A stretch of 64,000 nt of DNA from Acutalibacteraceae bacterium. GTDB taxonomy: Bacteria > Bacillota > Clostridia > Oscillospirales > Acutalibacteraceae. Under the pieces are notes generated by a model. That model did not search any database and was not told the DNA's origin. It saw nothing but the letters and a program-made list of their open reading frames with translations. Every line of letters begins with the position of its first letter. Positions within the stretch are counted from its first letter, which is position 1. Both the position numbers and the translations under genes were made by a program. Positions 1 through 64,000 of the stretch are shown here, in pieces. The stretch is taken from assembly GCA_045589015.1 (NCBI GenBank), contig JAZNFG010000053.1:5118-69117 (forward strand). Reading direction: 5' to 3'.

Positions 1-240
1 AATTGCGGAAGATTATGGCTTATTTACAATCCCGTTGACGTCAACTGGGGTATAAGACACCCGTTGTCTCTTGCATACTCAAAGGACAACGGAAGACACT
101 TCACCGAGGTTATTGTTCCCGAGCCCGGCAACGGTGAATTTTCTTATCCCGCAATAACCTGCGAAAACAATACTCTGTATATTACTTACACTTACAAGCG
201 CAAGCAAATTGTTTTCTGGAAAATAGAGCTTGAGGACTGA
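1..240 (+). CDS. 3' end of a BNR/sialidase-like (exo-alpha-sialidase family) protein; the 5' part lies outside the window
   Basis: Frame 1 is open from base 1 to the TGA at 238-240. It translates to ...GNGEFSYPAITCENNTLYITYTYKRKQIVFWKIELED, which resembles the last propeller blade and C-terminus of BNR-type sialidase-like proteins. This partial ORF is not in the supplied track. Confidence 0.45.
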   Translation, partial: NCGRLWLIYNPVDVNWGIRHPLSLAYSKDNGRHFTEVIVPEPGNGEFSYPAITCENNTLYITYTYKRKQIVFWKIELED

Positions 241-416
241 CAGGCTGAATATATCCTGTTTTATGCACCAATTTTTTGTCTTTGTGTATAATTCAGCACA
301 ACTCAACAAACAAAAGTGGACAAAGAAACGGTCAGATAAAGAATTGTTTATTGAAATATGTACAAATTGTGAATATAATTTTAATCGATAAGCATATAGC
401 ATATAGGAGGTATAAT

Positions 417-2090
417 ATGCCCGATAAAATTGTACGCGCTTTCGATTTTCTTAAGGAGTTAAAAAACTACAGCATATATGAATTTCTGAGAGCAAACACG
501 GATGAGCTTGGTGAATACTGCGCTTTTCAGCACCGTGGTAAGGATCACCTGCGCTCGGAAATGATTAATGATGTTGAGGCATTGGCATACTACTACAGCC
601 ACGAGCTCGGATTAAAGAAGAATGACGTATTTTCAATTTTTCTTCCGACGGGTGCAGAATCAATTCTTACATTTTTTGCGCTTAACAAGCTCGGCGTTAT
701 CGTAAATTTCATCCATCCTCTGCTCCCTGCAGAAAACGTAAAAGAAATAATGGAGTTTACGAAATCCAAAGGTATTGTAGCTCTTGACCGACTTGTGAAG
801 ACTCTGATTCCGTATATTTCACAAAGAGGTCTGCCCTGTATCGTCTGCTCTTCCGACACCTATGCCGTTGAAGACAAGTACAGCGTAAAAGTGCCGCAGG
901 AAATCACCGATATGTTTGCAGCAAATAATTATTCCGGCTTCCGTGCATACAATGAAATTTTGAAGCAATACTCCGGTCAGACAGCCGAAACGTTACCGGA
1001 TAACGCAAAGGGTATTGCTGTTTATATGAACGGCGGCGGCACAACCGGCAAAAGCAGAACCATAAAGCTTTCCAACGAAGCACTTAACAACGTTGTGTGC
1101 AAGTGCTGTCAGATAAACAGACCGCCCGAGCAAATAGGTGTCGATACCGAAATTGCATCTATGCCTTATTTCCACGCCTTCGGCTTATGTGCCAGCGGAC
1201 TTATAGGTATGATGAAGGGAATGAAAATGGCTTTCCTTCCGCAGTTTGAAGCAAACGCAGTTCTCGAAATTATGAAGAGAGAAAAGGTTACGGAATTCAA
1301 TGCGGTGCCAAACGGATACAAAAAGCTTTTTGAGCATCCTGAGTTTGACGGTCCGCATTTGAAGAATATCAAGGCTTTATTCTGCGGTGCTGATGATATC
1401 AGTCCCGAATTTCTTGAAAAATTCAGAGCAGTTTTGAAAAAGAACGGCTCTGACGCAACAATATGCCAGGGCTACGGACTCACGGAATGCGGTGCAATCT
1501 GCTGTGTAAATCCCGTCTGGGCTAACAAGGACGGCTCAATAGGTACACCTCTTCCCGGAAACGTATTTGAGATATGGGACGATAACGATAATGAGCTTCC
1601 GATAGGTGAAGTCGGTGAAATCGTTATGCGCGGAAATACGATGATGGAGGGCTATCTCACGGAAGACGGACCCGCAGACAGCGGAATATATAAAGCAAAG
1701 GACGGTACGAAATGGGTAAAAACCGGTGATCTTGCTTACCGTGACGAAGACAATTATTATTACTTTGTCGGCAGAAAGAAAAGAGTAATTGTTATCTCAG
1801 GCTACAACGTATACCCGAAAGACATTGAAAAGCTTATGACAGAGCTGCCGTTTATAACGGAATGCTGTGCCGTACAGGGTGTTGTTGACGGAAAACCCAT
1901 TGTAAGGCTTTATACCGTTACCGCAACGAAAGGTAACGAAGAGGAATATAAAAGCTCAATATTAAAGCTCTGCAACGAAAGACTTCCCCACTACTCGGTT
2001 CCGAGAGACATTAAATTTATTGACGCTCTCCCGAGAACCCGCGTTCAGAAGGTTGACTTTATGTCTCTGACAGAGGAGCTTCCTCGATAA
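417..2090 (+). CDS. AMP-dependent acyl-CoA synthetase/ligase (fatty-acid--CoA ligase-like)
   Basis: AGGAGG lies 7 nt upstream of the ATG at 417. Adenylate-forming motifs are present: YMNGGGTTGKSRTI (core A3), GYGLTE (A5) and TGDLAYRDEDNYYYFVGRKK (A8). The track ORF starts at 276, but that extension has no RBS. Confidence 0.8.
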   Translation: MPDKIVRAFDFLKELKNYSIYEFLRANTDELGEYCAFQHRGKDHLRSEMINDVEALAYYYSHELGLKKNDVFSIFLPTGAESILTFFALNKLGVIVNFIHPLLPAENVKEIMEFTKSKGIVALDRLVKTLIPYISQRGLPCIVCSSDTYAVEDKYSVKVPQEITDMFAANNYSGFRAYNEILKQYSGQTAETLPDNAKGIAVYMNGGGTTGKSRTIKLSNEALNNVVCKCCQINRPPEQIGVDTEIASMPYFHAFGLCASGLIGMMKGMKMAFLPQFEANAVLEIMKREKVTEFNAVPNGYKKLFEHPEFDGPHLKNIKALFCGADDISPEFLEKFRAVLKKNGSDATICQGYGLTECGAICCVNPVWANKDGSIGTPLPGNVFEIWDDNDNELPIGEVGEIVMRGNTMMEGYLTEDGPADSGIYKAKDGTKWVKTGDLAYRDEDNYYYFVGRKKRVIVISGYNVYPKDIEKLMTELPFITECCAVQGVVDGKPIVRLYTVTATKGNEEEYKSSILKLCNERLPHYSVPRDIKFIDALPRTRVQKVDFMSLTEELPR

Positions 2091-2135
2091 ATGCCGGTAA
2101 CGGTGATTTAATAATCAAGAAGCGAATAAAACCAC

Positions 2136-2186
2136 AAAAAGCAAGGAGTTCAATCTTATCACAGAACCCCTTGCTTTTTTATTTAT
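2136..2186. terminator. Bidirectional intrinsic terminator between convergent genes
   Basis: AAAAAGCAAGG...CCTTGCTTTTTTATTT hairpin with an inner GTTC/GAAC extension. It has an A-run upstream and a T-run downstream, and sits between the stops at 2090 (+) and 2199 (-). Confidence 0.7.
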
Positions 2187-2198
2187 TTTTTAAATACT

Positions 2199-3788
2199 TT
2201 ACAGTTCAAACTTTGCAAACGTCATATACCCTGAAGGGTAAGCCTCGTAAATCAGACCGACAGTATTATCTGCAAGACAGCAAAGACACGAATAGGCATA
2301 AAAGTCCGCATATTTCTCAAAGCAGGCATATTTATCCTTATCTGTAATATTGTATTCCTTTATCCAGCTGACCTTCTCTCCATCGATCCTGCCGAGGAAA
2401 ACCTTTCCATCGGTTCTCGTTCTGTCCTTACCGCCGTGCCCCGTGGGGGTTGCAAGAAGAATGTATCTGCCGTCATTTTCAAGATTATCCGGAAGAACGA
2501 AATCCTCGGGGACAGAAATCACGGAACGCTGACATTGAGGCACCTGAGGCTCAATGCTTTCAAGCCTTCTGAAGGTATCTCCACCGTCACAGGACACACT
2601 CAAGGGAATCTTTCCGCCGCCCTTAGGACGACCGAAGCAAAATACCTTTCCGTCAGGCATCTGAACAAGCTGACATTCATCAACATTTTCGCAGAAATCC
2701 CCTTTATTTCGTCTCCAGCTCAGTCCCGAATCATCACTTATAAGCACAAGAGCCTTATTAAGAATATAACAAGGAGCAAGAATCCTTCCTTTAAACCTCT
2801 CATCACTCAGAGTAATGCCGACTCCCGGACCGACACCGAGAAAGGCTCCGTCAGAATCCTTTTTATAATACGGGGTTATATCAACAGGCTGTGAAAATGT
2901 TTTTCCTCCGTCCGTGCTTTCCAATTTATATATGTAAGAAACCAACGAAGCTCTGAGCGGAGCCGCAGACGTTTCAATACACAGCAAATTTCCCTCTTTG
3001 TCATAAACCTTCTCTTTTTTCACAAATTTTATATGCTTTTCGTTGAATTTGTCCTTATTTTTACTGACAAAAATATTACCCACGTAAACGTCCTCACCGA
3101 AAACGCTTTCGGGTATAAGAGGAGGATATTCATTGAGATACTGAGGGGTATCGCCACAGCAGTAATACATATCGCCAATTGTTGAATATTCATATTCGGG
3201 ATTATGATTTTTAGGAACGTAAAACTTAGTTTTTTTGCCGGAGGGTGAATATACAAAGCCATCCTCCCGTAAAGTATATTCCTTGCCTTTTCGACAGAAG
3301 CTGCCGTTAAGCTTAGATCTTCCCGTATACAATTTCAAGGCAAATCCCTTGTCAGTCTTGACATAACCGCTTCCCTTTTCAAGAAGACGCGATGCGTGAA
3401 GTCCCTTGCATTCAGGATAAAAATCGACAAGCATTATTACTTTACCGTCATCAGTCTCCATCAGAAGCGGGTCTATGGCAAATGCTGAGGTATACTCGTT
3501 TCCGTCAAAGGGATATTTTCGCACAGGCGGAGAAAAAACGGTATTCATATCTGAAAAGGTTGCGCCGTTGTCACAGCTTCTTCTGACAGCTATCTCTATA
3601 AATCCCCAGTCCGCACCGCAGGATGCCTTATCAGCGGCTGCAATTACCGTTCCCTTATGTTCTCCGTTTTTTATCGTCAGAAGCGCAGGAATTCTGCCGT
3701 CCTTCATATTGGAAAATTGTTTTTTATCGGTATAGAACTTCTTGAAGCTTTCATTATTCTCACCGACAAAAAGCGGAAAATCCTTCAT
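2199..3788 (-). CDS. GH33 exo-alpha-sialidase (neuraminidase), no signal peptide
   Basis: An RIP motif (DGRIPALL) is present, with four Asp-boxes: SCDNGATF, STDGGKTF, SDDSGLSW and SCDGGDTF. The track starts at the TTG at 3797. The ATG at 3788 has better spacing to the GAGG. Confidence 0.85.
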   Translation of the reverse strand: MKDFPLFVGENNESFKKFYTDKKQFSNMKDGRIPALLTIKNGEHKGTVIAAADKASCGADWGFIEIAVRRSCDNGATFSDMNTVFSPPVRKYPFDGNEYTSAFAIDPLLMETDDGKVIMLVDFYPECKGLHASRLLEKGSGYVKTDKGFALKLYTGRSKLNGSFCRKGKEYTLREDGFVYSPSGKKTKFYVPKNHNPEYEYSTIGDMYYCCGDTPQYLNEYPPLIPESVFGEDVYVGNIFVSKNKDKFNEKHIKFVKKEKVYDKEGNLLCIETSAAPLRASLVSYIYKLESTDGGKTFSQPVDITPYYKKDSDGAFLGVGPGVGITLSDERFKGRILAPCYILNKALVLISDDSGLSWRRNKGDFCENVDECQLVQMPDGKVFCFGRPKGGGKIPLSVSCDGGDTFRRLESIEPQVPQCQRSVISVPEDFVLPDNLENDGRYILLATPTGHGGKDRTRTDGKVFLGRIDGEKVSWIKEYNITDKDKYACFEKYADFYAYSCLCCLADNTVGLIYEAYPSGYMTFAKFEL

Positions 3789-3856
3789 AACCATCAACCT
3801 CTAAAGTTTTTTTGTAATAATACCACAAAATTTTCAATTTGGCAACAACCTTTCTA

Positions 3857-3885
3857 TTGCAAAAATATATTTATTATGGTAAAAT
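3857..3885 (+). promoter_or_regulatory. Sigma-A-type promoter candidate for the gtrA-like/ceramidase-like operon
   Basis: TTGCAA (3857-3862), a 17-nt spacer, then TAAAAT (3880-3885). This lies about 30 nt upstream of the RBS of the 3915 gene. Confidence 0.5.
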
Positions 3886-3914
3886 TACTCAGAAATAAAA
3901 AGAGGTATAATAAT

Positions 3915-4400
3915 ATGTCTGAAAATAATAACAAAAAAAATATTTTCCAATTTATCAAATTCGCACTTATTTCCTGCTCTGCAGGTATAATTCAGATCGG
4001 AAGCTTCACTCTGATGAATGAGGTTTTGATGAAAACAGATTTTATGCAGAATCTGATTGCATCAAATGAGACCTTTTCAAAAATAATGACAAACGAATAC
4101 GGTCCGATTTACCTTATTGCTCTGATTCTTTCCGTTATATGGAATTTCACCATAAACAGAAAATACACCTTCAAATCCGCGGCAAACATACCTGTTGCTA
4201 TGCTCAAGGTTTTCGGATTCTATCTTGTATTCACCCCCGTATCCACCCTTATAGGAAATTATTTTACCGCAAAATTCGCAAGCATTGCGGCAATCGAATA
4301 TATAGTGCTCATTATCACAATGGCTTGCAATATGATAACAGAGTATCTTTTCTGTAAATTTGTCGTATACCGCAATCAGGAGAACACAGCAGTAAAATAA
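3915..4400 (+). CDS. GtrA-family membrane protein
   Basis: About 160 aa with four hydrophobic segments. Contains FIKFALISCSAGIIQIGSF and the GtrA-typical WNFTINRKYTFKS. The ATG at 3915 follows AGAGG. The track ORF start at 3657 is an unsupported extension. Confidence 0.7.
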   Translation: MSENNNKKNIFQFIKFALISCSAGIIQIGSFTLMNEVLMKTDFMQNLIASNETFSKIMTNEYGPIYLIALILSVIWNFTINRKYTFKSAANIPVAMLKVFGFYLVFTPVSTLIGNYFTAKFASIAAIEYIVLIITMACNMITEYLFCKFVVYRNQENTAVK

Positions 4401-4423
4401 ATTTTTTCAGGGAGAGAAAACAA

Positions 4424-6115
4424 ATGTCAGATTTTTTTACTTCAAAAAAATTTGTCCGTTTTACCGAGGATACAATCCATAAAATCCTCGGTGGATATGC
4501 TGATTCATTACAGGACGGCCCTAAATTCATAAGTGCGGGCGAATATGACAGCAGATACTTTTTCAGCGGAACATCTAAATTTCAGAAAAATCCGTCAAAA
4601 AAAGCCGTATGGAGGCTCGGTTATGCAATTACCGATCTGACACCTTACGATTTTTCAAGCAAAGACTACTATCTCGGAGGTTATCTTACTCCCGATAACG
4701 GCTTCAACAACAGAATTCAGAGCATTGTTGACAAAATGCAATGCAGAATTATTGCACTTGATGACAATTCGGGAAACGGTACATCATTTTTTGCAACAAT
4801 AGACTGTATCGGCACGGGCAATACGGATATTAAGCTTATTCGAAGAAGATTCATTGACTTGATGAAATACAAATATCCGGACGCAAAAATTGCCTCGGTA
4901 AACGTATTTTCAACACACGCACATTCCTGTGTTGATACTCAGGGACTCTGGACTGATACGCTGTCAAAGGTTTTGCATAACAGAAAAAAGAACAAAACAG
5001 GCAAAGGTACTTACATTCAGGGGGCAGACAGCGAATTTATGAACGCTCTTGCCTCAAAGATTGCCGAAGGTCTGTTAAAGGCCTATGAGGATATGACTCC
5101 CGGCTCAATGACCTTTGCGCAAAAGGATATCGGTGACGTTTATTTTACGAACAAAAACCGAAAATCCGCATCAAGCCTTGTAACTAATCTTACGAGACTT
5201 GTATTTACTCCCGAGGACAAGGAAAAAACTCCCACAATAATCGCGACAATGGGTGCTCATCCCGACGTTGCAGGACTGCCCACCTCTGACGGACACGGCT
5301 CGGGCAGAGACCTCTGCGGTGAATATATCTACTATATGGGTGAAACCGTTAACAAAGCAGGCTTCAATTTTATGTTCTTCAACGGTGCCATCTGTGCAAT
5401 TTATATGTCCTGCGGACCAAGTGATGACGGGGTTACTCTTCCCCACAGATATGATAAATCCGTACGCTTCGGAATTGAGCTCGGAAAAATTGTTCTTTCG
5501 CTGACAAAATCACTTGATGAAATAAAATCCGATATATTACTTTATAACGAAGAAGAAATTGAACGAGAAACAAAGGAATCAGCCGCAAACGGCTCAAAGT
5601 ATTCACTTTGGTGCGACAATTGGGCTCCCGTCAAGGAAAAACCCGTCAAGCCAATGCTGAATATCAGACTGAAGGAGGTCCGCTTGTCCGTTACCAATCC
5701 TTTAATTAAAATCGTCGGCAAGCTCAATCTTGTATCCTATAAGGTACTCAGAGAAAATGACGGCACCTACTCTATTGTAACGGAAATCGGATATATGCAA
5801 ATCGGAAAGGACGTAAACATCGTTCTTGTTCCCGGTGAATTCTGTGCAGACCTTCTGACAGGCGGAAACTCACTCAAGGCTGAGGGAGCATTCAACAATA
5901 CCGACTTCCCTTACCCGCCGCTTACGGAAATCTTTAACAAGGATCTTATTGCATTCGGACTTGCAAACGATGCTATCGGATATATTGTTCCCGATAATGA
6001 TTACGTGCTCGGTGAATTCGGTAATCATTATCACGAATTAATAAGCATCGGCAAGCATACAGGCTCCACTATTATCAAATCCTTTATGGAAATGAAAAAT
6101 GAATTGGAGGGATAA
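4424..6115 (+). CDS. Neutral/alkaline-ceramidase-N-terminal-like metallohydrolase, paralogue 1 (cytoplasmic, no signal peptide)
   Basis: GGGAGAG RBS. The motifs are collinear with neutral-ceramidase Zn/catalytic positions: LGYAITDLTP...YLGGY, STHAHSCVDTQG (HxH), GAHPD, VPGEF and FGLANDAIGYIVP. Confidence 0.5.
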   Translation: MSDFFTSKKFVRFTEDTIHKILGGYADSLQDGPKFISAGEYDSRYFFSGTSKFQKNPSKKAVWRLGYAITDLTPYDFSSKDYYLGGYLTPDNGFNNRIQSIVDKMQCRIIALDDNSGNGTSFFATIDCIGTGNTDIKLIRRRFIDLMKYKYPDAKIASVNVFSTHAHSCVDTQGLWTDTLSKVLHNRKKNKTGKGTYIQGADSEFMNALASKIAEGLLKAYEDMTPGSMTFAQKDIGDVYFTNKNRKSASSLVTNLTRLVFTPEDKEKTPTIIATMGAHPDVAGLPTSDGHGSGRDLCGEYIYYMGETVNKAGFNFMFFNGAICAIYMSCGPSDDGVTLPHRYDKSVRFGIELGKIVLSLTKSLDEIKSDILLYNEEEIERETKESAANGSKYSLWCDNWAPVKEKPVKPMLNIRLKEVRLSVTNPLIKIVGKLNLVSYKVLRENDGTYSIVTEIGYMQIGKDVNIVLVPGEFCADLLTGGNSLKAEGAFNNTDFPYPPLTEIFNKDLIAFGLANDAIGYIVPDNDYVLGEFGNHYHELISIGKHTGSTIIKSFMEMKNELEG

Positions 6116-6117
6116 TT

Positions 6118-7569
6118 ATGGATTTTTCTAAATTAGCATCAGCTGCGCTAAAATCAATCACTCAGATCGGAAAATATGATTATACACAGCCCTTACCCGA
6201 CGGAGAGTTTCATTACACGAAAGAGGCAGAATCGGAATTCTTTACGGCAGGCTTCGGAAAAGCCGTAATGCTGCCCGATGATATCCGAACAAAAAAATAC
6301 TACATCGCAGGTTACGGAGAAAACAATCCCGCGAAGGGAGTCATAGATCCTCAGTATGCACACGCACTCTGGCTCGACGACAACAGCGGCAAGGGCGGAC
6401 ATCTTTTTGTTTCTCTTGACATAGTCGGACTTCTCAATAAAGATGTAAACGCTCTCAAAAAGGCTCTTTCGGAGTTTTCCGAAAAAACCAACTGCCGTTC
6501 AATCACAATAATGAGCACACACAACCACGCCGGTATAGATACAATGGGAATTTGGGGCAAATTGCCTCATACGGGAAAAAACCGTAAATTTATGACGATT
6601 CTCTTTAATGCCGTAATAACTGCTGCCGGCACGGCTTACAGAGAAAGAAAAGAAGGCAGATTATATCACGGTACTATTGAAGTTCCCGATATGCAGGAGG
6701 ATATACGAACTCCCGTCGTTTATTCAAAGACTCTCACAAGATTACGTTTTGTACCGAATGACGGCTCAAGAGAAATTTATTTTCTGAATTTTGCATCGCA
6801 TTCAGAATCATTACAAGGCTGTAACTCTCTTGTCAGCGCTGATTTCCCGTGTTATTTAAGAGAAAAAATCAGAAATGAAACGGGTGCCGAAACAATTTAC
6901 GGTGTAGGCGCAATCGGCGGTATGATCAGTATGGAAATTGAGGATGAGGACAGACTCAGACGTGAAAACAGATTGCTGGAATCAACTCGTAATATCGGCT
7001 ACAAGCTTGCGGACTATGCTTTGAGCATAAGCAATGAAAAGCTCCTCAAGCCGAGAATCAGCTTTATCAAGCAGGAATTCTACGTTCCCGTTGAAAATCC
7101 CGTGCTTACAATTGCGTGCCAGCTCGGTCTTTTGAATGCTGATGCATACTCCGTTCCGTATTCTGATACAAAAGCCCTTAAAACTGAGCTCAATTATTAT
7201 GAAATTGATGATCTTGCCATACTGATGATACCCTGTGAGCTTTTCCCCGAGCTTGCTTACGGCGGCTATCTGTCAGAAGAGGAATCGGCAGAAGGACTGT
7301 CCCCCGATATCAACCCCGTTCCGTTGGTTGATATTGCCGATAACAAAGAGCTTTTGATTTTCGGTCTTGCAAACGACGAATTAGGATACGTTTTACCGCC
7401 CAATGACTTTATGCTCAATACCGACTCTCCTTATCTTGATAAAGCAATTGACAGATTCGGAAGAAGACATTATGAAGAGACAAATTCAATGGGACCCGAA
7501 ACGGCACAGCTTATTGCTGATAATTTCAGCATCATTATGAACAAGGTTAATACTGCTAAGTCAGATTAA
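6118..7569 (+). CDS. Neutral/alkaline-ceramidase-N-terminal-like metallohydrolase, paralogue 2 (no signal peptide)
   Basis: GGAGGG RBS, and only 2 nt after the previous stop. Motifs: AGFGKAVMLP...YIAGY, STHNHAGIDTMG, ASHSES, IPCELF and FGLANDELGYVLP. Confidence 0.5.
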   Translation: MDFSKLASAALKSITQIGKYDYTQPLPDGEFHYTKEAESEFFTAGFGKAVMLPDDIRTKKYYIAGYGENNPAKGVIDPQYAHALWLDDNSGKGGHLFVSLDIVGLLNKDVNALKKALSEFSEKTNCRSITIMSTHNHAGIDTMGIWGKLPHTGKNRKFMTILFNAVITAAGTAYRERKEGRLYHGTIEVPDMQEDIRTPVVYSKTLTRLRFVPNDGSREIYFLNFASHSESLQGCNSLVSADFPCYLREKIRNETGAETIYGVGAIGGMISMEIEDEDRLRRENRLLESTRNIGYKLADYALSISNEKLLKPRISFIKQEFYVPVENPVLTIACQLGLLNADAYSVPYSDTKALKTELNYYEIDDLAILMIPCELFPELAYGGYLSEEESAEGLSPDINPVPLVDIADNKELLIFGLANDELGYVLPPNDFMLNTDSPYLDKAIDRFGRRHYEETNSMGPETAQLIADNFSIIMNKVNTAKSD

Positions 7570-7593
7570 TAAATTTGAAGGAGGAAAAATAAA

Positions 7594-9219
7594 ATGAACA
7601 AAGCAAAAAAAGTGATTGCTCTCGTGCTCAGCGTTTTAATGATTATGTTAACATTAAGCGTTCCTGCATCAGCAGCATCAAAAGTTGACCCGTCAGAGGG
7701 ACTCGGTGCACAGATAGAAGCAAAATTCTATCAGTTACTTGATAAACTCGTTGCTTGTCTCGGCAAGGTTCTCAATCTTTTCATCCCCGGACTTAACTGG
7801 GGCAGCAAATGGCAGAACTTTGACAGCTACCAAACACCTGACGATTTCTATGCCGGCGAGGAAAAATTCGATACGGAAGTAGCCGATGGCGCACAGTGGA
7901 GTGCAGGTTATGCTTATGCGTCCCTTCTTGAAGGTCTTGATATCTTCAACGGCACCTTCTATATGGCAGGTACGCTTGAGGTTACAGAAGGCAGAGTTCC
8001 CACTAAAGTTATTGACGATCAGGGTGTAAGCGTTATTGCACTTTCTGACGGAACAAGCGGCATTTACGTGCAGGCTGTTGTTGACGGTTACGGTCTTGCA
8101 AGAGGTGACGTGCTTGCAATAAGATCAAAGCTTGCTGATTTCGCTGAAGAAAACAACATTATAAGCATCAACGTTTCAGTTCTTCATCAGCATTCCTGCA
8201 TTGACATCCTCGGAATGGGTGCTCCCCTTCTCCCCGCAATTCTCAAAAACCCCGCTCTAAGCCTTATCGGCGGTGATATTGAGGATTACGTAGGCGGCAA
8301 ATCCGTAGAATTTATGAACAATATGTATGAAGTTGTATCAGAAGCAGTTATGACTGCTGTTGATTCAATGGAAACCGGTTCTCTCTACTACGGAAGCGTA
8401 GATGCAAGTGAGCTTATCTACGACAAGCGTGAGCCTATCACTTTCGACGGTGAGCTTCACAGATTCCGTTTTGATCCCGATAATGAAGAAACCGATGAAA
8501 TCTGGCTTTGCGAAGCCGGTATTCATTGTGTCGGCTTCGGTGCAGGCGCAGACGTTATTTCTGCTGACTTCCCCTACTATTTCAAGCAGTACGCAAAAGA
8601 AACAGCCAACGCTGACGTAGTTTACGTTCAGGGTGCTGAGCTTGCAATTACAACCGATTACACTTACGTAAGACCTGACTCCAGCGACGATGAGGTAAGA
8701 GTAAAGGCCTACGGTGAAGAGCTTGCTAAGAAGGCTATGTCAATTGACAATGAAGTTGAGCTTGAGCCCGTTCTCAACGTAGCTTTCAAGGAGGTTGTTA
8801 TTGATACTGATAATCAGATTCTTACTCTTGTGGTAAGAGAAGGCCTTATAAACAGCGTTATCACAAAGGATATGCTGGGATATAACATTATTACCGAAAT
8901 AGGCTATATGGAACTCGGCAACAAGATCGGCGTAGTGTTCATTCCCGGTGAAGTTGCTCCCGAAATTATCTGGGGCGGTGTTGTCGGTGCGGACAAGAGC
9001 TGGACTAACGAAACCTGGGACTACGCACCTATGGCTGAAACTGCCAAGATTGACAAGCTTCTTTGCTTCGGTCTTAACAACGACCAGATAGGTTATATTC
9101 TTGCAGATAACGATATTCATTCTATGTTTACGGAAAATGAAGAAATCAATGCTTCATCAACAAAATCAGGTTCTGCATTAACTGAGGCCTTTGAAGAGCT
9201 TATTGCAGCAGTAAAATAA
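7594..9219 (+). CDS. Neutral/alkaline-ceramidase-N-terminal-like metallohydrolase, paralogue 3 (secreted; signal peptide)
   Basis: GGAGG RBS. Signal peptide MNKAKKVIALVLSVLMIMLTLSVPASA. Motifs: VLHQHSCIDILG, GIHCVG, IPGEVA and FGLNNDQIGYILA. Confidence 0.5.
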   Translation: MNKAKKVIALVLSVLMIMLTLSVPASAASKVDPSEGLGAQIEAKFYQLLDKLVACLGKVLNLFIPGLNWGSKWQNFDSYQTPDDFYAGEEKFDTEVADGAQWSAGYAYASLLEGLDIFNGTFYMAGTLEVTEGRVPTKVIDDQGVSVIALSDGTSGIYVQAVVDGYGLARGDVLAIRSKLADFAEENNIISINVSVLHQHSCIDILGMGAPLLPAILKNPALSLIGGDIEDYVGGKSVEFMNNMYEVVSEAVMTAVDSMETGSLYYGSVDASELIYDKREPITFDGELHRFRFDPDNEETDEIWLCEAGIHCVGFGAGADVISADFPYYFKQYAKETANADVVYVQGAELAITTDYTYVRPDSSDDEVRVKAYGEELAKKAMSIDNEVELEPVLNVAFKEVVIDTDNQILTLVVREGLINSVITKDMLGYNIITEIGYMELGNKIGVVFIPGEVAPEIIWGGVVGADKSWTNETWDYAPMAETAKIDKLLCFGLNNDQIGYILADNDIHSMFTENEEINASSTKSGSALTEAFEELIAAVK

Positions 9220-9238
9220 ACAATAAGGCATAAATTTT

Positions 9239-9270
9239 GAGCACCTTTCTTCGGGAAGGTGCTCTGTTTT
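9239..9270 (+). terminator. Intrinsic terminator of the gtrA-like/ceramidase-like operon
   Basis: GAGCACCTT-tcttcggg-AAGGTGCTC hairpin followed by TGTTTT, 20 nt after the stop at 9219. Confidence 0.75.
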
Positions 9271-9281
9271 ATACAAATATA

Positions 9282-9716
9282 TTACAGCTCTTTTCTGAAG
9301 CAAACTATTCTGTTCACCTCTTCAAAGCCTAAGGCGTAATGAAAATTCAAGCTGTCGGAATTCTCAATTTCGCAGTCGCTTGCGAATTCCGTACAGCCTT
9401 TTTCTTTCGCCCATAACTCACATTCGTGCAACAGTTCTTTTGCGTAGCCTTTATGCTGATATTCGGGAACAACGAATATTCCTTCCAGATAACCGACGGG
9501 AGATGAGTGTGTACCCTCAACATAATCGTGGCGAAGCTGACATTGTGCAAAGCCAACGGGAATATCATCAATATATTTTATAAAACAAACAGAATCTTTG
9601 TTTAAAACAATCTCGGCAAAGTCTGCATCAAGTTCCGAAACTGTGTGATTACTCCACATTTGTATTGCTAATTCTGCTAATATCCTTGTGTCGTTTGGGG
9701 TTGCTTTTCTTATCAT
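9282..9716 (-). CDS. AAC(6')-I-family-like aminoglycoside N-acetyltransferase (GNAT)
   Basis: GFAQCQLRHDYVEGTHSSPVGYLEGIFVVPEYQHKGYAKELL...GCTEFASDCEIENSDSLNFHYALGFEEVNRIVCFRKEL closely follows the AAC(6')-I pattern (RHDYV.G..SSPV..LEGI.V, GC.E.ASD, ALGFEE). The ATG at 9716 follows AAGAGGTG and overlaps the upstream stop as ATGA. Confidence 0.7.
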   Translation of the reverse strand: MIRKATPNDTRILAELAIQMWSNHTVSELDADFAEIVLNKDSVCFIKYIDDIPVGFAQCQLRHDYVEGTHSSPVGYLEGIFVVPEYQHKGYAKELLHECELWAKEKGCTEFASDCEIENSDSLNFHYALGFEEVNRIVCFRKEL

Positions 9717-10588
9717 AGTCGCACCTCTTTTGTGTACCAACTTGGCACGGGATTCTGCATATTGTCATACCATTCAAGCACTTCGTTTGCGAGCTTTCGC
9801 ATAGTCTGAACTTCGCCTTCACCATACGGAATTGCCCACGGCAGAGAGGTGATTGTACCAAGGCAGATATACAATGCAAGAAGCTTCCAGAACTCAATAG
9901 GCACATCATTGTCAAAATATCCGTTGACGATACCCGAAGCGAAAAGCGGAGAAGCCTGTGCACACCAAGTGATACTCTTGAATTCTTCCCAAGGATCGCC
10001 GAAATCATAGCGGTCAAAATCGATAATAACAACCTTGTCGTTTTCAATCATCATATTGCCGATGTGATAATCACCGTGCTGAAACACCTGCGGTCTGCCT
10101 TTGAGCAGATAACGGTTTGCGTTGATGAAGTCAATAAAAGACTGACCGTTATCATATTTCAGCGAACATTCGTTATATTTTCTGATTCTCAAATCAGCCT
10201 TATCGTTTATACGGGTTTCCCAATCAGGTTGGTTTTCGGGTGCAGGGATTGAATGAATTTTCTTCAGAATTCTGCCTGCTTCAAGACCGAGTGCATACTG
10301 CTCGGAATCAGCAAGATACGGTATAATCTCATTTGCATCCTTACCGTCAATCCAAGTCTGTAAAGTATAAACACCTTCGTCGCACTTTCCGAAGTCAACA
10401 GGTTTGCACATAGGAACACCGAGCTTTTCAACCTCTTTTTGCATAAGGTACATATTTTCACGATTGGCACTTTTGTCAAAAGGTGTAATACGCAGAAGAT
10501 ATTTAGTACCGTCGGCGGTTATAACACAGAATTTTTTGTCGCATGACCAACCTTTATTTATGGGTTCTTTTGATATGAATTCAATCAT
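9713..10588 (-). CDS. Aminoglycoside/antibiotic phosphotransferase (APH) family kinase
   Basis: APH catalytic loop and metal-binding region FQHGDYHIGNMMIENDKVVIIDFDRYDFGDPWEEF. There are ATGA overlaps at both ends (9713-9716 and 10585-10588). Confidence 0.7.
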   Translation of the reverse strand: MIEFISKEPINKGWSCDKKFCVITADGTKYLLRITPFDKSANRENMYLMQKEVEKLGVPMCKPVDFGKCDEGVYTLQTWIDGKDANEIIPYLADSEQYALGLEAGRILKKIHSIPAPENQPDWETRINDKADLRIRKYNECSLKYDNGQSFIDFINANRYLLKGRPQVFQHGDYHIGNMMIENDKVVIIDFDRYDFGDPWEEFKSITWCAQASPLFASGIVNGYFDNDVPIEFWKLLALYICLGTITSLPWAIPYGEGEVQTMRKLANEVLEWYDNMQNPVPSWYTKEVRL

Positions 10589-11496
10589 TGGCTCAATCCC
10601 ATTTCTTTCATTTTCTTTATCAATCTTTTTGCACGGAACATCAGATAATCGTGTCCCATTTCACCCAAGAGAATATACCAATTCAGCTCGTTGCACAGGG
10701 CATAAAGTTCGACTTTTAAATCGCAGTATTTCGAGGTCGGATTTCTCTTTTTATATTCATCATAAAGCTTGAGCTTTTCACCGAAGCCGAGTGTAAGACA
10801 GAATATCTCATATTCGGGTTCTGCCCACAGCATATCGAACGGGTCAACCGCACCTGCAAGCTCGGATTTCCAAAAATCAATTATCAGATTCGGCATCCAG
10901 AAATCGCCGTGACAAAGGCAGGCGGTGTTGTCGGTAACGCTGAATATTTCATCGAAATTCTTGTTGATAAACTCAACCGCTTCCATAATCTCGGGTTCAA
11001 TTTCGTTTTTCTCAAATTTCGCTTTTGTAAAAGCGTAAATATCGACGAAATAATCTTTATAATACTCCGCCCAAGTGTCATAAACAGGGGTGTTGTATTT
11101 GCCGAACTTGTCGTTATGCACGCTTTGTGCGTTCATAAGAGCATCAATAATACTGTTTCTGAGCCGTTTTCTTGACGGAACAAATGCAAGATATTTGCTC
11201 TTACCGCTCATTCCTTTTATGTAATCCATACCGAGATAAACGGCGTCATTTTCACGGTGTAGAAAATATGTTTTCGGAACTTTATATGAAACCTTGGGAG
11301 AAAGAAAATCAAGCATATCCTTTTCTTTACAAATTGCATCATAGAATTTGCTCGTTTTGACTGCAATTTCATAAGGCTTGGTTGTGATTTTTACAAGACA
11401 AACACTTCCGCTTGCACCCTTGCCGACAGCACGGATTTTGCTGACCTTCGTGTTCATTTGCTTTTCAACAACCGATTTGATTAAATCTGTATTCAT
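10585..11496 (-). CDS. Second APH/fructosamine-kinase-superfamily phosphotransferase
   Basis: Glycine-rich N-lobe VGKGASGSVCLV...IAVK and catalytic region CLCHGDFWMPNLIID...DPFDMLWAEPEYE. It is a distinct paralogue of the downstream kinase. Confidence 0.6.
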   Translation of the reverse strand: MNTDLIKSVVEKQMNTKVSKIRAVGKGASGSVCLVKITTKPYEIAVKTSKFYDAICKEKDMLDFLSPKVSYKVPKTYFLHRENDAVYLGMDYIKGMSGKSKYLAFVPSRKRLRNSIIDALMNAQSVHNDKFGKYNTPVYDTWAEYYKDYFVDIYAFTKAKFEKNEIEPEIMEAVEFINKNFDEIFSVTDNTACLCHGDFWMPNLIIDFWKSELAGAVDPFDMLWAEPEYEIFCLTLGFGEKLKLYDEYKKRNPTSKYCDLKVELYALCNELNWYILLGEMGHDYLMFRAKRLIKKMKEMGLSQ

Positions 11497-11509
11497 AGAA
11501 ATTGTCCTT

Positions 11510-12094
11510 TTATATCAAAATAAATCCCATCAGCAGACCGCCCGCAAAACCTGAAATATGCTCAAAAGCGGTTGCTTTGCCCATAAACATACCGCCAACT
11601 GTGTAAATTGCCAGAACTATCAACGCAATCGCAGGTACGGGCGAAAAGAAAATAGTTCCGTTTTTGACGGCAAGCATAACAAACACGGCAATCAGACCGT
11701 AGATGCCCGTTGATGCGCCTTCACCCTCGTGAAGCTTATACATAAATGCCATAAACAAGCCCGATATGAACGCAGAGCCGATAAAGCATAGTGCGGTTTT
11801 TAACGAGCCGAGCTGAGATTCAACGGCATATCCGACAATGAGGGTTGCGGCTACGTTTGAAATAATGTGCCACGTTCCGATATGGAGAAGCGATGACGAT
11901 ACCAACCGCCAGACTTGTCCCTTTTTGATTTTCTTTTCGGACAGATGCAGTGCGTGGTTTATGCAGCCTTTGTTGTGTCCCGCCCACAGCTTTTCTTTGA
12001 ACGTTACCGTTTCTGTTTTGGGGATTACGATGAAATTATCGAGGATATAGATTAAAATGATAATTGCACAGAATATTAATGTAAATACAGGCAT
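11510..12094 (-). CDS. Rhomboid-family intramembrane serine protease
   Basis: Six or more TM segments. Contains WRLVSSSLLH, the GASTGIYGL catalytic Ser motif and the HISGFAGGLLMG catalytic His motif. The start is placed at the ATG 6 nt after AAGGAGA. Confidence 0.75.
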   Translation of the reverse strand: MPVFTLIFCAIIILIYILDNFIVIPKTETVTFKEKLWAGHNKGCINHALHLSEKKIKKGQVWRLVSSSLLHIGTWHIISNVAATLIVGYAVESQLGSLKTALCFIGSAFISGLFMAFMYKLHEGEGASTGIYGLIAVFVMLAVKNGTIFFSPVPAIALIVLAIYTVGGMFMGKATAFEHISGFAGGLLMGFILI

Positions 12095-12114
12095 ATTCAT
12101 TCTCCTTCATAGTT

Positions 12115-12909
12115 TCAAATGTTTTTCTTCAACCACTTCACAGATTGCATCAATCCGTCAACAGTCTTTGTTTCCAAAACCACACGGCAGTTATACTTAT
12201 TGGCAAGGATGATATATTTTTCAATATCCATTTCCCCCGTGCCGAGAGCAAGGTGATTTTTCTTGCCTTGTGCATCGTGCAAATGAATATGCTGCAGACG
12301 GTCTTTGTGCTTCATAACAAATTCTTCATCAGTACCGCCTATTCCGTGATTGTGCCCCACATCAAAAGTCAGCGCGAAAACCTTGCTTTTCAAAAGCAGT
12401 TCAATGGCTTCTTTCTGAAACTCCTCATATCCGTCACAGTTCTCGATACAAATTTTTATATCAGCATCACCAACAGCGTTTTCGCACATATCTCTGAAAA
12501 GAGCAATACTTTTAAGATATTGCTCTATATATTCCGAGAAAAGGAAAACCTTTCTGTCAGGGAGGGTGAAATACACACCCTTTGATATATGCATATTAAT
12601 GACCCTGATACCAAGCTGCTTGGCAATTTCAATGGCATTAGCAACGGTTTTCATATAAGCTTCTGCAACGTAAGGGTTAAAATCGCTGACATTCAGATTT
12701 TCGTCAAGGTGAATAGTGTAATAAATACCGTATTTATCGGCGATACTTCTGAAATAATCCGCATCAATTTTTTGGAGCTGATATTGCGGCAGATTCATAT
12801 TAAGTTCAATGAAATCAAGTTCCAATTCCGCACACAATTCCGCACATTCTTCAAGCGTAGCCGTTTCAATCAATGTGGGCATACCAAAGCTCATATCCTC
12901 GAATGACAT
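12115..12909 (-). CDS. Sugar phosphate isomerase/epimerase (xylose-isomerase-like TIM barrel)
   Basis: LDFIELN, VINMH, FDVGH and HIHLHDAQGKKNHLALGTGEMD are metal-ligand motifs typical of the AP_endonuc_2/TIM family. GAGAGGTG RBS before the ATG at 12909. Confidence 0.65.
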   Translation of the reverse strand: MSFEDMSFGMPTLIETATLEECAELCAELELDFIELNMNLPQYQLQKIDADYFRSIADKYGIYYTIHLDENLNVSDFNPYVAEAYMKTVANAIEIAKQLGIRVINMHISKGVYFTLPDRKVFLFSEYIEQYLKSIALFRDMCENAVGDADIKICIENCDGYEEFQKEAIELLLKSKVFALTFDVGHNHGIGGTDEEFVMKHKDRLQHIHLHDAQGKKNHLALGTGEMDIEKYIILANKYNCRVVLETKTVDGLMQSVKWLKKNI

Positions 12910-12999
12910 TATAATCACCTCTCTCAAATCTTATCAGGTCATCACGTATCAGTTTCAAATACTGCGGCAAAAAAAGAGATGTGTTCCCTTTATTGAGCA

Positions 13000-13551
13000 T
13001 TATAAGTATTTTTGCATATACACTAAATTCTGATAGCTTCCGTCTCTCAGCTTATATGCCTTCGGTTTTTTTGAAGCCTCACAGAAACCGAATTTCTCGT
13101 ATAAAGCTTTTGCTCTTTCATTTCCTTCTACATATTCAAGCTCAAGAATCTCAGTATTCTTATGCTTTTCGGCAGCTTGAACAATTTCATCAAAAAATGC
13201 TGACCCGATTCCTATATTCCAATACTTTTTTCTAACAGAAATACCGATTCCTGCCCTGTGAAAGCTTTTAGAGCCGGAAGAAAAGGATATTTCACAGCAC
13301 CCCGCGGCTTCTCCGTCAATGAAGCAGGTAATTACCAGGTCATTTGCCGATTCACGGTTATTACGAATCCAGTTTTCCTCGCTTTCAACAGATGCTTTTG
13401 CCCAATCCTCATAATAACGGGCAAGAAAATCCGTTTCACCGCTTGCCGTTCTTATAAGGTCAAGCATTTTTTCTCCGTCGGAAATCTCGGGAGTTTTAAG
13501 AACTGCGGTTATGCCGTTTTTTAGCTTGATTTGCTTTTCTTCAAAAATCAT
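13000..13551 (-). CDS. GNAT-family N-acetyltransferase
   Basis: Acetyl-CoA-binding region GISVRKKYWNIGIGSAFF and C-terminal ALYEKFGF. The ATG at 13551 lies 6 nt after GAGGTG. The track start at 13560 is a GTG inside the RBS. Confidence 0.7.
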   Translation of the reverse strand: MIFEEKQIKLKNGITAVLKTPEISDGEKMLDLIRTASGETDFLARYYEDWAKASVESEENWIRNNRESANDLVITCFIDGEAAGCCEISFSSGSKSFHRAGIGISVRKKYWNIGIGSAFFDEIVQAAEKHKNTEILELEYVEGNERAKALYEKFGFCEASKKPKAYKLRDGSYQNLVYMQKYL

Positions 13552-13562
13552 TTTTATCACCT

Positions 13563-13604
13563 CAAAAAATTCAAGGCACCTCCGAGAGAATACGGAGATG
13601 CCTT
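13563..13604 (-). terminator. Intrinsic terminator/attenuator inside the 5' leader of the GNAT gene
   Basis: On the minus strand, AAGGCATCTCCG-tattctct-CGGAGGTGCCTT is followed by GAATTTTTT. It ends only about 5 nt before the GAGGTG RBS of the 13551 start. Confidence 0.65.
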
Positions 13605-13630
13605 TGCGTTTACGTAAAGCTTTTCCTTCA

Positions 13631-13687
13631 TCAATCGCAAACAGACAAAAACGCTCTCCGACTTGTAACCACGACCATCATTGACAT
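13631..13687 (-). CDS. Candidate 18-aa leader peptide (MSMMVVVTSRRAFLSVCD) in the GNAT leader
   Basis: ATG at 13687 and TGA at 13631-13633. It lies between the candidate promoter and the attenuator hairpin. The only upstream SD-like element is weak (GGCGGA). Confidence 0.25.
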   Translation of the reverse strand: MSMMVVVTSRRAFLSVCD

Positions 13688-13721
13688 TTTGTCCGCCTGC
13701 CTTTCTTTGTATCTTTTTATC

Positions 13722-13750
13722 ATTTTAAGACTTATATATATTTTTGTCAA
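13722..13750 (-). promoter_or_regulatory. Sigma-A-type promoter candidate driving the leader and GNAT gene (possibly the whole 13551-9282 gene string)
   Basis: On the minus strand: TTGACA (13750-13745), a 17-nt spacer, then TAAAAT (13727-13722). Confidence 0.55.
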
Positions 13751-13790
13751 CAGTTTCCTTTCAATAGCTCAAAAGTGTTCAAATAAAATG

Positions 13791-13821
13791 CAAAAATGCA
13801 GGACATCCGAAGATATCCTGC
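13791..13821 (-). terminator. Intrinsic terminator of the GH3-MFS transcription unit
   Basis: On the minus strand, GCAGGATATC-ttcg-GATGTCCTGC is followed by ATTTTTG, 10 nt after the stop at 13831. Confidence 0.7.
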
Positions 13822-13830
13822 AAAAAGTAT

Positions 13831-15201
13831 TTACTTTTCTTCTTTGACTTCTATCCCCTTTTTCATAAGGATGATAAGAGGAATAAGTGCTACTGCGGCA
13901 GCAACTGCAGCATAAGCAAACATACTTGCAGAGGGAAGAAGCTTCTGAACGTGAACCTCGTTTTCGTAGTAAATCTGTGAGCCCTTGCTTGCAATTTCGC
14001 CGAGCTTAGGACCGATAACCATAGGAATAAGAACAACGAAAATCATTCTGACGCCCTGGAAAAGTCCTGCCTTGCCCTCGGGAGTAAAGTCTCTGACAAG
14101 CGCACCAAGCTGAATGGAGAAAATGAAATATGCAACTACTGCAGGGAGAGCAAATGCAATGAAATAGAAAATATTATTGCCTGCGAACATAGCTCCCATA
14201 AGTCCTACAAAGACAAAAACTATGCTGGGAATGAAAATAGACTTTTTGTCCTTTGCCGCCATTTTCATAAACACAACAGCAACGGCAACCGACACGGCAA
14301 GACCGATAACGACTGCAATAATGGGTAATGCCGAAATCTTGAAGTTTTCAAGTCCGGGAAGAAGCGCATGCTGGATATAAATAAAGAAATACGGAAAAAA
14401 TGTCTGGAAAGCAACGCTGATACAGCAGAATGCGGCAAGAGCAAGATACAGACGGCTGTTTTCTTTAATAACAGAAGGACGGAAGGTATATACAAGATTC
14501 TTGAAATAAGGAATTTTCTCATTTTCAGGGCTCTTGGATTTGGGTTCTTCAAGAATAAACAAACCGAGAACACCGCAAAGGATAACAAAAATACCGAGAC
14601 CGATAAAGAACGTGGTATAAGAAATCGCACCGGACTGTGCAAGAGTATTAAAGACAAGCACAATAACTGTAGCCACAAGCGGAAGAACAGCAAGAACAGC
14701 CTCAACCGTAGGTCTTACGGCAGGTGTTGTAATATCCGTTACCCACGCATTGAATGCAGAGTCGTTACTCGTTGAACCCATAGCAGTCATAATACAGTCC
14801 ATAATTATAACTGCCCATACGCTTGCAAGAAGAATCTTTACTTCATCGGTAATTCCTGTGAGAGACGAAATATTATCCTTTGTAATAAATCCGAAAAGTC
14901 CCGTGACAATACCCCACGCGATATATCCGACAGAAATAAACAGACGTCTGTTTCTGAGCTTATCGCTGAGATTACCCATAATGAAGGTGGTCAGCACGGC
15001 GACAACGGCAGAACAAGCAACCATCATATTTACGGCAGACATTGCTTCAAAGCTTGAAGCAGCCTCCTGAGTTGCATCAGCATAAATAGAATTATACATA
15101 AATACGTTGAAGCACATATTCTCAACATTCCAGGCAAGCTGTCCCGTAAGACTGAAAAGTATTATGTTAAACCAGGTTTTTTTAGTAAGCTTCTTTTCCA
15201 T
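13831..15201 (-). CDS. MFS-type transporter (12 TM)
   Basis: 456 aa and hydrophobic throughout, with the loop motif GNLSDKLRNRRLFI after TM2. GGAGGAG RBS. It lies 23 nt downstream of the GH3 gene. Confidence 0.7.
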   Translation of the reverse strand: MEKKLTKKTWFNIILFSLTGQLAWNVENMCFNVFMYNSIYADATQEAASSFEAMSAVNMMVACSAVVAVLTTFIMGNLSDKLRNRRLFISVGYIAWGIVTGLFGFITKDNISSLTGITDEVKILLASVWAVIIMDCIMTAMGSTSNDSAFNAWVTDITTPAVRPTVEAVLAVLPLVATVIVLVFNTLAQSGAISYTTFFIGLGIFVILCGVLGLFILEEPKSKSPENEKIPYFKNLVYTFRPSVIKENSRLYLALAAFCCISVAFQTFFPYFFIYIQHALLPGLENFKISALPIIAVVIGLAVSVAVAVVFMKMAAKDKKSIFIPSIVFVFVGLMGAMFAGNNIFYFIAFALPAVVAYFIFSIQLGALVRDFTPEGKAGLFQGVRMIFVVLIPMVIGPKLGEIASKGSQIYYENEVHVQKLLPSASMFAYAAVAAAVALIPLIILMKKGIEVKEEK

Positions 15202-15224
15202 AACTCTCCTCCGTAATTAAAGCT

Positions 15225-16916
15225 TTATTTGTTTCGGATCCTTGCAAAGAAGAATTCTTTTCTTTCGGGGGTATTGATAACAACAACGGGCTTAATCTGA
15301 TTGAGTACTCTGCCCTGTGCTACAAGCGAAGATTTATACGCATCGTAAGAACCCGTCTCAAGCTGATAAACGATAGGCTCTCTGAGCATTCCCCAACGTC
15401 TGTATTTATCATACTTTTCGTTGGTTTCTCTGAAGGCGGTATCGATAAATGCTTCAAGCTCCGCTTTATTTACAGTCGGAATATCAGATTCCGTATCACA
15501 CATAAAAGCATATCTGGGAAGAGCACCTTTCTCATCAGTATCACCATAGAAGCTGTAGCCGTTAAATGAAATATTGAACTTTTTCTGAATCTCATTGGCT
15601 ACGTAATCAAGCATCTGCGTGGTAGTCTTTTCGTTTGAAACGTTAAGACCCATATTTGATCTGTAAAGGAATTCAATCTTAGGTGTCTTATTATGCATTC
15701 CCGTAACTCTCACGATATCAAGTATGCGATATCTGTAAAGACCTGAGAAATTAGTCACAATAATTTCGTATTCCTTGCCGACTTCAAGCTCATCCATAAA
15801 CAGAGGTCTTGTTCCGTCGGGGGCATCAACAGGCAGGAACTCATAAATTATACTTCTCGGAAGAAGCACGTAGTCGTTTGCGTTAAGAGTTATCGGCATA
15901 GCCATATAGCCCTCAGAGGCGGCATATCCCATATTATGAAGCGGTATATCTCCGATATATCTGCGTAGCTTTTCAACGTAAACCGAAAGCGTAGAGCTTA
16001 TCATACCGTAGCCCCAGCAAACATTAGGCCATATTCTCTTTGCGATAGGCTCTTCCGTGTCAAAGCCCTTTTCAAATTCAGCGCGAAGCTCGGCGGCTCT
16101 CTTGGGATCGGGCTTTAATTTTTCATACTTTTTACGAAGAGACTCGGGACATCTGACAGACGGGTCAATTGTGCCGTTTTCAATATCCTTGCAAATCATT
16201 TCCCAATTTGCCTCAAGATATTCAAACATTGTAAGCATAAGAGTAATTACCATTGAGCCGAGGTATGTGACCTTGCGGTTGGTAAGAGCAAATCTCAGCT
16301 GAAAATAGGACATATCCGTATGCTCTTCATCCTCAGGGAAAAGAATATCGAGAGGGGTGGTTGAGAAAAACGGAATCAGCGGAAGAAGATATGTAAACGG
16401 AATCTGTCCCGCACCGTTACAACGCATACCGTTCTTAAGAGGATGTCCGTTAAGAGAAAGAAGAAGAGGTCCCATCTGTCCGGGAAGGCTTTTGTAAATA
16501 CCCTTTTCCTTAAAATACTTTGCGGCGCAAGCAGGAGTTGCGGCAAAGCCCATAGACTGCATATTAAAAAGGTCCTTTGCCGTTTTGGGCTGCAGCTTGG
16601 GAATACCAACGCTGCCCGAGGAGGAGCAATATCTTATTACCTTACTGCCTGTGATAACGTTCTCCTCATTATTATCAATCATTCGGTTAATAAGAGGCAG
16701 ATAATCCTCAAAGGTTGAAAGCGGTACCTTATCCTGAAATTCTCTGAGATTATGAATTTCAGAAAAGCCGTATTTTCTTCCGAGCTCACAATCCTTGTTT
16801 CTTTTTATAATTGCTTCAAGTGTTTTTTGCTGGGTCTCCATTGGAATAGAAGTAAAATGATTAAAGCCGGTAAAAACTATATTTCCCAAAAAAACACCGA
16901 TATTGGAAACTGCCAT
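15225..16916 (-). CDS. Bacterial GH3-family (JAR1-like) acyl-adenylate-forming amido-synthetase homologue, copy A
   Basis: GH3 nucleotide-binding motifs: CSSSGSVGIPKLQP (SSGTT-like), MGYAASEGYM (YxxSE-like) and GLYRYRILDIVRV (YRxGD-like). The ATG at 16916 lies 8 nt after AAGGAGA. Confidence 0.7.
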   Translation of the reverse strand: MAVSNIGVFLGNIVFTGFNHFTSIPMETQQKTLEAIIKRNKDCELGRKYGFSEIHNLREFQDKVPLSTFEDYLPLINRMIDNNEENVITGSKVIRYCSSSGSVGIPKLQPKTAKDLFNMQSMGFAATPACAAKYFKEKGIYKSLPGQMGPLLLSLNGHPLKNGMRCNGAGQIPFTYLLPLIPFFSTTPLDILFPEDEEHTDMSYFQLRFALTNRKVTYLGSMVITLMLTMFEYLEANWEMICKDIENGTIDPSVRCPESLRKKYEKLKPDPKRAAELRAEFEKGFDTEEPIAKRIWPNVCWGYGMISSTLSVYVEKLRRYIGDIPLHNMGYAASEGYMAMPITLNANDYVLLPRSIIYEFLPVDAPDGTRPLFMDELEVGKEYEIIVTNFSGLYRYRILDIVRVTGMHNKTPKIEFLYRSNMGLNVSNEKTTTQMLDYVANEIQKKFNISFNGYSFYGDTDEKGALPRYAFMCDTESDIPTVNKAELEAFIDTAFRETNEKYDKYRRWGMLREPIVYQLETGSYDAYKSSLVAQGRVLNQIKPVVVINTPERKEFFFARIRNK

Positions 16917-17013
16917 ATACACTATCTCCTTTTTAAATTTTCATATAATTTTATCACAACATTGTTAATCTTTCAACTCTAATATTTATCATTTAAGTTA
17001 TTTACACGCTAAA

Positions 17014-17547
17014 TTATTTTTTCTTATGCTCGCCGATATGCTTTTCCATCCATATCATATCATACCAGCGTTCAAATTTATAAGCGCATTTATTAAAGCG
17101 TCCGACAAAGCTGTAATCCATGTGTGAATGAAACTGCATACTGTTATTGTTGAGATACTCATCCGCTTCTTCAATAAAAGCTATACAGGCATTTACATTC
17201 TCATACCCCATAGCTTTCAGCTCCTCCTCAAGCTTTTGCAGAAGTGCTTTGCCGAAGCCGTTTTTCTGAAGGCCGTTTCTGAGATAGATGGTCGTTTCCA
17301 CCGAATATTTGTAGGCCTCTCTCGTTTTGAACGGACCTGCATAAGCATAACCTGCAATTTCTCCGCAGTATTCAAGGACAAGATAAGGATATTTTTTAAG
17401 AGTTCCTGCTATACGGTCACGGAATTCTTCAACAGAAGGAACGTCATATTCAAAGGAAATCGCAGTATTAAGCACGTAATAAGAATAAATTTCTCTTATT
17501 GCCGCAGCATCATCAACCGTGGCATATCTTATAAAAAAGTCCGTCAT
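17014..17547 (-). CDS. GNAT acetyltransferase, phosphinothricin/methionine-sulfoximine N-acetyltransferase-like
   Basis: IRYATVDDAAAIREIYSYYVLNTAISFEYDVPSVEEF...AGYAYAGPFKTREAYKYSVETTIYL...GFGKALL is the typical PAT-family pattern. GAGGTG RBS. Confidence 0.65.
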   Translation of the reverse strand: MTDFFIRYATVDDAAAIREIYSYYVLNTAISFEYDVPSVEEFRDRIAGTLKKYPYLVLEYCGEIAGYAYAGPFKTREAYKYSVETTIYLRNGLQKNGFGKALLQKLEEELKAMGYENVNACIAFIEEADEYLNNNSMQFHSHMDYSFVGRFNKCAYKFERWYDMIWMEKHIGEHKKK

Positions 17548-17683
17548 AGCTCACCTCTTCCGTTTTTCTACAGTATATATCAATACAGCTTTAATGTAAA
17601 TATTAAAAGCATATTTATTCATTTGTTGACGGAAAAAATAACTTGTGTTATCATAAGCTTAACACAAGAACGGAGTTGATTGT

Positions 17684-19933
17684 ATGAAAAAGATGAAAAA
17701 ATTAACGGCATTCTTTCTTTCGGTTGTGATTATTGCTGCTTCTGCAGTTATTGCATCCTATGCCGCCGATGCCGATACACGTATTTTGAATATTTATTCC
17801 GACGGTATGCTGTTTCTTCAGAATTCTGAGGCTGTAATCTCCGGCACAGGCACTCCCGGCGAAAAAATAACGCTGACACTCACGGATAACCAAGATGTGA
17901 TTGCCGAATCGGAGACGGAAGTTCTTTCCGACGGTTCGTTTAACGTCAGCTTCAATACACCTGCAGGAAGCTTTACGGAATATACCATCGTGCTTAAAGA
18001 AAACGGCAAAGTATTTGATACACTTGAAAACGTTGTTTTCGGTGAATTATGGCTTGCAAGCGGTCAGAGCAATATGCAATATCCTCTGGCACAGTCAAAA
18101 ACCGGACAGGATATGTACAAAAATTCACGAAAGCTGAGCCCTTGGCTTAGAGTATTGCTTGTACCTTCTTACCCCGAATACAATAATTCCACCGAGCTCG
18201 TACCCGCACTCGAACAAAATGATATTACGGATGCCTTATGGGTAAACGGTGAAAATACGGCAGTTTACAATATGAGTGCCGTTGCATATTTCTTTGCAGA
18301 AAAGCTTATGGACACTCTCGGTATGCCCGTGGGAATACTGAATTCATCACTCGGCGGTTCATCAATTCGCTCCTGGCTTTCAAGAGAAGCAATAGAAAGC
18401 AATCCCGAATTTAAGGCATATCTTTCAGAACGGGGAGAATACTTCTCACTTTCAGAATGGAATGAATCCGCTCAAAGTATTTATTATGATATGACCGCTA
18501 ATTTCAATCAGAAAATTGCTCCGTTAAAGAATTTTCGCATTTCGGGAATGCTGTGGTATCAGGGAGAAACTGATCTTATAACAGGCAATACCCGATATGA
18601 TGATGCTCTTGACCTTTTACAGCAATCATACACCGACCTGTTTAACTACAGCGACGGCTTGCTCCCTCTTATTTTTACACAGATTGCTTCATACAACTAT
18701 TCCGAAACATCTGATATGCTCGACAACTGGAATTTTGATTTCACAAAAATGCAACAAAAAGAGTCATCGTCAAGAGCGCTGATTACAATTTATGACATCC
18801 CTCTTACCTATCTTCCCGAAGCAGGGCTTATTCATCCCGAAAGAAAAGAAGAGGTCGGTCAGCGTATGGCAGCCGCGGCAAACGGACTTTTATATAACAA
18901 AAATGACGGCTATACGACAGCTACAATCAAAAGCACGGAAATTAAGGATAACAGCATTTATATAAAGCTCGATAACACAGGCAGCGGATTAATAATTGAC
19001 GGAAAATCCGCCAAGGGCTTTAGTATTTGCGGAAGCGACGGCATCTACGTTTCAGCAACAGCGGAGGTGGTTTCACCCGATACCGTAAGGGTTTATTCTG
19101 CGGAGGTTTCTCATCCGGAATCCGTAACCTATGCTTTCGGCGTTGCGAATCAGAGCGCAAATCTTTATGCCTCAATTAACGGTGAATTATCTCTTCCTGT
19201 CGCTCCTTTTATAACGAATCCCGAATATTCTCAAAATATATGGATACAAAAATCCTGGTGCGACTGTGATGAGGAGCTTACGTGGCACACTGAGGATGAT
19301 GAATTCTCAGGCTATTACAGCACGTGGAACGGTAATAATGCAGAAATTTCCTATTCGGAAAATGACAGTCAGAACAATACCGTCGGCCTTGGCGTGTCAT
19401 CTCAGAAATGCTCCTTCAGCATCTCACCCGTTATTTCCTATAAAGATAATCTTACACAAAAGATTTTCAAGGATTCGGACAACAACCTTTCAAAATACGG
19501 TACAATAAGCTTTTACGTACGCAATAACGGTAACGAAGCCGTAATATTTGAGGGACTGAGATTCTATCAGAATCCCATTTTATGGTACTCCCCCGAGGTT
19601 TCGGGCACACTTGACACAGCCGCCGAAATCCCCGCAGACGGTCAGTGGCATCAGATTACGCTTAACTTAAATAAATTATATCATCTCGGCAATGAATGCT
19701 CCTTATCCTATACCAACGAAAAGCTTAAGGACATTTCAGAAATACGCTTCGTATTTTCTGCAAACGGAAACAGCATCTCAAAACTCAGCATAGACAATAT
19801 AACATTTGCACCGACAGGCAAAATCACATCAATTCCCTATGAAGTAGATATTAAAAATGCTGACAACATTTTTGAATTATTTACTGCTGTTTTCTTAACT
19901 ATTGTCGGAAAAATTGCTTTGTTATTCAGTTAA
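17684..19933 (+). CDS. Secreted sialate O-acetylesterase-like (SASA/DUF303) protein with a C-terminal extra domain and hydrophobic tail
   Basis: Signal peptide MKKMKKLTAFFLSVVIIAASAVIASYA. SGNH-like catalytic block LWLASGQSNMQYP, then LGGSSIRSW and WYQGETD. The terminal segment is IFELFTAVFLTIVGKIALLFS. Confidence 0.7.
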   Translation: MKKMKKLTAFFLSVVIIAASAVIASYAADADTRILNIYSDGMLFLQNSEAVISGTGTPGEKITLTLTDNQDVIAESETEVLSDGSFNVSFNTPAGSFTEYTIVLKENGKVFDTLENVVFGELWLASGQSNMQYPLAQSKTGQDMYKNSRKLSPWLRVLLVPSYPEYNNSTELVPALEQNDITDALWVNGENTAVYNMSAVAYFFAEKLMDTLGMPVGILNSSLGGSSIRSWLSREAIESNPEFKAYLSERGEYFSLSEWNESAQSIYYDMTANFNQKIAPLKNFRISGMLWYQGETDLITGNTRYDDALDLLQQSYTDLFNYSDGLLPLIFTQIASYNYSETSDMLDNWNFDFTKMQQKESSSRALITIYDIPLTYLPEAGLIHPERKEEVGQRMAAAANGLLYNKNDGYTTATIKSTEIKDNSIYIKLDNTGSGLIIDGKSAKGFSICGSDGIYVSATAEVVSPDTVRVYSAEVSHPESVTYAFGVANQSANLYASINGELSLPVAPFITNPEYSQNIWIQKSWCDCDEELTWHTEDDEFSGYYSTWNGNNAEISYSENDSQNNTVGLGVSSQKCSFSISPVISYKDNLTQKIFKDSDNNLSKYGTISFYVRNNGNEAVIFEGLRFYQNPILWYSPEVSGTLDTAAEIPADGQWHQITLNLNKLYHLGNECSLSYTNEKLKDISEIRFVFSANGNSISKLSIDNITFAPTGKITSIPYEVDIKNADNIFELFTAVFLTIVGKIALLFS

Positions 19934-20001
19934 ATAAATAAGAACAGACTTGTTTTCTGAATTCTGTTCTTCCCATACGTTCATTATAATTCAATATTTC
20001 T

Positions 20002-20048
20002 AAAAACGGTCAGCAAAAAATCAAAGTTTTTTGACGACCGTTTTTTAT
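20002..20048. terminator. Long A/T-flanked hairpin; terminator for the 17684 gene (+)
   Basis: AAAAACGGTCAGCAAAAAA...TTTTTTGACGACCGTTTTTT, an imperfect long inverted repeat ending in a T-run. Confidence 0.6.
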
Positions 20049-20050
20049 AT

Positions 20051-20090
20051 ATTAGAAACACCTACAGTCCCAAATCTTTGAGGCTGTAGG
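20051..20090 (-). terminator. Hairpin downstream of the LOR/SDH-like gene (minus strand)
   Basis: CCTACAG...CTGTAGG stem followed on the minus strand by TGTTTCTAATATATAAAAAA. The U-tract is weak. Confidence 0.4.
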
Positions 20091-20138
20091 GTAGATAAAT
20101 CGTAAGGTTAGTTTACTTGGCTAATAAACCGTAACCTT

Positions 20139-21236
20139 TTACATAAGGCCTAATCCCTTCGCAACAAGGGTGATAAAATCCTGAACGTTTGCAACCACCG
20201 TAATTGCACTAAGACTACCTCTGTCAAGCAGCTTATTAACAACAAATTCATCAATGTCAACGGTATAGATATATAAAGGACGTATGGTTTCGTCTTCCAT
20301 AACTCTGAATGAAGGTGTCATATTTCCCGTGGCAATTGTATGAAGCATTGTTGCCATACAAATAACCGTTGTTGCCTTCTTTACTATACCTCTCATAGCG
20401 TCAGCCGCTTTATAAACGTCTCCGATAACCTCAGGAAGCGGTCCGTCATCACGTATGGAGCCTGCAAGCACAAAGGGCACGTTATTCTTTACACAGCTGC
20501 ACATAATACCGTCATCAAGGTTATGGTCCTTTATGAACTGCGGAATTGAACCGCTTTTTCTGACAAGATTGCATATATCAAGGTGATTATAATGACCGTT
20601 CGGCTGAGATTTTTGGGTATATATATCCTGACCGAGAGCAGTATGAAGCAATGCACCCTCAAGGTCGTGAGTGGCAAGTGCATTTCCTGCAAGTACTCCG
20701 TGGGCATAACCGTTATTGATAAGAAGCTCCATCGCCTTTCTTGCATCAGCGTCAAAGGCAAATGCGGGGCCCATTACCCAGACAATATTACCGTGCTCCT
20801 TTTCGTGCTTGAGAAGCTCAAACAGATTATCATAATCTCTCGCATAGGAGGTTTCACGGCTTCTGCCCTGACGGAAAACAAATTTATCCTCAAGCTCGGC
20901 ATTTTCATCCGTAAAGCCGTCAACGTGAAGGAAAATTCCCTCTTCACATCTTTCGGTACGTCCGAGAATTACCCTGTCCCCCTTTTTCAGATTTCTTGCC
21001 TCAACTACCTTCAGACTATCCCCGTCTCCGATAACAACACAAGAATCCATACGGCTTTCACGTGCAAGAATCCATTTACCGTTAATCTTGAAATATTCGG
21101 GATACATAGACGTGCTGTGATAATAGTCCGGAGCGACTCCGTCACATTCGGAAACACCGACTTTTACGTCAGGTGCATTAAGGAAAATTTCTTTTGTAAA
21201 ATCGGGATGATGATATTCGGGCATCTTAAATGACAT
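20139..21236 (-). CDS. LOR/SDH-conserved-region (TIGR00300-like) protein; possible archaeal-type ornithine cyclodeaminase
   Basis: 365 aa. Contains GNIVWVMGPAFAFDA, GVLAGNALATHDLE and VLAGSIRDDGPLPEV, which as I recall are characteristic of the TIGR00300 / deoxyhypusine-synthase-like fold family. AAGGAGA RBS. Confidence 0.45.
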   Translation of the reverse strand: MSFKMPEYHHPDFTKEIFLNAPDVKVGVSECDGVAPDYYHSTSMYPEYFKINGKWILARESRMDSCVVIGDGDSLKVVEARNLKKGDRVILGRTERCEEGIFLHVDGFTDENAELEDKFVFRQGRSRETSYARDYDNLFELLKHEKEHGNIVWVMGPAFAFDADARKAMELLINNGYAHGVLAGNALATHDLEGALLHTALGQDIYTQKSQPNGHYNHLDICNLVRKSGSIPQFIKDHNLDDGIMCSCVKNNVPFVLAGSIRDDGPLPEVIGDVYKAADAMRGIVKKATTVICMATMLHTIATGNMTPSFRVMEDETIRPLYIYTVDIDEFVVNKLLDRGSLSAITVVANVQDFITLVAKGLGLM

Positions 21237-21256
21237 AAGCTATCTCCTTATTCAAA

Positions 21257-21940
21257 TCAAAAAAATAAAATTTTTACAATATAGATCACCGCAAGATGAA
21301 GCGGATAAAACACATAGAAAAGATATTTCAGATTAAGCTTTCCTCTTTTACCGTTATAAAGCGCGATAAAAGCAACACTTAACAGAGAAAACCATTGTAT
21401 TCCCCCAAGTTCAAAGGAAAGGGGAATCAATACGATAAAGGCGGCAAGAAGCTTATAGGATTTCTTCGGTGCAAAATAGACAGCTATCGGCAGCAGTAAG
21501 CCGAAAAAACCGTAATCAATATGAAATCCCTTCAAAAACGAAGGAACAACAAAGCATAAAGCTAAAGCTACCGCAATATCGGCGGCTAAAATAACACCCG
21601 ATAAAATGTTTTTCTTTTTCAGAAAATGCTCCGCCGCATAAATAGTCAAAATTGAAAGCGCAAAGGTCACAAGTACGTTCTGATACATGGACCCTTCAGC
21701 AATAAAGTAAACTATCTGGCACCCTGCCGCAAGACCTGCTATTTTCAGAAAATACTTCTTTTTATCTCTCGTATAATAGCAACCCTCTGCTATCATAAAA
21801 GAAAACACGGGAAATGCAAGCCGTCCGAAAATCTGCAGAATCGTAAGCTGCGGAAACAGCTCTTTTCCGATATGGTCACTAAGCATTGAAATAACCGCAA
21901 GAATTTTCAGCTGATTATTGGTAAGAGTTAATTTCTTCAT
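21257..21940 (-). CDS. TraX-family integral membrane protein
   Basis: N-terminal LTNNQLKILAVISMLSDHIGK (TraX signature region) and about 7 TM segments. The start overlaps the upstream stop as ATGA (21937-21940). Confidence 0.65.
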   Translation of the reverse strand: MKKLTLTNNQLKILAVISMLSDHIGKELFPQLTILQIFGRLAFPVFSFMIAEGCYYTRDKKKYFLKIAGLAAGCQIVYFIAEGSMYQNVLVTFALSILTIYAAEHFLKKKNILSGVILAADIAVALALCFVVPSFLKGFHIDYGFFGLLLPIAVYFAPKKSYKLLAAFIVLIPLSFELGGIQWFSLLSVAFIALYNGKRGKLNLKYLFYVFYPLHLAVIYIVKILFF

Positions 21941-23322
21941 AGTGATTTAATCCTGCTTTCAAATTCCGTAAAAAAGCGTTCAAGCACTTCCCTGTCGTTA
22001 TCGTTTCCTCTAAGACACATTGAAGCTGAAAGCGTTCCGTTAATTGAAAGTGCAGTCATAACGGCACAGGGCTTATTTTTAGCAGCTCCTGCAACAAAGG
22101 CATCAAAAGGACCTTTACAGCCGAGAATAAACTCCGACGGCTCAATTACACCTACGTTGCTCACGGAAAAAACCGGATTGTTATAAAATAACTTAACAAT
22201 GCTTTCTGCCTGAATATAAACCATATTCTTATAAGCCATTCTGAGAAGAGGAAGACCGTGAAGTCCCATAAACTCATCGTTCTTCAGCTCCTTCATTTTA
22301 CGGCTAACAATGTCAATAGTTTGCTTAAAGCTGTCTCCCCGTCCGTCAATATCGCAATGAACGAACGAAACGTGATTGGTATATCCTATACCCGACAAAT
22401 CCTTTATGTGCCGTCTCAGGTCAATCGCACATGCAACGCTGATTCTGTCACGGGATGAAATACCTGCAATTTCTGCAAAGGAATCAATATACGAGGCAAG
22501 AAGCAGATCCGTTACCGTAGCACCCGCACTTTTAACATAATTCCTTGCTTTTGTAAAATGCTCTCTGTCTATTTTTCGGGAAACAATTATTATATCGTCT
22601 TCCCTGTTATCGTTTTCAAAGGGAAAACGAAGCTTGAGTCTCGGTGAAACATTTGCAAACTGTCTTTTCGCCTTTCTCTTCTTGCCTTTATCAAAATCCT
22701 TATATACTTCCTCGTAGCTTCTTGAACCAAAGGAAAAAGAGAGAGGAGATACCCCATTATTTACGTATTCCGTGTAATTACGGCAGAAGTCTCTCCAAAA
22801 CATCTTAAAGCCGCCGCCGTCCATACACATATGATTCCATATAAAGCATATATAGGTTTTTCCGTTACAGATAAATAATCCGATATTCATCTGAACACGG
22901 CTCTTCAAAGGGATACTTCTCTCAAAAAATGCTGCTCTTGATTTTTCTATATCGTTTGTTTCTTCAACAGTTACAAACTCATCAACCGAATAATCCGATA
23001 CTCTCCAATAAGGCATCACAGGATGATTAATTACCTGAGCTCTGAGACAAAGCACGGTTTCAAGACAGCAGACCGCAGTATTTTTGAATTTTTCAACGTC
23101 AATGATAAAATCATAATCCAATTCAAAACGCGCAAGCCTATCCATATAATTCCGACACATCAGATTGACCTTATCATACATTTCGGTTGGCAGTCTTTTT
23201 TTTGATAATTCCGGATTACGGCTTTTAAGCTCAATAAGCTCCCTTATGACCTTTTCATCCGTCAAGCCTTTTTTACGGTATTCTTCAAAACAGGAAGCAT
23301 CGGAGTATTCTGCTTTTTTCAT
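21937..23322 (-). CDS. Stand-alone condensation-domain-like (HxxxDG) acyltransferase
   Basis: About 460 aa, the size of a C-domain. Active-site-like FIWNHMCMDGGGFKMF (HxxxDG). No carrier-protein or adenylation domain is fused. The start is the ATG at 23322 (alternatively the TTG at 23334), directly after the GH3 stop at 23338. Confidence 0.55.
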   Translation of the reverse strand: MKKAEYSDASCFEEYRKKGLTDEKVIRELIELKSRNPELSKKRLPTEMYDKVNLMCRNYMDRLARFELDYDFIIDVEKFKNTAVCCLETVLCLRAQVINHPVMPYWRVSDYSVDEFVTVEETNDIEKSRAAFFERSIPLKSRVQMNIGLFICNGKTYICFIWNHMCMDGGGFKMFWRDFCRNYTEYVNNGVSPLSFSFGSRSYEEVYKDFDKGKKRKAKRQFANVSPRLKLRFPFENDNREDDIIIVSRKIDREHFTKARNYVKSAGATVTDLLLASYIDSFAEIAGISSRDRISVACAIDLRRHIKDLSGIGYTNHVSFVHCDIDGRGDSFKQTIDIVSRKMKELKNDEFMGLHGLPLLRMAYKNMVYIQAESIVKLFYNNPVFSVSNVGVIEPSEFILGCKGPFDAFVAGAAKNKPCAVMTALSINGTLSASMCLRGNDNDREVLERFFTEFESRIKSL

Positions 23323-23337
23323 TAAATCACCCAAAAA

Positions 23338-25026
23338 TCAAACTATACGAGAAAAGAAGAAATCCTTTTTCTCATCATTATCAATTACCTTAATGGGCTT
23401 GACCTGATTGAGATTAGCACCTCTTTTTCTGAGAACCTCTCTGTACTCGTCATAAGTACCGTGTCTGAGGAATTTTACTTCAGGATGTCCCAATGCACCG
23501 CTCTTGATAAGCGGCTCAACAGAAACGTTGCCCTTGCAAAGCATTATTTCAAAGGCTTCGTTATATTTTTCTTTCTTTTCTTCACTTGCGGGATTTGCTG
23601 TTTCGAGAAGCAATACGTAGTGTCCCGGAGAAGTTGAACGGTCAGCATAAATACTGTAGCCTATATACAAATCATCCATATATTCGGACAGATTTTCAAC
23701 CATCTCGTCAAATGCCATCTGACTGATTTTTTCACCGCTTATGTTTGCAATCTGATTGAGTCTGTAGCAGAAGGTAATCTTAGGAGAACGGTGATAATAT
23801 CCCGTACATCTGACAACGTCCTCTATTCTGTATCTGTAAAAGCCGCTCGTATTAGTAAGAATCAGCTCATACTCTTTGCCCGGCTCAAGATCGCGGATCG
23901 TAAGAAGGTTATCATAGTCCGGACTGTCAACGGGTCGGAATTCATAAAAGCCGTTTTGCGGCAGCATTACGTATTCAAAGGAATTAAGCTCAATGGGAAC
24001 AGCCATAAAGGCTTCGGTTGCGGTATATCCGAGATAATGAATAGGCATTTCCTCGCCGATATAACGTCTGAGTTTTTTTGCATAAAGCGACAAGGCACCC
24101 GTTCCCATTCCGTAAAGCCATTCCACCTTCGGCCATATACGGGGAATTATCGGGGAGGAATCAAAGCCCTTTCGGAATTCTCTTCTTAACTCTTCCGCTC
24201 TTTTCGGCATTGGCTTGAGCTTTTTGGAAAGCTTTTTTCTTATATGCTCGGGAACCTGAATACTGTCATTGATTATTCCCTTTTCAATATCATCACAAAG
24301 CATTTCCCAGTTTTCTTCCATATAAAAAAACATTGATTCGAGAGTTGTGATAAATATCGTGCCGAGATAGCTTGTCTTCTTGTTGATTAATGCAAAGCGC
24401 AGCTTCAGATAGTGCATATCCATATCGGCACCCGGTTCCGGAAACAGCACCTCCTTCGGAGAGGTTGCAAAAAAAGGAACAAGAGGTCGGATATTCAGAA
24501 GAGGAATTGAAGAGAGACAGCTTATAGTACCCCCCTTTACCTTTCTCCAGGACGTTTCAGCCGTAAGCAGTCCCTTCTGAGGAGGTAATAATCTGCCCTT
24601 TCTCCAAAACCATTTTACCGCACAGCCTATCGGTGCGGAAAAACCGAAGCATTGAGCAACCCATTCAGCCCAATAAGTGAGCGGTACAAGCTTCGACTTA
24701 CCTGTGCTTCCCGAGCTTTCGGTAAAACGTCTGACAGGCATATTGGTAAGGAGTCCTTTTTCTCCGTCAGCCATTCTGTGCACGTATTCGTCGTAATCCG
24801 CATAAACGGATAAGGGTACAATTTTCTGATAGGCCTCAACCGAATCAACGTCTTTGAAATTATGCAGTCTGCCGTAAACGGTAGTCTTATTTCTTCGCAT
24901 AAGACGCATTACGATTTTTTGCTGAATGCGCCAGGCACGTCTTGAATATATATTCAGCTTTATGTGCTCACACACTCCGACGAAGGCACCGTATCCGGAA
25001 AGCAGATATCCTTTTATGTCTATCAT
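23338..25026 (-). CDS. Bacterial GH3-family (JAR1-like) acyl-adenylate-forming amido-synthetase homologue, copy B
   Basis: TESSGSTGKSKLVP, LGYTATEAFM and GFYRYRIEDVVRC. Long collinear similarity to copy A, for example ENWEMLCDDIEKG versus ANWEMICKDIENG, and KPMPKRAEELRREFRKGFD versus KPDPKRAAELRAEFEKGFD. AAGGAG RBS. Confidence 0.7.
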   Translation of the reverse strand: MIDIKGYLLSGYGAFVGVCEHIKLNIYSRRAWRIQQKIVMRLMRRNKTTVYGRLHNFKDVDSVEAYQKIVPLSVYADYDEYVHRMADGEKGLLTNMPVRRFTESSGSTGKSKLVPLTYWAEWVAQCFGFSAPIGCAVKWFWRKGRLLPPQKGLLTAETSWRKVKGGTISCLSSIPLLNIRPLVPFFATSPKEVLFPEPGADMDMHYLKLRFALINKKTSYLGTIFITTLESMFFYMEENWEMLCDDIEKGIINDSIQVPEHIRKKLSKKLKPMPKRAEELRREFRKGFDSSPIIPRIWPKVEWLYGMGTGALSLYAKKLRRYIGEEMPIHYLGYTATEAFMAVPIELNSFEYVMLPQNGFYEFRPVDSPDYDNLLTIRDLEPGKEYELILTNTSGFYRYRIEDVVRCTGYYHRSPKITFCYRLNQIANISGEKISQMAFDEMVENLSEYMDDLYIGYSIYADRSTSPGHYVLLLETANPASEEKKEKYNEAFEIMLCKGNVSVEPLIKSGALGHPEVKFLRHGTYDEYREVLRKRGANLNQVKPIKVIDNDEKKDFFFSRIV

Positions 25027-25188
25027 TTTAGGACTCCTTTAGAATTTTTCTCTATTTTATCACAAAAAATATACCGATTCAACTGTTTATAACAAGTTAA
25101 ATTAATATAAACACAATATAAAATTTTTCTTGTGATTATACTCGCATTATGATATTATTTACTTACTAAGTATAAGGAGACAACTGAA

Positions 25189-26160
25189 ATGAACGCTCAG
25201 GACAGAATGATGAACCATAAATGGGGCATTTTCAATCATTACCTGTACGGTACTGAAAAAGGTGCATCAACGTTGGATGAAATGGCAGAGGAATGGAATG
25301 AACAGGTAAATTCCTTTGACACCGAAAGATTGGCTAAAGCTCTGCACGATATCTGTTGCGGTTATTATATTATTACCGTTATGCAAGGCTCTCGGTTTAT
25401 GATTGCACCCAACGATGCTTTTACAAGAATTACGGGAATCGCTCCCGGAAAAGCCTGTGCCGAGCGCGACCTTATAAAGGATATCGGTGAAGCTCTCAAA
25501 AAATATGATATCGACCTTTTTCTGTATTTCACGGGAGACGGCCCGCATTTTGATCCAATCGCAGGACCTGCTATGGGACTTTACGAGGACTATACAGCAG
25601 GAATTCGCGGAAAGGTTGACAGAAATTTCGTAAGCAACTGGGCTTGCGTTATGGAGGAATACGCCGTACGATACGGTGACCTCATCAAGGGCTGGTGGGT
25701 TGACGGATGCTATGAAAGCCTCGGCTACAACAATGAGCTCCTGTCAATTTACTTTAACGCTATGAAAAAAGGAAATCCCGACGTAATGTCTGCATTTAAC
25801 AGCGGCACGGCAAGCTTCGTCAGCAAGGACGGAAGCGATACGCCTGTAAAATGGTTTGAAAATGAAGGCTTTACCTGCGGTGAAGATAATGACTTTACTT
25901 ATATTTTCAAAACAAGATTCACAAACGGTGCCCAAAACCATCTGCTTATCCCCTTCGGAAATTACAGAGACGGAAATATCTGTGCAGGCTGGTGCAATAC
26001 GGGAGTAAGAAGAAGCAAGGAATATGTTGCCGACTACATAAAAAAGAACAACGAAGCCGGTGCGGTTATCACGGTAGATATTTTTGTTGATCATACGGGT
26101 GCCTTTGATCCCGAGCAGGTTGAAGCATTAAAGTATATCGGAAAAAAAATACGGGAATAA
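25189..26160 (+). CDS. GH29-like (alpha-L-fucosidase-superfamily TIM barrel) protein, divergent
   Basis: HKWGIFNHYLYG, FDTERLAKAL, RDLIKDIGEALKKYDIDLFLYF and GWWVDGCY are collinear with GH29 landmarks. The canonical KHHDGF block is absent. Confidence 0.35.
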   Translation: MNAQDRMMNHKWGIFNHYLYGTEKGASTLDEMAEEWNEQVNSFDTERLAKALHDICCGYYIITVMQGSRFMIAPNDAFTRITGIAPGKACAERDLIKDIGEALKKYDIDLFLYFTGDGPHFDPIAGPAMGLYEDYTAGIRGKVDRNFVSNWACVMEEYAVRYGDLIKGWWVDGCYESLGYNNELLSIYFNAMKKGNPDVMSAFNSGTASFVSKDGSDTPVKWFENEGFTCGEDNDFTYIFKTRFTNGAQNHLLIPFGNYRDGNICAGWCNTGVRRSKEYVADYIKKNNEAGAVITVDIFVDHTGAFDPEQVEALKYIGKKIRE

Positions 26161-26208
26161 AATACACCTGAAGCGTAATAAAAAAATACTGTTGCGGAGG
26201 AAAATTAT

Positions 26209-27057
26209 ATGTTTTCATTTTTCACTAAAATCACAGCGTTTATCTGTTCATTACTCATTTCATTATGCGTTGCTCTTGATATCCCCTGCTACCCTATGGG
26301 ACAAAAGGTAAATATGGATAATTTTACGTTAACCTTCAGCGATGAATTTGAAGGTGAGCTTGACAGAAGCGTATGGTCAGGACATTATCAGTACGGCACA
26401 ACCTCAGAAGCACGCAAGGGCAGCTATTGGAATCAGTATCTTGCATACACCGAGGACGGAAATCTCATTATACCCGTTACTTATCTTTCCGACGGAATGG
26501 GAGGCACGGGAGCAGGATGGTATACTGCGGGAATTGATACGGACTCCGACTCCCCCAACGGCTTCAGCCAGAAATACGGCTACTTTGAATGCCGCTGCAT
26601 TCTCCCCGAGGGAGCAGATATCTGGAGTGCGTTCTGGCTTATGAATGACGGAGTTTACGAGGTTGACGGCTCAGGACGTGACGGAACTGAAATAGATATC
26701 TTTGAAAGTAATTGCTACGAGGACAGCCTGTCTGCCGCTATTACGTCAAACCTTCATTTTGACGGATACGGTGATGCTCATCAGAAGCACGGCGCCACTA
26801 AGTTTTTACTCAAAAACAATCCTTACGAGGAATATAATACTTACGGTCTCGAATGGAATGAAAACGAATATATCTTCTATATAAACGGCACGGAAACCTT
26901 CCGTACCGATTTCGGCGGTGTGAGCCAAAATGAGGAATATATGATCCTCTCCGTAGAAATGCGCGGAGAAAACGGAGTTCCCTCTGAAAGAGAGAATTCT
27001 CCTGCCGAAGACTCTTATTTTATTGTTGATTATGTAAGAGCTTATCAGTATAAATAA
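26209..27057 (+). CDS. GH16-family glycoside hydrolase (beta-glucanase/laminarinase-like), N-terminal signal/anchor
   Basis: Catalytic ExDxxE motif GTEIDIFE. Also WSAFWLM and the beta-jelly-roll C-terminus FIVDYVRAY. Hydrophobic N-terminus FFTKITAFICSLLISLCVAL. Confidence 0.75.
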   Translation: MFSFFTKITAFICSLLISLCVALDIPCYPMGQKVNMDNFTLTFSDEFEGELDRSVWSGHYQYGTTSEARKGSYWNQYLAYTEDGNLIIPVTYLSDGMGGTGAGWYTAGIDTDSDSPNGFSQKYGYFECRCILPEGADIWSAFWLMNDGVYEVDGSGRDGTEIDIFESNCYEDSLSAAITSNLHFDGYGDAHQKHGATKFLLKNNPYEEYNTYGLEWNENEYIFYINGTETFRTDFGGVSQNEEYMILSVEMRGENGVPSERENSPAEDSYFIVDYVRAYQYK

Positions 27058-27100
27058 GCATTTTCCGTTTATTGCGAAACGGACATAAAAAAAACAGACA

Positions 27101-27140
27101 CGGGGCTCTGCAGAAAAATTCTGCAGAGCCCCGTTAATTT
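27101..27140 (+). terminator. Intrinsic terminator after the GH16 gene
   Basis: Perfect hairpin CGGGGCTCTGCAG-aaaaatt-CTGCAGAGCCCCG followed by TTAATTT. Confidence 0.75.
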
Positions 27141-27368
27141 ACCGATTCGGTTTATCCGTAAATACACTCACGCCCAAGCTCTTAACAAAAAGACAAAAAA
27201 ACATGCAATTAATTTTTTCCGATAAATCATAAGCCTTGTTTTTCCAAAACATACAAAACGAGCCTGTTTTTCTATGCAGTATTAATAATTGATAATATAA
27301 AGCTTTTATAGTAATATATATAAGGGTATATATGCAAAAGCATTGCATTATAAAGGAGAAAACAAATA

Positions 27369-30300
27369 ATGGGAGATAAACGAACAATCTATACCATCGC
27401 AACTGCTCATCTTGACACGTCCTGGCTTTGGCGGCTTGAACAGACCATCGATGAATATATTCCCGATACTCTCAAACGGAATTTTGAATTTTTTGAAAAG
27501 TACCCCGAATACAAATTTAATTTTGAAGGCAGTATCAGATATGAATTCATAAAAGAGTATTATCCCGATAAATATGATGAACTGAAAAAATACGTTGCCC
27601 TCGGAAAATGGCATCCCTGCGGAGCCTGCTATGAAAACGGTGACGTGAACATTCCTTCACCTGAGGCTCTGACAAGAAATATACTTTACGGAAAGGACTT
27701 TTTCAGAAAGGAATTCGGTGTCGAATCCGAGGACATTTTTCTGCCCGACTGCTTCGGTTTCGGAAAAACCCTTCCGACAGTTGCCGCCCATTCGAGTGTA
27801 AAGGGTTTTTCTACGGGAAAGCTGATGTGGGGAAGCTCCGTTGAGATCCCCTTTGATATCGGAAAATGGAGGGGCATAGACGGCAGTATGCTTTGGTCTG
27901 CAATAATGCCTTTTGCTTACACGACAGCCTTCAAAAACGTACGAAAAAACAAAAGAATCAATGAAAAGCTTGACAGAAGCAAGAATAACGGACTCCCTGA
28001 ATTCACCTTTGTCTATCACGGCTGCGGTGACAGAGGTGGTTCCCCTCATAAATCGTCTGTAAAGGACGCGATTAAGGCTCAGAGAACGAACAGTACCGAC
28101 AGCACGGATGTTTTTTCCGTTACGACAAAGGAATTTTTCGATAGGCTTGATTGCCTTGATGCCGGCACTCAGAAGCTTTTGCCTGAGTATGACGGCGAAT
28201 TTCTGCTGACAGCACACGGAGTGGGAAGCTACACCTCAAGAACCGTAACAAAGCGTTGGAACCGACGCTGTGAGCTTCTTGCAGATGCAGCAGAAAGATT
28301 TGCTTCGGCTGCCTTCGCATCGGGACTTGCCCCCTATCCGCAATACGGCCTGGACAATGCCTGGAAAAAGGTAATAGCACATCATTTCCACGACGATATC
28401 ACAGGCACCTCCTTCGAGGAATGCTACGAGCGGACACACAATGACTATATTCAGGCTATGAATACGTTTTCAGCCGAATACACCGCTGCTGTAAAGGCAT
28501 TTTCTTCACAGTTTGATACCTCATTCGTCAAAGGAATACCTGTTATAGTTTCAAATCCCGTCCAGACAGAAGAATCAAGAAAAGAAGCCGTATCTGTAAA
28601 GGTTGATACGATTTTCTCGCACATCAGCGTTTATGACAGCAGCGCAAGGATTGTCCCGTGTCAGATAAAAAGCGTATCGGAAAAAGAAACAGAAATTGTT
28701 TTTATTGCCGAGGTCCCCTCAAACGGACTTGCCGTTTTTGATTTAAGAAATGAAGAAGCTCCCGCCGTCGAAACCGGTCTTAGGGCTTCATTGAACTCTT
28801 TAGAGAATAATTTTATAAAAGTCGAAATAGATAACAAAGGTAACATCTGCAGTATTTTTGATAAAACGATACAAAAAGAATTGCTTTCGGCACCTGTAAC
28901 CTATCAGATTCTAAATAACGTGCACAGCTTTGACTGGCCTGCATGGGAAATCAAATACGAGGATTGCATCAGCAAGCCTTATACGTCCCCTGGTGCTCCC
29001 GATATTCGGATAATCGATGAAGGTCCTGCATTGGCCTCTTTGGAAATCGTACGATATGCAGGTAAAACAGCTTTCAGACAAACCGTTTCTCTTGATTGCT
29101 ACAGTAACGTTGTTAAGGTCTCAAATGAAACCGATTGGCGCGAGGAGGCTTCTTTACTTAAAGCCTCGTTCAGTTTTACGTCAAAAAACAAATTTGCCGA
29201 CTATGATACGGGCTTGGGTGCAACGAAAAGACCGACAAACACAGAAAAGCTCTATGAGGTGCCCGCACAGAAATGGGCGGATATAACGGATGAGGATGCT
29301 TCTTACGGTGTAGCCGTATTCAGTGATTCAAGGACAGGTTGGGATAAGCCCGATGATTCCACGCTGAGACTTACTGTGGTACATACACCGATGATAAGCT
29401 ACCGTTGGGAATGCTCACAGCATCTGATGGATATGGGGCTTAACAGATATTCCTTCGGAATCATGGGACATAACGGCGGTTGCGAAGAAGTCACTCAGTC
29501 AGCAGATTTCTTCTGTCAGCCTATGCATACTTTTATAACGGACAGACACTCCGGAAGCAACCCCGGCAATTATTCCTTTGCAAGGCTGAGCGATAACCGC
29601 GTGCGTATCAGCGCGATAAAAAAAGCTCTTAATTCCGATATGATTGTTTTCCGTGTCGTTGAAAGCTCAGGAAACAATATCAATAGCGTAACGGCTGAGT
29701 TTTCATTACCGATCAGCAGATGCTACGAAATAAACGGTGATGAAACCGTAGTAAAAGAGCTTTCCGTCTCAGATTCAAGGCTGACCTTTGATATCGGACA
29801 TAATTCAATAAAAAGCTTTGCAATCGAGTTTTCCTCAGCAGTAACAGTCCCCTCGGATACAAAACCGATTTCTCTCGCTTTTAATGCCGTCGGAATTACA
29901 AAAGACGGCGAAGCTTCATTATCAACACTTAAAAATTCCGTTTCGGTTCCCGAGGAATTGCTACCCGATGATTTCATTTTTGCAGGAGCTTCGTTTGCTT
30001 TTTCAAGAGATAAACTGAATTGTCTTATTGCAGACGGAAGTAAGATAACCGTGCCCTCAGGGTATACTACTCTGCATTTACTGTGCACCTCCGTGAACGG
30101 TGACAAGCTTGTCAGCTTCAAAACAGGCTCTGACGAAGCTATGAGATATATTCCCGATTGCACCGAAGCTCTCGGACATTGGGATATGATGCAGCAAAAA
30201 AAGACAGGCTACATAAAAGAAATACCGCAGGCTATTACGTTTTCACACCATCATAACGATAAAGGCAACGCTGTCGCACAGCAGCTTTATCTTTTTGATA

Positions 30301-30671
30301 TTGCCATTCCGATTGATACAAGCGGTGAAATAACCTTACCCGATGATAATGATATAATTATCTATGCGGCAACCGCAGTAAATGACGGTATTTCAATAAA
30401 GAAGGGCTCACCGCATTTTGATTCACTAAAAAAGCGTGACTTTGATTATGACTTTTCTGATTATGCAAGGAAACAAATGGAGCCTAACCGTCTTGAAAAA
30501 ATACTTGACAGATTCATTGACCGTAAATTTGGTATAAATTTCAAAATCGGAGACTTCTATAACAAATATGCGTTTAATGAACTGTACTATATCCTCAGAA
30601 GTCTTAATACCCGTATGCATTACAAAAAGCTTACCGAAAAGCTGTTGAGCAGCCGAAAAAACACAAAATAA
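27369..30671 (+). CDS. GH38 alpha-mannosidase
   Basis: N-terminal IATAHLDTSWLW (the HxD..W metal site of GH38), HHFHDDITGTS and a length of 1100 aa. AAGGAGA RBS. Confidence 0.85.
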   Translation: MGDKRTIYTIATAHLDTSWLWRLEQTIDEYIPDTLKRNFEFFEKYPEYKFNFEGSIRYEFIKEYYPDKYDELKKYVALGKWHPCGACYENGDVNIPSPEALTRNILYGKDFFRKEFGVESEDIFLPDCFGFGKTLPTVAAHSSVKGFSTGKLMWGSSVEIPFDIGKWRGIDGSMLWSAIMPFAYTTAFKNVRKNKRINEKLDRSKNNGLPEFTFVYHGCGDRGGSPHKSSVKDAIKAQRTNSTDSTDVFSVTTKEFFDRLDCLDAGTQKLLPEYDGEFLLTAHGVGSYTSRTVTKRWNRRCELLADAAERFASAAFASGLAPYPQYGLDNAWKKVIAHHFHDDITGTSFEECYERTHNDYIQAMNTFSAEYTAAVKAFSSQFDTSFVKGIPVIVSNPVQTEESRKEAVSVKVDTIFSHISVYDSSARIVPCQIKSVSEKETEIVFIAEVPSNGLAVFDLRNEEAPAVETGLRASLNSLENNFIKVEIDNKGNICSIFDKTIQKELLSAPVTYQILNNVHSFDWPAWEIKYEDCISKPYTSPGAPDIRIIDEGPALASLEIVRYAGKTAFRQTVSLDCYSNVVKVSNETDWREEASLLKASFSFTSKNKFADYDTGLGATKRPTNTEKLYEVPAQKWADITDEDASYGVAVFSDSRTGWDKPDDSTLRLTVVHTPMISYRWECSQHLMDMGLNRYSFGIMGHNGGCEEVTQSADFFCQPMHTFITDRHSGSNPGNYSFARLSDNRVRISAIKKALNSDMIVFRVVESSGNNINSVTAEFSLPISRCYEINGDETVVKELSVSDSRLTFDIGHNSIKSFAIEFSSAVTVPSDTKPISLAFNAVGITKDGEASLSTLKNSVSVPEELLPDDFIFAGASFAFSRDKLNCLIADGSKITVPSGYTTLHLLCTSVNGDKLVSFKTGSDEAMRYIPDCTEALGHWDMMQQKKTGYIKEIPQAITFSHHHNDKGNAVAQQLYLFDIAIPIDTSGEITLPDDNDIIIYAATAVNDGISIKKGSPHFDSLKKRDFDYDFSDYARKQMEPNRLEKILDRFIDRKFGINFKIGDFYNKYAFNELYYILRSLNTRMHYKKLTEKLLSSRKNTK

Positions 30672-30711
30672 AACAGGTCTGCTGATTTTATAAACTATGG
30701 GAGGTTATTAT

Positions 30712-32322
30712 ATGGCAACACAAAACTCTTCTTCAAACGCACAAGCCTTTGAAGAGCTAAAGCAGCTCGATAAATTAAGCCTTGAGCAAAGCTTTACAGG
30801 ACAAACTCAGGACAGAAGATACGTAGGCTCAAAGGAAACTCTCGGCTTCGTTATCTGGGATGCCGCACAGAGCTTTAACATCAATATTTTCTCGACCCGT
30901 TTTATCACAAGTATTGTTGAGGTTGATCTCGGTCTTCAGACGCTTGTAAACTCAATTAACAGCGTGTGGGATATTGTGAACGATATCTTTTTCGGAGCTA
31001 TCGTTGACAAAACGAGGACCCGCTGGGGAAAATTCAGACCATACCTTTTATTCCTTGCCGTCCCCGGATGCATTCTTACTTCGCTTTACTGGCTTATGCC
31101 CTATCTGTTTGCAGGCACCTCGCAGGGCAATATGATAAAATTTGCCTTCTACCTTATTCTCACAATAGCCCGTGAAGGTGTCAGCACTTTCCAGAATATT
31201 TCCCGAACAGGTCTGATGGCAACAATAACGCCGCATCCGAATGACAGAACAAGACTTATCACAATGGCTAACTTTGCATCGGGATTTTTCGGTGAAAAGC
31301 TTCCCGAACAGGCCGTTACCATTCTGATTGACGTACTGAGAGGTATGTACCTCAACAACGAAACAAAGCTTTCAAATGCATACACTCTACTGTTTTCGGG
31401 AATGGGCGTATTCACAACAATAGCGTCAAGTGCATCCTCCTTCTGGTTCTTCCGCCTCTCTAAGGAAAGAGTTATGCAATCCATAAAATCCCCCAGCGTG
31501 CTGATGTCAGTTAAATCAGTTATAACAAACAAGCCTCTTCTTCTCATTACCCTTTCCGACTTTTTAAGCGGCTTTGCAATCAAGGGCAGTCAGGATGACT
31601 ACTACACGGATGTGCTTCATTTTTCTTCAATGACTCTCGTTGCGGGTATCCCCGCCGCTCCCATAAGCCCTGCAAGCTATTCGTGGGTTCCCTGGATGAG
31701 AAGACATTTCTCCAGCCGTCTTCTTTATATTCTCGCAAAGGAAATAGGAAACATACTCTATATTCCCGTATTCTTCTTCGGCTGTATCGGTATGAAAAAG
31801 GACTTTTCGGGCGGTATGTATCAGAAAATAGTTCCTATGGGAATTGCAATGGCTTTATGGGAAATTATCTGGACTCTGTTCTTCGGTCTCAAATCCGTTA
31901 TCGGTACGGAAATGTATAACGAGGCTATGGACTACTGCGAATGGAAAAACGGTTACAGAACCGAGGCTATGGCATCCGTTACAAAAGGCATAGCCGCAAA
32001 AATATCTTCAAATACCAGCACGGTTGTTACAACGGCAATAAAGAAAATAATCGGCTATGAGGCTAATGCATTCAGAACAGGTAAGGAACAGACCGATAAG
32101 GTAAAATTCTACATATTTGCAATGTTTACCATTATTCCTGCCGTTACCGGTTCTTTAGGAATAATTCCGATGCTTTTCTACGATCTCAATAACGATAAAA
32201 AGGAAAAAATGTATGCCGAGCTGCTTTCACGCCGCAGAAAGATGACGGAAATCGTCGAAACTGATAACAAGGAGGCTCTTGCCGCTGCATCAGAAGCACA
32301 AATCAATGCAGGCAAGATGTAA
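30712..32322 (+). CDS. GPH-family (glycoside-pentoside-hexuronide:cation) symporter
   Basis: The MelB/GPH signature WDIVNDIFFGAIVDKTRTRWGKFRPYLL and 12 TM segments. The ATG at 30712 is preceded by GGGAGG. The track ATG at 30697 contains that RBS. Confidence 0.8.
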   Translation: MATQNSSSNAQAFEELKQLDKLSLEQSFTGQTQDRRYVGSKETLGFVIWDAAQSFNINIFSTRFITSIVEVDLGLQTLVNSINSVWDIVNDIFFGAIVDKTRTRWGKFRPYLLFLAVPGCILTSLYWLMPYLFAGTSQGNMIKFAFYLILTIAREGVSTFQNISRTGLMATITPHPNDRTRLITMANFASGFFGEKLPEQAVTILIDVLRGMYLNNETKLSNAYTLLFSGMGVFTTIASSASSFWFFRLSKERVMQSIKSPSVLMSVKSVITNKPLLLITLSDFLSGFAIKGSQDDYYTDVLHFSSMTLVAGIPAAPISPASYSWVPWMRRHFSSRLLYILAKEIGNILYIPVFFFGCIGMKKDFSGGMYQKIVPMGIAMALWEIIWTLFFGLKSVIGTEMYNEAMDYCEWKNGYRTEAMASVTKGIAAKISSNTSTVVTTAIKKIIGYEANAFRTGKEQTDKVKFYIFAMFTIIPAVTGSLGIIPMLFYDLNNDKKEKMYAELLSRRRKMTEIVETDNKEALAAASEAQINAGKM

Positions 32323-32356
32323 ACGAGTCACCCGATAAAAAAAGGATAAAGAAATT

Positions 32357-33517
32357 ATGGAAATCAGATATATAACCAAGGATGAAGCGGTCGATTATCT
32401 CAAGGTTTCATCGGCTTCATTCATCTGGAAATTCAATCCCGAGGAGGATACAAGCGTCGATATACCCGTGCTTGCCGCCTTTCACGAGGGCAAGCTTATT
32501 GCAGGCGTTGAAATGTATGATTACAAATGCAATTACTGCGGTAATTTTTTAGATTCTCTTATAGTCAGCGGCGTATGCAGTATGCCCGAATACCGCAGGA
32601 TGGGCGGAATCAGAGAAATTTTCAATTACATCGGAAACAACTCCGCAGAAAACAACTGGAACATAGGATATCTGCATCCCTTTTCAATATCATATTATGA
32701 AAAATTCGGATACTCGAATCTTAACCATATGTTTGCTATGAAGATTCCGTTTGAAAATCTGAGCTTTATTCCTCGGAATACCGATATGATTCTGTATACC
32801 GGAGAGCAGCTTGAGGAGCTCAGTGCCCTTCACAGAGAATGTGCATTAAAAGAAAATCTTATGACTCTGAGAGATGACAAAAAGCACTTTTGCGATAAAC
32901 CTCTTGAGAACACGGATTATACGTATTTTCGCAGAAACGGTAAAGGGAAAGCAGACGGATACGTACGCTTCACGGTAAGCCGTCCTGATGTTCTGACCGT
33001 TAACGAGCTGTTTTTCCTTACCCCCGAAGCATTATACGGAATACTCGGCTTTCTGAGAAATTATGACTGTATTGTCAAACAGCTTCGCATAAGAAAGCAA
33101 TACGCCCCTTCCCCGTTATCAATTATAGCGGACAGAATTCCCGGTGTTACCTATGAAGGCGAAGGCGGTATCGCCGCAAGAATATACAATTTGGAAAGTG
33201 TACTTAAAAGCAATTCATACCCCGAGGAGTACGGCAAATTCAGTATTTTATGCAACGACGTGCTTTCTCATAACAACGGCATTTTTGACGTTGAGTATCA
33301 ACACGGAAGTGCTGAAATCAAACGTCGCGAAAGCGGAGATTACGATATCTCCGTCACTCCGCCTGCTGCCGCAAAGCTTTTGCTTGCAGGCGAAGGACAT
33401 ACGGCTATGACGGCACCATTCATAAACGGAGTAACTCTCAACAAAAATGCCGATGCCTTCTTCAAAGCATTCCCCTATCGTATTACAAGATTTTCCGACA
33501 GCTCCTGGTCTGATTAA
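32357..33517 (+). CDS. Eis-like GNAT N-acetyltransferase (GNAT plus C-terminal SCP2-like region)
   Basis: 386 aa. GNAT core VCSMPEYRRMGGIREIF and YEKFGY, with an additional ~200-aa C-terminal region as in the Eis/YhbS-type architecture. Confidence 0.5.
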   Translation: MEIRYITKDEAVDYLKVSSASFIWKFNPEEDTSVDIPVLAAFHEGKLIAGVEMYDYKCNYCGNFLDSLIVSGVCSMPEYRRMGGIREIFNYIGNNSAENNWNIGYLHPFSISYYEKFGYSNLNHMFAMKIPFENLSFIPRNTDMILYTGEQLEELSALHRECALKENLMTLRDDKKHFCDKPLENTDYTYFRRNGKGKADGYVRFTVSRPDVLTVNELFFLTPEALYGILGFLRNYDCIVKQLRIRKQYAPSPLSIIADRIPGVTYEGEGGIAARIYNLESVLKSNSYPEEYGKFSILCNDVLSHNNGIFDVEYQHGSAEIKRRESGDYDISVTPPAAAKLLLAGEGHTAMTAPFINGVTLNKNADAFFKAFPYRITRFSDSSWSD

Positions 33518-33562
33518 TGCATTTAAGTACCACGAAAATAATTTATTTTGGGAGAGATTATT

Positions 33563-35491
33563 ATGCAGACAATTAAACGAATAATATCTATATCGGTTGC
33601 CCTTTGCATTATTTTTACCTCATTGAGTATTTCCGCTTCAGCAAAAGAAAATACCATTAACGTTTCTCAGTCGGTTATTATTATTTCGGAAGCTGCAAGC
33701 ATTACAGAAGAATATGCCGCTCAAAGACTTCAGTATTACCTTACGCAAATTACGTCACGGGAAATACCGATAAAAACTGACAATGAGTCCTTTGATTATG
33801 AAATCTGCATAGGCAATACCGACAGAAGCGACGCTTTTCCCGAAGGCTCTGCAGACGGAAGCTATACTATTACCTCTGACAATAACAGAATATATATCAA
33901 CGGCTCGGGCAACAAGGGAGCCATCAACGGTATATATGCCTTTCTTGAAAAATTTGCTGACTGTCATTGGTATGAGGCTGAGGTAATAGTTATTCCCGAA
34001 AATGAAGACTTATGTGTCCCTTGTGACATAAATATAAGCTATACTCCGTTTTTTGAGTACACGGAAACTGATACAAGAAGTGCCCGCGATGCGGAATTTT
34101 CCATAGCAAACGGTCTTACCGGCGGCATATACAAGAATCTGACTCCCGAGCAGGGCGGTGCGGTTGAATATATCGGAAGCTCAAGCCATACCCTTGTAAA
34201 CAGCTATTGCAAGCCGTCTGACTATTATGCGGAGCATCCCGAATATTTTGCTCTCGTTGACGGGAAGCGTGTCACCGATCAGCTATGTCTGACAAATGAG
34301 GACGTTAAGGATATCGTCACGGCAGAAGCCCTGGAAATGCTGAAAAAACAGCACGATCCTACAAGCTCTCTTCAGATACTCTCCATAACACAAAACGATA
34401 ACGGAAACTACTGTCAATGTGACGGCTGCAGTAATCTTGATAATTTAAACGGCTCTCCGGCAGGTACTATGCTTACGTTTGTAAACGAAATAGCAGCAAG
34501 AATCAAAGCCTCCGGTAATTATGAAAACGTTGCAATTGATACCTTCGCCTATCAGTACACAAGAAAAGCTCCCACTCAGGTACTTCCCCGAGAAGACGTT
34601 ATCGTCAGACTCTGTTCAATCGAATGCTGCTTCGGACACACACTTGACGATCCCGACTGTGAGAAAAATGCAGAGTTTATGGCAGATCTTTCCGAATGGA
34701 GCAAAATCTGCGATAGGCTTTATATATGGAACTACAATCTCAACTGTGATGAAAGTGTAAACATTTACGCTAATTTCGGCGTTCTTCAGAGAGATACGCA
34801 GATTTTCTATGAGCACAACGTTAAAGGAATCTATCAGCAGGGAATTTTCTATTATGAAAACTGCGATACGGAATTCTTTGAAATGAAAACATATCTGTTG
34901 TCCCGTCTTATGATGGACCCGTATCTTGATTACGAGAAAGAGAAAATGGGATATCTTACGGCTGTTTACGGCCCCGGCGGCAAATACATTTACGAATTTA
35001 TTGATATTATTACCGAGCATTCCGTTACCGATATCACCCACTTGTATATTGAACAGGACTCCAGATTCTCTCTTCTCGGTATGACCCCTTGCGAGGTAGA
35101 GCATTGTAATGAGCTTTGGGAAATGGCAAAAGCAGAAGCACAGACCGATGAGCAGCTTGAGAGAATTCTTCGTTCGGAAATTTCCTGGCGTTACTGGAAA
35201 TGCTCAACTATGCGCTCCGAATTTTCACGTTTACAGCATCCCTATCTTTGGATGAAGGCAAACAAGGAACTTTATAATGACCTTGTCGATATGGGAATCA
35301 CAAGGCTCGGAGAAAGAACGGGACACGATATATCTCATAATGATTTAAGACACCTTACGAGGAGAATCTATACTTGGATAACTCTTTACGATGAGCCCGT
35401 ATGGGATGCGATAAACCCCTTAGCCGTATCTGTATATAATTTCCTTGAAAAATGCTATAATTTGACATCATTCTTCAGATTCGTCAAATAA
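33563..35491 (+). CDS. Secreted glycoside-hydrolase-like protein of unknown family (possibly DUF4838/GH20-N-like)
   Basis: Signal peptide MQTIKRIISISVALCIIFTSLSISASA. A Cys cluster YCQCDGCS plus CSIECCFGH. GGGAGAG RBS before the ATG at 33563. The family call is from memory only. Confidence 0.3.
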   Translation: MQTIKRIISISVALCIIFTSLSISASAKENTINVSQSVIIISEAASITEEYAAQRLQYYLTQITSREIPIKTDNESFDYEICIGNTDRSDAFPEGSADGSYTITSDNNRIYINGSGNKGAINGIYAFLEKFADCHWYEAEVIVIPENEDLCVPCDINISYTPFFEYTETDTRSARDAEFSIANGLTGGIYKNLTPEQGGAVEYIGSSSHTLVNSYCKPSDYYAEHPEYFALVDGKRVTDQLCLTNEDVKDIVTAEALEMLKKQHDPTSSLQILSITQNDNGNYCQCDGCSNLDNLNGSPAGTMLTFVNEIAARIKASGNYENVAIDTFAYQYTRKAPTQVLPREDVIVRLCSIECCFGHTLDDPDCEKNAEFMADLSEWSKICDRLYIWNYNLNCDESVNIYANFGVLQRDTQIFYEHNVKGIYQQGIFYYENCDTEFFEMKTYLLSRLMMDPYLDYEKEKMGYLTAVYGPGGKYIYEFIDIITEHSVTDITHLYIEQDSRFSLLGMTPCEVEHCNELWEMAKAEAQTDEQLERILRSEISWRYWKCSTMRSEFSRLQHPYLWMKANKELYNDLVDMGITRLGERTGHDISHNDLRHLTRRIYTWITLYDEPVWDAINPLAVSVYNFLEKCYNLTSFFRFVK

Positions 35492-35556
35492 CAAGAGGTT
35501 AACGAACGCTTTTTCCGCTCATATTGCCTTTTGCTCTTATTCTCTGTTATACGTTA

Positions 35557-35598
35557 AAACGCAGACTGCGTCCGTGAGACTGCAATCTGCGTTTTTTT
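35557..35598. terminator. Bidirectional intrinsic terminator between convergent genes
   Basis: AAAACGCAGA...TCTGCGTTTTTTT with flanking A- and T-runs, between the stops at 35491 (+) and 35620 (-). Confidence 0.7.
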
Positions 35599-35619
35599 GT
35601 TAACTTTTAGTGTTATTTA

Positions 35620-37497
35620 TCAGCCGAGAGAATCTCCGCTGATAAGGTCTTTAAGGCTTCTTATAGGAGAAAGCACTCTGTCAACAGGACTTCCGCCGCC
35701 GAAAAGCAAGAGAGATGCCTTACTCATAGCGCAAGTGAAATCCTCAAGAATAGGATCAAGTGCTGACTCTTCCTCAACGGTAATGTTTTCATAGCCCTCA
35801 GCACCGACCTTATGAAGAATTGCAATAAGTCTGTTTTCAGCCTTTTCAACTCTTTCCTGATCGGCAACCGTCATTTTAAGCACGTCTTCAGCCTCTGCAA
35901 TTGCGGCATTAAGCTCTGCCTTATCCTCTTCGCTGAGCTTTGACCGGTCTACCTTCTTGGCATCGGGAAGCTTCCAGCGACGCATACTCTGTGTATAGCA
36001 GGCACCGTTAAACTGAGGATAATTTACGGGGTCGTCATTAACATCGGTAACATCGCCGAGAATAATGGCTTTTGCAAGATTCAGAACAACGTCATTATAT
36101 CCTACCTCGTGGTGCTGATCAAGGAAAATCCAGGTGTTTTCGGGAAGAATTGACGTTGACACGTCTACCATATTGTCGGGAGAAATATGATTGTGCTCGG
36201 GATTTGTGCAGTAGGTATTCTTTTCGTATTCGATATCGGAAAGAGTGTATATGCTATTTGCACCCGTTGCACCGAGGGTTGTTGAAGAAAGATTGATAAT
36301 ACCGTCTGAATTTACCTTTTCAGCAGAAGCAACGATATTAAAATAAGTATACATCTGCTCGCCGAGGTCAAGATTTGCACCTGCAATTGAGTTGACTCTT
36401 ACTCCGTCGGCAACGGCATCAAGTATGTTCTGCTTGAGATTGAGTCTTGCCTGCTGGAAACGGTCGGTTCTTTCCTTGAGCACAGGCTGGTCGGAAAGAT
36501 ATCTTTCGGCAAGAGCTTCATATCTGTATGAAGGAAGCATCGCCCAAAACTGCGGACAATTGAGCATCAGAGTATCAAGAATACCGCTCATAGCACCCGT
36601 AAGAAGTGCGTTTATACCCGAACGGGGAAGAATATGAAGAAGCGTGTTGATAAGATAACCGAGTGTGGGGCTGCCCTCTGATTCGACAAATATCTTGGCA
36701 ATAAATTCGTGATAAAGATATTCATCATCAAGACGCCATTCTCTTGCATACATATCTGCAATAATATCCGTACCGTCAAGACAAGCAACGGCATTAACTA
36801 TCTGATCAAGATCTTCATATCCGTATTTGTCAAGATAAGCAGTAAGAATGGTACCGCCGAGGCTTACGGGAAGAAGAGTAACCTTGTCATGGCCTGTCTG
36901 CTCCTTGACCATTTCGATATATTCCTTGAGATCATCAGCGGAATCCATAGGATCGCCGACAAGATTGAAGGTAAAGAAATATACGTGGTCCTCCCCTATT
37001 TCATCAACAAGGGGCTTCATAGGAACCATTCTGTAGGTCCAGTCAAGCTCATCCTCTGTCATATATTCAAGGGAATAATTCCATCTCTGAGTCTTGAGAT
37101 TTTCAACGTGGTCACCGTTTTCATCACATCTCTGATACTTAAAAAGGTCACAAACAAGCTCATAAGCCAGCTCATCAATCTTTACGTTAGTCTGTAATGC
37201 AATCGTAAGAAGAACTCTGAGAATAGCCTTTGCAATTACGTCACCGGAGAGTGCCGCCTCATTGAGAATCAGAAGCGTACCGCCTACCTGACTGTCGCCG
37301 TTCATAACGGGATTATCATTCTCATCATAAAGATGCGTAGGAGAATGATTTATACCGGGAAGAACGATTACGGGTGAATGCTCACAGCTGCCCCCGCAAT
37401 CTGTTTTCGTTGTTGCCGTTGCGCACAGGGCAAAGGCAGAGGAGAAACACGCAAAGCAAAGAACAATTGCAATAAGCTTTCTTATTGTTTTATTCAT
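35620..37497 (-). CDS. Secreted alpha/beta-hydrolase, lipase/esterase-like (LCAT/PGAP1-like)
   Basis: Signal peptide MNKTIRKLIAIVLCFACFSSAFALCATA. VIVLPGINHSP (oxyanion region) and the nucleophile elbow-like LLPVSLGGTIL. GAGAGGA RBS. Confidence 0.45.
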   Translation of the reverse strand: MNKTIRKLIAIVLCFACFSSAFALCATATTKTDCGGSCEHSPVIVLPGINHSPTHLYDENDNPVMNGDSQVGGTLLILNEAALSGDVIAKAILRVLLTIALQTNVKIDELAYELVCDLFKYQRCDENGDHVENLKTQRWNYSLEYMTEDELDWTYRMVPMKPLVDEIGEDHVYFFTFNLVGDPMDSADDLKEYIEMVKEQTGHDKVTLLPVSLGGTILTAYLDKYGYEDLDQIVNAVACLDGTDIIADMYAREWRLDDEYLYHEFIAKIFVESEGSPTLGYLINTLLHILPRSGINALLTGAMSGILDTLMLNCPQFWAMLPSYRYEALAERYLSDQPVLKERTDRFQQARLNLKQNILDAVADGVRVNSIAGANLDLGEQMYTYFNIVASAEKVNSDGIINLSSTTLGATGANSIYTLSDIEYEKNTYCTNPEHNHISPDNMVDVSTSILPENTWIFLDQHHEVGYNDVVLNLAKAIILGDVTDVNDDPVNYPQFNGACYTQSMRRWKLPDAKKVDRSKLSEEDKAELNAAIAEAEDVLKMTVADQERVEKAENRLIAILHKVGAEGYENITVEEESALDPILEDFTCAMSKASLLLFGGGSPVDRVLSPIRSLKDLISGDSLG

Positions 37498-37584
37498 AAA
37501 AAATCCTCTCTTTCTTTTTATATAGATTATATTATCACATTTTTACAGCTGTTTCAATAAAATTATAATAAACTTGTGAGGTTT

Positions 37585-37616
37585 TAAAAAAAATACCGCC
37601 CGAAAAAGGCGGGCGG
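37585..37616 (-). terminator. Intrinsic terminator after the GH99/WbsX-like gene
   Basis: On the minus strand, a CCGCCCG-ccttttt-CGGGCGG hairpin is followed by TATTTTTTTT, 18 nt after the stop at 37634. Confidence 0.75.
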
Positions 37617-37633
37617 CAGACTATTTCTTTGTA

Positions 37634-38761
37634 TTAATCGCAAAAAACAGCCTTTATGGCTTCAAGGTAGCCGTAACCGTAAAGGTCATCCGGCTGCAGA
37701 TAACTGGTTTCCGTCCATTCATTCCAGCTGTTTACCGTAATGAGCGGTGCCTTCATAATTCCGTTCTTCATTGAGCTGTCGGCAAAAGCCTTAACCTGTT
37801 CACAGGCAGCCTTAAAGTTTTCGGGGGTATTATTCTCAACAACGCCTTCTCGGAATTCAAGGAATCTCACGTTATTATCCCATCCTACCGAAATATTGGG
37901 ATAGAACGGAACGGACAGCTGTGCGGAGGCATTTTCGGTAACCTTAATGTAATTCTCTGTCAGCTCCTTATAATCTCCGTCAAAATAAACGGATCCTCCC
38001 CAATTGTAATTCGTCACGGAATCAATGCCGAGATACTTATAAACGTCATATATATGCTTGCCTTTATTTATATCATCATCGGGCAACCAGTCACATACGC
38101 GGTCCCCCCAGTAAACAACCTGAAAATGAAGTCCGGCAAAGCCTGCATCAACAGTCTTTTTCCTGAATAATTCTATACCCTCACGACACTTTTCGGTTGA
38201 GCCGAAGGTACGGATAAAGTTATCAAAATCAAATATCATATATACGGGACAACCGTCAATCATATAGTAATTTTCCTTCTTGAAATACTTTTCAATGGTT
38301 CTGTCACATATATTGCTGAATATTTCGGGAGTTACGACTCCGCTCCAGATAACTGAATTATGAAAATTATCCGAATTTCTCTTATCCCACAAATAAGTGG
38401 CATTATGATTTGCCCACATAAGATAGAATTTCATATCCTTATTGTTGCGCGCTTTAAGGAATCCGTCATTCAGACAGTTTTCAAGAAACGGGCGGTTATC
38501 ATACCAATACCAGTCATAGATAAAAACGTTTACACCGTGAGAAACCGCACAGTCTATCTGCATCTCCATAATACGGCTGTCAGCTTCATTAACATAGCCC
38601 CACATCGGGATTCTCGGCCAACGGCATCCCTTGTAGCCTTTATCGGTCATAGCCTTTACCGTTTGCCATTCGCCGTAGCCCTCGGGCCAGAATATTCTTG
38701 TACGGGGTTCGTCTCCCGTATATGACGGCCAGATAAATGCTGCTATATCGTACTTACTCAT
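37634..38761 (-). CDS. GH99-like / WbsX-like domain protein (cytoplasmic)
   Basis: IAAFIWPSYTGDEPRTRIFWPEGYGEWQTVK...PRIPMWGYVNEADSRIMEMQIDCAVSHGVNVFIYDWYWY parallels the WbsX pattern (FYLPQFH..W.GKGFTEW...LGYYD....Q..LA..GI.GF..Y.YWF). GGAGG RBS. Confidence 0.5.
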   Translation of the reverse strand: MSKYDIAAFIWPSYTGDEPRTRIFWPEGYGEWQTVKAMTDKGYKGCRWPRIPMWGYVNEADSRIMEMQIDCAVSHGVNVFIYDWYWYDNRPFLENCLNDGFLKARNNKDMKFYLMWANHNATYLWDKRNSDNFHNSVIWSGVVTPEIFSNICDRTIEKYFKKENYYMIDGCPVYMIFDFDNFIRTFGSTEKCREGIELFRKKTVDAGFAGLHFQVVYWGDRVCDWLPDDDINKGKHIYDVYKYLGIDSVTNYNWGGSVYFDGDYKELTENYIKVTENASAQLSVPFYPNISVGWDNNVRFLEFREGVVENNTPENFKAACEQVKAFADSSMKNGIMKAPLITVNSWNEWTETSYLQPDDLYGYGYLEAIKAVFCD

Positions 38762-38823
38762 AAAGCTACCTCCGTTTTATATCGTTAATCACAGTATAAC
38801 ACAGCAAATTATCAAATTCAATG

Positions 38824-39408
38824 TCATATCTTTATTTTCATAAGTCCGTGCCTGTTGCAGAAAATATAAATATATCCTCTCCCGCGCAGCTTCAGTCTTG
38901 TTTCGGCATTTCCCTCCGGATACAGCTTCTGAAATTGAACCCTGTCCGTTGTGACGTGAGCTATAAAAGAAATATAGTGAGACTTTGTCATATCGTGATT
39001 TACCGATACAAAAAATTCGTCCTCAACCCTTTCAACGGTAATTCTGTGACGGTCATCCGTTTCGTCCGCCTCAAGAACCGGCAGAGTTATACCGCAGCAG
39101 CTGACGAATGCTTCGCCCGTTGCAATTATAACGTTTCCGCAGACGGGACAAGCATAAAATTTTGAACGGAGCATATTTGAAGAAGCATTCTTATTTATAA
39201 CCGCATTTCCCGACATCAGCTCCATAACGGACACGCCGAGAGCAGTTGCAAGAGGCTCAATAAGAGAAATATCGGGCAATCCCCTTGCCGTTTCCCATTT
39301 TGAAACGGCTTTACTTCCGACACCGATTAAATCTGCCAGCTGCTGTTGAGTGATTCCCTTTCCTTCTCTCAGCTTTTTTATGGCAGCACCCGTAATATAG
39401 TTATTCAT
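38824..39408 (-). CDS. XRE-family HTH domain fused to a complete desulfoferrodoxin (2Fe superoxide-reductase-like) module
   Basis: The N-terminus IKKLREGKGITQQQLADLIGVGSKAVSKWETARGLPD is an XRE HTH. CPVCGNVIIATGEAFVSCCG matches the desulforedoxin-type centre I (CxxC...CC). RH...HDMTKSHYISFI...FCNRHGL matches centre II ligand positions (H, HxxxxxH, CNxHG). AAGGAGA RBS. Confidence 0.7.
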   Translation of the reverse strand: MNNYITGAAIKKLREGKGITQQQLADLIGVGSKAVSKWETARGLPDISLIEPLATALGVSVMELMSGNAVINKNASSNMLRSKFYACPVCGNVIIATGEAFVSCCGITLPVLEADETDDRHRITVERVEDEFFVSVNHDMTKSHYISFIAHVTTDRVQFQKLYPEGNAETRLKLRGRGYIYIFCNRHGLMKIKI

Positions 39409-39506
39409 ATATTCATCTCCTTTTTTTCTTTATTCTATTCCGTAAAGAATATTAAAGCAACCTACGCTTCGTTGAATTAAAAGGGAGATGAAAAATTTGT
39501 AAAAAA

Positions 39507-40880
39507 CTAAAAACGCGTAACAAAATCCTTATAAAAGCAAACGCATTCACCGATATTTTTTATCTTAATATGCTCATTTGCGCTGTGAATTGAGGCAAAC
39601 TGCTCTTTATCAAGGTCTATCGGAGCAAATCTGAGAATGCTGTCGGCAACGTCGCTGAACCGTCTTGCATCCGTTCCTGCAGTAAGCAGATAAGGAGCTA
39701 CGATGACGTCCGGAAAATTCTCATTCATAATCTGCTTCAATAATTGATAAGGACGGCTTTCAAACGAAGAGGGCTTACAGTAATCTCTTTCTGTCTCTTC
39801 AATTGTTACTCCGTATTTTTTTGCAATACCTTTTATCTTTTCAAGACCGCTAAGCAGATCATCCTCCCGGATACATCTTAAAAACATAGTTGCTTCGGCT
39901 TCTTTTGCTTTTATCTGCGGATCCTCTTTTGTTCCTGCAAAAAAATTAGTAAAAGAAATGCTCGTTGAAAGCATAGCCTTTGTCTGAGGAATAGTAAGCA
40001 TAATTTTCTTTATAATCGGAGAAAACAGAGAAAAATTGCCGAACAGGATATTCAAGGGAGCAGCCATATAAGGGGCGTGCGCTTCAAATGTAGCCTTAAC
40101 CTCGGGATAAAAGGCACCTTTAAAAATTTTCGTCTTGTTCACTTCGTTAATAAAGCCCGTGAGCCGCAGTACGGTGCTGTCATCGGACGGATTGAGTCCT
40201 CCGTGACCCTTTGCAACACCCTCAGCTCGGCATCGGTACAGATGGCGGCTTTTTTCGTGGACAGCTACCATAGCACTCTTATTTTTTACTCCGGGAATCA
40301 TCCCCTCGGTAACAGCACCGCCTTCATCAAGTATAACATCAAAATGAATCCCGTTGTCCCTGAAATATTTTGCCGCGAGAACCATTCCGTCACCGCAGAC
40401 CTCTTCATTATCAGACGATCCGATATAGACGTTAATCCCGTCAAAGGAGAAACCCTCTGAAAGCAATTCCTCACAAGCCTGCAATTGTGCAAAAAGAGGA
40501 GTTTTGGTATCAATTGTACCTCTGCCCCATAATGCTCCGTTCTTTTTCACGGCATTAAACGGATCTGTAGTCCAGCTGTCATCACCGTCTACAACATCGT
40601 GGTGAGACATAAGCATAATATTTTTATCGGCATTCCTTCCTTCGATTACGTAAACGAAGCAACCGCTTCCGAAAACAAGCTTTCGTGCATTTTTTGCAAT
40701 ATTCGGAAAGCTTTCTTCTATAACGGAGTAAAACCTGTCATATTCTTTTTTATTTTCACCGTTTCTTGTAAAAACGGTTTTGCAATCAACCATTTTTTTC
40801 AGCGTTTCAGCATACGCTTCATTTATTTCGGGTGAAACATTTTTTCTTTTTGTCTCATCTGAGATTATCATCTTTTTCAT
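39507..40880 (-). CDS. M20-family metallopeptidase / amidohydrolase
   Basis: LMSHHDVVDG, GRGTIDTKTP, GSSDNEEVCG and ILDEGG are the M20 metal-ligand and catalytic blocks. The ATG at 40880 follows AAGGTGAGAG. Confidence 0.75.
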   Translation of the reverse strand: MKKMIISDETKRKNVSPEINEAYAETLKKMVDCKTVFTRNGENKKEYDRFYSVIEESFPNIAKNARKLVFGSGCFVYVIEGRNADKNIMLMSHHDVVDGDDSWTTDPFNAVKKNGALWGRGTIDTKTPLFAQLQACEELLSEGFSFDGINVYIGSSDNEEVCGDGMVLAAKYFRDNGIHFDVILDEGGAVTEGMIPGVKNKSAMVAVHEKSRHLYRCRAEGVAKGHGGLNPSDDSTVLRLTGFINEVNKTKIFKGAFYPEVKATFEAHAPYMAAPLNILFGNFSLFSPIIKKIMLTIPQTKAMLSTSISFTNFFAGTKEDPQIKAKEAEATMFLRCIREDDLLSGLEKIKGIAKKYGVTIEETERDYCKPSSFESRPYQLLKQIMNENFPDVIVAPYLLTAGTDARRFSDVADSILRFAPIDLDKEQFASIHSANEHIKIKNIGECVCFYKDFVTRF

Positions 40881-40889
40881 CACTTGCTC

Positions 40890-42308
40890 TCACCTTCTGT
40901 ATTTATCTATAGTGGCAGTAACCCTTTTATCGTTGTATAAGCAGAATATTATAAGTGACAGCAGGCTGAATATACCTGCAAAAACACCCGTAAGCTTTAC
41001 GCCCTGAAGTCCGACGGACTCCCCTGACGCTGCACCGACGGCAAGAATACTCGAAACTCCCATCATTGCAATTGCGGAGGCAATTTTTTCTATAAAGGTC
41101 TTAACGGCAGAAAATATACCCTCACGGTTGACACCGCTTACAAGACAATCGCATTGAATTATATCCGAAACCACCGACTGCGGTAAAATATTGATAGCGG
41201 CAAACGGGAAGGATACAATCACACCCATTCCGAGACCTATAAACAATTCATTTCCGGGAGCTAATGCGGCAATCTTATCACCGAAATAAATAAGTCCGAA
41301 AACAAGCGTAAAAATTACACTTGCGATAATCAGCGGAAGCTTTTTATTATACCTTCTGCTTATTTTAATTATCAGCGGGAACAGACAGATAGCAACGGCA
41401 ATTGCAGACAGCATAACAAGAAATGACTGTGATTCCGGTACGTTCAGAAGCATTGTTATGTAATAAAGCATTGCCGTCTGGAAAAATGCCATCGATACAC
41501 CGCTGAACAGGTCTCCGAGACTGAAAATAACAAAATTTTTATTTTTGAATACGAGGGCAAATGATTTTATCATTGATTCCTTAGGCTTAGTATTCTCGGT
41601 AACGTAATCCTTTTCATTAAAAGCGAAAGCACTGAGCAGCAGACAAGTCACACCTATGAGAGCAAAAACAGTAAAAACCGCACGCCACGCCCACAAAGCG
41701 GACAGTCCTGCATTTTTTAACATATCCACAAACAGGGTTGCCGCATACATAAACGAGCTTGAACCCATAAAGAATACCGTACTGATTCCGTAATATCCGA
41801 CTCTGACCTTTGTGTCGGGAATAATCTCGGGCACAAGAGCATTTCTCGGAATAAAAAAGAAGGTATAGGCGGTGTAATAGCTGATAAGGAAAAATCCCAC
41901 CCAGACAGCATTGGCAACAGAGCCCTCTTTAAACGGGGCGTAAAAAATCAAAAGCACCGAAAGGGCATAAGGAATTGCGGCATAGCGCAAAAACGGCATT
42001 CTTCTGCCCGATTTGTGTGTGCACTTATCCGAAAGAGATGCAACAATCGGGTCGGTTACTGCGTCAACAATTTTTCCGATTGCAGTAATCAACGCCATAA
42101 TGGTAATAAAGCCGAGCAATTTATTCTCAGGTAAGAGAATCGGCAATCCGCTTTTTACTGTCGGCTGAAAAAAGTAAAGCAGATAGTTTCCTATCATACC
42201 GTTAAATAAGCCCTTTGCAATATCTGCAAGACAATAGCGGTACATTTTCCTTTTCGGTAATAATAAAGTCATTTTCGTCACCTTTTCAAATCCTTCGTTC
42301 TTTGCCAT
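40890..42308 (-). CDS. GPH/MFS-type transporter
   Basis: 472 aa with about 12 TM segments. DAVTDPIVASLSDKCTHKSGRRMPFL resembles the GPH loop 2-3 motif. GGAGGAG RBS. Confidence 0.65.
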   Translation of the reverse strand: MAKNEGFEKVTKMTLLLPKRKMYRYCLADIAKGLFNGMIGNYLLYFFQPTVKSGLPILLPENKLLGFITIMALITAIGKIVDAVTDPIVASLSDKCTHKSGRRMPFLRYAAIPYALSVLLIFYAPFKEGSVANAVWVGFFLISYYTAYTFFFIPRNALVPEIIPDTKVRVGYYGISTVFFMGSSSFMYAATLFVDMLKNAGLSALWAWRAVFTVFALIGVTCLLLSAFAFNEKDYVTENTKPKESMIKSFALVFKNKNFVIFSLGDLFSGVSMAFFQTAMLYYITMLLNVPESQSFLVMLSAIAVAICLFPLIIKISRRYNKKLPLIIASVIFTLVFGLIYFGDKIAALAPGNELFIGLGMGVIVSFPFAAINILPQSVVSDIIQCDCLVSGVNREGIFSAVKTFIEKIASAIAMMGVSSILAVGAASGESVGLQGVKLTGVFAGIFSLLSLIIFCLYNDKRVTATIDKYRR

Positions 42309-42311
42309 AAA

Positions 42312-42833
42312 TTACAACTCCTCCTTCAAGGGAATCTCATATTTTTTATCGATAAGCATGTAGTTCACGTTATACTGCTTTGCAAGCTTCAGCATCCGCA
42401 TATTCTCCTGCAGGACGTTTTCCATTGTGCAGTACCCGTCGTCAAGCCGTTTTTCAATGATATCTGCATAGCCCTTTATATCATCAAAATTATTTTTAAT
42501 ATATTCCTCACTCATAATAAGGCAAATATATCGTATTTTATCAAGGTATTCTTTTTCAAAATCCTTTTTCCAATCAAACGGCACGTAACAGCCCTCAATA
42601 ATAAGGTGCTGACCGTTTTCAATTACGGTTTTGATTATTTCCCGTACAACGGGCCACAGAAGATTAGTCAGTAAACGGTCATCACTCAAGGGAGTCAATT
42701 GTGTATTCCCGCTTCTGAGCAACCCCATTTTAAGGTGATCAATCGATAGATACGGATAATGATGCTTTTCGAGAAGCCGCTGTGCCAAAGCCGTTTTTCC
42801 CGTATGTGATGCACCCGTAATAAGAATAACCAT
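42312..42833 (-). CDS. P-loop NTPase/kinase (2-phosphoglycerate-kinase/adenylate-kinase-like fold)
   Basis: Walker A ILITGASHTGKTALA at the N-terminus. The ATG at 42833 follows GAGGA. The track start at 42917 adds 28 aa with no RBS. Confidence 0.45.
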   Translation of the reverse strand: MVILITGASHTGKTALAQRLLEKHHYPYLSIDHLKMGLLRSGNTQLTPLSDDRLLTNLLWPVVREIIKTVIENGQHLIIEGCYVPFDWKKDFEKEYLDKIRYICLIMSEEYIKNNFDDIKGYADIIEKRLDDGYCTMENVLQENMRMLKLAKQYNVNYMLIDKKYEIPLKEEL

Positions 42834-42960
42834 TTTTATTTCCTCGTTTATCTGTTTTCTGATTAAGTGCGTTATTACTAAAAGACAATAAGCGTTGCAA
42901 AACCTTAAAGCCTTCACACGTATTTCTTCTTTTTTTAGTCGGAATTAGCAAAAGCATTAA

Positions 42961-43518
42961 TCAGATTAATTTCTTTCCGTCACAAAATGCCCTTCCTACA
43001 ACTTCACCGAAGCTCAGATAATCGTATGTTGCACCGTCAAAAATAACAGGATTAAGCTTTTTAGCATCGATTTTTCCGTTTCCGTCAAGTACACCTTCAT
43101 CTGCGCTGACATTTATTATCTCACCGATACAAATACCGTCCTCGTTAAATTTTATTAGCTTACATTCAACCGCAACGGGAAGCTCCGAAATAATGGGCGC
43201 GTTAACAAATTCACTTTTGACGGCGGAAAATCCGGCCCTCGTAAGCTTTTCCGGCTCATCGTTTGCCGAAACGATACCTACGTAGTCACAGGAAACAAGC
43301 CTTTCTACGGTTGCAAAGCTGACGGTAAAAGCACCGTTGTCCCTTATATTTTCCGTGGTTTTATGGTCTTTTGCAAGGCAGACCATAATTTTATTATCAT
43401 CATAAATACCGCCCCACGCCGCATTCATAGCATTTGGTTTACCGTTTTTATCATAAGTACCGATAATCAGCACCGGCACAGGATAAAGCCAGCTTTTAGC
43501 TCCGAAATTCTTTCTCAT
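42961..43518 (-). CDS. Flavin reductase-like FMN-binding split-barrel protein
   Basis: YPVPVLIIGTYDKNGKPNAMNAAWGG...FTVSF is the typical Flavin_Reduct N-terminal pattern. The start is placed at the second ATG, 9 nt after GAAAGG. Confidence 0.65.
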   Translation of the reverse strand: MRKNFGAKSWLYPVPVLIIGTYDKNGKPNAMNAAWGGIYDDNKIMVCLAKDHKTTENIRDNGAFTVSFATVERLVSCDYVGIVSANDEPEKLTRAGFSAVKSEFVNAPIISELPVAVECKLIKFNEDGICIGEIINVSADEGVLDGNGKIDAKKLNPVIFDGATYDYLSFGEVVGRAFCDGKKLI

Positions 43519-43584
43519 AACAGTCATCCTTTCTGTTTTAACGCATTATTACAAATTTTTGTGTTTTATCCTTTTATAAAATTT

Positions 43585-44400
43585 TCAAAAACAATTCTCT
43601 TGTTTTTCAACGGCAAGTCTGATATTCCAGCCGTTTTTATCTAAACGTAATCGGGCATCCTCCTGTGAACAGGCAAGGATTTCCGATACTATCCCTATCA
43701 TTCTGTTTTTCAGCTTTTTATTGGTGGGCTTCAGATTAATCATCAGATTTTCGTAAACACAGCCGCATTTCACCATTGATGCCGTTGAAATCATATTAAG
43801 AATAATCTTCTGTGCGGTTCCTGCTTTCATACGAGTAGATCCGCTTATGACCTCGGGACCCGTATCTGCACATATATCGATATCTGCTTCTTTTCCGAGC
43901 TGTGTTTCGGGATTGTTTGTAACGGAAAAGGCTTTCGCGCCCAGAAGCTTTGCATATTTCACGGCAGAAATTACAAATGCCGCAGAGCCTGAGGCTGAAA
44001 TTCCGATAAGAATATCCTTATCTGAGAAGCACCGTTTTTTAAGCTCGTCAATTCCTGCATTTTCATCATCCTCGGCATTTTCTGCCGCCTTGAACATACA
44101 AGCTTCTCCGCCTGCAATTATCCCGTTAAACAAGCCGTGCGGAACACCGAAGGTGGGAGGACATTCGGCGGCATCGCATACGGCAAGTCTGCCCGAGGTG
44201 CCGCTTCCGATATAAAATACCCTACCGCCTGCCTTTATTGCCTCTGCCGACGCATCACATACTGCGGCAATCTCCGGCAAGACCTTTTCTACGGCATCGG
44301 CTACTTTTCTGTTTTCATTATTTATAATTCTGAGCATTTCCTCCGTGCTCATTTTATCGATACCGTAGGTATCGGGATTTCGCTTTTCCGTGTTTAACAT
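43585..44400 (-). CDS. murQ: N-acetylmuramic acid 6-phosphate etherase
   Basis: MLNTEKRNPDTYGIDKMSTEEMLRIINNEN, the SIS-domain block YIGSGTSGRLAVCDAAECPPTFG, and GSTRMKAGTAQK. GGGAGGG RBS inside the upstream gene, with a 7-nt overlap. Confidence 0.85.
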   Translation of the reverse strand: MLNTEKRNPDTYGIDKMSTEEMLRIINNENRKVADAVEKVLPEIAAVCDASAEAIKAGGRVFYIGSGTSGRLAVCDAAECPPTFGVPHGLFNGIIAGGEACMFKAAENAEDDENAGIDELKKRCFSDKDILIGISASGSAAFVISAVKYAKLLGAKAFSVTNNPETQLGKEADIDICADTGPEVISGSTRMKAGTAQKIILNMISTASMVKCGCVYENLMINLKPTNKKLKNRMIGIVSEILACSQEDARLRLDKNGWNIRLAVEKQENCF

Positions 44401-45326
44401 AATTTCCCTCCCGAAAGCTTTTCTGCAAGACTGACGGCAGCATTTACCATCCTTTCTTCACAAAACCTAAGCCTTACGTCCTCTGCAAGGTATTTCTTTA
44501 TAAAATCAGATAAAATCTCCTTCTGACAGCTGAGTCCTCCGCAGATTACGACATTTTTTTCGGTATTTGCAGATATATTCAAGGCTCCGTTTATTACAGA
44601 TGCCGCTTCTTTTGCATTTTTCTCAATTATCTCTGCGGCTTTTACGTCTCCCATACGATACGCTTCAAAAACAACCGGTGCAAAAGAGGCTACCGCAGCC
44701 GCACCGCCTTTATATATTTCTGAAATTCCTTTTTCAAGAGGACAGCCAAGTCTTTCTTCGATTAGCTCCGATAGTATTTTACTGCCGTTTCTTCCGTCAA
44801 TTGCTTCAAATGCAGAATTCAATGCATCAGAACCGAAATGAAAGCCGCTTCCGCCTTTATCTATCATATAGCCTCTGCCGCCCGTACGGTAAAGCTTATC
44901 ATCCCTTCGGGAAAATGCGGCAATACCCGTTCCCATAATCACAGCCGTACCGTTTCCGCCCTTCAGGCAAAGCTCTATTGCGACATCAATATCACTTGAG
45001 CATAAAAATGCATAAAAACCGAATCGGGACAAAAAATTATTGATAAGTCTTTCATTATCTCCCGATTTTACCCCTGCAATTCCCGCAAAAACGGAAACCG
45101 TACCGATATCTATTCCGTTACAGCATTTTTCTATTCCCTGAGAAAGCACCGAATACGTATTATCCAAGCTTCCGTTAACAGGATTCGACGTTCCGAGACA
45201 AAATCCCTTTATCTCTTTTTTGCTGAGGTCTGTCAACAAAAACTCTGTCTTCGTGCCTCCCCCGTCGATGCCTAAATAATACTCAGCCTTTTTATTATAA
45301 TCCCTGTTTTTTCCAACAGCCGTCAC
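44394..45326 (-). CDS. BadF/BadG/BcrA/BcrD-type ATPase; GlcNAc/MurNAc kinase-like
   Basis: YLGIDGGGTKTEF phosphate-1 motif and GGRGYMIDKGGSG. GTG start with GGAGAG RBS. It is coupled to murQ, an arrangement known for MurK-type kinases in clostridia. Confidence 0.6.
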   Translation of the reverse strand: MTAVGKNRDYNKKAEYYLGIDGGGTKTEFLLTDLSKKEIKGFCLGTSNPVNGSLDNTYSVLSQGIEKCCNGIDIGTVSVFAGIAGVKSGDNERLINNFLSRFGFYAFLCSSDIDVAIELCLKGGNGTAVIMGTGIAAFSRRDDKLYRTGGRGYMIDKGGSGFHFGSDALNSAFEAIDGRNGSKILSELIEERLGCPLEKGISEIYKGGAAAVASFAPVVFEAYRMGDVKAAEIIEKNAKEAASVINGALNISANTEKNVVICGGLSCQKEILSDFIKKYLAEDVRLRFCEERMVNAAVSLAEKLSGGKLC

Positions 45327-45397
45327 GTTTTCACTCTCCGCATTATTTCTAAATTATACCGACGGCTTAATTATATAACAAAAACATTTTGCTTTCA

Positions 45398-45437
45398 AGA
45401 AAAAAGAAAAGCTGTCCCCGCAGGAAAAGGACAGCTT
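45398..45437 (-). terminator. Intrinsic terminator after the B12-riboswitch-controlled pair
   Basis: On the minus strand, AAGCTGTCC-ttttcctgcgg-GGACAGCTT is followed by TTCTTTTTTCTT. Confidence 0.7.
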
Positions 45438-45454
45438 CAGAACAAGGTTTTCAG

Positions 45455-46012
45455 TTACGTATACATCCGACTTCTTGTAAACAGTTTTTTCAGAAATTCG
45501 GACAAAGGATAAATCAATAATCCCGCGCAGAAATTTCCGACTCCGTGCAAGACATCAAAGGAAAGCCCTGCAACTATCCAGGCAATCAGCTGCTCAAAAT
45601 CAAGTCCGAACATTACTGCCTGTGCGGGAGAATACAATATGCCGAAAAAAAGACCGTGCAAGCCGCAGATTAAAGGATATATCACACAGGCGGCTTTTTT
45701 ATTCATTTTTTTAGGCAATAGCATAGTAATACCCCACAAAACAGTCCATATATAAAGATAGGGTACCCACCACATAGAAAATCCGCCGTACAAACCGTTT
45801 ACAAAGACGTAGATATAAATCGGAACCAATGCTTTTTTTCGCAGTACAAGAGTATACACCATTGTCAACATCCCGAGCAGGTGAATGTTAGGTAATGCCT
45901 CCATAATAATCTTTGAGCAGAACATCAGCGTGCCAAGCATTGAAAACACTACTATCTCCTGAACGCTCAGAGACCTTTTCTTTTTTTCCTTACCGTTACT
46001 TTGAGTAAACAA
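45455..46012 (-). CDS. Small polytopic membrane protein, ECF-transporter S-component-like (candidate corrinoid-specific)
   Basis: About 185 aa with 5-6 TM segments. The only in-frame start upstream of TM1 is the TTG at 46012, which overlaps the end of the upstream gene by 17 nt. It lies downstream of a cobalamin riboswitch. Confidence 0.45.
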   Translation of the reverse strand: MFTQSNGKEKKKRSLSVQEIVVFSMLGTLMFCSKIIMEALPNIHLLGMLTMVYTLVLRKKALVPIYIYVFVNGLYGGFSMWWVPYLYIWTVLWGITMLLPKKMNKKAACVIYPLICGLHGLFFGILYSPAQAVMFGLDFEQLIAWIVAGLSFDVLHGVGNFCAGLLIYPLSEFLKKLFTRSRMYT

Positions 46013-46490
46013 GCTGATATGTTACACCTTCTGTTATTTCGGTTCCGTCAACACCCGTCATTGCCATTTCACCGTCAATATAGAAAGCCCAATAACGCTG
46101 ATTAACGTCATAGTCTGCGGTAATACCGTTTACTTGCTTGATATAAAGTCCGTAGGGGCCTTCATCACCTGCAATAAGCTGATGCTCAAGAAGTGCTTCT
46201 CCTACCGTAGTCTTATCGGTCTTAACCGTAAAGGTAACTGTCTTTTCTTCAGCCTTTACTTCGCATATAACCGTTTTTGCTCCGTCGCCGAATTCTTTGT
46301 CCTCGGTATAGGTAGCACTGCTCCATAAATCAGAGTTTTCGGCAGCAGTGCTTTCAGCCGTCGTTGAGTCTGCGGCAGGTGCTTCGGTTGTTGTATTCTC
46401 TGCAGTATTTCCGCAAGCGACAAGGCTTATAAGGCAAATAAGTGCAAGAATTACAGAAATAACAGTTCTTTTATTTTTCATTTTTTTCAA
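45996..46490 (-). CDS. DUF4430-like lipoprotein (transcobalamin/intrinsic-factor beta-domain-like)
   Basis: Lipobox LISLVACGN and a low-complexity Thr/Ala/Glu linker. C-terminal domain TVGEALLEH...GPYGLYIKQVNGITADYDVNQRYWAFYIDGEMAMTGVDGTEITEGVTYQLVY matches the DUF4430 pattern. Confidence 0.6.
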   Translation of the reverse strand: MKKMKNKRTVISVILALICLISLVACGNTAENTTTEAPAADSTTAESTAAENSDLWSSATYTEDKEFGDGAKTVICEVKAEEKTVTFTVKTDKTTVGEALLEHQLIAGDEGPYGLYIKQVNGITADYDVNQRYWAFYIDGEMAMTGVDGTEITEGVTYQLVYSK

Positions 46491-46514
46491 TCCTTTCTTT
46501 TTTTACAAAAGGAT

Positions 46515-46790
46515 AAAATAAAAGTACCCTTCAAAAGGGTACTTTGAGTAAATTACGGCATCCTGCCATACCGAAAATCGTCAGAAATTAATCTTACGAC
46601 CGCTTTACACATCTCCCCTTTTTTGCCCAAGAGACTTTTATGTGTCACAGACCGATAAGCATTCCGACTTGACCGATATACAGAGTTACGGTAATGGCTG
46701 TTGCTGCGGATTCGCACCGCAATTTCCTTATCCCCGAGTAAAGCAATTTACCCGACAACAAGCGTTTTCACGCCTGATGATCTGTGTCTA
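46515..46790 (-). promoter_or_regulatory. Cobalamin (AdoCbl) riboswitch with a terminator expression platform
   Basis: On the minus strand, a P1 candidate CACAGATC (46786-46779) pairs with GGTCTGTG (46653-46646). Core sequence AAGGAAATTGCGGTGCGAATCCGCAGCAACAGCCATTACCGTAAC resembles the GGGAA..GGTG.GAATCC..ACAGCC..ACTGTAA consensus. AGTCGGAATGC is B12-box-like. Downstream hairpin AAGTACCCTTTTGAAGGGTACTTTTATTTT at 46545-46516. Confidence 0.7.
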
Positions 46791-46986
46791 TTCTTTTGTA
46801 TTATAATAATACCATACCAAAATTTAAATTTCAATACTTAGGGAATTATCCGAACCGTGTTTTTTATCGGCTGATTTCCGGCACTTCTTCGTTAAAATAC
46901 TCATCAATCTGCGTCTTTCAAAGCAGAAACACCGAAAAGCACTGAAAAGGCTTGATTTCAGGCAAGGTATGATTATTACCGTCACC

Positions 46987-48939
46987 CTAATCAAAGCATT
47001 TAATCAAATCGGAATCCGCTTTTACAAAAGCCGCAAATTCGTCAATTTCAGCAGTAACCTCATAAATACCTTTTGTGTAAATTCTTTTGTTCTTGGTCAG
47101 AATCCACTCTCCGTCGGGAATATATACGCTCTTTACTGTCTGCCCTCTTTCAACTATAGGCGCAAAAATAATGTCATCACCGAACATATACTGACCGTCA
47201 AGAGAATAGCAAAGCTCATCATCGGGGAAATCGAAGAACATAGTGCGCATTACGGGATAGCCTTTTTTGCTTGCTATATCCATCTGTGCTTTAATATAAG
47301 GTCTTAGCTTTTCGCGTATAAGAATGAGCTTTTTGAGAATTTCAAAATTTTCTTCTCCGAAGCTCCAGATTTCATTGGGATCACCGCCGGGCTCAATAAG
47401 ACCGGGAGTAGGCTCAAAATGTCTGATCCTTGAGCCGTGAAGACGCATTACGGGACTGAAAACACCGAACTGGAACCAACGGACAATCAGCTCCTTAAAA
47501 TAATCGCTTGTAATATCGGCACCGTAAAAGCCGCCGATATCGGTATTCCACCAAGGAATTCCGCACATAGACATATTCAGACCTGCCTTAACCTGACAGG
47601 CAAGGCTTTCAAATGTGGATTCAATATCCCCTGACCAAACAAGCGAGCCGAATTTCTGACTTCCGAGATACGCACACCTGGTAAGAGTAATAATATCATC
47701 TCTTCCTGCCGACTTGAATCCGTCGTAAGCCATTTTTGAGTAGTAATAAGGATATAAGAGAGCAACCATATCTCCTCTTCCCTTATACCATATAAGATTG
47801 TCAAAGCTTTCAGGGTGAATTTCGGGCTCTGCTTCATCGAACCAAAGAGCATCGACACCGTTATCAATGTAATTCTCCTTGAGTTTTTTCCACACAAACT
47901 CGCGCGTTGACGGATTTGTCACGTCAATTTCATTCTGCCAGCCGTAAAAATCAAATACTCTGTCGGGACCTCTAGTAGTTCTCATCAGCATATTATTGTT
48001 TCTCATATACCAATAATTTTCGCTTGCGTTATTAATCGTGGGCCATACAGATACAGCAAGCCTTGTTCCCATTGAATGAAGCTCATCGGTCATAGCCTTA
48101 ACGTCTGGCCAGTATTTCGGGTCAAATTTATAATCCCCCTGTTCGGTCCAATGGAAATAGTCGGCTATGATAACGGAAAGCGGAATACCGAGCTCCTTAT
48201 ATTTTCTTGCAACGCTCAGAAGCTCCTCCTGCGTTTCATAGCGAAGGCGGCATTGCCAGAAGCCTGTCGCCCACTCCGGCATCAAAGGAGCATATCCCGT
48301 AAGCTCAGACAGAGCGGTACACGCTTCTTTCGGCGTTCCCGCAATTACAACGAAATCCATAAATCGGCAGCAGTCACAGCTCCAACGGGTGCGGTTATTG
48401 GATAATTCACAAAGCCCTGTCGAAGGGTTGTTCCACAAAAAACCGTAACCAAGCGAGGAATATACGTAAGGAATGGTACATTTTGCATTTACGTTTCTGA
48501 TATCCGTTGAAGTGCCCTTCAAGTCAAATTCGTTATCCCAGCTGTGTCCGAGACCGTAGAAATGCTCATTTTTCTGAGGCTCAAACATAACTCTTGCCGA
48601 CCACAATCCGCTTCCCTTGTTATCAAAATGGCGGTAATTGCTGTGAAACGTAAGCTCCGGCTTCTCCTCAAGAATTATTACGTCATTCTTATAAAAGGTA
48701 AGCTTTCCGTCGGGTTCAAGCTTTACCTTTAAAGTGCCGTTTTTGAAAATAACGTAATTTTCATATTCTTCGGTTTCCGCCTTGAGCTGCTTCGGCATAA
48801 GAGTATAGTTTTCATCAATCACTCTGCAGTCGGGAAATGCCTGAAAGCGGATGGCGTTTTCACCGCAGGCTGTAATTCTGATAAGCTCGGTATAGCGCAT
48901 ATAAAGAAGCTCATCGTCTTTAATAATAAGATTATTCAT
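46987..48939 (-). CDS. GH31 alpha-glucosidase/alpha-xylosidase
   Basis: GFWQCRLRY, VIIADYFHW, DALWFDEAEPE (nucleophile region) and PWWNTDIGGF (acid/base region). 650 aa. GGAGAA RBS. Confidence 0.8.
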   Translation of the reverse strand: MNNLIIKDDELLYMRYTELIRITACGENAIRFQAFPDCRVIDENYTLMPKQLKAETEEYENYVIFKNGTLKVKLEPDGKLTFYKNDVIILEEKPELTFHSNYRHFDNKGSGLWSARVMFEPQKNEHFYGLGHSWDNEFDLKGTSTDIRNVNAKCTIPYVYSSLGYGFLWNNPSTGLCELSNNRTRWSCDCCRFMDFVVIAGTPKEACTALSELTGYAPLMPEWATGFWQCRLRYETQEELLSVARKYKELGIPLSVIIADYFHWTEQGDYKFDPKYWPDVKAMTDELHSMGTRLAVSVWPTINNASENYWYMRNNNMLMRTTRGPDRVFDFYGWQNEIDVTNPSTREFVWKKLKENYIDNGVDALWFDEAEPEIHPESFDNLIWYKGRGDMVALLYPYYYSKMAYDGFKSAGRDDIITLTRCAYLGSQKFGSLVWSGDIESTFESLACQVKAGLNMSMCGIPWWNTDIGGFYGADITSDYFKELIVRWFQFGVFSPVMRLHGSRIRHFEPTPGLIEPGGDPNEIWSFGEENFEILKKLILIREKLRPYIKAQMDIASKKGYPVMRTMFFDFPDDELCYSLDGQYMFGDDIIFAPIVERGQTVKSVYIPDGEWILTKNKRIYTKGIYEVTAEIDEFAAFVKADSDLIKCFD

Positions 48940-48992
48940 TACTTTTCTCCGTGTTTTTTTTAATTATATCACATTAACAAATAAATATAAAG

Positions 48993-49202
48993 CTAATTCT
49001 CCTCCGCCGTCATATAAATTTCCATCGGGTCAAGCTGTAAGGTCCTGCATATTTTAATTACCGCATCAAAGCTTGCCCCGCCTATATCACGGGACAGTAT
49101 AGTCATCAGCGTGCTGTACGGTATATCAGCTTCAACGGCAAACTGCCTCAGACTCGGAAAGCTGTCTAAAATAAGATTGCGGAGCTTCTGTTCCCTGTTC
49201 AT
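48993..49202 (-). CDS. Small XRE-like helix-turn-helix protein (69 aa)
   Basis: SLRQFAVEADIPYSTLMTILSR...SFDAVIKICRTLQLDP is an HTH pattern. The start overlaps the DeoR stop as ATGA (49199-49202). Confidence 0.5.
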   Translation of the reverse strand: MNREQKLRNLILDSFPSLRQFAVEADIPYSTLMTILSRDIGGASFDAVIKICRTLQLDPMEIYMTAEEN

Positions 49203-49975
49203 TTTATTTCCTCTGCTACCCTTACCTGAATTCCCGTATCCTCAAGCGAAGAAATCTGTTCCTCCGTGCAGTCCCAATCGGTAATAACCGTGTCAAATTC
49301 ATTGACGTTACATACCTTAACAAAAGAGTTTATGCCGATTTTTTCACCCGTCATCAAAAGCAGTTTCTTTCTGCTGTTTCTCAAAACCGTGCGCTGAAAC
49401 GTTGCGGTTTCGTCAGAGCCGTTTGATAATCCGAAATCTGCCGTAAGTCCTGCCCCTGTGATAAAACAAATATCAAAATGCAGCTTGCTGACGAATTCCA
49501 CTGCAAAGGTATCAACAAGTGAACCGCTTTTTCGCATTTTTCCGCCTGCAATATAAACATCAATGTTTTCAAAGGCTCTCAGTTCCTTTGCAAAGTCAAC
49601 TGAATTTACAACTGCAGTAAAGTGCTTATCTCTCGGCAGAAGAGATATTATAATGTGCCCGAATGAACCGCTTGTAATATAAACAATGTCATTCTCTTTT
49701 ATATTGCCGACGGCAATTTCAGCTATCTTCTTATAATTATCAAAAATAGGCATAGTGTCATACTGACGATTCATAGGTGGCATAACGCTTACCTGTCCTA
49801 AAAGCATGGCACCACCGTGAGTTCTTTTGCAAATGCCTTTTTGTTCAAGGATTCGCAAATCACGTCTTGCGGATTCATCTGATATTCCGTATTTTGCGGT
49901 TATTTCCGATACCGTGATTTTACCGTTTGCTTTGATTATATCCGCTATTTCCTGATGTCGCTCTTCCATAAACAT
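49199..49975 (-). CDS. DeoR-family transcriptional regulator
   Basis: ERHQEIADIIKANGKITVSEITAKYGISDESARRDLRILEQKGICKRTHGGA is a DeoR wHTH, followed by a sugar-phosphate-binding C-domain. GGAGG lies 8 nt before the ATG at 49975. Confidence 0.8.
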   Translation of the reverse strand: MFMEERHQEIADIIKANGKITVSEITAKYGISDESARRDLRILEQKGICKRTHGGAMLLGQVSVMPPMNRQYDTMPIFDNYKKIAEIAVGNIKENDIVYITSGSFGHIIISLLPRDKHFTAVVNSVDFAKELRAFENIDVYIAGGKMRKSGSLVDTFAVEFVSKLHFDICFITGAGLTADFGLSNGSDETATFQRTVLRNSRKKLLLMTGEKIGINSFVKVCNVNEFDTVITDWDCTEEQISSLEDTGIQVRVAEEIK

Positions 49976-50079
49976 AAGAAAAACCTCCGAATTAAGATTT
50001 ATATCGAATTCGATGGTATAATAATACAACACATTCGGCAATAAATCAATATTTTCGGCAATCGGATTTGCGTATATTT

Positions 50080-50111
50080 AAAGCTGCTCCCGTCTGAACG
50101 AGAGCAGCTTT
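50080..50111 (-). terminator. Hairpin downstream of the DUF1343/NamZ-like gene
   Basis: AAAGCTGCTC-tcgttcagacgg-GAGCAGCTTT on the minus strand. Only a weak T-tract follows. Confidence 0.45.
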
Positions 50112-50139
50112 ACTATTGCACCATAATATTCTCTTTTTT

Positions 50140-51252
50140 TCAATATAGATACCATTTCTTTGAAAATTCTTTCCACAGTTCAGTTTTTCTGCGATGCTTG
50201 TCAAGAAAGGAATCTATATCAAAATCATCCTCAAATATCTCATCAGTACCGAGAAGCTTTATTATATCAGACTCAACAGCAAATTCTTTATGAGCTTTTC
50301 TTATTGCATCAAAAATACGCATTCCCGTTTCAAAGGGCTCAAAGGAATTTCTGTCAGTAATATGAAGCTGAATTCCGCGGCAGAACGTGTTTTCGTATTT
50401 TGAAAAGGTCGGAATAAAAGAGCATTCCCTTAAAATAACGCCTTCCTGCTTTCCGACTGCCCTTATAATCATTTCATTGTCAAGCCAGGGTGCGCCTATC
50501 ATTTCAAATGGCTTGGTTGTGCCTCTGCCCTCGCTGATATTTGTATCCTCAAAAATACAGGTTCCGATATAGTAAAATGCCGAATCAACAGTAGGGATAT
50601 TCGGTGAAGGCTGAATAAAGAGCAAGCCCGTATCGTCAAAATACATTTCTCTTTTCCAGTTTTCCATAGGAATCACACTAAGCTCACAGCCGATATTTTC
50701 GGTTTCATTCATCATAAGTGCAAATTCTCCTATGGTTAAACCCGAACGGGTCGGTGTCGGATATCTTCCGACAAAGGAGGAAAACTGCCTGTCAAGAAGG
50801 GTCCCCTCTGCTTTTATGCCGCCTAAGGGATTCGGGCGGTCAAGCACAACAAACCTTATTCCGTGCTCTGCACAGTATTTCATAGTATCAGTCATTGTAT
50901 ACTGATAAGTATAAAAACGCGCACCTACGTCCTGAATATCAAAAATTACGGTATCAAGAGCCGACAGCTTTTCTTCTGTCTCGGAAATATCATCACAGAA
51001 GAGGCTGTAAACGGGAAGTCCGGTTTTCCTGTCGGTATAAAAGCCGATATCCTCTCCCGCCTGTCTGTCACCTCTTATTCCGTGCTCTGGAGCAAAAAGC
51101 GCAACAAGATTACACCTTTCGTTCAGCATATCGACAACCGAGCCGAGGTCACGCAAAACACCCGTGTGGTTAGTAATAAGTCCGCATTTTCCGCTGAAAT
51201 TACAGTCATCCCTCTTTATTATATCTGCACCGCATAATACGTTCATTTTCAT
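50140..51252 (-). CDS. DUF1343-family protein (exo-beta-N-acetylmuramidase NamZ-like)
   Basis: GKCGLITNHTGVLRDLGSVVDMLNERCNLVALFAPEHGIRGDRQAGEDI and VVLDRPNPLGG are hallmark DUF1343/YbbC blocks. Confidence 0.75.
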   Translation of the reverse strand: MKMNVLCGADIIKRDDCNFSGKCGLITNHTGVLRDLGSVVDMLNERCNLVALFAPEHGIRGDRQAGEDIGFYTDRKTGLPVYSLFCDDISETEEKLSALDTVIFDIQDVGARFYTYQYTMTDTMKYCAEHGIRFVVLDRPNPLGGIKAEGTLLDRQFSSFVGRYPTPTRSGLTIGEFALMMNETENIGCELSVIPMENWKREMYFDDTGLLFIQPSPNIPTVDSAFYYIGTCIFEDTNISEGRGTTKPFEMIGAPWLDNEMIIRAVGKQEGVILRECSFIPTFSKYENTFCRGIQLHITDRNSFEPFETGMRIFDAIRKAHKEFAVESDIIKLLGTDEIFEDDFDIDSFLDKHRRKTELWKEFSKKWYLY

Positions 51253-51261
51253 ATTTCACCG

Positions 51262-52308
51262 TTATTGTTCATATTTGCTCCACCCCGAGGAGCGTATTTC
51301 GGTGCCGTCATCCGTCAGCCATAGTGCCTCAGCATCGGAAATAGCTTCTATCAAATCGGAGCCCTCTTTCGCAGAAAGACAAAACAAGGCTGTTGAAAGA
51401 GCATCGGCAAGTCCCGAATCCTTACAAACTACGGAAACAGATAAAAAGCCTTCGGAGGGCATAAGCGTATCGGGATGAATAATGTGATGATAAGCCTTTC
51501 CGTCTACGTAGTAAAATCTCTGATACGAACCGCTTGTAACAAGAGCCTGTCCCGACAAGCTGAGATAAGCGATATAATCTCCGCCCTCGGGGTTTTCGAT
51601 ACCGACAGTCCACGAAGTCCCGTCTGCCCTGCTCCCTATAGTCCGTACGTTTCCGCCTACGTTCAATACGTAACCCGTAATCCCTTTTTCCTCAAGGCTT
51701 TTTGCTATCTGCTCAACGGCATATCCCTTTGCTACAGCACCTACGTCAAGCTTCATTTCAGGATCAGTTAACGTGACCGTGTTGTTTACCTCATCAATAA
51801 CAAGCTTTTCAATATCACAATGCTGTGATGCCTCAATAAGCTTTTCCATCGGCGGAAGAGAAGCCTGCGACGGATCATCCTTTCCGATAGTCCGATAATC
51901 GTGCCATAAGGATAAAACGCTTCCCATTGCAATATTCAGAATACCGTCGGTTTTACGGTACATTTCCTTTGCATAAAGCAGCATATCAACAATTCGGCGG
52001 TCAACGGTAACGGTACGGTGCACACCGTCAACCACTTCGTTTATCGTGCACAGATTCTCCAAATTCTCAAACCGATGATATATTGAGTAAAGTCGGTGAT
52101 ATTCCCTTAGCTGCGACAAAATTTCTTCTGCCACGCTGTCAAAAGCATCCTGCGAATATTCATATCCCGTTATTGTGGTAACGGTATCAAAATAATCCAT
52201 GGAATATTCGGTATATTTATTCTTTTGGGTTGTGTCAGAGCAAGAAACAAGGGAGCTTGCTAAAATACAGACAACAACAGCTATAATAATTATTCTGCTT
52301 CTTTTCAT
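51262..52308 (-). CDS. apbE: FAD:protein FMN transferase (ApbE), lipoprotein
   Basis: Lipobox LVSCSD. DVGAVAKGYAVE, LNVGGNVRT and HHIIHPDTLMP are ApbE landmarks. Confidence 0.8.
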   Translation of the reverse strand: MKRSRIIIIAVVVCILASSLVSCSDTTQKNKYTEYSMDYFDTVTTITGYEYSQDAFDSVAEEILSQLREYHRLYSIYHRFENLENLCTINEVVDGVHRTVTVDRRIVDMLLYAKEMYRKTDGILNIAMGSVLSLWHDYRTIGKDDPSQASLPPMEKLIEASQHCDIEKLVIDEVNNTVTLTDPEMKLDVGAVAKGYAVEQIAKSLEEKGITGYVLNVGGNVRTIGSRADGTSWTVGIENPEGGDYIAYLSLSGQALVTSGSYQRFYYVDGKAYHHIIHPDTLMPSEGFLSVSVVCKDSGLADALSTALFCLSAKEGSDLIEAISDAEALWLTDDGTEIRSSGWSKYEQ

Positions 52309-52310
52309 AC

Positions 52311-52362
52311 ACGTAAAAACAAAAAAGGGGGTTGTAAAAAATGAAGCTTTTTACATCCCCTT
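52311..52362 (-). terminator. Strong hairpin plus T-tract between the repeat lipoprotein gene and apbE
   Basis: On the minus strand, AAGGGGATGTAAAAA-gcttcat-TTTTTACAACCCCCTT is followed by TTTTGTTTTT. The hairpin ends 16 nt, and the T-tract about 5 nt, before the apbE ATG. Confidence 0.6.
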
Positions 52363-52369
52363 ATATTTG

Positions 52370-53377
52370 TCAGATTTTTGATGCAGCCTTAACGAAGCCT
52401 GAAACAATAATCGTACAGCCTGCAGTCTGAAGGTCAGCTACACCCTTGCCGTCTTCAGCTGCAAGACCTGCAATTTTAGAAGCAGTCTTGCCTACGCAAG
52501 CAGCATCAAAAACAGCAGCCTGCTCATTCCATTCCTTTGCTGCACCGCCGTAAGCTACCATACCGTAGTCAGCACCCTGTGATTTCTTGGAAAGAACTTC
52601 CTTGGTTGTATCAAGAGTTGAAACGCCTTCAGTTGTGAAGGTAAACGTTACTTCTACGCAATCGGAAGAAGCAGCAACTACTTTGCCGTCAGCGTCAACA
52701 GCAGCCGCAAAAACGCTTGTTGCAACCTTGCTTGAGCCGTCCTTGTCATCTGTAGCATCAGCAGTTGTAAGCTCTGTAGCGGCAGTAACCTTAAGAGTAT
52801 TCTCAGCAGTAACTGCAGAATCTGCTGCGGAATTGTAAGCCTTCTCAATAGCACCTACAAATTCATTGATCATAATTGTGCAGCCTGCATTGATAACATC
52901 GTCAGTACCCTTGTTGCCTTCTGCAACCAAAGCCTTAACCTCTGTGAGAGTTTTACCTGCTACAAGTGCTTCAAAAGCATCAGCCTGCTCAAACCATTCC
53001 TTTGCTGCACCGCCGTAGGCTACCATATTATAGTCAGCACCGGACTCATACTTGGTCTTGAATTCATCCTGTGCTACAGCCTTTCCGTCAAAGGTAAAGT
53101 TTACGGTACTGCTTGCCGTATCAAGAGCACAGGCAACGATCTTGCCTTCAGCATCAACGGTAACAGCGGCAACGGTAACGTCAATCTTGCCTGAGCCGTC
53201 CTTATCCTCAGTAGCATCAGCAGTTACGGGAGCGGCAACATAAACGCCTGCACCGAATTTAAGTGTGCTGCTTACGGGATTAGTTGTTTCTTCTGTGTTT
53301 GTCGTATTACCGCAGCCTACAAATACCACGGAAACAGCCATAATGAGACATAATGCGATTACCAAAGCTTTTTTCAT
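52370..53377 (-). CDS. Lipoprotein made of two tandem ~145-aa FMN_bind-like repeats with a variant D-x-x-x-A-G-C-T motif
   Basis: Lipobox VFVGCGN. The repeat units end in DDVINAGCTIMINEFVGAIEKA and ADLQTAGCTIIVSGFVKAASKI. Both contain GADY(N/G)MVAYGGAAKEW. Nearly identical 48-nt DNA segments lie at 52529-52576 and 52994-53041. Confidence 0.45.
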   Translation of the reverse strand: MKKALVIALCLIMAVSVVFVGCGNTTNTEETTNPVSSTLKFGAGVYVAAPVTADATEDKDGSGKIDVTVAAVTVDAEGKIVACALDTASSTVNFTFDGKAVAQDEFKTKYESGADYNMVAYGGAAKEWFEQADAFEALVAGKTLTEVKALVAEGNKGTDDVINAGCTIMINEFVGAIEKAYNSAADSAVTAENTLKVTAATELTTADATDDKDGSSKVATSVFAAAVDADGKVVAASSDCVEVTFTFTTEGVSTLDTTKEVLSKKSQGADYGMVAYGGAAKEWNEQAAVFDAACVGKTASKIAGLAAEDGKGVADLQTAGCTIIVSGFVKAASKI

Positions 53378-53412
53378 TGTAAAATACCTCCGTTAATTTT
53401 TTAACCTTGCAA

Positions 53413-53441
53413 ATACTACTATATATTAATCAAATTGTCAA
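53413..53441 (-). promoter_or_regulatory. Sigma-A-type promoter candidate for the repeat lipoprotein gene
   Basis: On the minus strand: TTGACA (53441-53436), 17 nt, then TAGTAT (53418-53413). Confidence 0.45.
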
Positions 53442-53493
53442 GCAATATTAAAAAAATTCATAATTTGTTAGGATTCAGCCGCGGCAGGCAAAT

Positions 53494-53997
53494 TCACAGC
53501 AGCCTCTGAGGAATACGCTTGATAAGAAAAGCACCGCAAAGTCCGATAAATATGCCTGCAACAGTTCCGCTTACTGCAAGAACAGTAAGATAATATCCCA
53601 GCTGTGACGTTTCCAGAAGAAAAGCCGCCATAATTATCTGGCCTGCATTATGAGAAACACCGCCTGCTACACTTACGCCTACACAGGAAAAGCAATTAAG
53701 CTTCTTTAATACTATCATTACGGCTAAGCTCAATACTCCGCCTGCAAGACTGTACATCAGCGCCATCATATTGCCGAACAGCATACTTACGAGAAATATT
53801 CTTACAATAGATACCGTTCCTGCAAAAAACGGACCCTTTCTGTAAAGCAGAAAAACAATAATAATGTTGGGAAGTCCCATTTTTATTCCGGGTAACGCCG
53901 TAAATAAAGGCGGTATCAGCACTTCTATATAAGCGAATATAAGTGCAAGTGCCACACATATACCGCCGAAAGCAACAGTTTTTGTTTTCTTGTTCAA
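53494..53997 (-). CDS. Gx transporter family membrane protein (formerly 'heptaprenyl diphosphate synthase component I' family)
   Basis: LPGIKMGLPNIIIVF, SLAGGVLSLAVM and GVSVAGGVSHNAGQI are the family's conserved blocks. TTG start 6 nt after AGGAGG. Confidence 0.65.
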   Translation of the reverse strand: MNKKTKTVAFGGICVALALIFAYIEVLIPPLFTALPGIKMGLPNIIIVFLLYRKGPFFAGTVSIVRIFLVSMLFGNMMALMYSLAGGVLSLAVMIVLKKLNCFSCVGVSVAGGVSHNAGQIIMAAFLLETSQLGYYLTVLAVSGTVAGIFIGLCGAFLIKRIPQRLL

Positions 53998-54007
53998 AGC
54001 TGACCTC

Positions 54008-54421
54008 CTATATTATAACGTCCGGTCCGTCCGTTTTAACTACTGAAGTAACGGTAACCACAACCCGATTGGGAAGACACACTATACTTTCACCGTCACG
54101 GAAAATACTCCTATGCGAAACACATATTCCGTCAGGACAGGATGCATTTTCAATATAAGCCTTTCCCTCTTTTATTACAAGACGGTTATGCTTCATATTA
54201 TCATCACCCGAATAAATATCCACTGTTATGTCCTCGGCAAGGGAATATTCTCCGTAAATCTCGCCGTCAACGGTAACGGTTACCTTTACACCCGGACTGC
54301 GGAAAAAATTAAGATAAATAAGCCCGATAACCGCCGCAAGAATTACGGCGGCTATCAGAATTATATCATTTCTGAATCTGCTTTTACGGTTTTTTAAGCT
54401 ATCCTTATTATTCATAATCAT
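54008..54421 (-). CDS. NusG domain II-containing protein (DUF1312)
   Basis: N-terminal TM segment, then CPDGICVSHRSIFRDGESIVCLPNRVVVTV, the typical CPD..C......G..I.CLPN signature. ATGA overlap with the rnfB stop. Confidence 0.65.
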   Translation of the reverse strand: MIMNNKDSLKNRKSRFRNDIILIAAVILAAVIGLIYLNFFRSPGVKVTVTVDGEIYGEYSLAEDITVDIYSGDDNMKHNRLVIKEGKAYIENASCPDGICVSHRSIFRDGESIVCLPNRVVVTVTSVVKTDGPDVII

Positions 54422-55251
54422 TCAAGTAGATCCAAGCTGTTAACGTCATCTGGAATATCGGGGAAGAATGCCGTTTTAAGACAGCCCGTAGGACATTCCT
54501 TTACACAAGCTTCACAATGAACACATTTTTCATAATCAATAACCGCAAGATTATCAATTACCTTAATTGCACCGTGCGGACAGGTTCTTTCACACTTTTT
54601 GCAACCGATACAAGCATTCTTGCAGGCCTTTTTTGCATCGACACCCTTCTGCTTGTTACTACACATAACAACAGTAGCCGTTTCCTGCGGAATCATATTG
54701 ATTATCTTCTTGGGACAGGTATTTGCACAAAGTCCGCAGCCGAGACAACGAGCGGTATTTATATGAGCAATACCGTCTTTGATGCAAATGGCCTTTGCGG
54801 GACAAGCTGCGGCGCAGTCTCCGAGACCGAGGCAACCGAAACGGCAGGAATTTGTGCCGCCGTATAGCATTGAAGCGGCATAACAGGTTTTTATGCCCTC
54901 ATATTCGGATGTGTTAAAGGTTGCATCGCAATTACCGTTACAGGCAACGAAAGCAACAACGTCCTTGAAGGGCTCTGCCTCCACTCCGAGAATACCGCCG
55001 ATTTCATCAGCTACACTCTGCGCACCCGGTATACAGAGATTAGGAGCAACACCGCCCTCTGCAAGTGCGGCGGCATAGTCATCACATCCCTTATATCCAC
55101 AGGCACCGCAGTTAATGCCGGGAAGGCAGGCACGAATCTCACCCTTTAAGGGATTTTCGGGGACTGAGAAAAAATGAGAGAATACCGTAATGAGAATACC
55201 TGCAACAAGGGCAACAGCCAACATTACGAGAAATGCAATTAAAATATCCAT
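54418..55251 (-). CDS. rnfB: Rnf complex subunit B (polyferredoxin)
   Basis: N-terminal TM helix, LPGINCGACGYKGCDDYAAALAEG, and several CxxCxxCxxxCP ferredoxin motifs. Confidence 0.85.
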   Translation of the reverse strand: MDILIAFLVMLAVALVAGILITVFSHFFSVPENPLKGEIRACLPGINCGACGYKGCDDYAAALAEGGVAPNLCIPGAQSVADEIGGILGVEAEPFKDVVAFVACNGNCDATFNTSEYEGIKTCYAASMLYGGTNSCRFGCLGLGDCAAACPAKAICIKDGIAHINTARCLGCGLCANTCPKKIINMIPQETATVVMCSNKQKGVDAKKACKNACIGCKKCERTCPHGAIKVIDNLAVIDYEKCVHCEACVKECPTGCLKTAFFPDIPDDVNSLDLLE

Positions 55252-55266
55252 AATGCTCCCCCCTTA

Positions 55267-55866
55267 TTATGCAAAAATACTTTCAACAATGCCGCCGAAG
55301 CCCATAAATGCAAGGGAAATAAACGAAGCGGCAATGAGGGTAACGGCAAGACCGCGGAAGGGAGCGGGCACCTTGGAATCATCAATTTTTGAACGGATAC
55401 CCGAGAAAAGAACCATAGCAAGAAGGAAGCCGAGACCGCATCCGAGAGAGCTTACCATAGCTTCTAAAAAGCTGTAACCGTCAATTATGTTGTTAATCGT
55501 AACACCGAGAACGGCACAGTTTGTTGTTATAAGAGGAAGATAAACACCGAGTCCCTTATAAAGGGCAGGGGAAAACTTCTTGAGGATAAGCTCAAGAATC
55601 TGAACAAGAGTTGCAATAATGAGAATAAATGCAATATTCTGAAGATATCCGAGACCGAGCGTATCAAGCACAAATTTCTGAATTGGCCAGGTTGCAGCAG
55701 TTGCAAGAAGCATAACGAAGGTTACGGCAACGCCCATACCTACAGCCTGATCAAATTTTTTGGAAACACCGAGAAAAGGACAAATACCTAAAAATCTGCT
55801 GAGAACGTAGTTATCAACCAATACGGATGAAAGAAGTATTATTATTAAAATCTTGAAGCTTTCCAT
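55267..55866 (-). CDS. rnfA: Rnf complex subunit A
   Basis: The VDNYVLSRFLGICPFLGVS signature. The ATG at 55866 overlaps the rnfE TGA by 1 nt. The track start at 55908 would overlap the rnfE coding sequence. Confidence 0.85.
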   Translation of the reverse strand: MESFKILIIILLSSVLVDNYVLSRFLGICPFLGVSKKFDQAVGMGVAVTFVMLLATAATWPIQKFVLDTLGLGYLQNIAFILIIATLVQILELILKKFSPALYKGLGVYLPLITTNCAVLGVTINNIIDGYSFLEAMVSSLGCGLGFLLAMVLFSGIRSKIDDSKVPAPFRGLAVTLIAASFISLAFMGFGGIVESIFA

Positions 55867-56555
55867 CAGTTTTCTTCTCCCTTCTCTGAACAATTTCCGC
55901 CCTGACAATTAACCGCATTGGGACAGCCTTCACAGGAAAACGATTTTTTAAGAGGTGCCCTTCCGTGGGTAACGGCATAAATCAGAGCAATAAGAAGTCC
56001 GTAAACAAGAAGTCCGCCGGGAGCCTTCGTGAAGAATTCGATTTTATAATTCTGCAGGAAAGGAATCTCGATTCCGAAGAAAGAGCCTGCACCGAATACC
56101 TCACGAATCGTTGACATCATAGTAAGGGCAAGAGTAAAACCAAGTCCCATACCTATACCGTCCATAGCAGAAGCAACAACGGGATTCTTGTTAGCAAACA
56201 TTTCGGCACGTCCGAGGATTATACAGTTAACCGTTATAAGGTCAAGATAAACACCGAGCGTTTCATACAGCTCCGGCAGATATGCCTGAACTATCATTTT
56301 AACTATTGTTACAAAGCCTGCGATAATAACGATATAACAGGGAATACGCATTGACTCGGGAATTTTCTTTCTGAGAAGAGAAATAAATACGTTTGAGCAG
56401 ATAAGAACAGCCATAGCGGCAAGTCCCATACCGACAGCACCCTTAACGGTGGTAGTGGTTGCAAGAGTGGGACAGGTGCCGAGAATGAGCACCAGAGTAG
56501 GATTTTCCTTCAATATACCGTTAATAAGTATAGACATTGAGGATTTTTCTTTCAT
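55866..56555 (-). CDS. rnfE: Rnf complex subunit E, with a Cys-rich C-terminal tail
   Basis: NPTLVLILGTCPTLATT signature. An unusual terminal SFSCEGCPNAVNCQGGNCSEKGEEN. Confidence 0.85.
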   Translation of the reverse strand: MKEKSSMSILINGILKENPTLVLILGTCPTLATTTTVKGAVGMGLAAMAVLICSNVFISLLRKKIPESMRIPCYIVIIAGFVTIVKMIVQAYLPELYETLGVYLDLITVNCIILGRAEMFANKNPVVASAMDGIGMGLGFTLALTMMSTIREVFGAGSFFGIEIPFLQNYKIEFFTKAPGGLLVYGLLIALIYAVTHGRAPLKKSFSCEGCPNAVNCQGGNCSEKGEEN

Positions 56556-57733
56556 TATCGGGCACCTCCGTTCATTGTTCTTATTGCATTAAATGCACGT
56601 TCTATAGCCTGTGTATAACCGTTTGTCGTTAAGGTTGCACCACTGATAGCATCGATTTCCTTATAGTTTTCTTCTGTCTTGCCTACGAACTGACCGTAGA
56701 AGCCTTCATCGGCGCAAGCATCGCCGAGTCCGTCCGTTTCCGCCTGGGAAACTGTAATACAGTCAATAATTCTGAAGTCGGGAGTAACTGAAACGCGGAC
56801 AATAATATACTCGTTGGAGGCGGGATGATATTCGTCGCCGCCCTTGATGCCGTAGCCTGCACCCTTCGTTTCAAGAACAAAGTTACCCGAGGCTGTCTTC
56901 TTTGCTGAAACAACCGTCTTTTCAAGCTCAGCATAAGCAGAAATATCAATATCCTCAAGCTCGCTTCCCTTGATTGCCGTGACCGCGTCAGCGTAAAAGG
57001 CTTCATCAGCTACACCGTCGGTCATAACCGTACCGTCCGCATTCACGCCTGTAAAATCTTCACCGGCAACAAAAACGTAGCCTGAATTATTTGTTGCTTT
57101 ATATACGGCATCAACACCCTCAACAAGCTCAACCATAAAGAGCTTCTCAAAAGACTTCTCACCTGCGGGGAAAGCCGCATCAAGATTATCGGCAAGAATT
57201 TCCTCCTCAGTACGGATATCTACCGAGCCGCCTGCGAGGATAACAGCCGTATTAAGAGCATCCTTAACGGCATTCTTATATGCCTGAGTGGTTTTTGTTG
57301 CACCGGAAATAATATCAACCGCATCAACACCTGCCGCATCCTTACCGGTAAAGCTCTCACCGTAAGCTTTTTCTTTACCTAACGTTTCGTTTGATGAAAG
57401 GCAGACGGCACCTGTTACGGCTCCGTCGGAGCTTACACCGCACATTATAACGAAATCTGTGCCGTAGCCTGCAGTAGTAAGCTTTATAACGTAACCGAGA
57501 CCGGTAGTTTCCCTGTGTACCTCTGTTACCGTTGAAGGAAGAGTAAGCCCGGTAATATCTGCAGTTTCAAAGCCTTTACCGTCGGGCATTACCTTAAGAA
57601 GCGCGGCATTTGCGGCAGCATTCTGATTTTCGGCAATAACGGGCGCGGTAATATAGTTCGTTGCCGCAAGCAGAACCGTTATAACCGAGCAGATGCATAT
57701 AAAGACAAAAAGATTCTTAACGTATGTTTTCAT
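56555..57733 (-). CDS. rnfG: Rnf complex subunit G, double length with two FMN_bind domains
   Basis: N-terminal TM segment. Two flavinylation motifs are present: DIISGATKTT and DAISGATLTT. AGGAGGGG RBS before the ATG at 57733. Confidence 0.8.
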   Translation of the reverse strand: MKTYVKNLFVFICICSVITVLLAATNYITAPVIAENQNAAANAALLKVMPDGKGFETADITGLTLPSTVTEVHRETTGLGYVIKLTTAGYGTDFVIMCGVSSDGAVTGAVCLSSNETLGKEKAYGESFTGKDAAGVDAVDIISGATKTTQAYKNAVKDALNTAVILAGGSVDIRTEEEILADNLDAAFPAGEKSFEKLFMVELVEGVDAVYKATNNSGYVFVAGEDFTGVNADGTVMTDGVADEAFYADAVTAIKGSELEDIDISAYAELEKTVVSAKKTASGNFVLETKGAGYGIKGGDEYHPASNEYIIVRVSVTPDFRIIDCITVSQAETDGLGDACADEGFYGQFVGKTEENYKEIDAISGATLTTNGYTQAIERAFNAIRTMNGGAR

Positions 57734-58650
57734 CACTTATCCCCTCCTGTTGCAAATACCTTTCTCCGTGTCCACTTGCAAATGTAGGGATTAAGAATAT
57801 TCATAAACAGAATTGCAAAGGAAACGCCTTCGGGATATGTTCCGAAATATCTGATAAGACAGGTAAGAAGACCGGCACCGAGACCGAAAATAACCTTACC
57901 CGCAGAAGTATAGGGAGATGTCGTATAATCGGTAGCCATAAAGATTGCACCGATAAATACACCGCCTGACATAAGAAGCGAAAGAGCACTTACTGCATCA
58001 AAGCCTTCCATAAATAACGAGAAAAGGAAAACGGTAGCTATGAATACAACGGGGATATGCCAGGAAATAACACGTCTTATGAGAAGATAGATACCGCCGA
58101 GAAGAAGTGCCGCTACACAGGTTTCTCCGATAGCACCGCCGTGTCTTCCGAGGAATAAATCAAGAAGCTCGGGCATTTCCTCTGCTGAAAGAGGAGTCGC
58201 AGAAGAAACTGAATCCACGGGGAATGAGGGAACTGCCATTGAGCCGAAGGCAACAAGCATAAATACTCGTGCAGTAATTGCGGGGTTTACGAGATTTGCA
58301 CCGATTCCGCCGAAAAGACATTTTACTACAACAATTGCAAACAATGAGCCGACGGCACACTGCCACAACGGAATATCAACGGGAAGATTAAGAGCAAGAA
58401 GAAGTCCGGTTACTGCGGCAGACAAATCTCCGACCGTCTGCTCCTTCTTTATCATAAGATTAAAAACAGCTTCAAAGCCAACCGAACAGATTACGCATAC
58501 TGCAATCACAAGCAGAGCGCGCCAGCCGAAAACAGCCGTTCCTGCAATAATTGCGGGCACTAATGCAATAAGAACATCAGCCATAATGCCGGTTGTGGAT
58601 TTTCCGCTGTGAATATGAGGAGAAATCATTAATTTTGTGAGAGAATTCAT
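57733..58650 (-). CDS. rnfD: Rnf complex subunit D
   Basis: MISPHIHSGKST, the flavinylation-site-like VSSATPLS, and polytopic membrane topology. Confidence 0.85.
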   Translation of the reverse strand: MNSLTKLMISPHIHSGKSTTGIMADVLIALVPAIIAGTAVFGWRALLVIAVCVICSVGFEAVFNLMIKKEQTVGDLSAAVTGLLLALNLPVDIPLWQCAVGSLFAIVVVKCLFGGIGANLVNPAITARVFMLVAFGSMAVPSFPVDSVSSATPLSAEEMPELLDLFLGRHGGAIGETCVAALLLGGIYLLIRRVISWHIPVVFIATVFLFSLFMEGFDAVSALSLLMSGGVFIGAIFMATDYTTSPYTSAGKVIFGLGAGLLTCLIRYFGTYPEGVSFAILFMNILNPYICKWTRRKVFATGGDK

Positions 58651-59966
58651 TATTTCTTTTCCTCCTTTACTGCTTTATCCGCCAATAATTTTTTTGAAAG
58701 CTTGTTAATCTGAACAAGAGGGCGGTTTGCCGGGCATACGAAGCTGCAGCAGCCGCACTCCATACACGACTGAACGGAAAGTGCTTTAAGCTCATCCGTA
58801 TCCTCCTTGGAATAAGCCTCGGCAATATTTACGGGCGCAAGATTGAAGGGACAGGTATTTACACAGGCACCGCAACGTATACAAGCCGTGGTTTTAGGAA
58901 GCTTTGCTTCCTTTTCAGACAAAGCGAGAACGGCATTTGTGTTCTTCAGCACGGGAGAAGACGCATCCGGAACGGTAATACCCATCATAGGACCGCCGTA
59001 AATGATTTTTGCAGGGTCCTCTTTAAGTCCGCCGCAAAAGTCAAACAGATCCTTAATTGCAGTACCGATAGGTGCGATTACATTCCGGGGATTATTAACG
59101 GCGGCACCGTCAACGCTGACAAGCTTTTCAACAAGAGGTATACCCGTTTTGAGATATGCGCCAAGCTGTGCTACCGTTGTGCTGTTGAGCACAATACAGC
59201 CAACGTCAATGGGTAGCTTATTAACAGCAATCCTTCTGCCCGTTGTATGGTAAACCATAACCTTTTCTCCGCCCTGCGGATATTTATCGGGAAGAATATT
59301 GACCTTTACGTCAAAGGCACTTATTGAAGCGGCAAGCGTCTGCATTGCACAAGCAACGTCCTTGTTGCTCTTTTCAACACCGATAATAACCTTTTTTACA
59401 CCGAGAAATTCGTTAAGCGCATTAAGAGCGGTTTTCATATCCTCGCCGCGAGTCAGCATATTAACCGAGTCGCTTGTAACGTAAGGCTCACATTCAGCAC
59501 CGTTTACGATAAGATATTCTATCTTTTCAACGGGAACGTCTAATTTTACGTGCGTCGGGAAGCCGGCACCGCCCAGACCTACGATACCGCTTTTTCTTAC
59601 GGCATCTAAAAAATCGGCTCTGCCGTTTATAACAGGAGCGCAAACGGACTCATCAACCGCATTTTCTCCGTCCGACTCAATTACAACGGCTGTAGTTGTT
59701 CTGCCGTTGCTCAAAAGGAACTCGGAAAGCTTTACGACCTTTCCCGATATGCTCGAATAGATATCAGATGAAATTCTGCCGTCTGCTTCACCTATCTTGG
59801 TACCGATTTTAACCATATCCCCTGCTTTTACGACGGGAACTGCGGGTTTGCCGATATGCATCGACATAGGAATTGTTACCGTCCTGACGTTATCAATACG
59901 TGAAACGGGGCAGTTTTTTGTGCCTTTTCTGTGTGGAGTATGTATACCTGAAAGATAAGAACCCAT
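58650..59966 (-). CDS. rnfC: Rnf complex subunit C
   Basis: GLGGAGFPTHVK (NADH/FMN site) and two 4Fe-4S motifs, CIRCGACVNTCP and CMECGCCSFVCP. Confidence 0.85.
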   Translation of the reverse strand: MGSYLSGIHTPHRKGTKNCPVSRIDNVRTVTIPMSMHIGKPAVPVVKAGDMVKIGTKIGEADGRISSDIYSSISGKVVKLSEFLLSNGRTTTAVVIESDGENAVDESVCAPVINGRADFLDAVRKSGIVGLGGAGFPTHVKLDVPVEKIEYLIVNGAECEPYVTSDSVNMLTRGEDMKTALNALNEFLGVKKVIIGVEKSNKDVACAMQTLAASISAFDVKVNILPDKYPQGGEKVMVYHTTGRRIAVNKLPIDVGCIVLNSTTVAQLGAYLKTGIPLVEKLVSVDGAAVNNPRNVIAPIGTAIKDLFDFCGGLKEDPAKIIYGGPMMGITVPDASSPVLKNTNAVLALSEKEAKLPKTTACIRCGACVNTCPFNLAPVNIAEAYSKEDTDELKALSVQSCMECGCCSFVCPANRPLVQINKLSKKLLADKAVKEEKK

Positions 59967-60038
59967 AACAAAAAACCTTTCTGTGATATTTGTTTATTTG
60001 CCGTGCAGTAATTCTGACTGCATAATTATACATTATAA

Positions 60039-60067
60039 TAATATGTCATAATGATGTGAATTGTCAA
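60039..60067 (-). promoter_or_regulatory. Candidate promoter of the rnf operon
   Basis: On the minus strand: TTGACA (60067-60062), 17 nt, then ATATTA (60044-60039). Confidence 0.4.
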
Positions 60068-60256
60068 GCACAAACATACCGCTGTCCCTTTCAAAAAATT
60101 TCCGTCGTGCTGTTCGGAAACACAAAATGCCTCTGAAGCTATTCATCAGACAATTTTTAGTGCTGCACATATTGAAATCAGCCACGTTATATGTTATTAT
60201 TTAATAAATTGATAAATTCAATTTTCAACCTGTAAAATTTAACGGAGGTAAAGCTT

Positions 60257-61144
60257 ATGTGGGACAAAATCGTAGCATTTTTTATGTCATTGATCATCGG
60301 AATCCTGTCCTTTTTCGGACTCAGCCATTTAGTTGACGGAGGTATCACAAAAATGGAAAACATTTCTTACGGAACACACGAAAGACAAGTTCTTGATCTC
60401 TATCTCCCCGAAGAATTGTCGGACGTAACAGGACTTGTTCTTTGTATTCACGGCGGTGCCTGGATAGGCGGAGACAAGAGTGCATATACCGAAAATGCAA
60501 AGGAGCTGTGCAAGAATCAGAATATTGCCGCAGCAACAATCAACTACCGCTATTTGTCGGAAACAGTTACAATGGCTGACATTATTGATGATATTGATGC
60601 GGCAGTTGCAAAAATCAAGGAAATCGGCAGAGAAAAGGGCACCGATATACAAAAGATGCTTCTTACGGGACATTCTGCAGGCGGTCACCTTTCAATGCTT
60701 TATGCGTACTCAAGGGCTGACACGGCAGCAATCACCCCTGCCGCAGTAGCAAATTTAAGCGGTCCTACGGATATGTATGACAGCAATTATTTTGTAAACA
60801 ACGACCTTGGCACGGACAATGTTCTTATGCTTGTCTCTTATGCAACCGGCAAGCAGATTACGCTTGACAATTTTGCGGCAAGCAAAGAAGAAATTGATAA
60901 GGTTGCACCTCTTTATTACGTCAATGCCGACACCGTGCCCACAATTATATGCCACGGTATGAAGGATACTATCGTTCCTTATTCAAATGCAGTATCTCTT
61001 GATGCAAGGCTTACCGAATTCGGAGTGACTCACGAATTTATTTCTTATCCGAATTCAGGCCACGGTCTTGAAAATGATGCAGAGCAAAGCAAACAGGCTG
61101 AAGAGCTTATGTTTGATTATCTGAACAGATACGTTCTCTCTTAA
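60257..61144 (+). CDS. Alpha/beta-hydrolase esterase (HGGxW / GxSxG type), N-terminal membrane anchor
   Basis: LCIHGGAWIGGD oxyanion motif, the GHSAGGH nucleophile elbow, and HGMKDTIVP...GHG for the acid/His region. GGAGG RBS. Confidence 0.7.
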   Translation: MWDKIVAFFMSLIIGILSFFGLSHLVDGGITKMENISYGTHERQVLDLYLPEELSDVTGLVLCIHGGAWIGGDKSAYTENAKELCKNQNIAAATINYRYLSETVTMADIIDDIDAAVAKIKEIGREKGTDIQKMLLTGHSAGGHLSMLYAYSRADTAAITPAAVANLSGPTDMYDSNYFVNNDLGTDNVLMLVSYATGKQITLDNFAASKEEIDKVAPLYYVNADTVPTIICHGMKDTIVPYSNAVSLDARLTEFGVTHEFISYPNSGHGLENDAEQSKQAEELMFDYLNRYVLS

Positions 61145-61308
61145 TATTAAGAAAAGGGAATAAAAAAAGCAAAGATCGCATAAAACCATACACAGCTAGA
61201 GGGCTCGGCAAGAAAAATACTTGCCGAGCCCTCATAAAACACACAAAAGTGAAAAAAGTATTTATTTTTTACTTTATAGGAAATTCCTTCCTGTAAAGTA
61301 AAAGCTTT

Positions 61309-61361
61309 CCTCCTTGTTCGGCTCAGAAATCATCGGAAGGAACAAGGAGGAGGTTTTTTTT
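61309..61361 (+). terminator. Strong hairpin plus T8 tract; terminator for the esterase transcript that also overlaps the ARH stop codon
   Basis: CCTCCTTGTTC...GAACAAGGAGG followed by AGGTTTTTTTT. A second U-tract-less hairpin (GAGGGCTCGGCAAG/CTTGCCGAGCCCTC) lies at 61199-61233. Confidence 0.6.
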
Positions 61362-62154
61362 ATTTATACATAACCTTTCTTTCAAATTCTTCTGCTATAT
61401 CCAAAAGATATTCATCAAGATATGAAAGTGCCGTATTCTTAATATCCTCGGGAATACCGTAATAAGCCTCAGCAAGAGAGCCTGCAATTGCCGCGATTGT
61501 GTCGCTGTCACCGCCGATTGATACGGCATTTCTTACGGCATCCTCAAAGCCCGTTGACTCAAAAAAGGCTTCAAATGCCTGCGGAACGGATTTCTGACAG
61601 ATTGCATAAAAACGATAGCTCTCACGGATTTCATCAAGAGTAAAGCTTATATCGTAAAACTTTTTTACATAGCTCTTTATTTCCTGCATAGAGTGCTTCG
61701 TACGGGCAAGATAAATTGCACCGGCCACCGCTACCGCTCCCTTGATCCCTTCGGGATGATTATGTGTAATCTCCGCGGTTGCTTTTGCTATTGTCTCACA
61801 GCCTTCAAGAGAATCCGCATACCACCCGACGGGAGAAATTCTCATAGCAGAGCCGTTCCCGAAGCTGTTATAGGGCTCGCTGAGATCTCTCATCATCCAT
61901 TCAAAAAAATATCCGCCGTAACCGCAGTAGGGATATCTCTTTCCCACCTTATGCATAACCGCAATCAGCTCTCTCTTGAAACGCTCAATATCAGTTATTG
62001 TCTTATTATCGCTCAGAGCCTTAGCTACGGCTAAGGTCATAACTGTATCATCCGTAAAATCACAATCATTACTGAACAAAACAAAGTCCTTTGCCTTATA
62101 ATTGTCAAACTCAAATCTCGAACCGATAATATCTCCGCTGACAGCACCAAACAT
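61360..62154 (-). CDS. ADP-ribosylglycohydrolase-family protein
   Basis: GDIIGSRFEF, FTDDTVMTLAV, GSAMRISPVGW and GGDSDTIAAIAGSLAEAYYG are the ARH/DraG metal-binding blocks. AGGAGGA RBS. Confidence 0.8.
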   Translation of the reverse strand: MFGAVSGDIIGSRFEFDNYKAKDFVLFSNDCDFTDDTVMTLAVAKALSDNKTITDIERFKRELIAVMHKVGKRYPYCGYGGYFFEWMMRDLSEPYNSFGNGSAMRISPVGWYADSLEGCETIAKATAEITHNHPEGIKGAVAVAGAIYLARTKHSMQEIKSYVKKFYDISFTLDEIRESYRFYAICQKSVPQAFEAFFESTGFEDAVRNAVSIGGDSDTIAAIAGSLAEAYYGIPEDIKNTALSYLDEYLLDIAEEFERKVMYK

Positions 62155-62293
62155 ACTATCATCCTCCTAAAAAAATTGTCAGGTGTTAGGGTGACGGTAA
62201 CAGTATACCACAGCCTTGTTTTGCTGCGGTCACTTTGTGATTGACCTTTATATTATCATATTTTTCAGATAAAAACAACACGTCTGAGGTATA

Positions 62294-62322
62294 TTGACAT
62301 AGGATTAAAACCGACTTATAAT
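62294..62322 (+). promoter_or_regulatory. Consensus sigma-A promoter of the marR-ABC operon
   Basis: TTGACA (62294-62299), a 17-nt spacer, then TATAAT (62317-62322). It is followed by a repeated AGTTGCA and the inverted repeat GTTGCacgcGCAAC (62339-62352). Confidence 0.7.
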
Positions 62323-62371
62323 AGTTGCAGATGAAACAGTTGCACGCGCAACCATAAAAAAGAGGTATAGT

Positions 62372-62812
62372 ATGGCAAAATTTATGAAAATGCTGAATAA
62401 CATCAGCCGCTCGCAAGCGGTCTACAGAAACGGCAGAATACACAGCGAGGACCTGCAAAGCGGTCACTACGCATATATTCTGTCTGTATGCCGCAAGCAG
62501 GGCTGTTCTCAGGAGGATATTGCAAAAGAGCTTTGCGTCAACAAAAGCACAGCGGCAAGGAACATTAATTATCTTGAGGAAAAGGGCTACGTTATCAGAA
62601 AGCCCTTCCCCAATGATAAGCGTCAGTTCTCTCTTTATCCCACTGACAAAACATTGTCCGTTCTTCCCGAAATAAAAAATGCCTCAGAAGAATGGATGGC
62701 ACTTCTATCTGAAAGCATTTCCGAAAATGAGCTTGAAATTTTCAATTCTGTTCTGGAACGTATGCAGGAAAAGGCAAGAGAAATGATTGAAAAAAGCGAG
62801 GGTACAAAATGA
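62372..62812 (+). CDS. MarR-family transcriptional regulator
   Basis: 146 aa. The winged-HTH region QEDIAKELCVNKSTAARNINYLEEKGYVIRKPFPNDKRQFSLYPT is the MarR pattern. AGAGG RBS. Confidence 0.8.
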   Translation: MAKFMKMLNNISRSQAVYRNGRIHSEDLQSGHYAYILSVCRKQGCSQEDIAKELCVNKSTAARNINYLEEKGYVIRKPFPNDKRQFSLYPTDKTLSVLPEIKNASEEWMALLSESISENELEIFNSVLERMQEKAREMIEKSEGTK

Positions 62813-64000
62813 AGTGGATTCTGTCTTATTTAAGACCGACAACCCGAAGACTGGCAGTAGGAATTGCGGTAAAAACAGTCGGCACCGTTGCTGAACTGAT
62901 TATTCCTTTTCTTTTAAGCTATATTCTTGAAAACGTAATTGAAACGAATAACGTCGGCAGAATAGTTTATTTCGGCTTTCTTATGGGACTTTGCGCTGTA
63001 ATTGCCTGCCTCGGAAACATTATTGCAAACAGAATGGCTGCAAAAACAACAATGCTGTTTGCAACCGAAATGCGAAAAAACCTTTTCTCAAAAACGCTGT
63101 ATCTTTCGGCAAGAAGCACCGACAGATTCACAATCCCCTCTCTTGAGTCAAGAATCACAACAGACACCTATAACGTGCAGAATTTTATAGGCATGATGCA
63201 GAGAATGGGAATCCGCGCGCCTATTCTCCTTCTCGGCGGAAGCATCATTACTCTTGTGATGGACAAGAAGTTAGCTCTGGTTATGATTTCTACTCTGCCG
63301 TTTATATTCGCTGTGGTATACGGCATTTCCCGATTGGGTGTACCGCTTTACACCAAGGTTCAGCAAGCAGTAGACGGTATGGTAAGAGTTGTCCGCGAGG
63401 ACGCTCAGGGCATAAGGGTAATCAAAGCATTATCTAAGGTAGATTACGAAAATAACCGTTATGATAAAGCAAACAGAGCTCTGAAGCAAAAGGAAACCGT
63501 AGCAGGAACGATTATGGGAATTGTAAATCCCGTTATGACTCTTTTAATGAACATCGGAATAGTAGCGGTAATTGCAGTCAGCGCGTATTTCGTTTCCTCG
63601 GGTCAGTCTTCCGCGACAACGGTTATTGCGTTTATGCAGTATTTTACGCTGATATCTATGGCTATGATGTCTCTTTCAAGAATGTTCGTGATGTATACGA
63701 AATGCGCCGCCTCCGCAAGAAGAATTGCTACCGTGCTGAATGAAGAAAACGAGCTGAAAACAACGGAGAATGACGCTGAGGAAAGCGGTGATATACATAT
63801 CTCCTTTGAAAACGTTTATTTTTCATATCTCGGAAAGGCAAATAATTTAACAGACGTTTCTTTTTCATTGAAAAAAGGAGAAACACTCGGAATAATCGGC
63901 GCAACAGGCAGCGGCAAATCTACAATTCTCAGACTTCTTATGCGGTTTTATGATGCAAACGAGGGCACTGTAAAAATCAACGGCAAGGATGTTCGCTCAT
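62809..64000 (+). CDS. ABC exporter, fused permease/ATPase (type I exporter), 3'-truncated by the window edge
   Basis: The ATG at 62809 overlaps the marR stop as ATGA. The frame stays open to base 64000. There are six TM-like segments, then the NBD start with Walker A GATGSGKST. This ORF is not in the supplied track because it is open-ended. Confidence 0.8.
   Translation, partial: MKWILSYLRPTTRRLAVGIAVKTVGTVAELIIPFLLSYILENVIETNNVGRIVYFGFLMGLCAVIACLGNIIANRMAAKTTMLFATEMRKNLFSKTLYLSARSTDRFTIPSLESRITTDTYNVQNFIGMMQRMGIRAPILLLGGSIITLVMDKKLALVMISTLPFIFAVVYGISRLGVPLYTKVQQAVDGMVRVVREDAQGIRVIKALSKVDYENNRYDKANRALKQKETVAGTIMGIVNPVMTLLMNIGIVAVIAVSAYFVSSGQSSATTVIAFMQYFTLISMAMMSLSRMFVMYTKCAASARRIATVLNEENELKTTENDAEESGDIHISFENVYFSYLGKANNLTDVSFSLKKGETLGIIGATGSGKSTILRLLMRFYDANEGTVKINGKDVRS

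Follow-up and report, generated by a model that had tools for sequence, protein, structure and literature searches.

In Listeria monocytogenes, the FLEET lipoprotein PplA carries FMN on two threonines, the modifying enzyme is FmnB, and the genes lie together with eetA and eetB (PMC9973259, PMC8906456). EetB (PF07456) is required in Listeria both for FAD export and for the flavinylation of PplA, and eetA and eetB have been found co-localised in 3,328 genomes (PMC9973259). The minimal scaffold of the FMN_bind domain is a β-sheet with two helices after it and a flavinylation motif in the C-terminal part (PMC4348036). A subtype called FMN-bind2 was described by Huang, Meheust, Barquera & Light (mSystems 2024, PMC11334425); according to the accessible part of that paper it is about 160 aa long, compared with about 120 aa for FMN-bind1, and occurs in even copy number as a pseudo-symmetric pair, with NTW96865.1 and WP_312031774.1, the latter with six copies, as exemplars. 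The same part of the paper reports no flavinylation of FMN-bind2 by experiment, and makes no mention of a motif of the AGCT or ASVT type for it.

The locus that we compare with these systems lies within a window of 64,000 nt, the whole stretch of DNA analysed, and all features given here are on its reverse strand. A gene for a 335-aa lipoprotein (52370-53377) is followed by apbE (51262-52308; Pfam PF02424, E 3.5e-70), coding for an FAD:protein FMN transferase which is itself a lipoprotein (LVSC lipobox). On its other side are an eetB-like gene for an ECF-S-type FAD exporter subunit (53494-53997; PF07456, E 2.2e-36) and a gene for a NusG_II-domain membrane protein (54008-54421; PF07009, E 1.8e-27), a probable partner of the former that we take to be EetA. 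Upstream of these is the operon rnfCDGEAB (54418-59966), identified from its ORFs and from Pfam and NCBIfam matches, with rnfC (58650-59966), rnfD (57733-58650; motif DSVSSAT), rnfG (56555-57736), which codes for two FMN_bind domains with the motifs DIISGAT and DAISGAT, then rnfE and rnfA, and finally rnfB (54418-55251). The 116-nt gap before the lipoprotein gene contains a promoter-like site, TTGACA-17-TAGTAT (53413-53441), which agrees with 10 of 12 consensus positions and is a consensus match only. In the gap between the lipoprotein gene and apbE there is a terminator-like hairpin with a U-run (52318-52371; dG -17.8 kcal/mol, z -3.46), and since a hairpin with a T-run stands in the matching position in 70 of 78 related loci, the two genes may not be strictly co-transcribed.

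The lipoprotein begins with MKK, a hydrophobic stretch and the lipobox VFVG-C22, which together make a Sec-type lipoprotein signal peptide of residues 1-22 (53312-53377). No twin-arginine motif was seen when the signal peptide was inspected, and G21 and C22 do not vary in 36 homologues. The remainder is an internal tandem duplication, where repeat 1 (residues ~38-185; 52823-53266) and repeat 2 (residues ~193-335; 52373-52801) are 50% identical over 130 aa (E 3e-37, self-alignment). The duplication is visible in the DNA as well, in two 48-nt segments (52529-52576 and 52994-53041) that differ at 4 of 48 positions and are part of a longer 93-nt repeat with 81% identity. Each repeat closes with the residues AGCT, A164-G165-C166-T167 in the first (52877-52888) and A319-G320-C321-T322 in the second (52412-52423), and both motifs are placed by AF2 in the loop preceding the C-terminal helix. 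The family alignment puts the two motifs in one column. The lipobox, the duplication at both levels, the AGCT ahead of a helix, the canonical motif twice in RnfG and the position directly ahead of a lipoprotein ApbE had all been put forward in the original prediction, and they hold.

The two candidate acceptors, and the gene being beside apbE and genes of the eetA/eetB type, are as in a PplA-type locus; both PplA and the present protein are membrane-anchored lipoproteins with two Thr FMN sites, predicted ones in our case, and an adjacent ApbE-type enzyme. The PplA sites, T143 and T265, are 122 residues apart (PMC8906456), compared with 155 for T167 and T322, so the domain of our lipoprotein is the larger one; the domain type of PplA we infer from that published spacing. 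Other differences from PplA, to which the lipoprotein is likened by description and site spacing, are the AGCT motif and the lack of a Pfam FMN_bind match. The partner system is also another one, with Ndh2 and demethylmenaquinone in the case of PplA, whereas no genes for Ndh2, DmkA or DmkB were found around the lipoprotein gene within the window and rnf stands there instead.

When the lipoprotein was scanned against Pfam and NCBIfam it gave no meaningful match, and PF04205 (FMN_bind) did not match even at E <= 1, its gathering threshold thus not being reached; among ten distant family members tested, one (P0266, E 0.029) had a sub-threshold FMN_bind match inside a family repeat. The repeats are nevertheless to be placed with FMN_bind, because of a match to the protein 2KZX, a profile match to RnfG and fusions to canonical domains. 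The first of these, an uncharacterised Clostridium thermocellum protein with an apo NMR structure, is listed under PF04205 (PMC4348036) and, with E 2.8e-6 for the protein and 1e-7 for the repeat profile, is the one solved structure that is significantly similar in sequence; the alignment puts NAGCT on its SGAT, and the matched fragment scores 25.8 bits against PF04205, above the gathering threshold of 22. The family and 2KZX have in common the signature Y-x-M...G-G-A-x-x-E-W-x-E-Q-A and the helix following the motif, but 2KZX is a single domain of 131 aa with a canonical DAISGAT, and only its C-terminal half aligns. When 318 family domains were compared by hhalign with RnfG-type FMN_bind domains, bridging sequences having been removed, the probability was 90% (E 1.7e-6), with AgCT in register with SGAT and GKT with GK. 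Like the RnfG and NqrC domains (PF04205), the repeats are extracytoplasmic, have a Thr ahead of a C-terminal helix and a G-K about 20 residues upstream of it; RnfG and NqrC differ in having a canonical S-G-A-T and in being membrane-anchored complex subunits, not lipoproteins, with about 16% identity where they align. Finally, in P0212, P0196, P0227 and P0269, a Pfam-positive FMN_bind domain is followed by two family repeats.

The family is a large one (1538 representative clusters at 50% identity), common among Clostridia of the gut and rumen; the homologues near to the lipoprotein alone make up >2883 clusters at 90% identity, all of them unnamed. Among the best 150 of the 1538 clusters, a lipobox-like N-terminus is present in 109 representatives and the number of repeats, each of about 145-155 aa, is even in 146 (two in 133, four in 11 and six in 2). 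The whole lipoprotein was modelled by AF2 with a pLDDT of 88.8 and a pTM of 0.84, in keeping with two repeats that form a single pseudo-symmetric unit. A single repeat (pLDDT 89.3) is modelled as a long β-hairpin sheet and then helices, and the predicted order of sheet, helices, motif loop and terminal helix fits the minimal scaffold of PMC4348036. A domain of ~145-160 aa, the even number of repeats and the confidently modelled pair are all reminiscent of FMN-bind2, and so is the additional sequence that the family, compared with RnfG, has between the sheet and the first helix in the hhalign alignment. Just as the lipoprotein is without a Pfam match, an FMN-bind2 exemplar is without an InterPro entry (Table S1 of PMC11334425). 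Matched in this way with the published description, as far as it is accessible, the lipoprotein is probably of the FMN-bind2 subtype with a relaxed motif. Named Hujiaoplasma or Erysipelotrichaceae entries were not found by cluster look-ups or by a search with the six-repeat protein P0122.

The motifs of the lipoprotein, D-V-I-N-A-G-C-T and D-L-Q-T-A-G-C-T, do not match the canonical D-x-x-[S/T]-G-A-[S/T], having Ala at -3, Cys at -1 and the Asp at -7 instead of -6. Across the 318 domains the site reads [A/S/T]-[G/S/x]-[C/V/A/T]-[T/S], where the acceptor column is Thr in 94% and Ser in 5%, 99% together, and is one of the nine best-conserved columns of the family, the others being D47, K72, Y79, M81, E90, W91, Q94 and G104. 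That homologues would keep the AGCT segment is accordingly true in part: it is invariant among close homologues, and Thr or Ser is nearly so in the whole family, but the Cys varies. In a model ApbE substrate, substitutions of G to A and A to V merely halved the flavinylation (PMC12052999); the Flavin-tag paper (PMC9400968) is without motif-scanning data.

Among 82 related loci, 78 have apbE after the lipoprotein gene, and at five loci (L001, L017, L028, L032 and L038) the pair has shifted together to the opposite side of rnf. Of eight informative distant members, with differing motifs and repeat numbers, seven are adjoined by apbE (P0127, P0141, P0132, P0137, P0241, P0253 and P0160). P0127 has four ASVT motifs and a RibU-type S-component at its locus. 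At locus L089 the gene of P0253 has eetB on one side and apbE on the other and follows Ndh2-like, polyprenyl-synthase and UbiA genes, the position that PplA has in a FLEET-type locus. No apbE was found within 6 kb of P0202, a distant member with AGTT, or within 7.5 kb at L078. The proposed survey of homologues for a neighbouring apbE has thus come out in favour of the linkage.

The best explanation of these results, and one that we consider probable when all its parts are taken jointly, is that the lipoprotein is an extracytoplasmic, membrane-anchored protein with two divergent FMN_bind-superfamily domains, where AGCT is a relaxed form of the canonical motif, and that it is flavinylated by ApbE at T167 and T322 and works as a PplA-like two-flavin electron-transfer lipoprotein. 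The register with 2KZX and RnfG, the acceptor conservation and the apbE adjacency are, at the level of sequence, in agreement with the original suggestion that the repeats are FMN_bind-like and a likely ApbE substrate. FAD would be exported by the EetB-type ECF subunit encoded upstream, and the neighbouring lipoprotein ApbE would then move the FMN part of it onto Thr167 and Thr322 through phosphoester bonds. The product would be a two-flavin carrier analogous to Listeria PplA, probably taking electrons from a donor in the membrane and delivering them outside the cell to acceptors, shuttles or reductases. What the donor and the acceptor might be is pure inference, but the most plausible donor in this locus would be the Rnf complex, whose RnfG has an extra flavin domain.

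The protein could instead be a non-covalent flavin handler, which binds FAD or FMN after its export by EetB and passes it on to ApbE or Rnf as a chaperone or buffer, with the Thr unmodified. We find this unlikely, though it is the strongest of the alternatives. The gene is located exactly between those of the FAD exporter subunit (PF07456; PMC9973259) and ApbE, the motif is off the ApbE consensus at two positions, and the promoter-like site and terminator-like hairpin suggest a separate and possibly high expression. Pure binding would however leave unexplained why a hydroxyl is kept in the acceptor register of 99% of the domains while its neighbours are variable. Family repeats fused behind canonical flavinylated domains and a family gene that takes the place of PplA in a FLEET-like locus speak against it too, as do the many family members that keep apbE with eetB absent nearby.

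Somewhat less likely still is a degenerate, flavin-free descendant of FMN_bind with another role at the surface, structural or ligand-binding, where the adjacency to apbE is a relic of synteny with rnf. RnfD and RnfG need ApbE, so an apbE beside rnf is expected anyway and is by itself weak evidence within one clade; the 80 genome loci compared all come from a single clostridial clade, in which synteny is to be expected. The lack of a Pfam match is in line with such a descent, and so is the outcome of Foldseek searches of the PDB, in which FMN_bind structures were absent from the top 50 for both the two-domain and the single-domain AF2 model, with none of 2KZX, 3O6U, 3DCZ and NqrC among them. 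The structure comparison proposed in the original prediction thus brought up no FMN_bind structure for two confident models, the matches being weak ones to IscU. On the other hand, nine near-invariant polar or aromatic columns, the acceptor included, are kept across 1538 clusters, so that a conserved cofactor site is favoured over decay. The linkage to apbE is also seen beyond the clade and where rnf is absent (L084, L087 and L088), and the pair of genes stays together after relocation.

A third, improbable reading makes [A/S]-G-C-T a distinct ApbE recognition code, with a functional Cys beside the flavinylated Thr that would pair its thiol with the flavin as a redox couple, act as a persulfide or metal ligand, or provide a second tether. 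The Cys is kept in every close homologue and a lineage-specific role is just conceivable in the domains that keep it; if it were true, it would add a chemistry absent from canonical SGAT domains, e.g. the ability to reduce disulfides, polysulfide or metals outside the cell. The residue preceding the acceptor is however Cys in just 74% of the family domains and Val, Ala or Thr in 26%, and no partner Cys co-varying with it was found in the 318-domain alignment. The invariant Cys that had been pointed out as a possible thiol linkage or redox site is thus not invariant and, taken over the whole family, is dispensable; this gives no support to an essential thiol, and the alignment suggests a small-hydrophobic position. 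A disulfide with the Cys of column 44 was considered and rejected, that Cys being equally or more frequent in domains without a motif Cys.

Last, an IscU-like metal or Fe-S domain, a type marked by three conserved Cys with Asp/His ligands and here using the motif Cys together with C83, C240 and C294, has very little to recommend it: IscU/ISCU2 are the best Foldseek matches of both models (E ~0.01-0.05, probability up to 0.96) and five non-lipobox Cys are kept in close homologues, but the TM is just 0.33-0.43 with an rmsd of 8-13 Å, the Cys columns are poorly kept in the family (~47% for column 44, ~30% for column 102 and 74% for the motif) with no covariation, sequence searches of the PDB and Pfam gave no IscU match, and a Sec-type signal without twin-arginine argues against the export of a pre-assembled Fe-S cluster. 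A Fe-S scaffold was consequently rejected on the Cys non-conservation and the signal type, and the resemblance to IscU (TM <= 0.43) is not significant.

Surveys of ApbE-dependent extracytosolic electron transfer have selected proteins by PF04205 and a [S/T]GA[S/T]-like motif (PMC8238504). The AGCT family, the genes of which almost always adjoin apbE, fails both filters and has hence been missed despite its size. If its members are flavinylated, the accepted ApbE motif broadens to about [A/S/T]-x-[C/V/A/T]-[T/S], some of the remaining "orphan" apbE genes could be explained, a PplA-like outlet is added to Rnf-containing fermenters, and there would be further tolerated sequences for Flavin-tag engineering. 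This extends known biology and is not a new principle.

Deviant motifs are also seen elsewhere. In the same window, RnfD has SSAT, and a homologue search with the 2KZX fragment returned 5 short proteins only, among them variants with SGVS in place of SGAT.

The lipoprotein encoded at 52370-53377 (-) is, judging from its sequence, best filed as a predicted two-flavin lipoprotein that is associated with ApbE and has a relaxed acceptor motif. At the N-terminus of the 335-aa product are MKK, a hydrophobic run and VFVG-C22, as is typical of a Sec-type lipoprotein signal, and G21 and C22 of the lipobox are unchanged throughout 36 homologues. In self-alignment the two repeats, residues ~38-185 and ~193-335, share 50% identity across 130 aa (E 3e-37). 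The duplication can be detected also at the nucleotide level, in a pair of 93-nt stretches with 81% identity, and the 48-nt segments first noticed differ at 4 of 48 positions. Each repeat ends with A-G-C-T (residues 164-167, nt 52877-52888 (-), and residues 319-322, nt 52412-52423 (-)), followed by a C-terminal helix in the AF2 models. The original prediction of a tandemly duplicated lipoprotein, with the duplication visible in the DNA and a short helix after each closing motif, was thus correct.

Pfam and NCBIfam scans of the lipoprotein gave no match, and its named homologues are every one a "hypothetical protein". The only sequence match in the PDB is 2KZX, an apo NMR structure of an uncharacterised Clostridium thermocellum protein (E 2.8e-6 for the protein, 1e-7 with the repeat profile), in which DAI-SGATIKVKKF pairs with DVINAGCTIMINEF of the lipoprotein. 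The matched fragment exceeds the gathering threshold of PF04205, and 2KZX is listed among the FMN_bind family structures (PMC4348036). When 318 domains of the family, i.e. relatives of the repeat, were compared by profile-profile alignment with RnfG-type FMN_bind domains, the 2KZX-like bridging sequences and one family domain having been taken out of the target set beforehand, the match had 90% probability (E 1.7e-6), with AgCT over SGAT and GKT over GK. In four relatives (P0212, P0196, P0227 and P0269) two family repeats come after an FMN_bind domain that Pfam recognises. The 2KZX match, the profile-profile comparison and these fusions link the lipoprotein, at the level of sequence, to the FMN_bind domains.

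A search with the repeat profile found 1538 representative clusters at 50% identity, of which 1129 reach E <= 1e-10 and 411 reach E <= 1e-30. Among the best 150 of the 1538 representatives 133 have two repeats, 11 have four, 2 have six and only 4 an odd number, and 109 begin with a lipobox-like segment. Thr fills the acceptor column in 94% of the 318 aligned domains and Ser in 5%, and the column is together with D47, K72, Y79, M81, E90, W91, Q94 and G104 the most conserved, a set that plausibly makes up the cofactor pocket. Directly ahead of the acceptor, 74% of these domains have Cys, 17% Val, 5% Ala and 2% Thr; at position -2 Gly predominates (65%, with Ser, Thr and others making up the rest), as does Ala at position -3 (78%, the rest being Ser or Thr). 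AGCT accounts for 179 of 334 domains, more than any other form; the others include ASVT, SSVT, SGCT, ASCT and, in a few cases, SGAT. What stays invariant is therefore the hydroxyl acceptor, and the motif Cys behaves as one of several tolerated small hydrophobic residues. This tolerance agrees with published mutagenesis, where G-to-A and A-to-V merely halve flavinylation and Thr is essential (PMC12052999). The proposed thiol-linked or redox-active site is not supported at the family level, given the Cys frequency and that no other Cys column covaries with it in the 318 domains; a Cys-centred role limited to the lipoprotein's own lineage seems quite improbable. The 2KZX-like single-domain proteins P0300-P0303, whose lineage has its solved member 2KZX in PF04205, depart from the SGAT rule in another way, with Val ahead of a Ser acceptor (D-A-I-S-G-V-S).

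The link to apbE is conserved. In 82 loci from related Clostridia (lipoprotein identity 53-84%), apbE lies <=400 nt after the lipoprotein gene in 78. The exceptions are two contig ends (L062, L069), a Lachnospiraceae locus with two small genes in between (L082, 9160-10045) and L078, with no apbE in 7.5 kb downstream; in L003 and L071 the contig stops inside apbE. The pair is found upstream rather than downstream of rnf in 5 loci, and therefore moves as a unit. Distant members have other motifs and repeat numbers, and apbE adjoins in 7 of the 8 informative ones: P0127 (ASVT x4), P0132 (AQCS x4), P0141 (SGAT/SSVT/SSAT x4, in the order eetA-eetB-X-apbE-rnfCDG), P0253 (SSVT x2), P0160 (four repeats), and P0137 (four) and P0241 (two), both without rnf nearby. 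The eighth, P0202, has no apbE within 6 kb. Between the P0127 gene and apbE is a RibU-type ECF riboflavin S-component (PF07155; L084, 3455-3958), in the position that eetB has in the window.

The minus-strand order in the window is rnfC (58650-59966, ORF with Pfam/NCBIfam support), rnfD (57733-58650), rnfG (56555-57736), rnfE, rnfA, rnfB, a NusG_II-domain gene (54008-54421), a PF07456 gene (53494-53997), the lipoprotein gene and apbE (51262-52308). As originally noted, the gene is directly upstream of an ApbE that is itself a lipoprotein (Pfam E 3.5e-70, own lipobox), and the doubled RnfG (393 aa, two FMN_bind domains) carries two canonical sites, DIISGAT and DAISGAT. This long form is retained in nearly all of 80 related loci (tblastn spans ~1170 nt). 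It belongs to the "multi-flavinylated RnfG" class, and such proteins, according to a suggestion of Meheust et al. 2021, open a second route by which electrons reach outside or extracytosolic acceptors (PMC8238504). The RnfD site, D-S-V-S-S-A-T, has Ser instead of Gly at position -2, and the local ApbE is presumably able already to use more than a single form of the motif. PF07456 is EetB, an ECF-S-type subunit exporting FAD for ApbE-dependent flavinylation in Listeria; its co-localisation with apbE is recorded for 2,169 genomes, and that with rnf for 572 from class Clostridia (PMC9973259). These genes therefore amount to a known module for flavin export and flavinylation, joined to Rnf, in which the lipoprotein is the unannotated member.

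Ahead of the lipoprotein gene is a gap of 116 nt with a promoter-like TTGACA-17-TAGTAT (consensus match), and a strong hairpin with a U-run separates the gene from apbE (52318-52371 (-), dG -17.8, z -3.5). Of 78 related loci, 70 have a comparable hairpin and T-run, differing in sequence. A transcript probably terminates after the lipoprotein gene, and apbE would be reached by read-through or have a start of its own; the hairpin may set a high ratio of lipoprotein to ApbE expression. A NamZ-type exo-beta-N-acetylmuramidase gene just downstream of apbE (50140-51252 (-), Pfam E 3e-81) recurs in only one related locus (L008) and is probably unrelated.

We think it likely that the lipoprotein is flavinylated on T167 and T322 by the adjacent ApbE. 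It would be exported via Sec, receive its lipid at C22 and fold on the outer side of the membrane, where ApbE, using FAD that the EetB-type exporter delivers, would attach the FMN, and the two domains would form one pseudo-symmetric two-flavin unit (model pTM 0.84). The product could, like PplA, carry electrons at the surface between a donor in the membrane and acceptors outside. Rnf, with the second flavin domain of RnfG, would be the obvious donor; donor, acceptor and direction of flow we infer. A protein that chaperones flavin non-covalently is unlikely, as it explains neither why the acceptor is 99% conserved nor why linkage to apbE recurs outside the clade, and a flavin-free relic, somewhat less likely still, fails on the same two points. 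For each of the two AF2 models (52370-53377 and 52823-53266) the leading Foldseek hits are IscU/ISCU2 scaffold proteins (probability up to 0.96 but TM 0.33-0.43), a ranking that may reflect the sheet-plus-helices topology common to FMN_bind-like and IscU folds, or noise; an IscU-like metal site is hardly credible with a Cys not conserved across the family, a Sec-type signal and no sequence match to IscU in Pfam and PDB searches.

Functionally, the closest system to this predicted flavoprotein and its ApbE is PplA and FmnB of Listeria monocytogenes. The acceptor sites are 122 residues apart in PplA (PMC8906456) but 155 in the lipoprotein, the motifs differ, and the window, unlike the Listeria FLEET locus, lacks Ndh2 and Dmk genes. 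By description the domain is probably the FMN-bind2 subtype of Huang et al. 2024, which measures ~160 aa, is present in even numbers per protein, forms a pseudo-symmetric pair, was found by BLAST and has no InterPro identifier; the available text of that paper describes no AGCT/ASVT-type motif and reports no experimental flavinylation of FMN-bind2 (PMC11334425). Such lipoproteins escape Pfam- and motif-based surveys. In the P0253 locus (L089, 1472-13104) a FLEET-type gene set is joined directly to rnfCDGEA(B) in one cluster, in the order Ndh2-like flavoprotein, polyprenyl synthase, UbiA prenyltransferase, eetB, family lipoprotein, apbE and then rnf. The FLEET locus of Listeria has this gene set, PplA taking the place that the family protein has here, and the content of L089 points to two membrane electron-input systems around a single surface flavoprotein. 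Two other loci (L085, 10032-13260; L090, 9046-12265) have a four-repeat family protein, apbE, rnfC, rnfD, a short FMN_bind protein (174-177 aa) and an unannotated protein of 143-145 aa; with no rnfE, rnfA or rnfB downstream of the rnfC-rnfD-FMN_bind genes, they may represent a reduced Rnf-like module.
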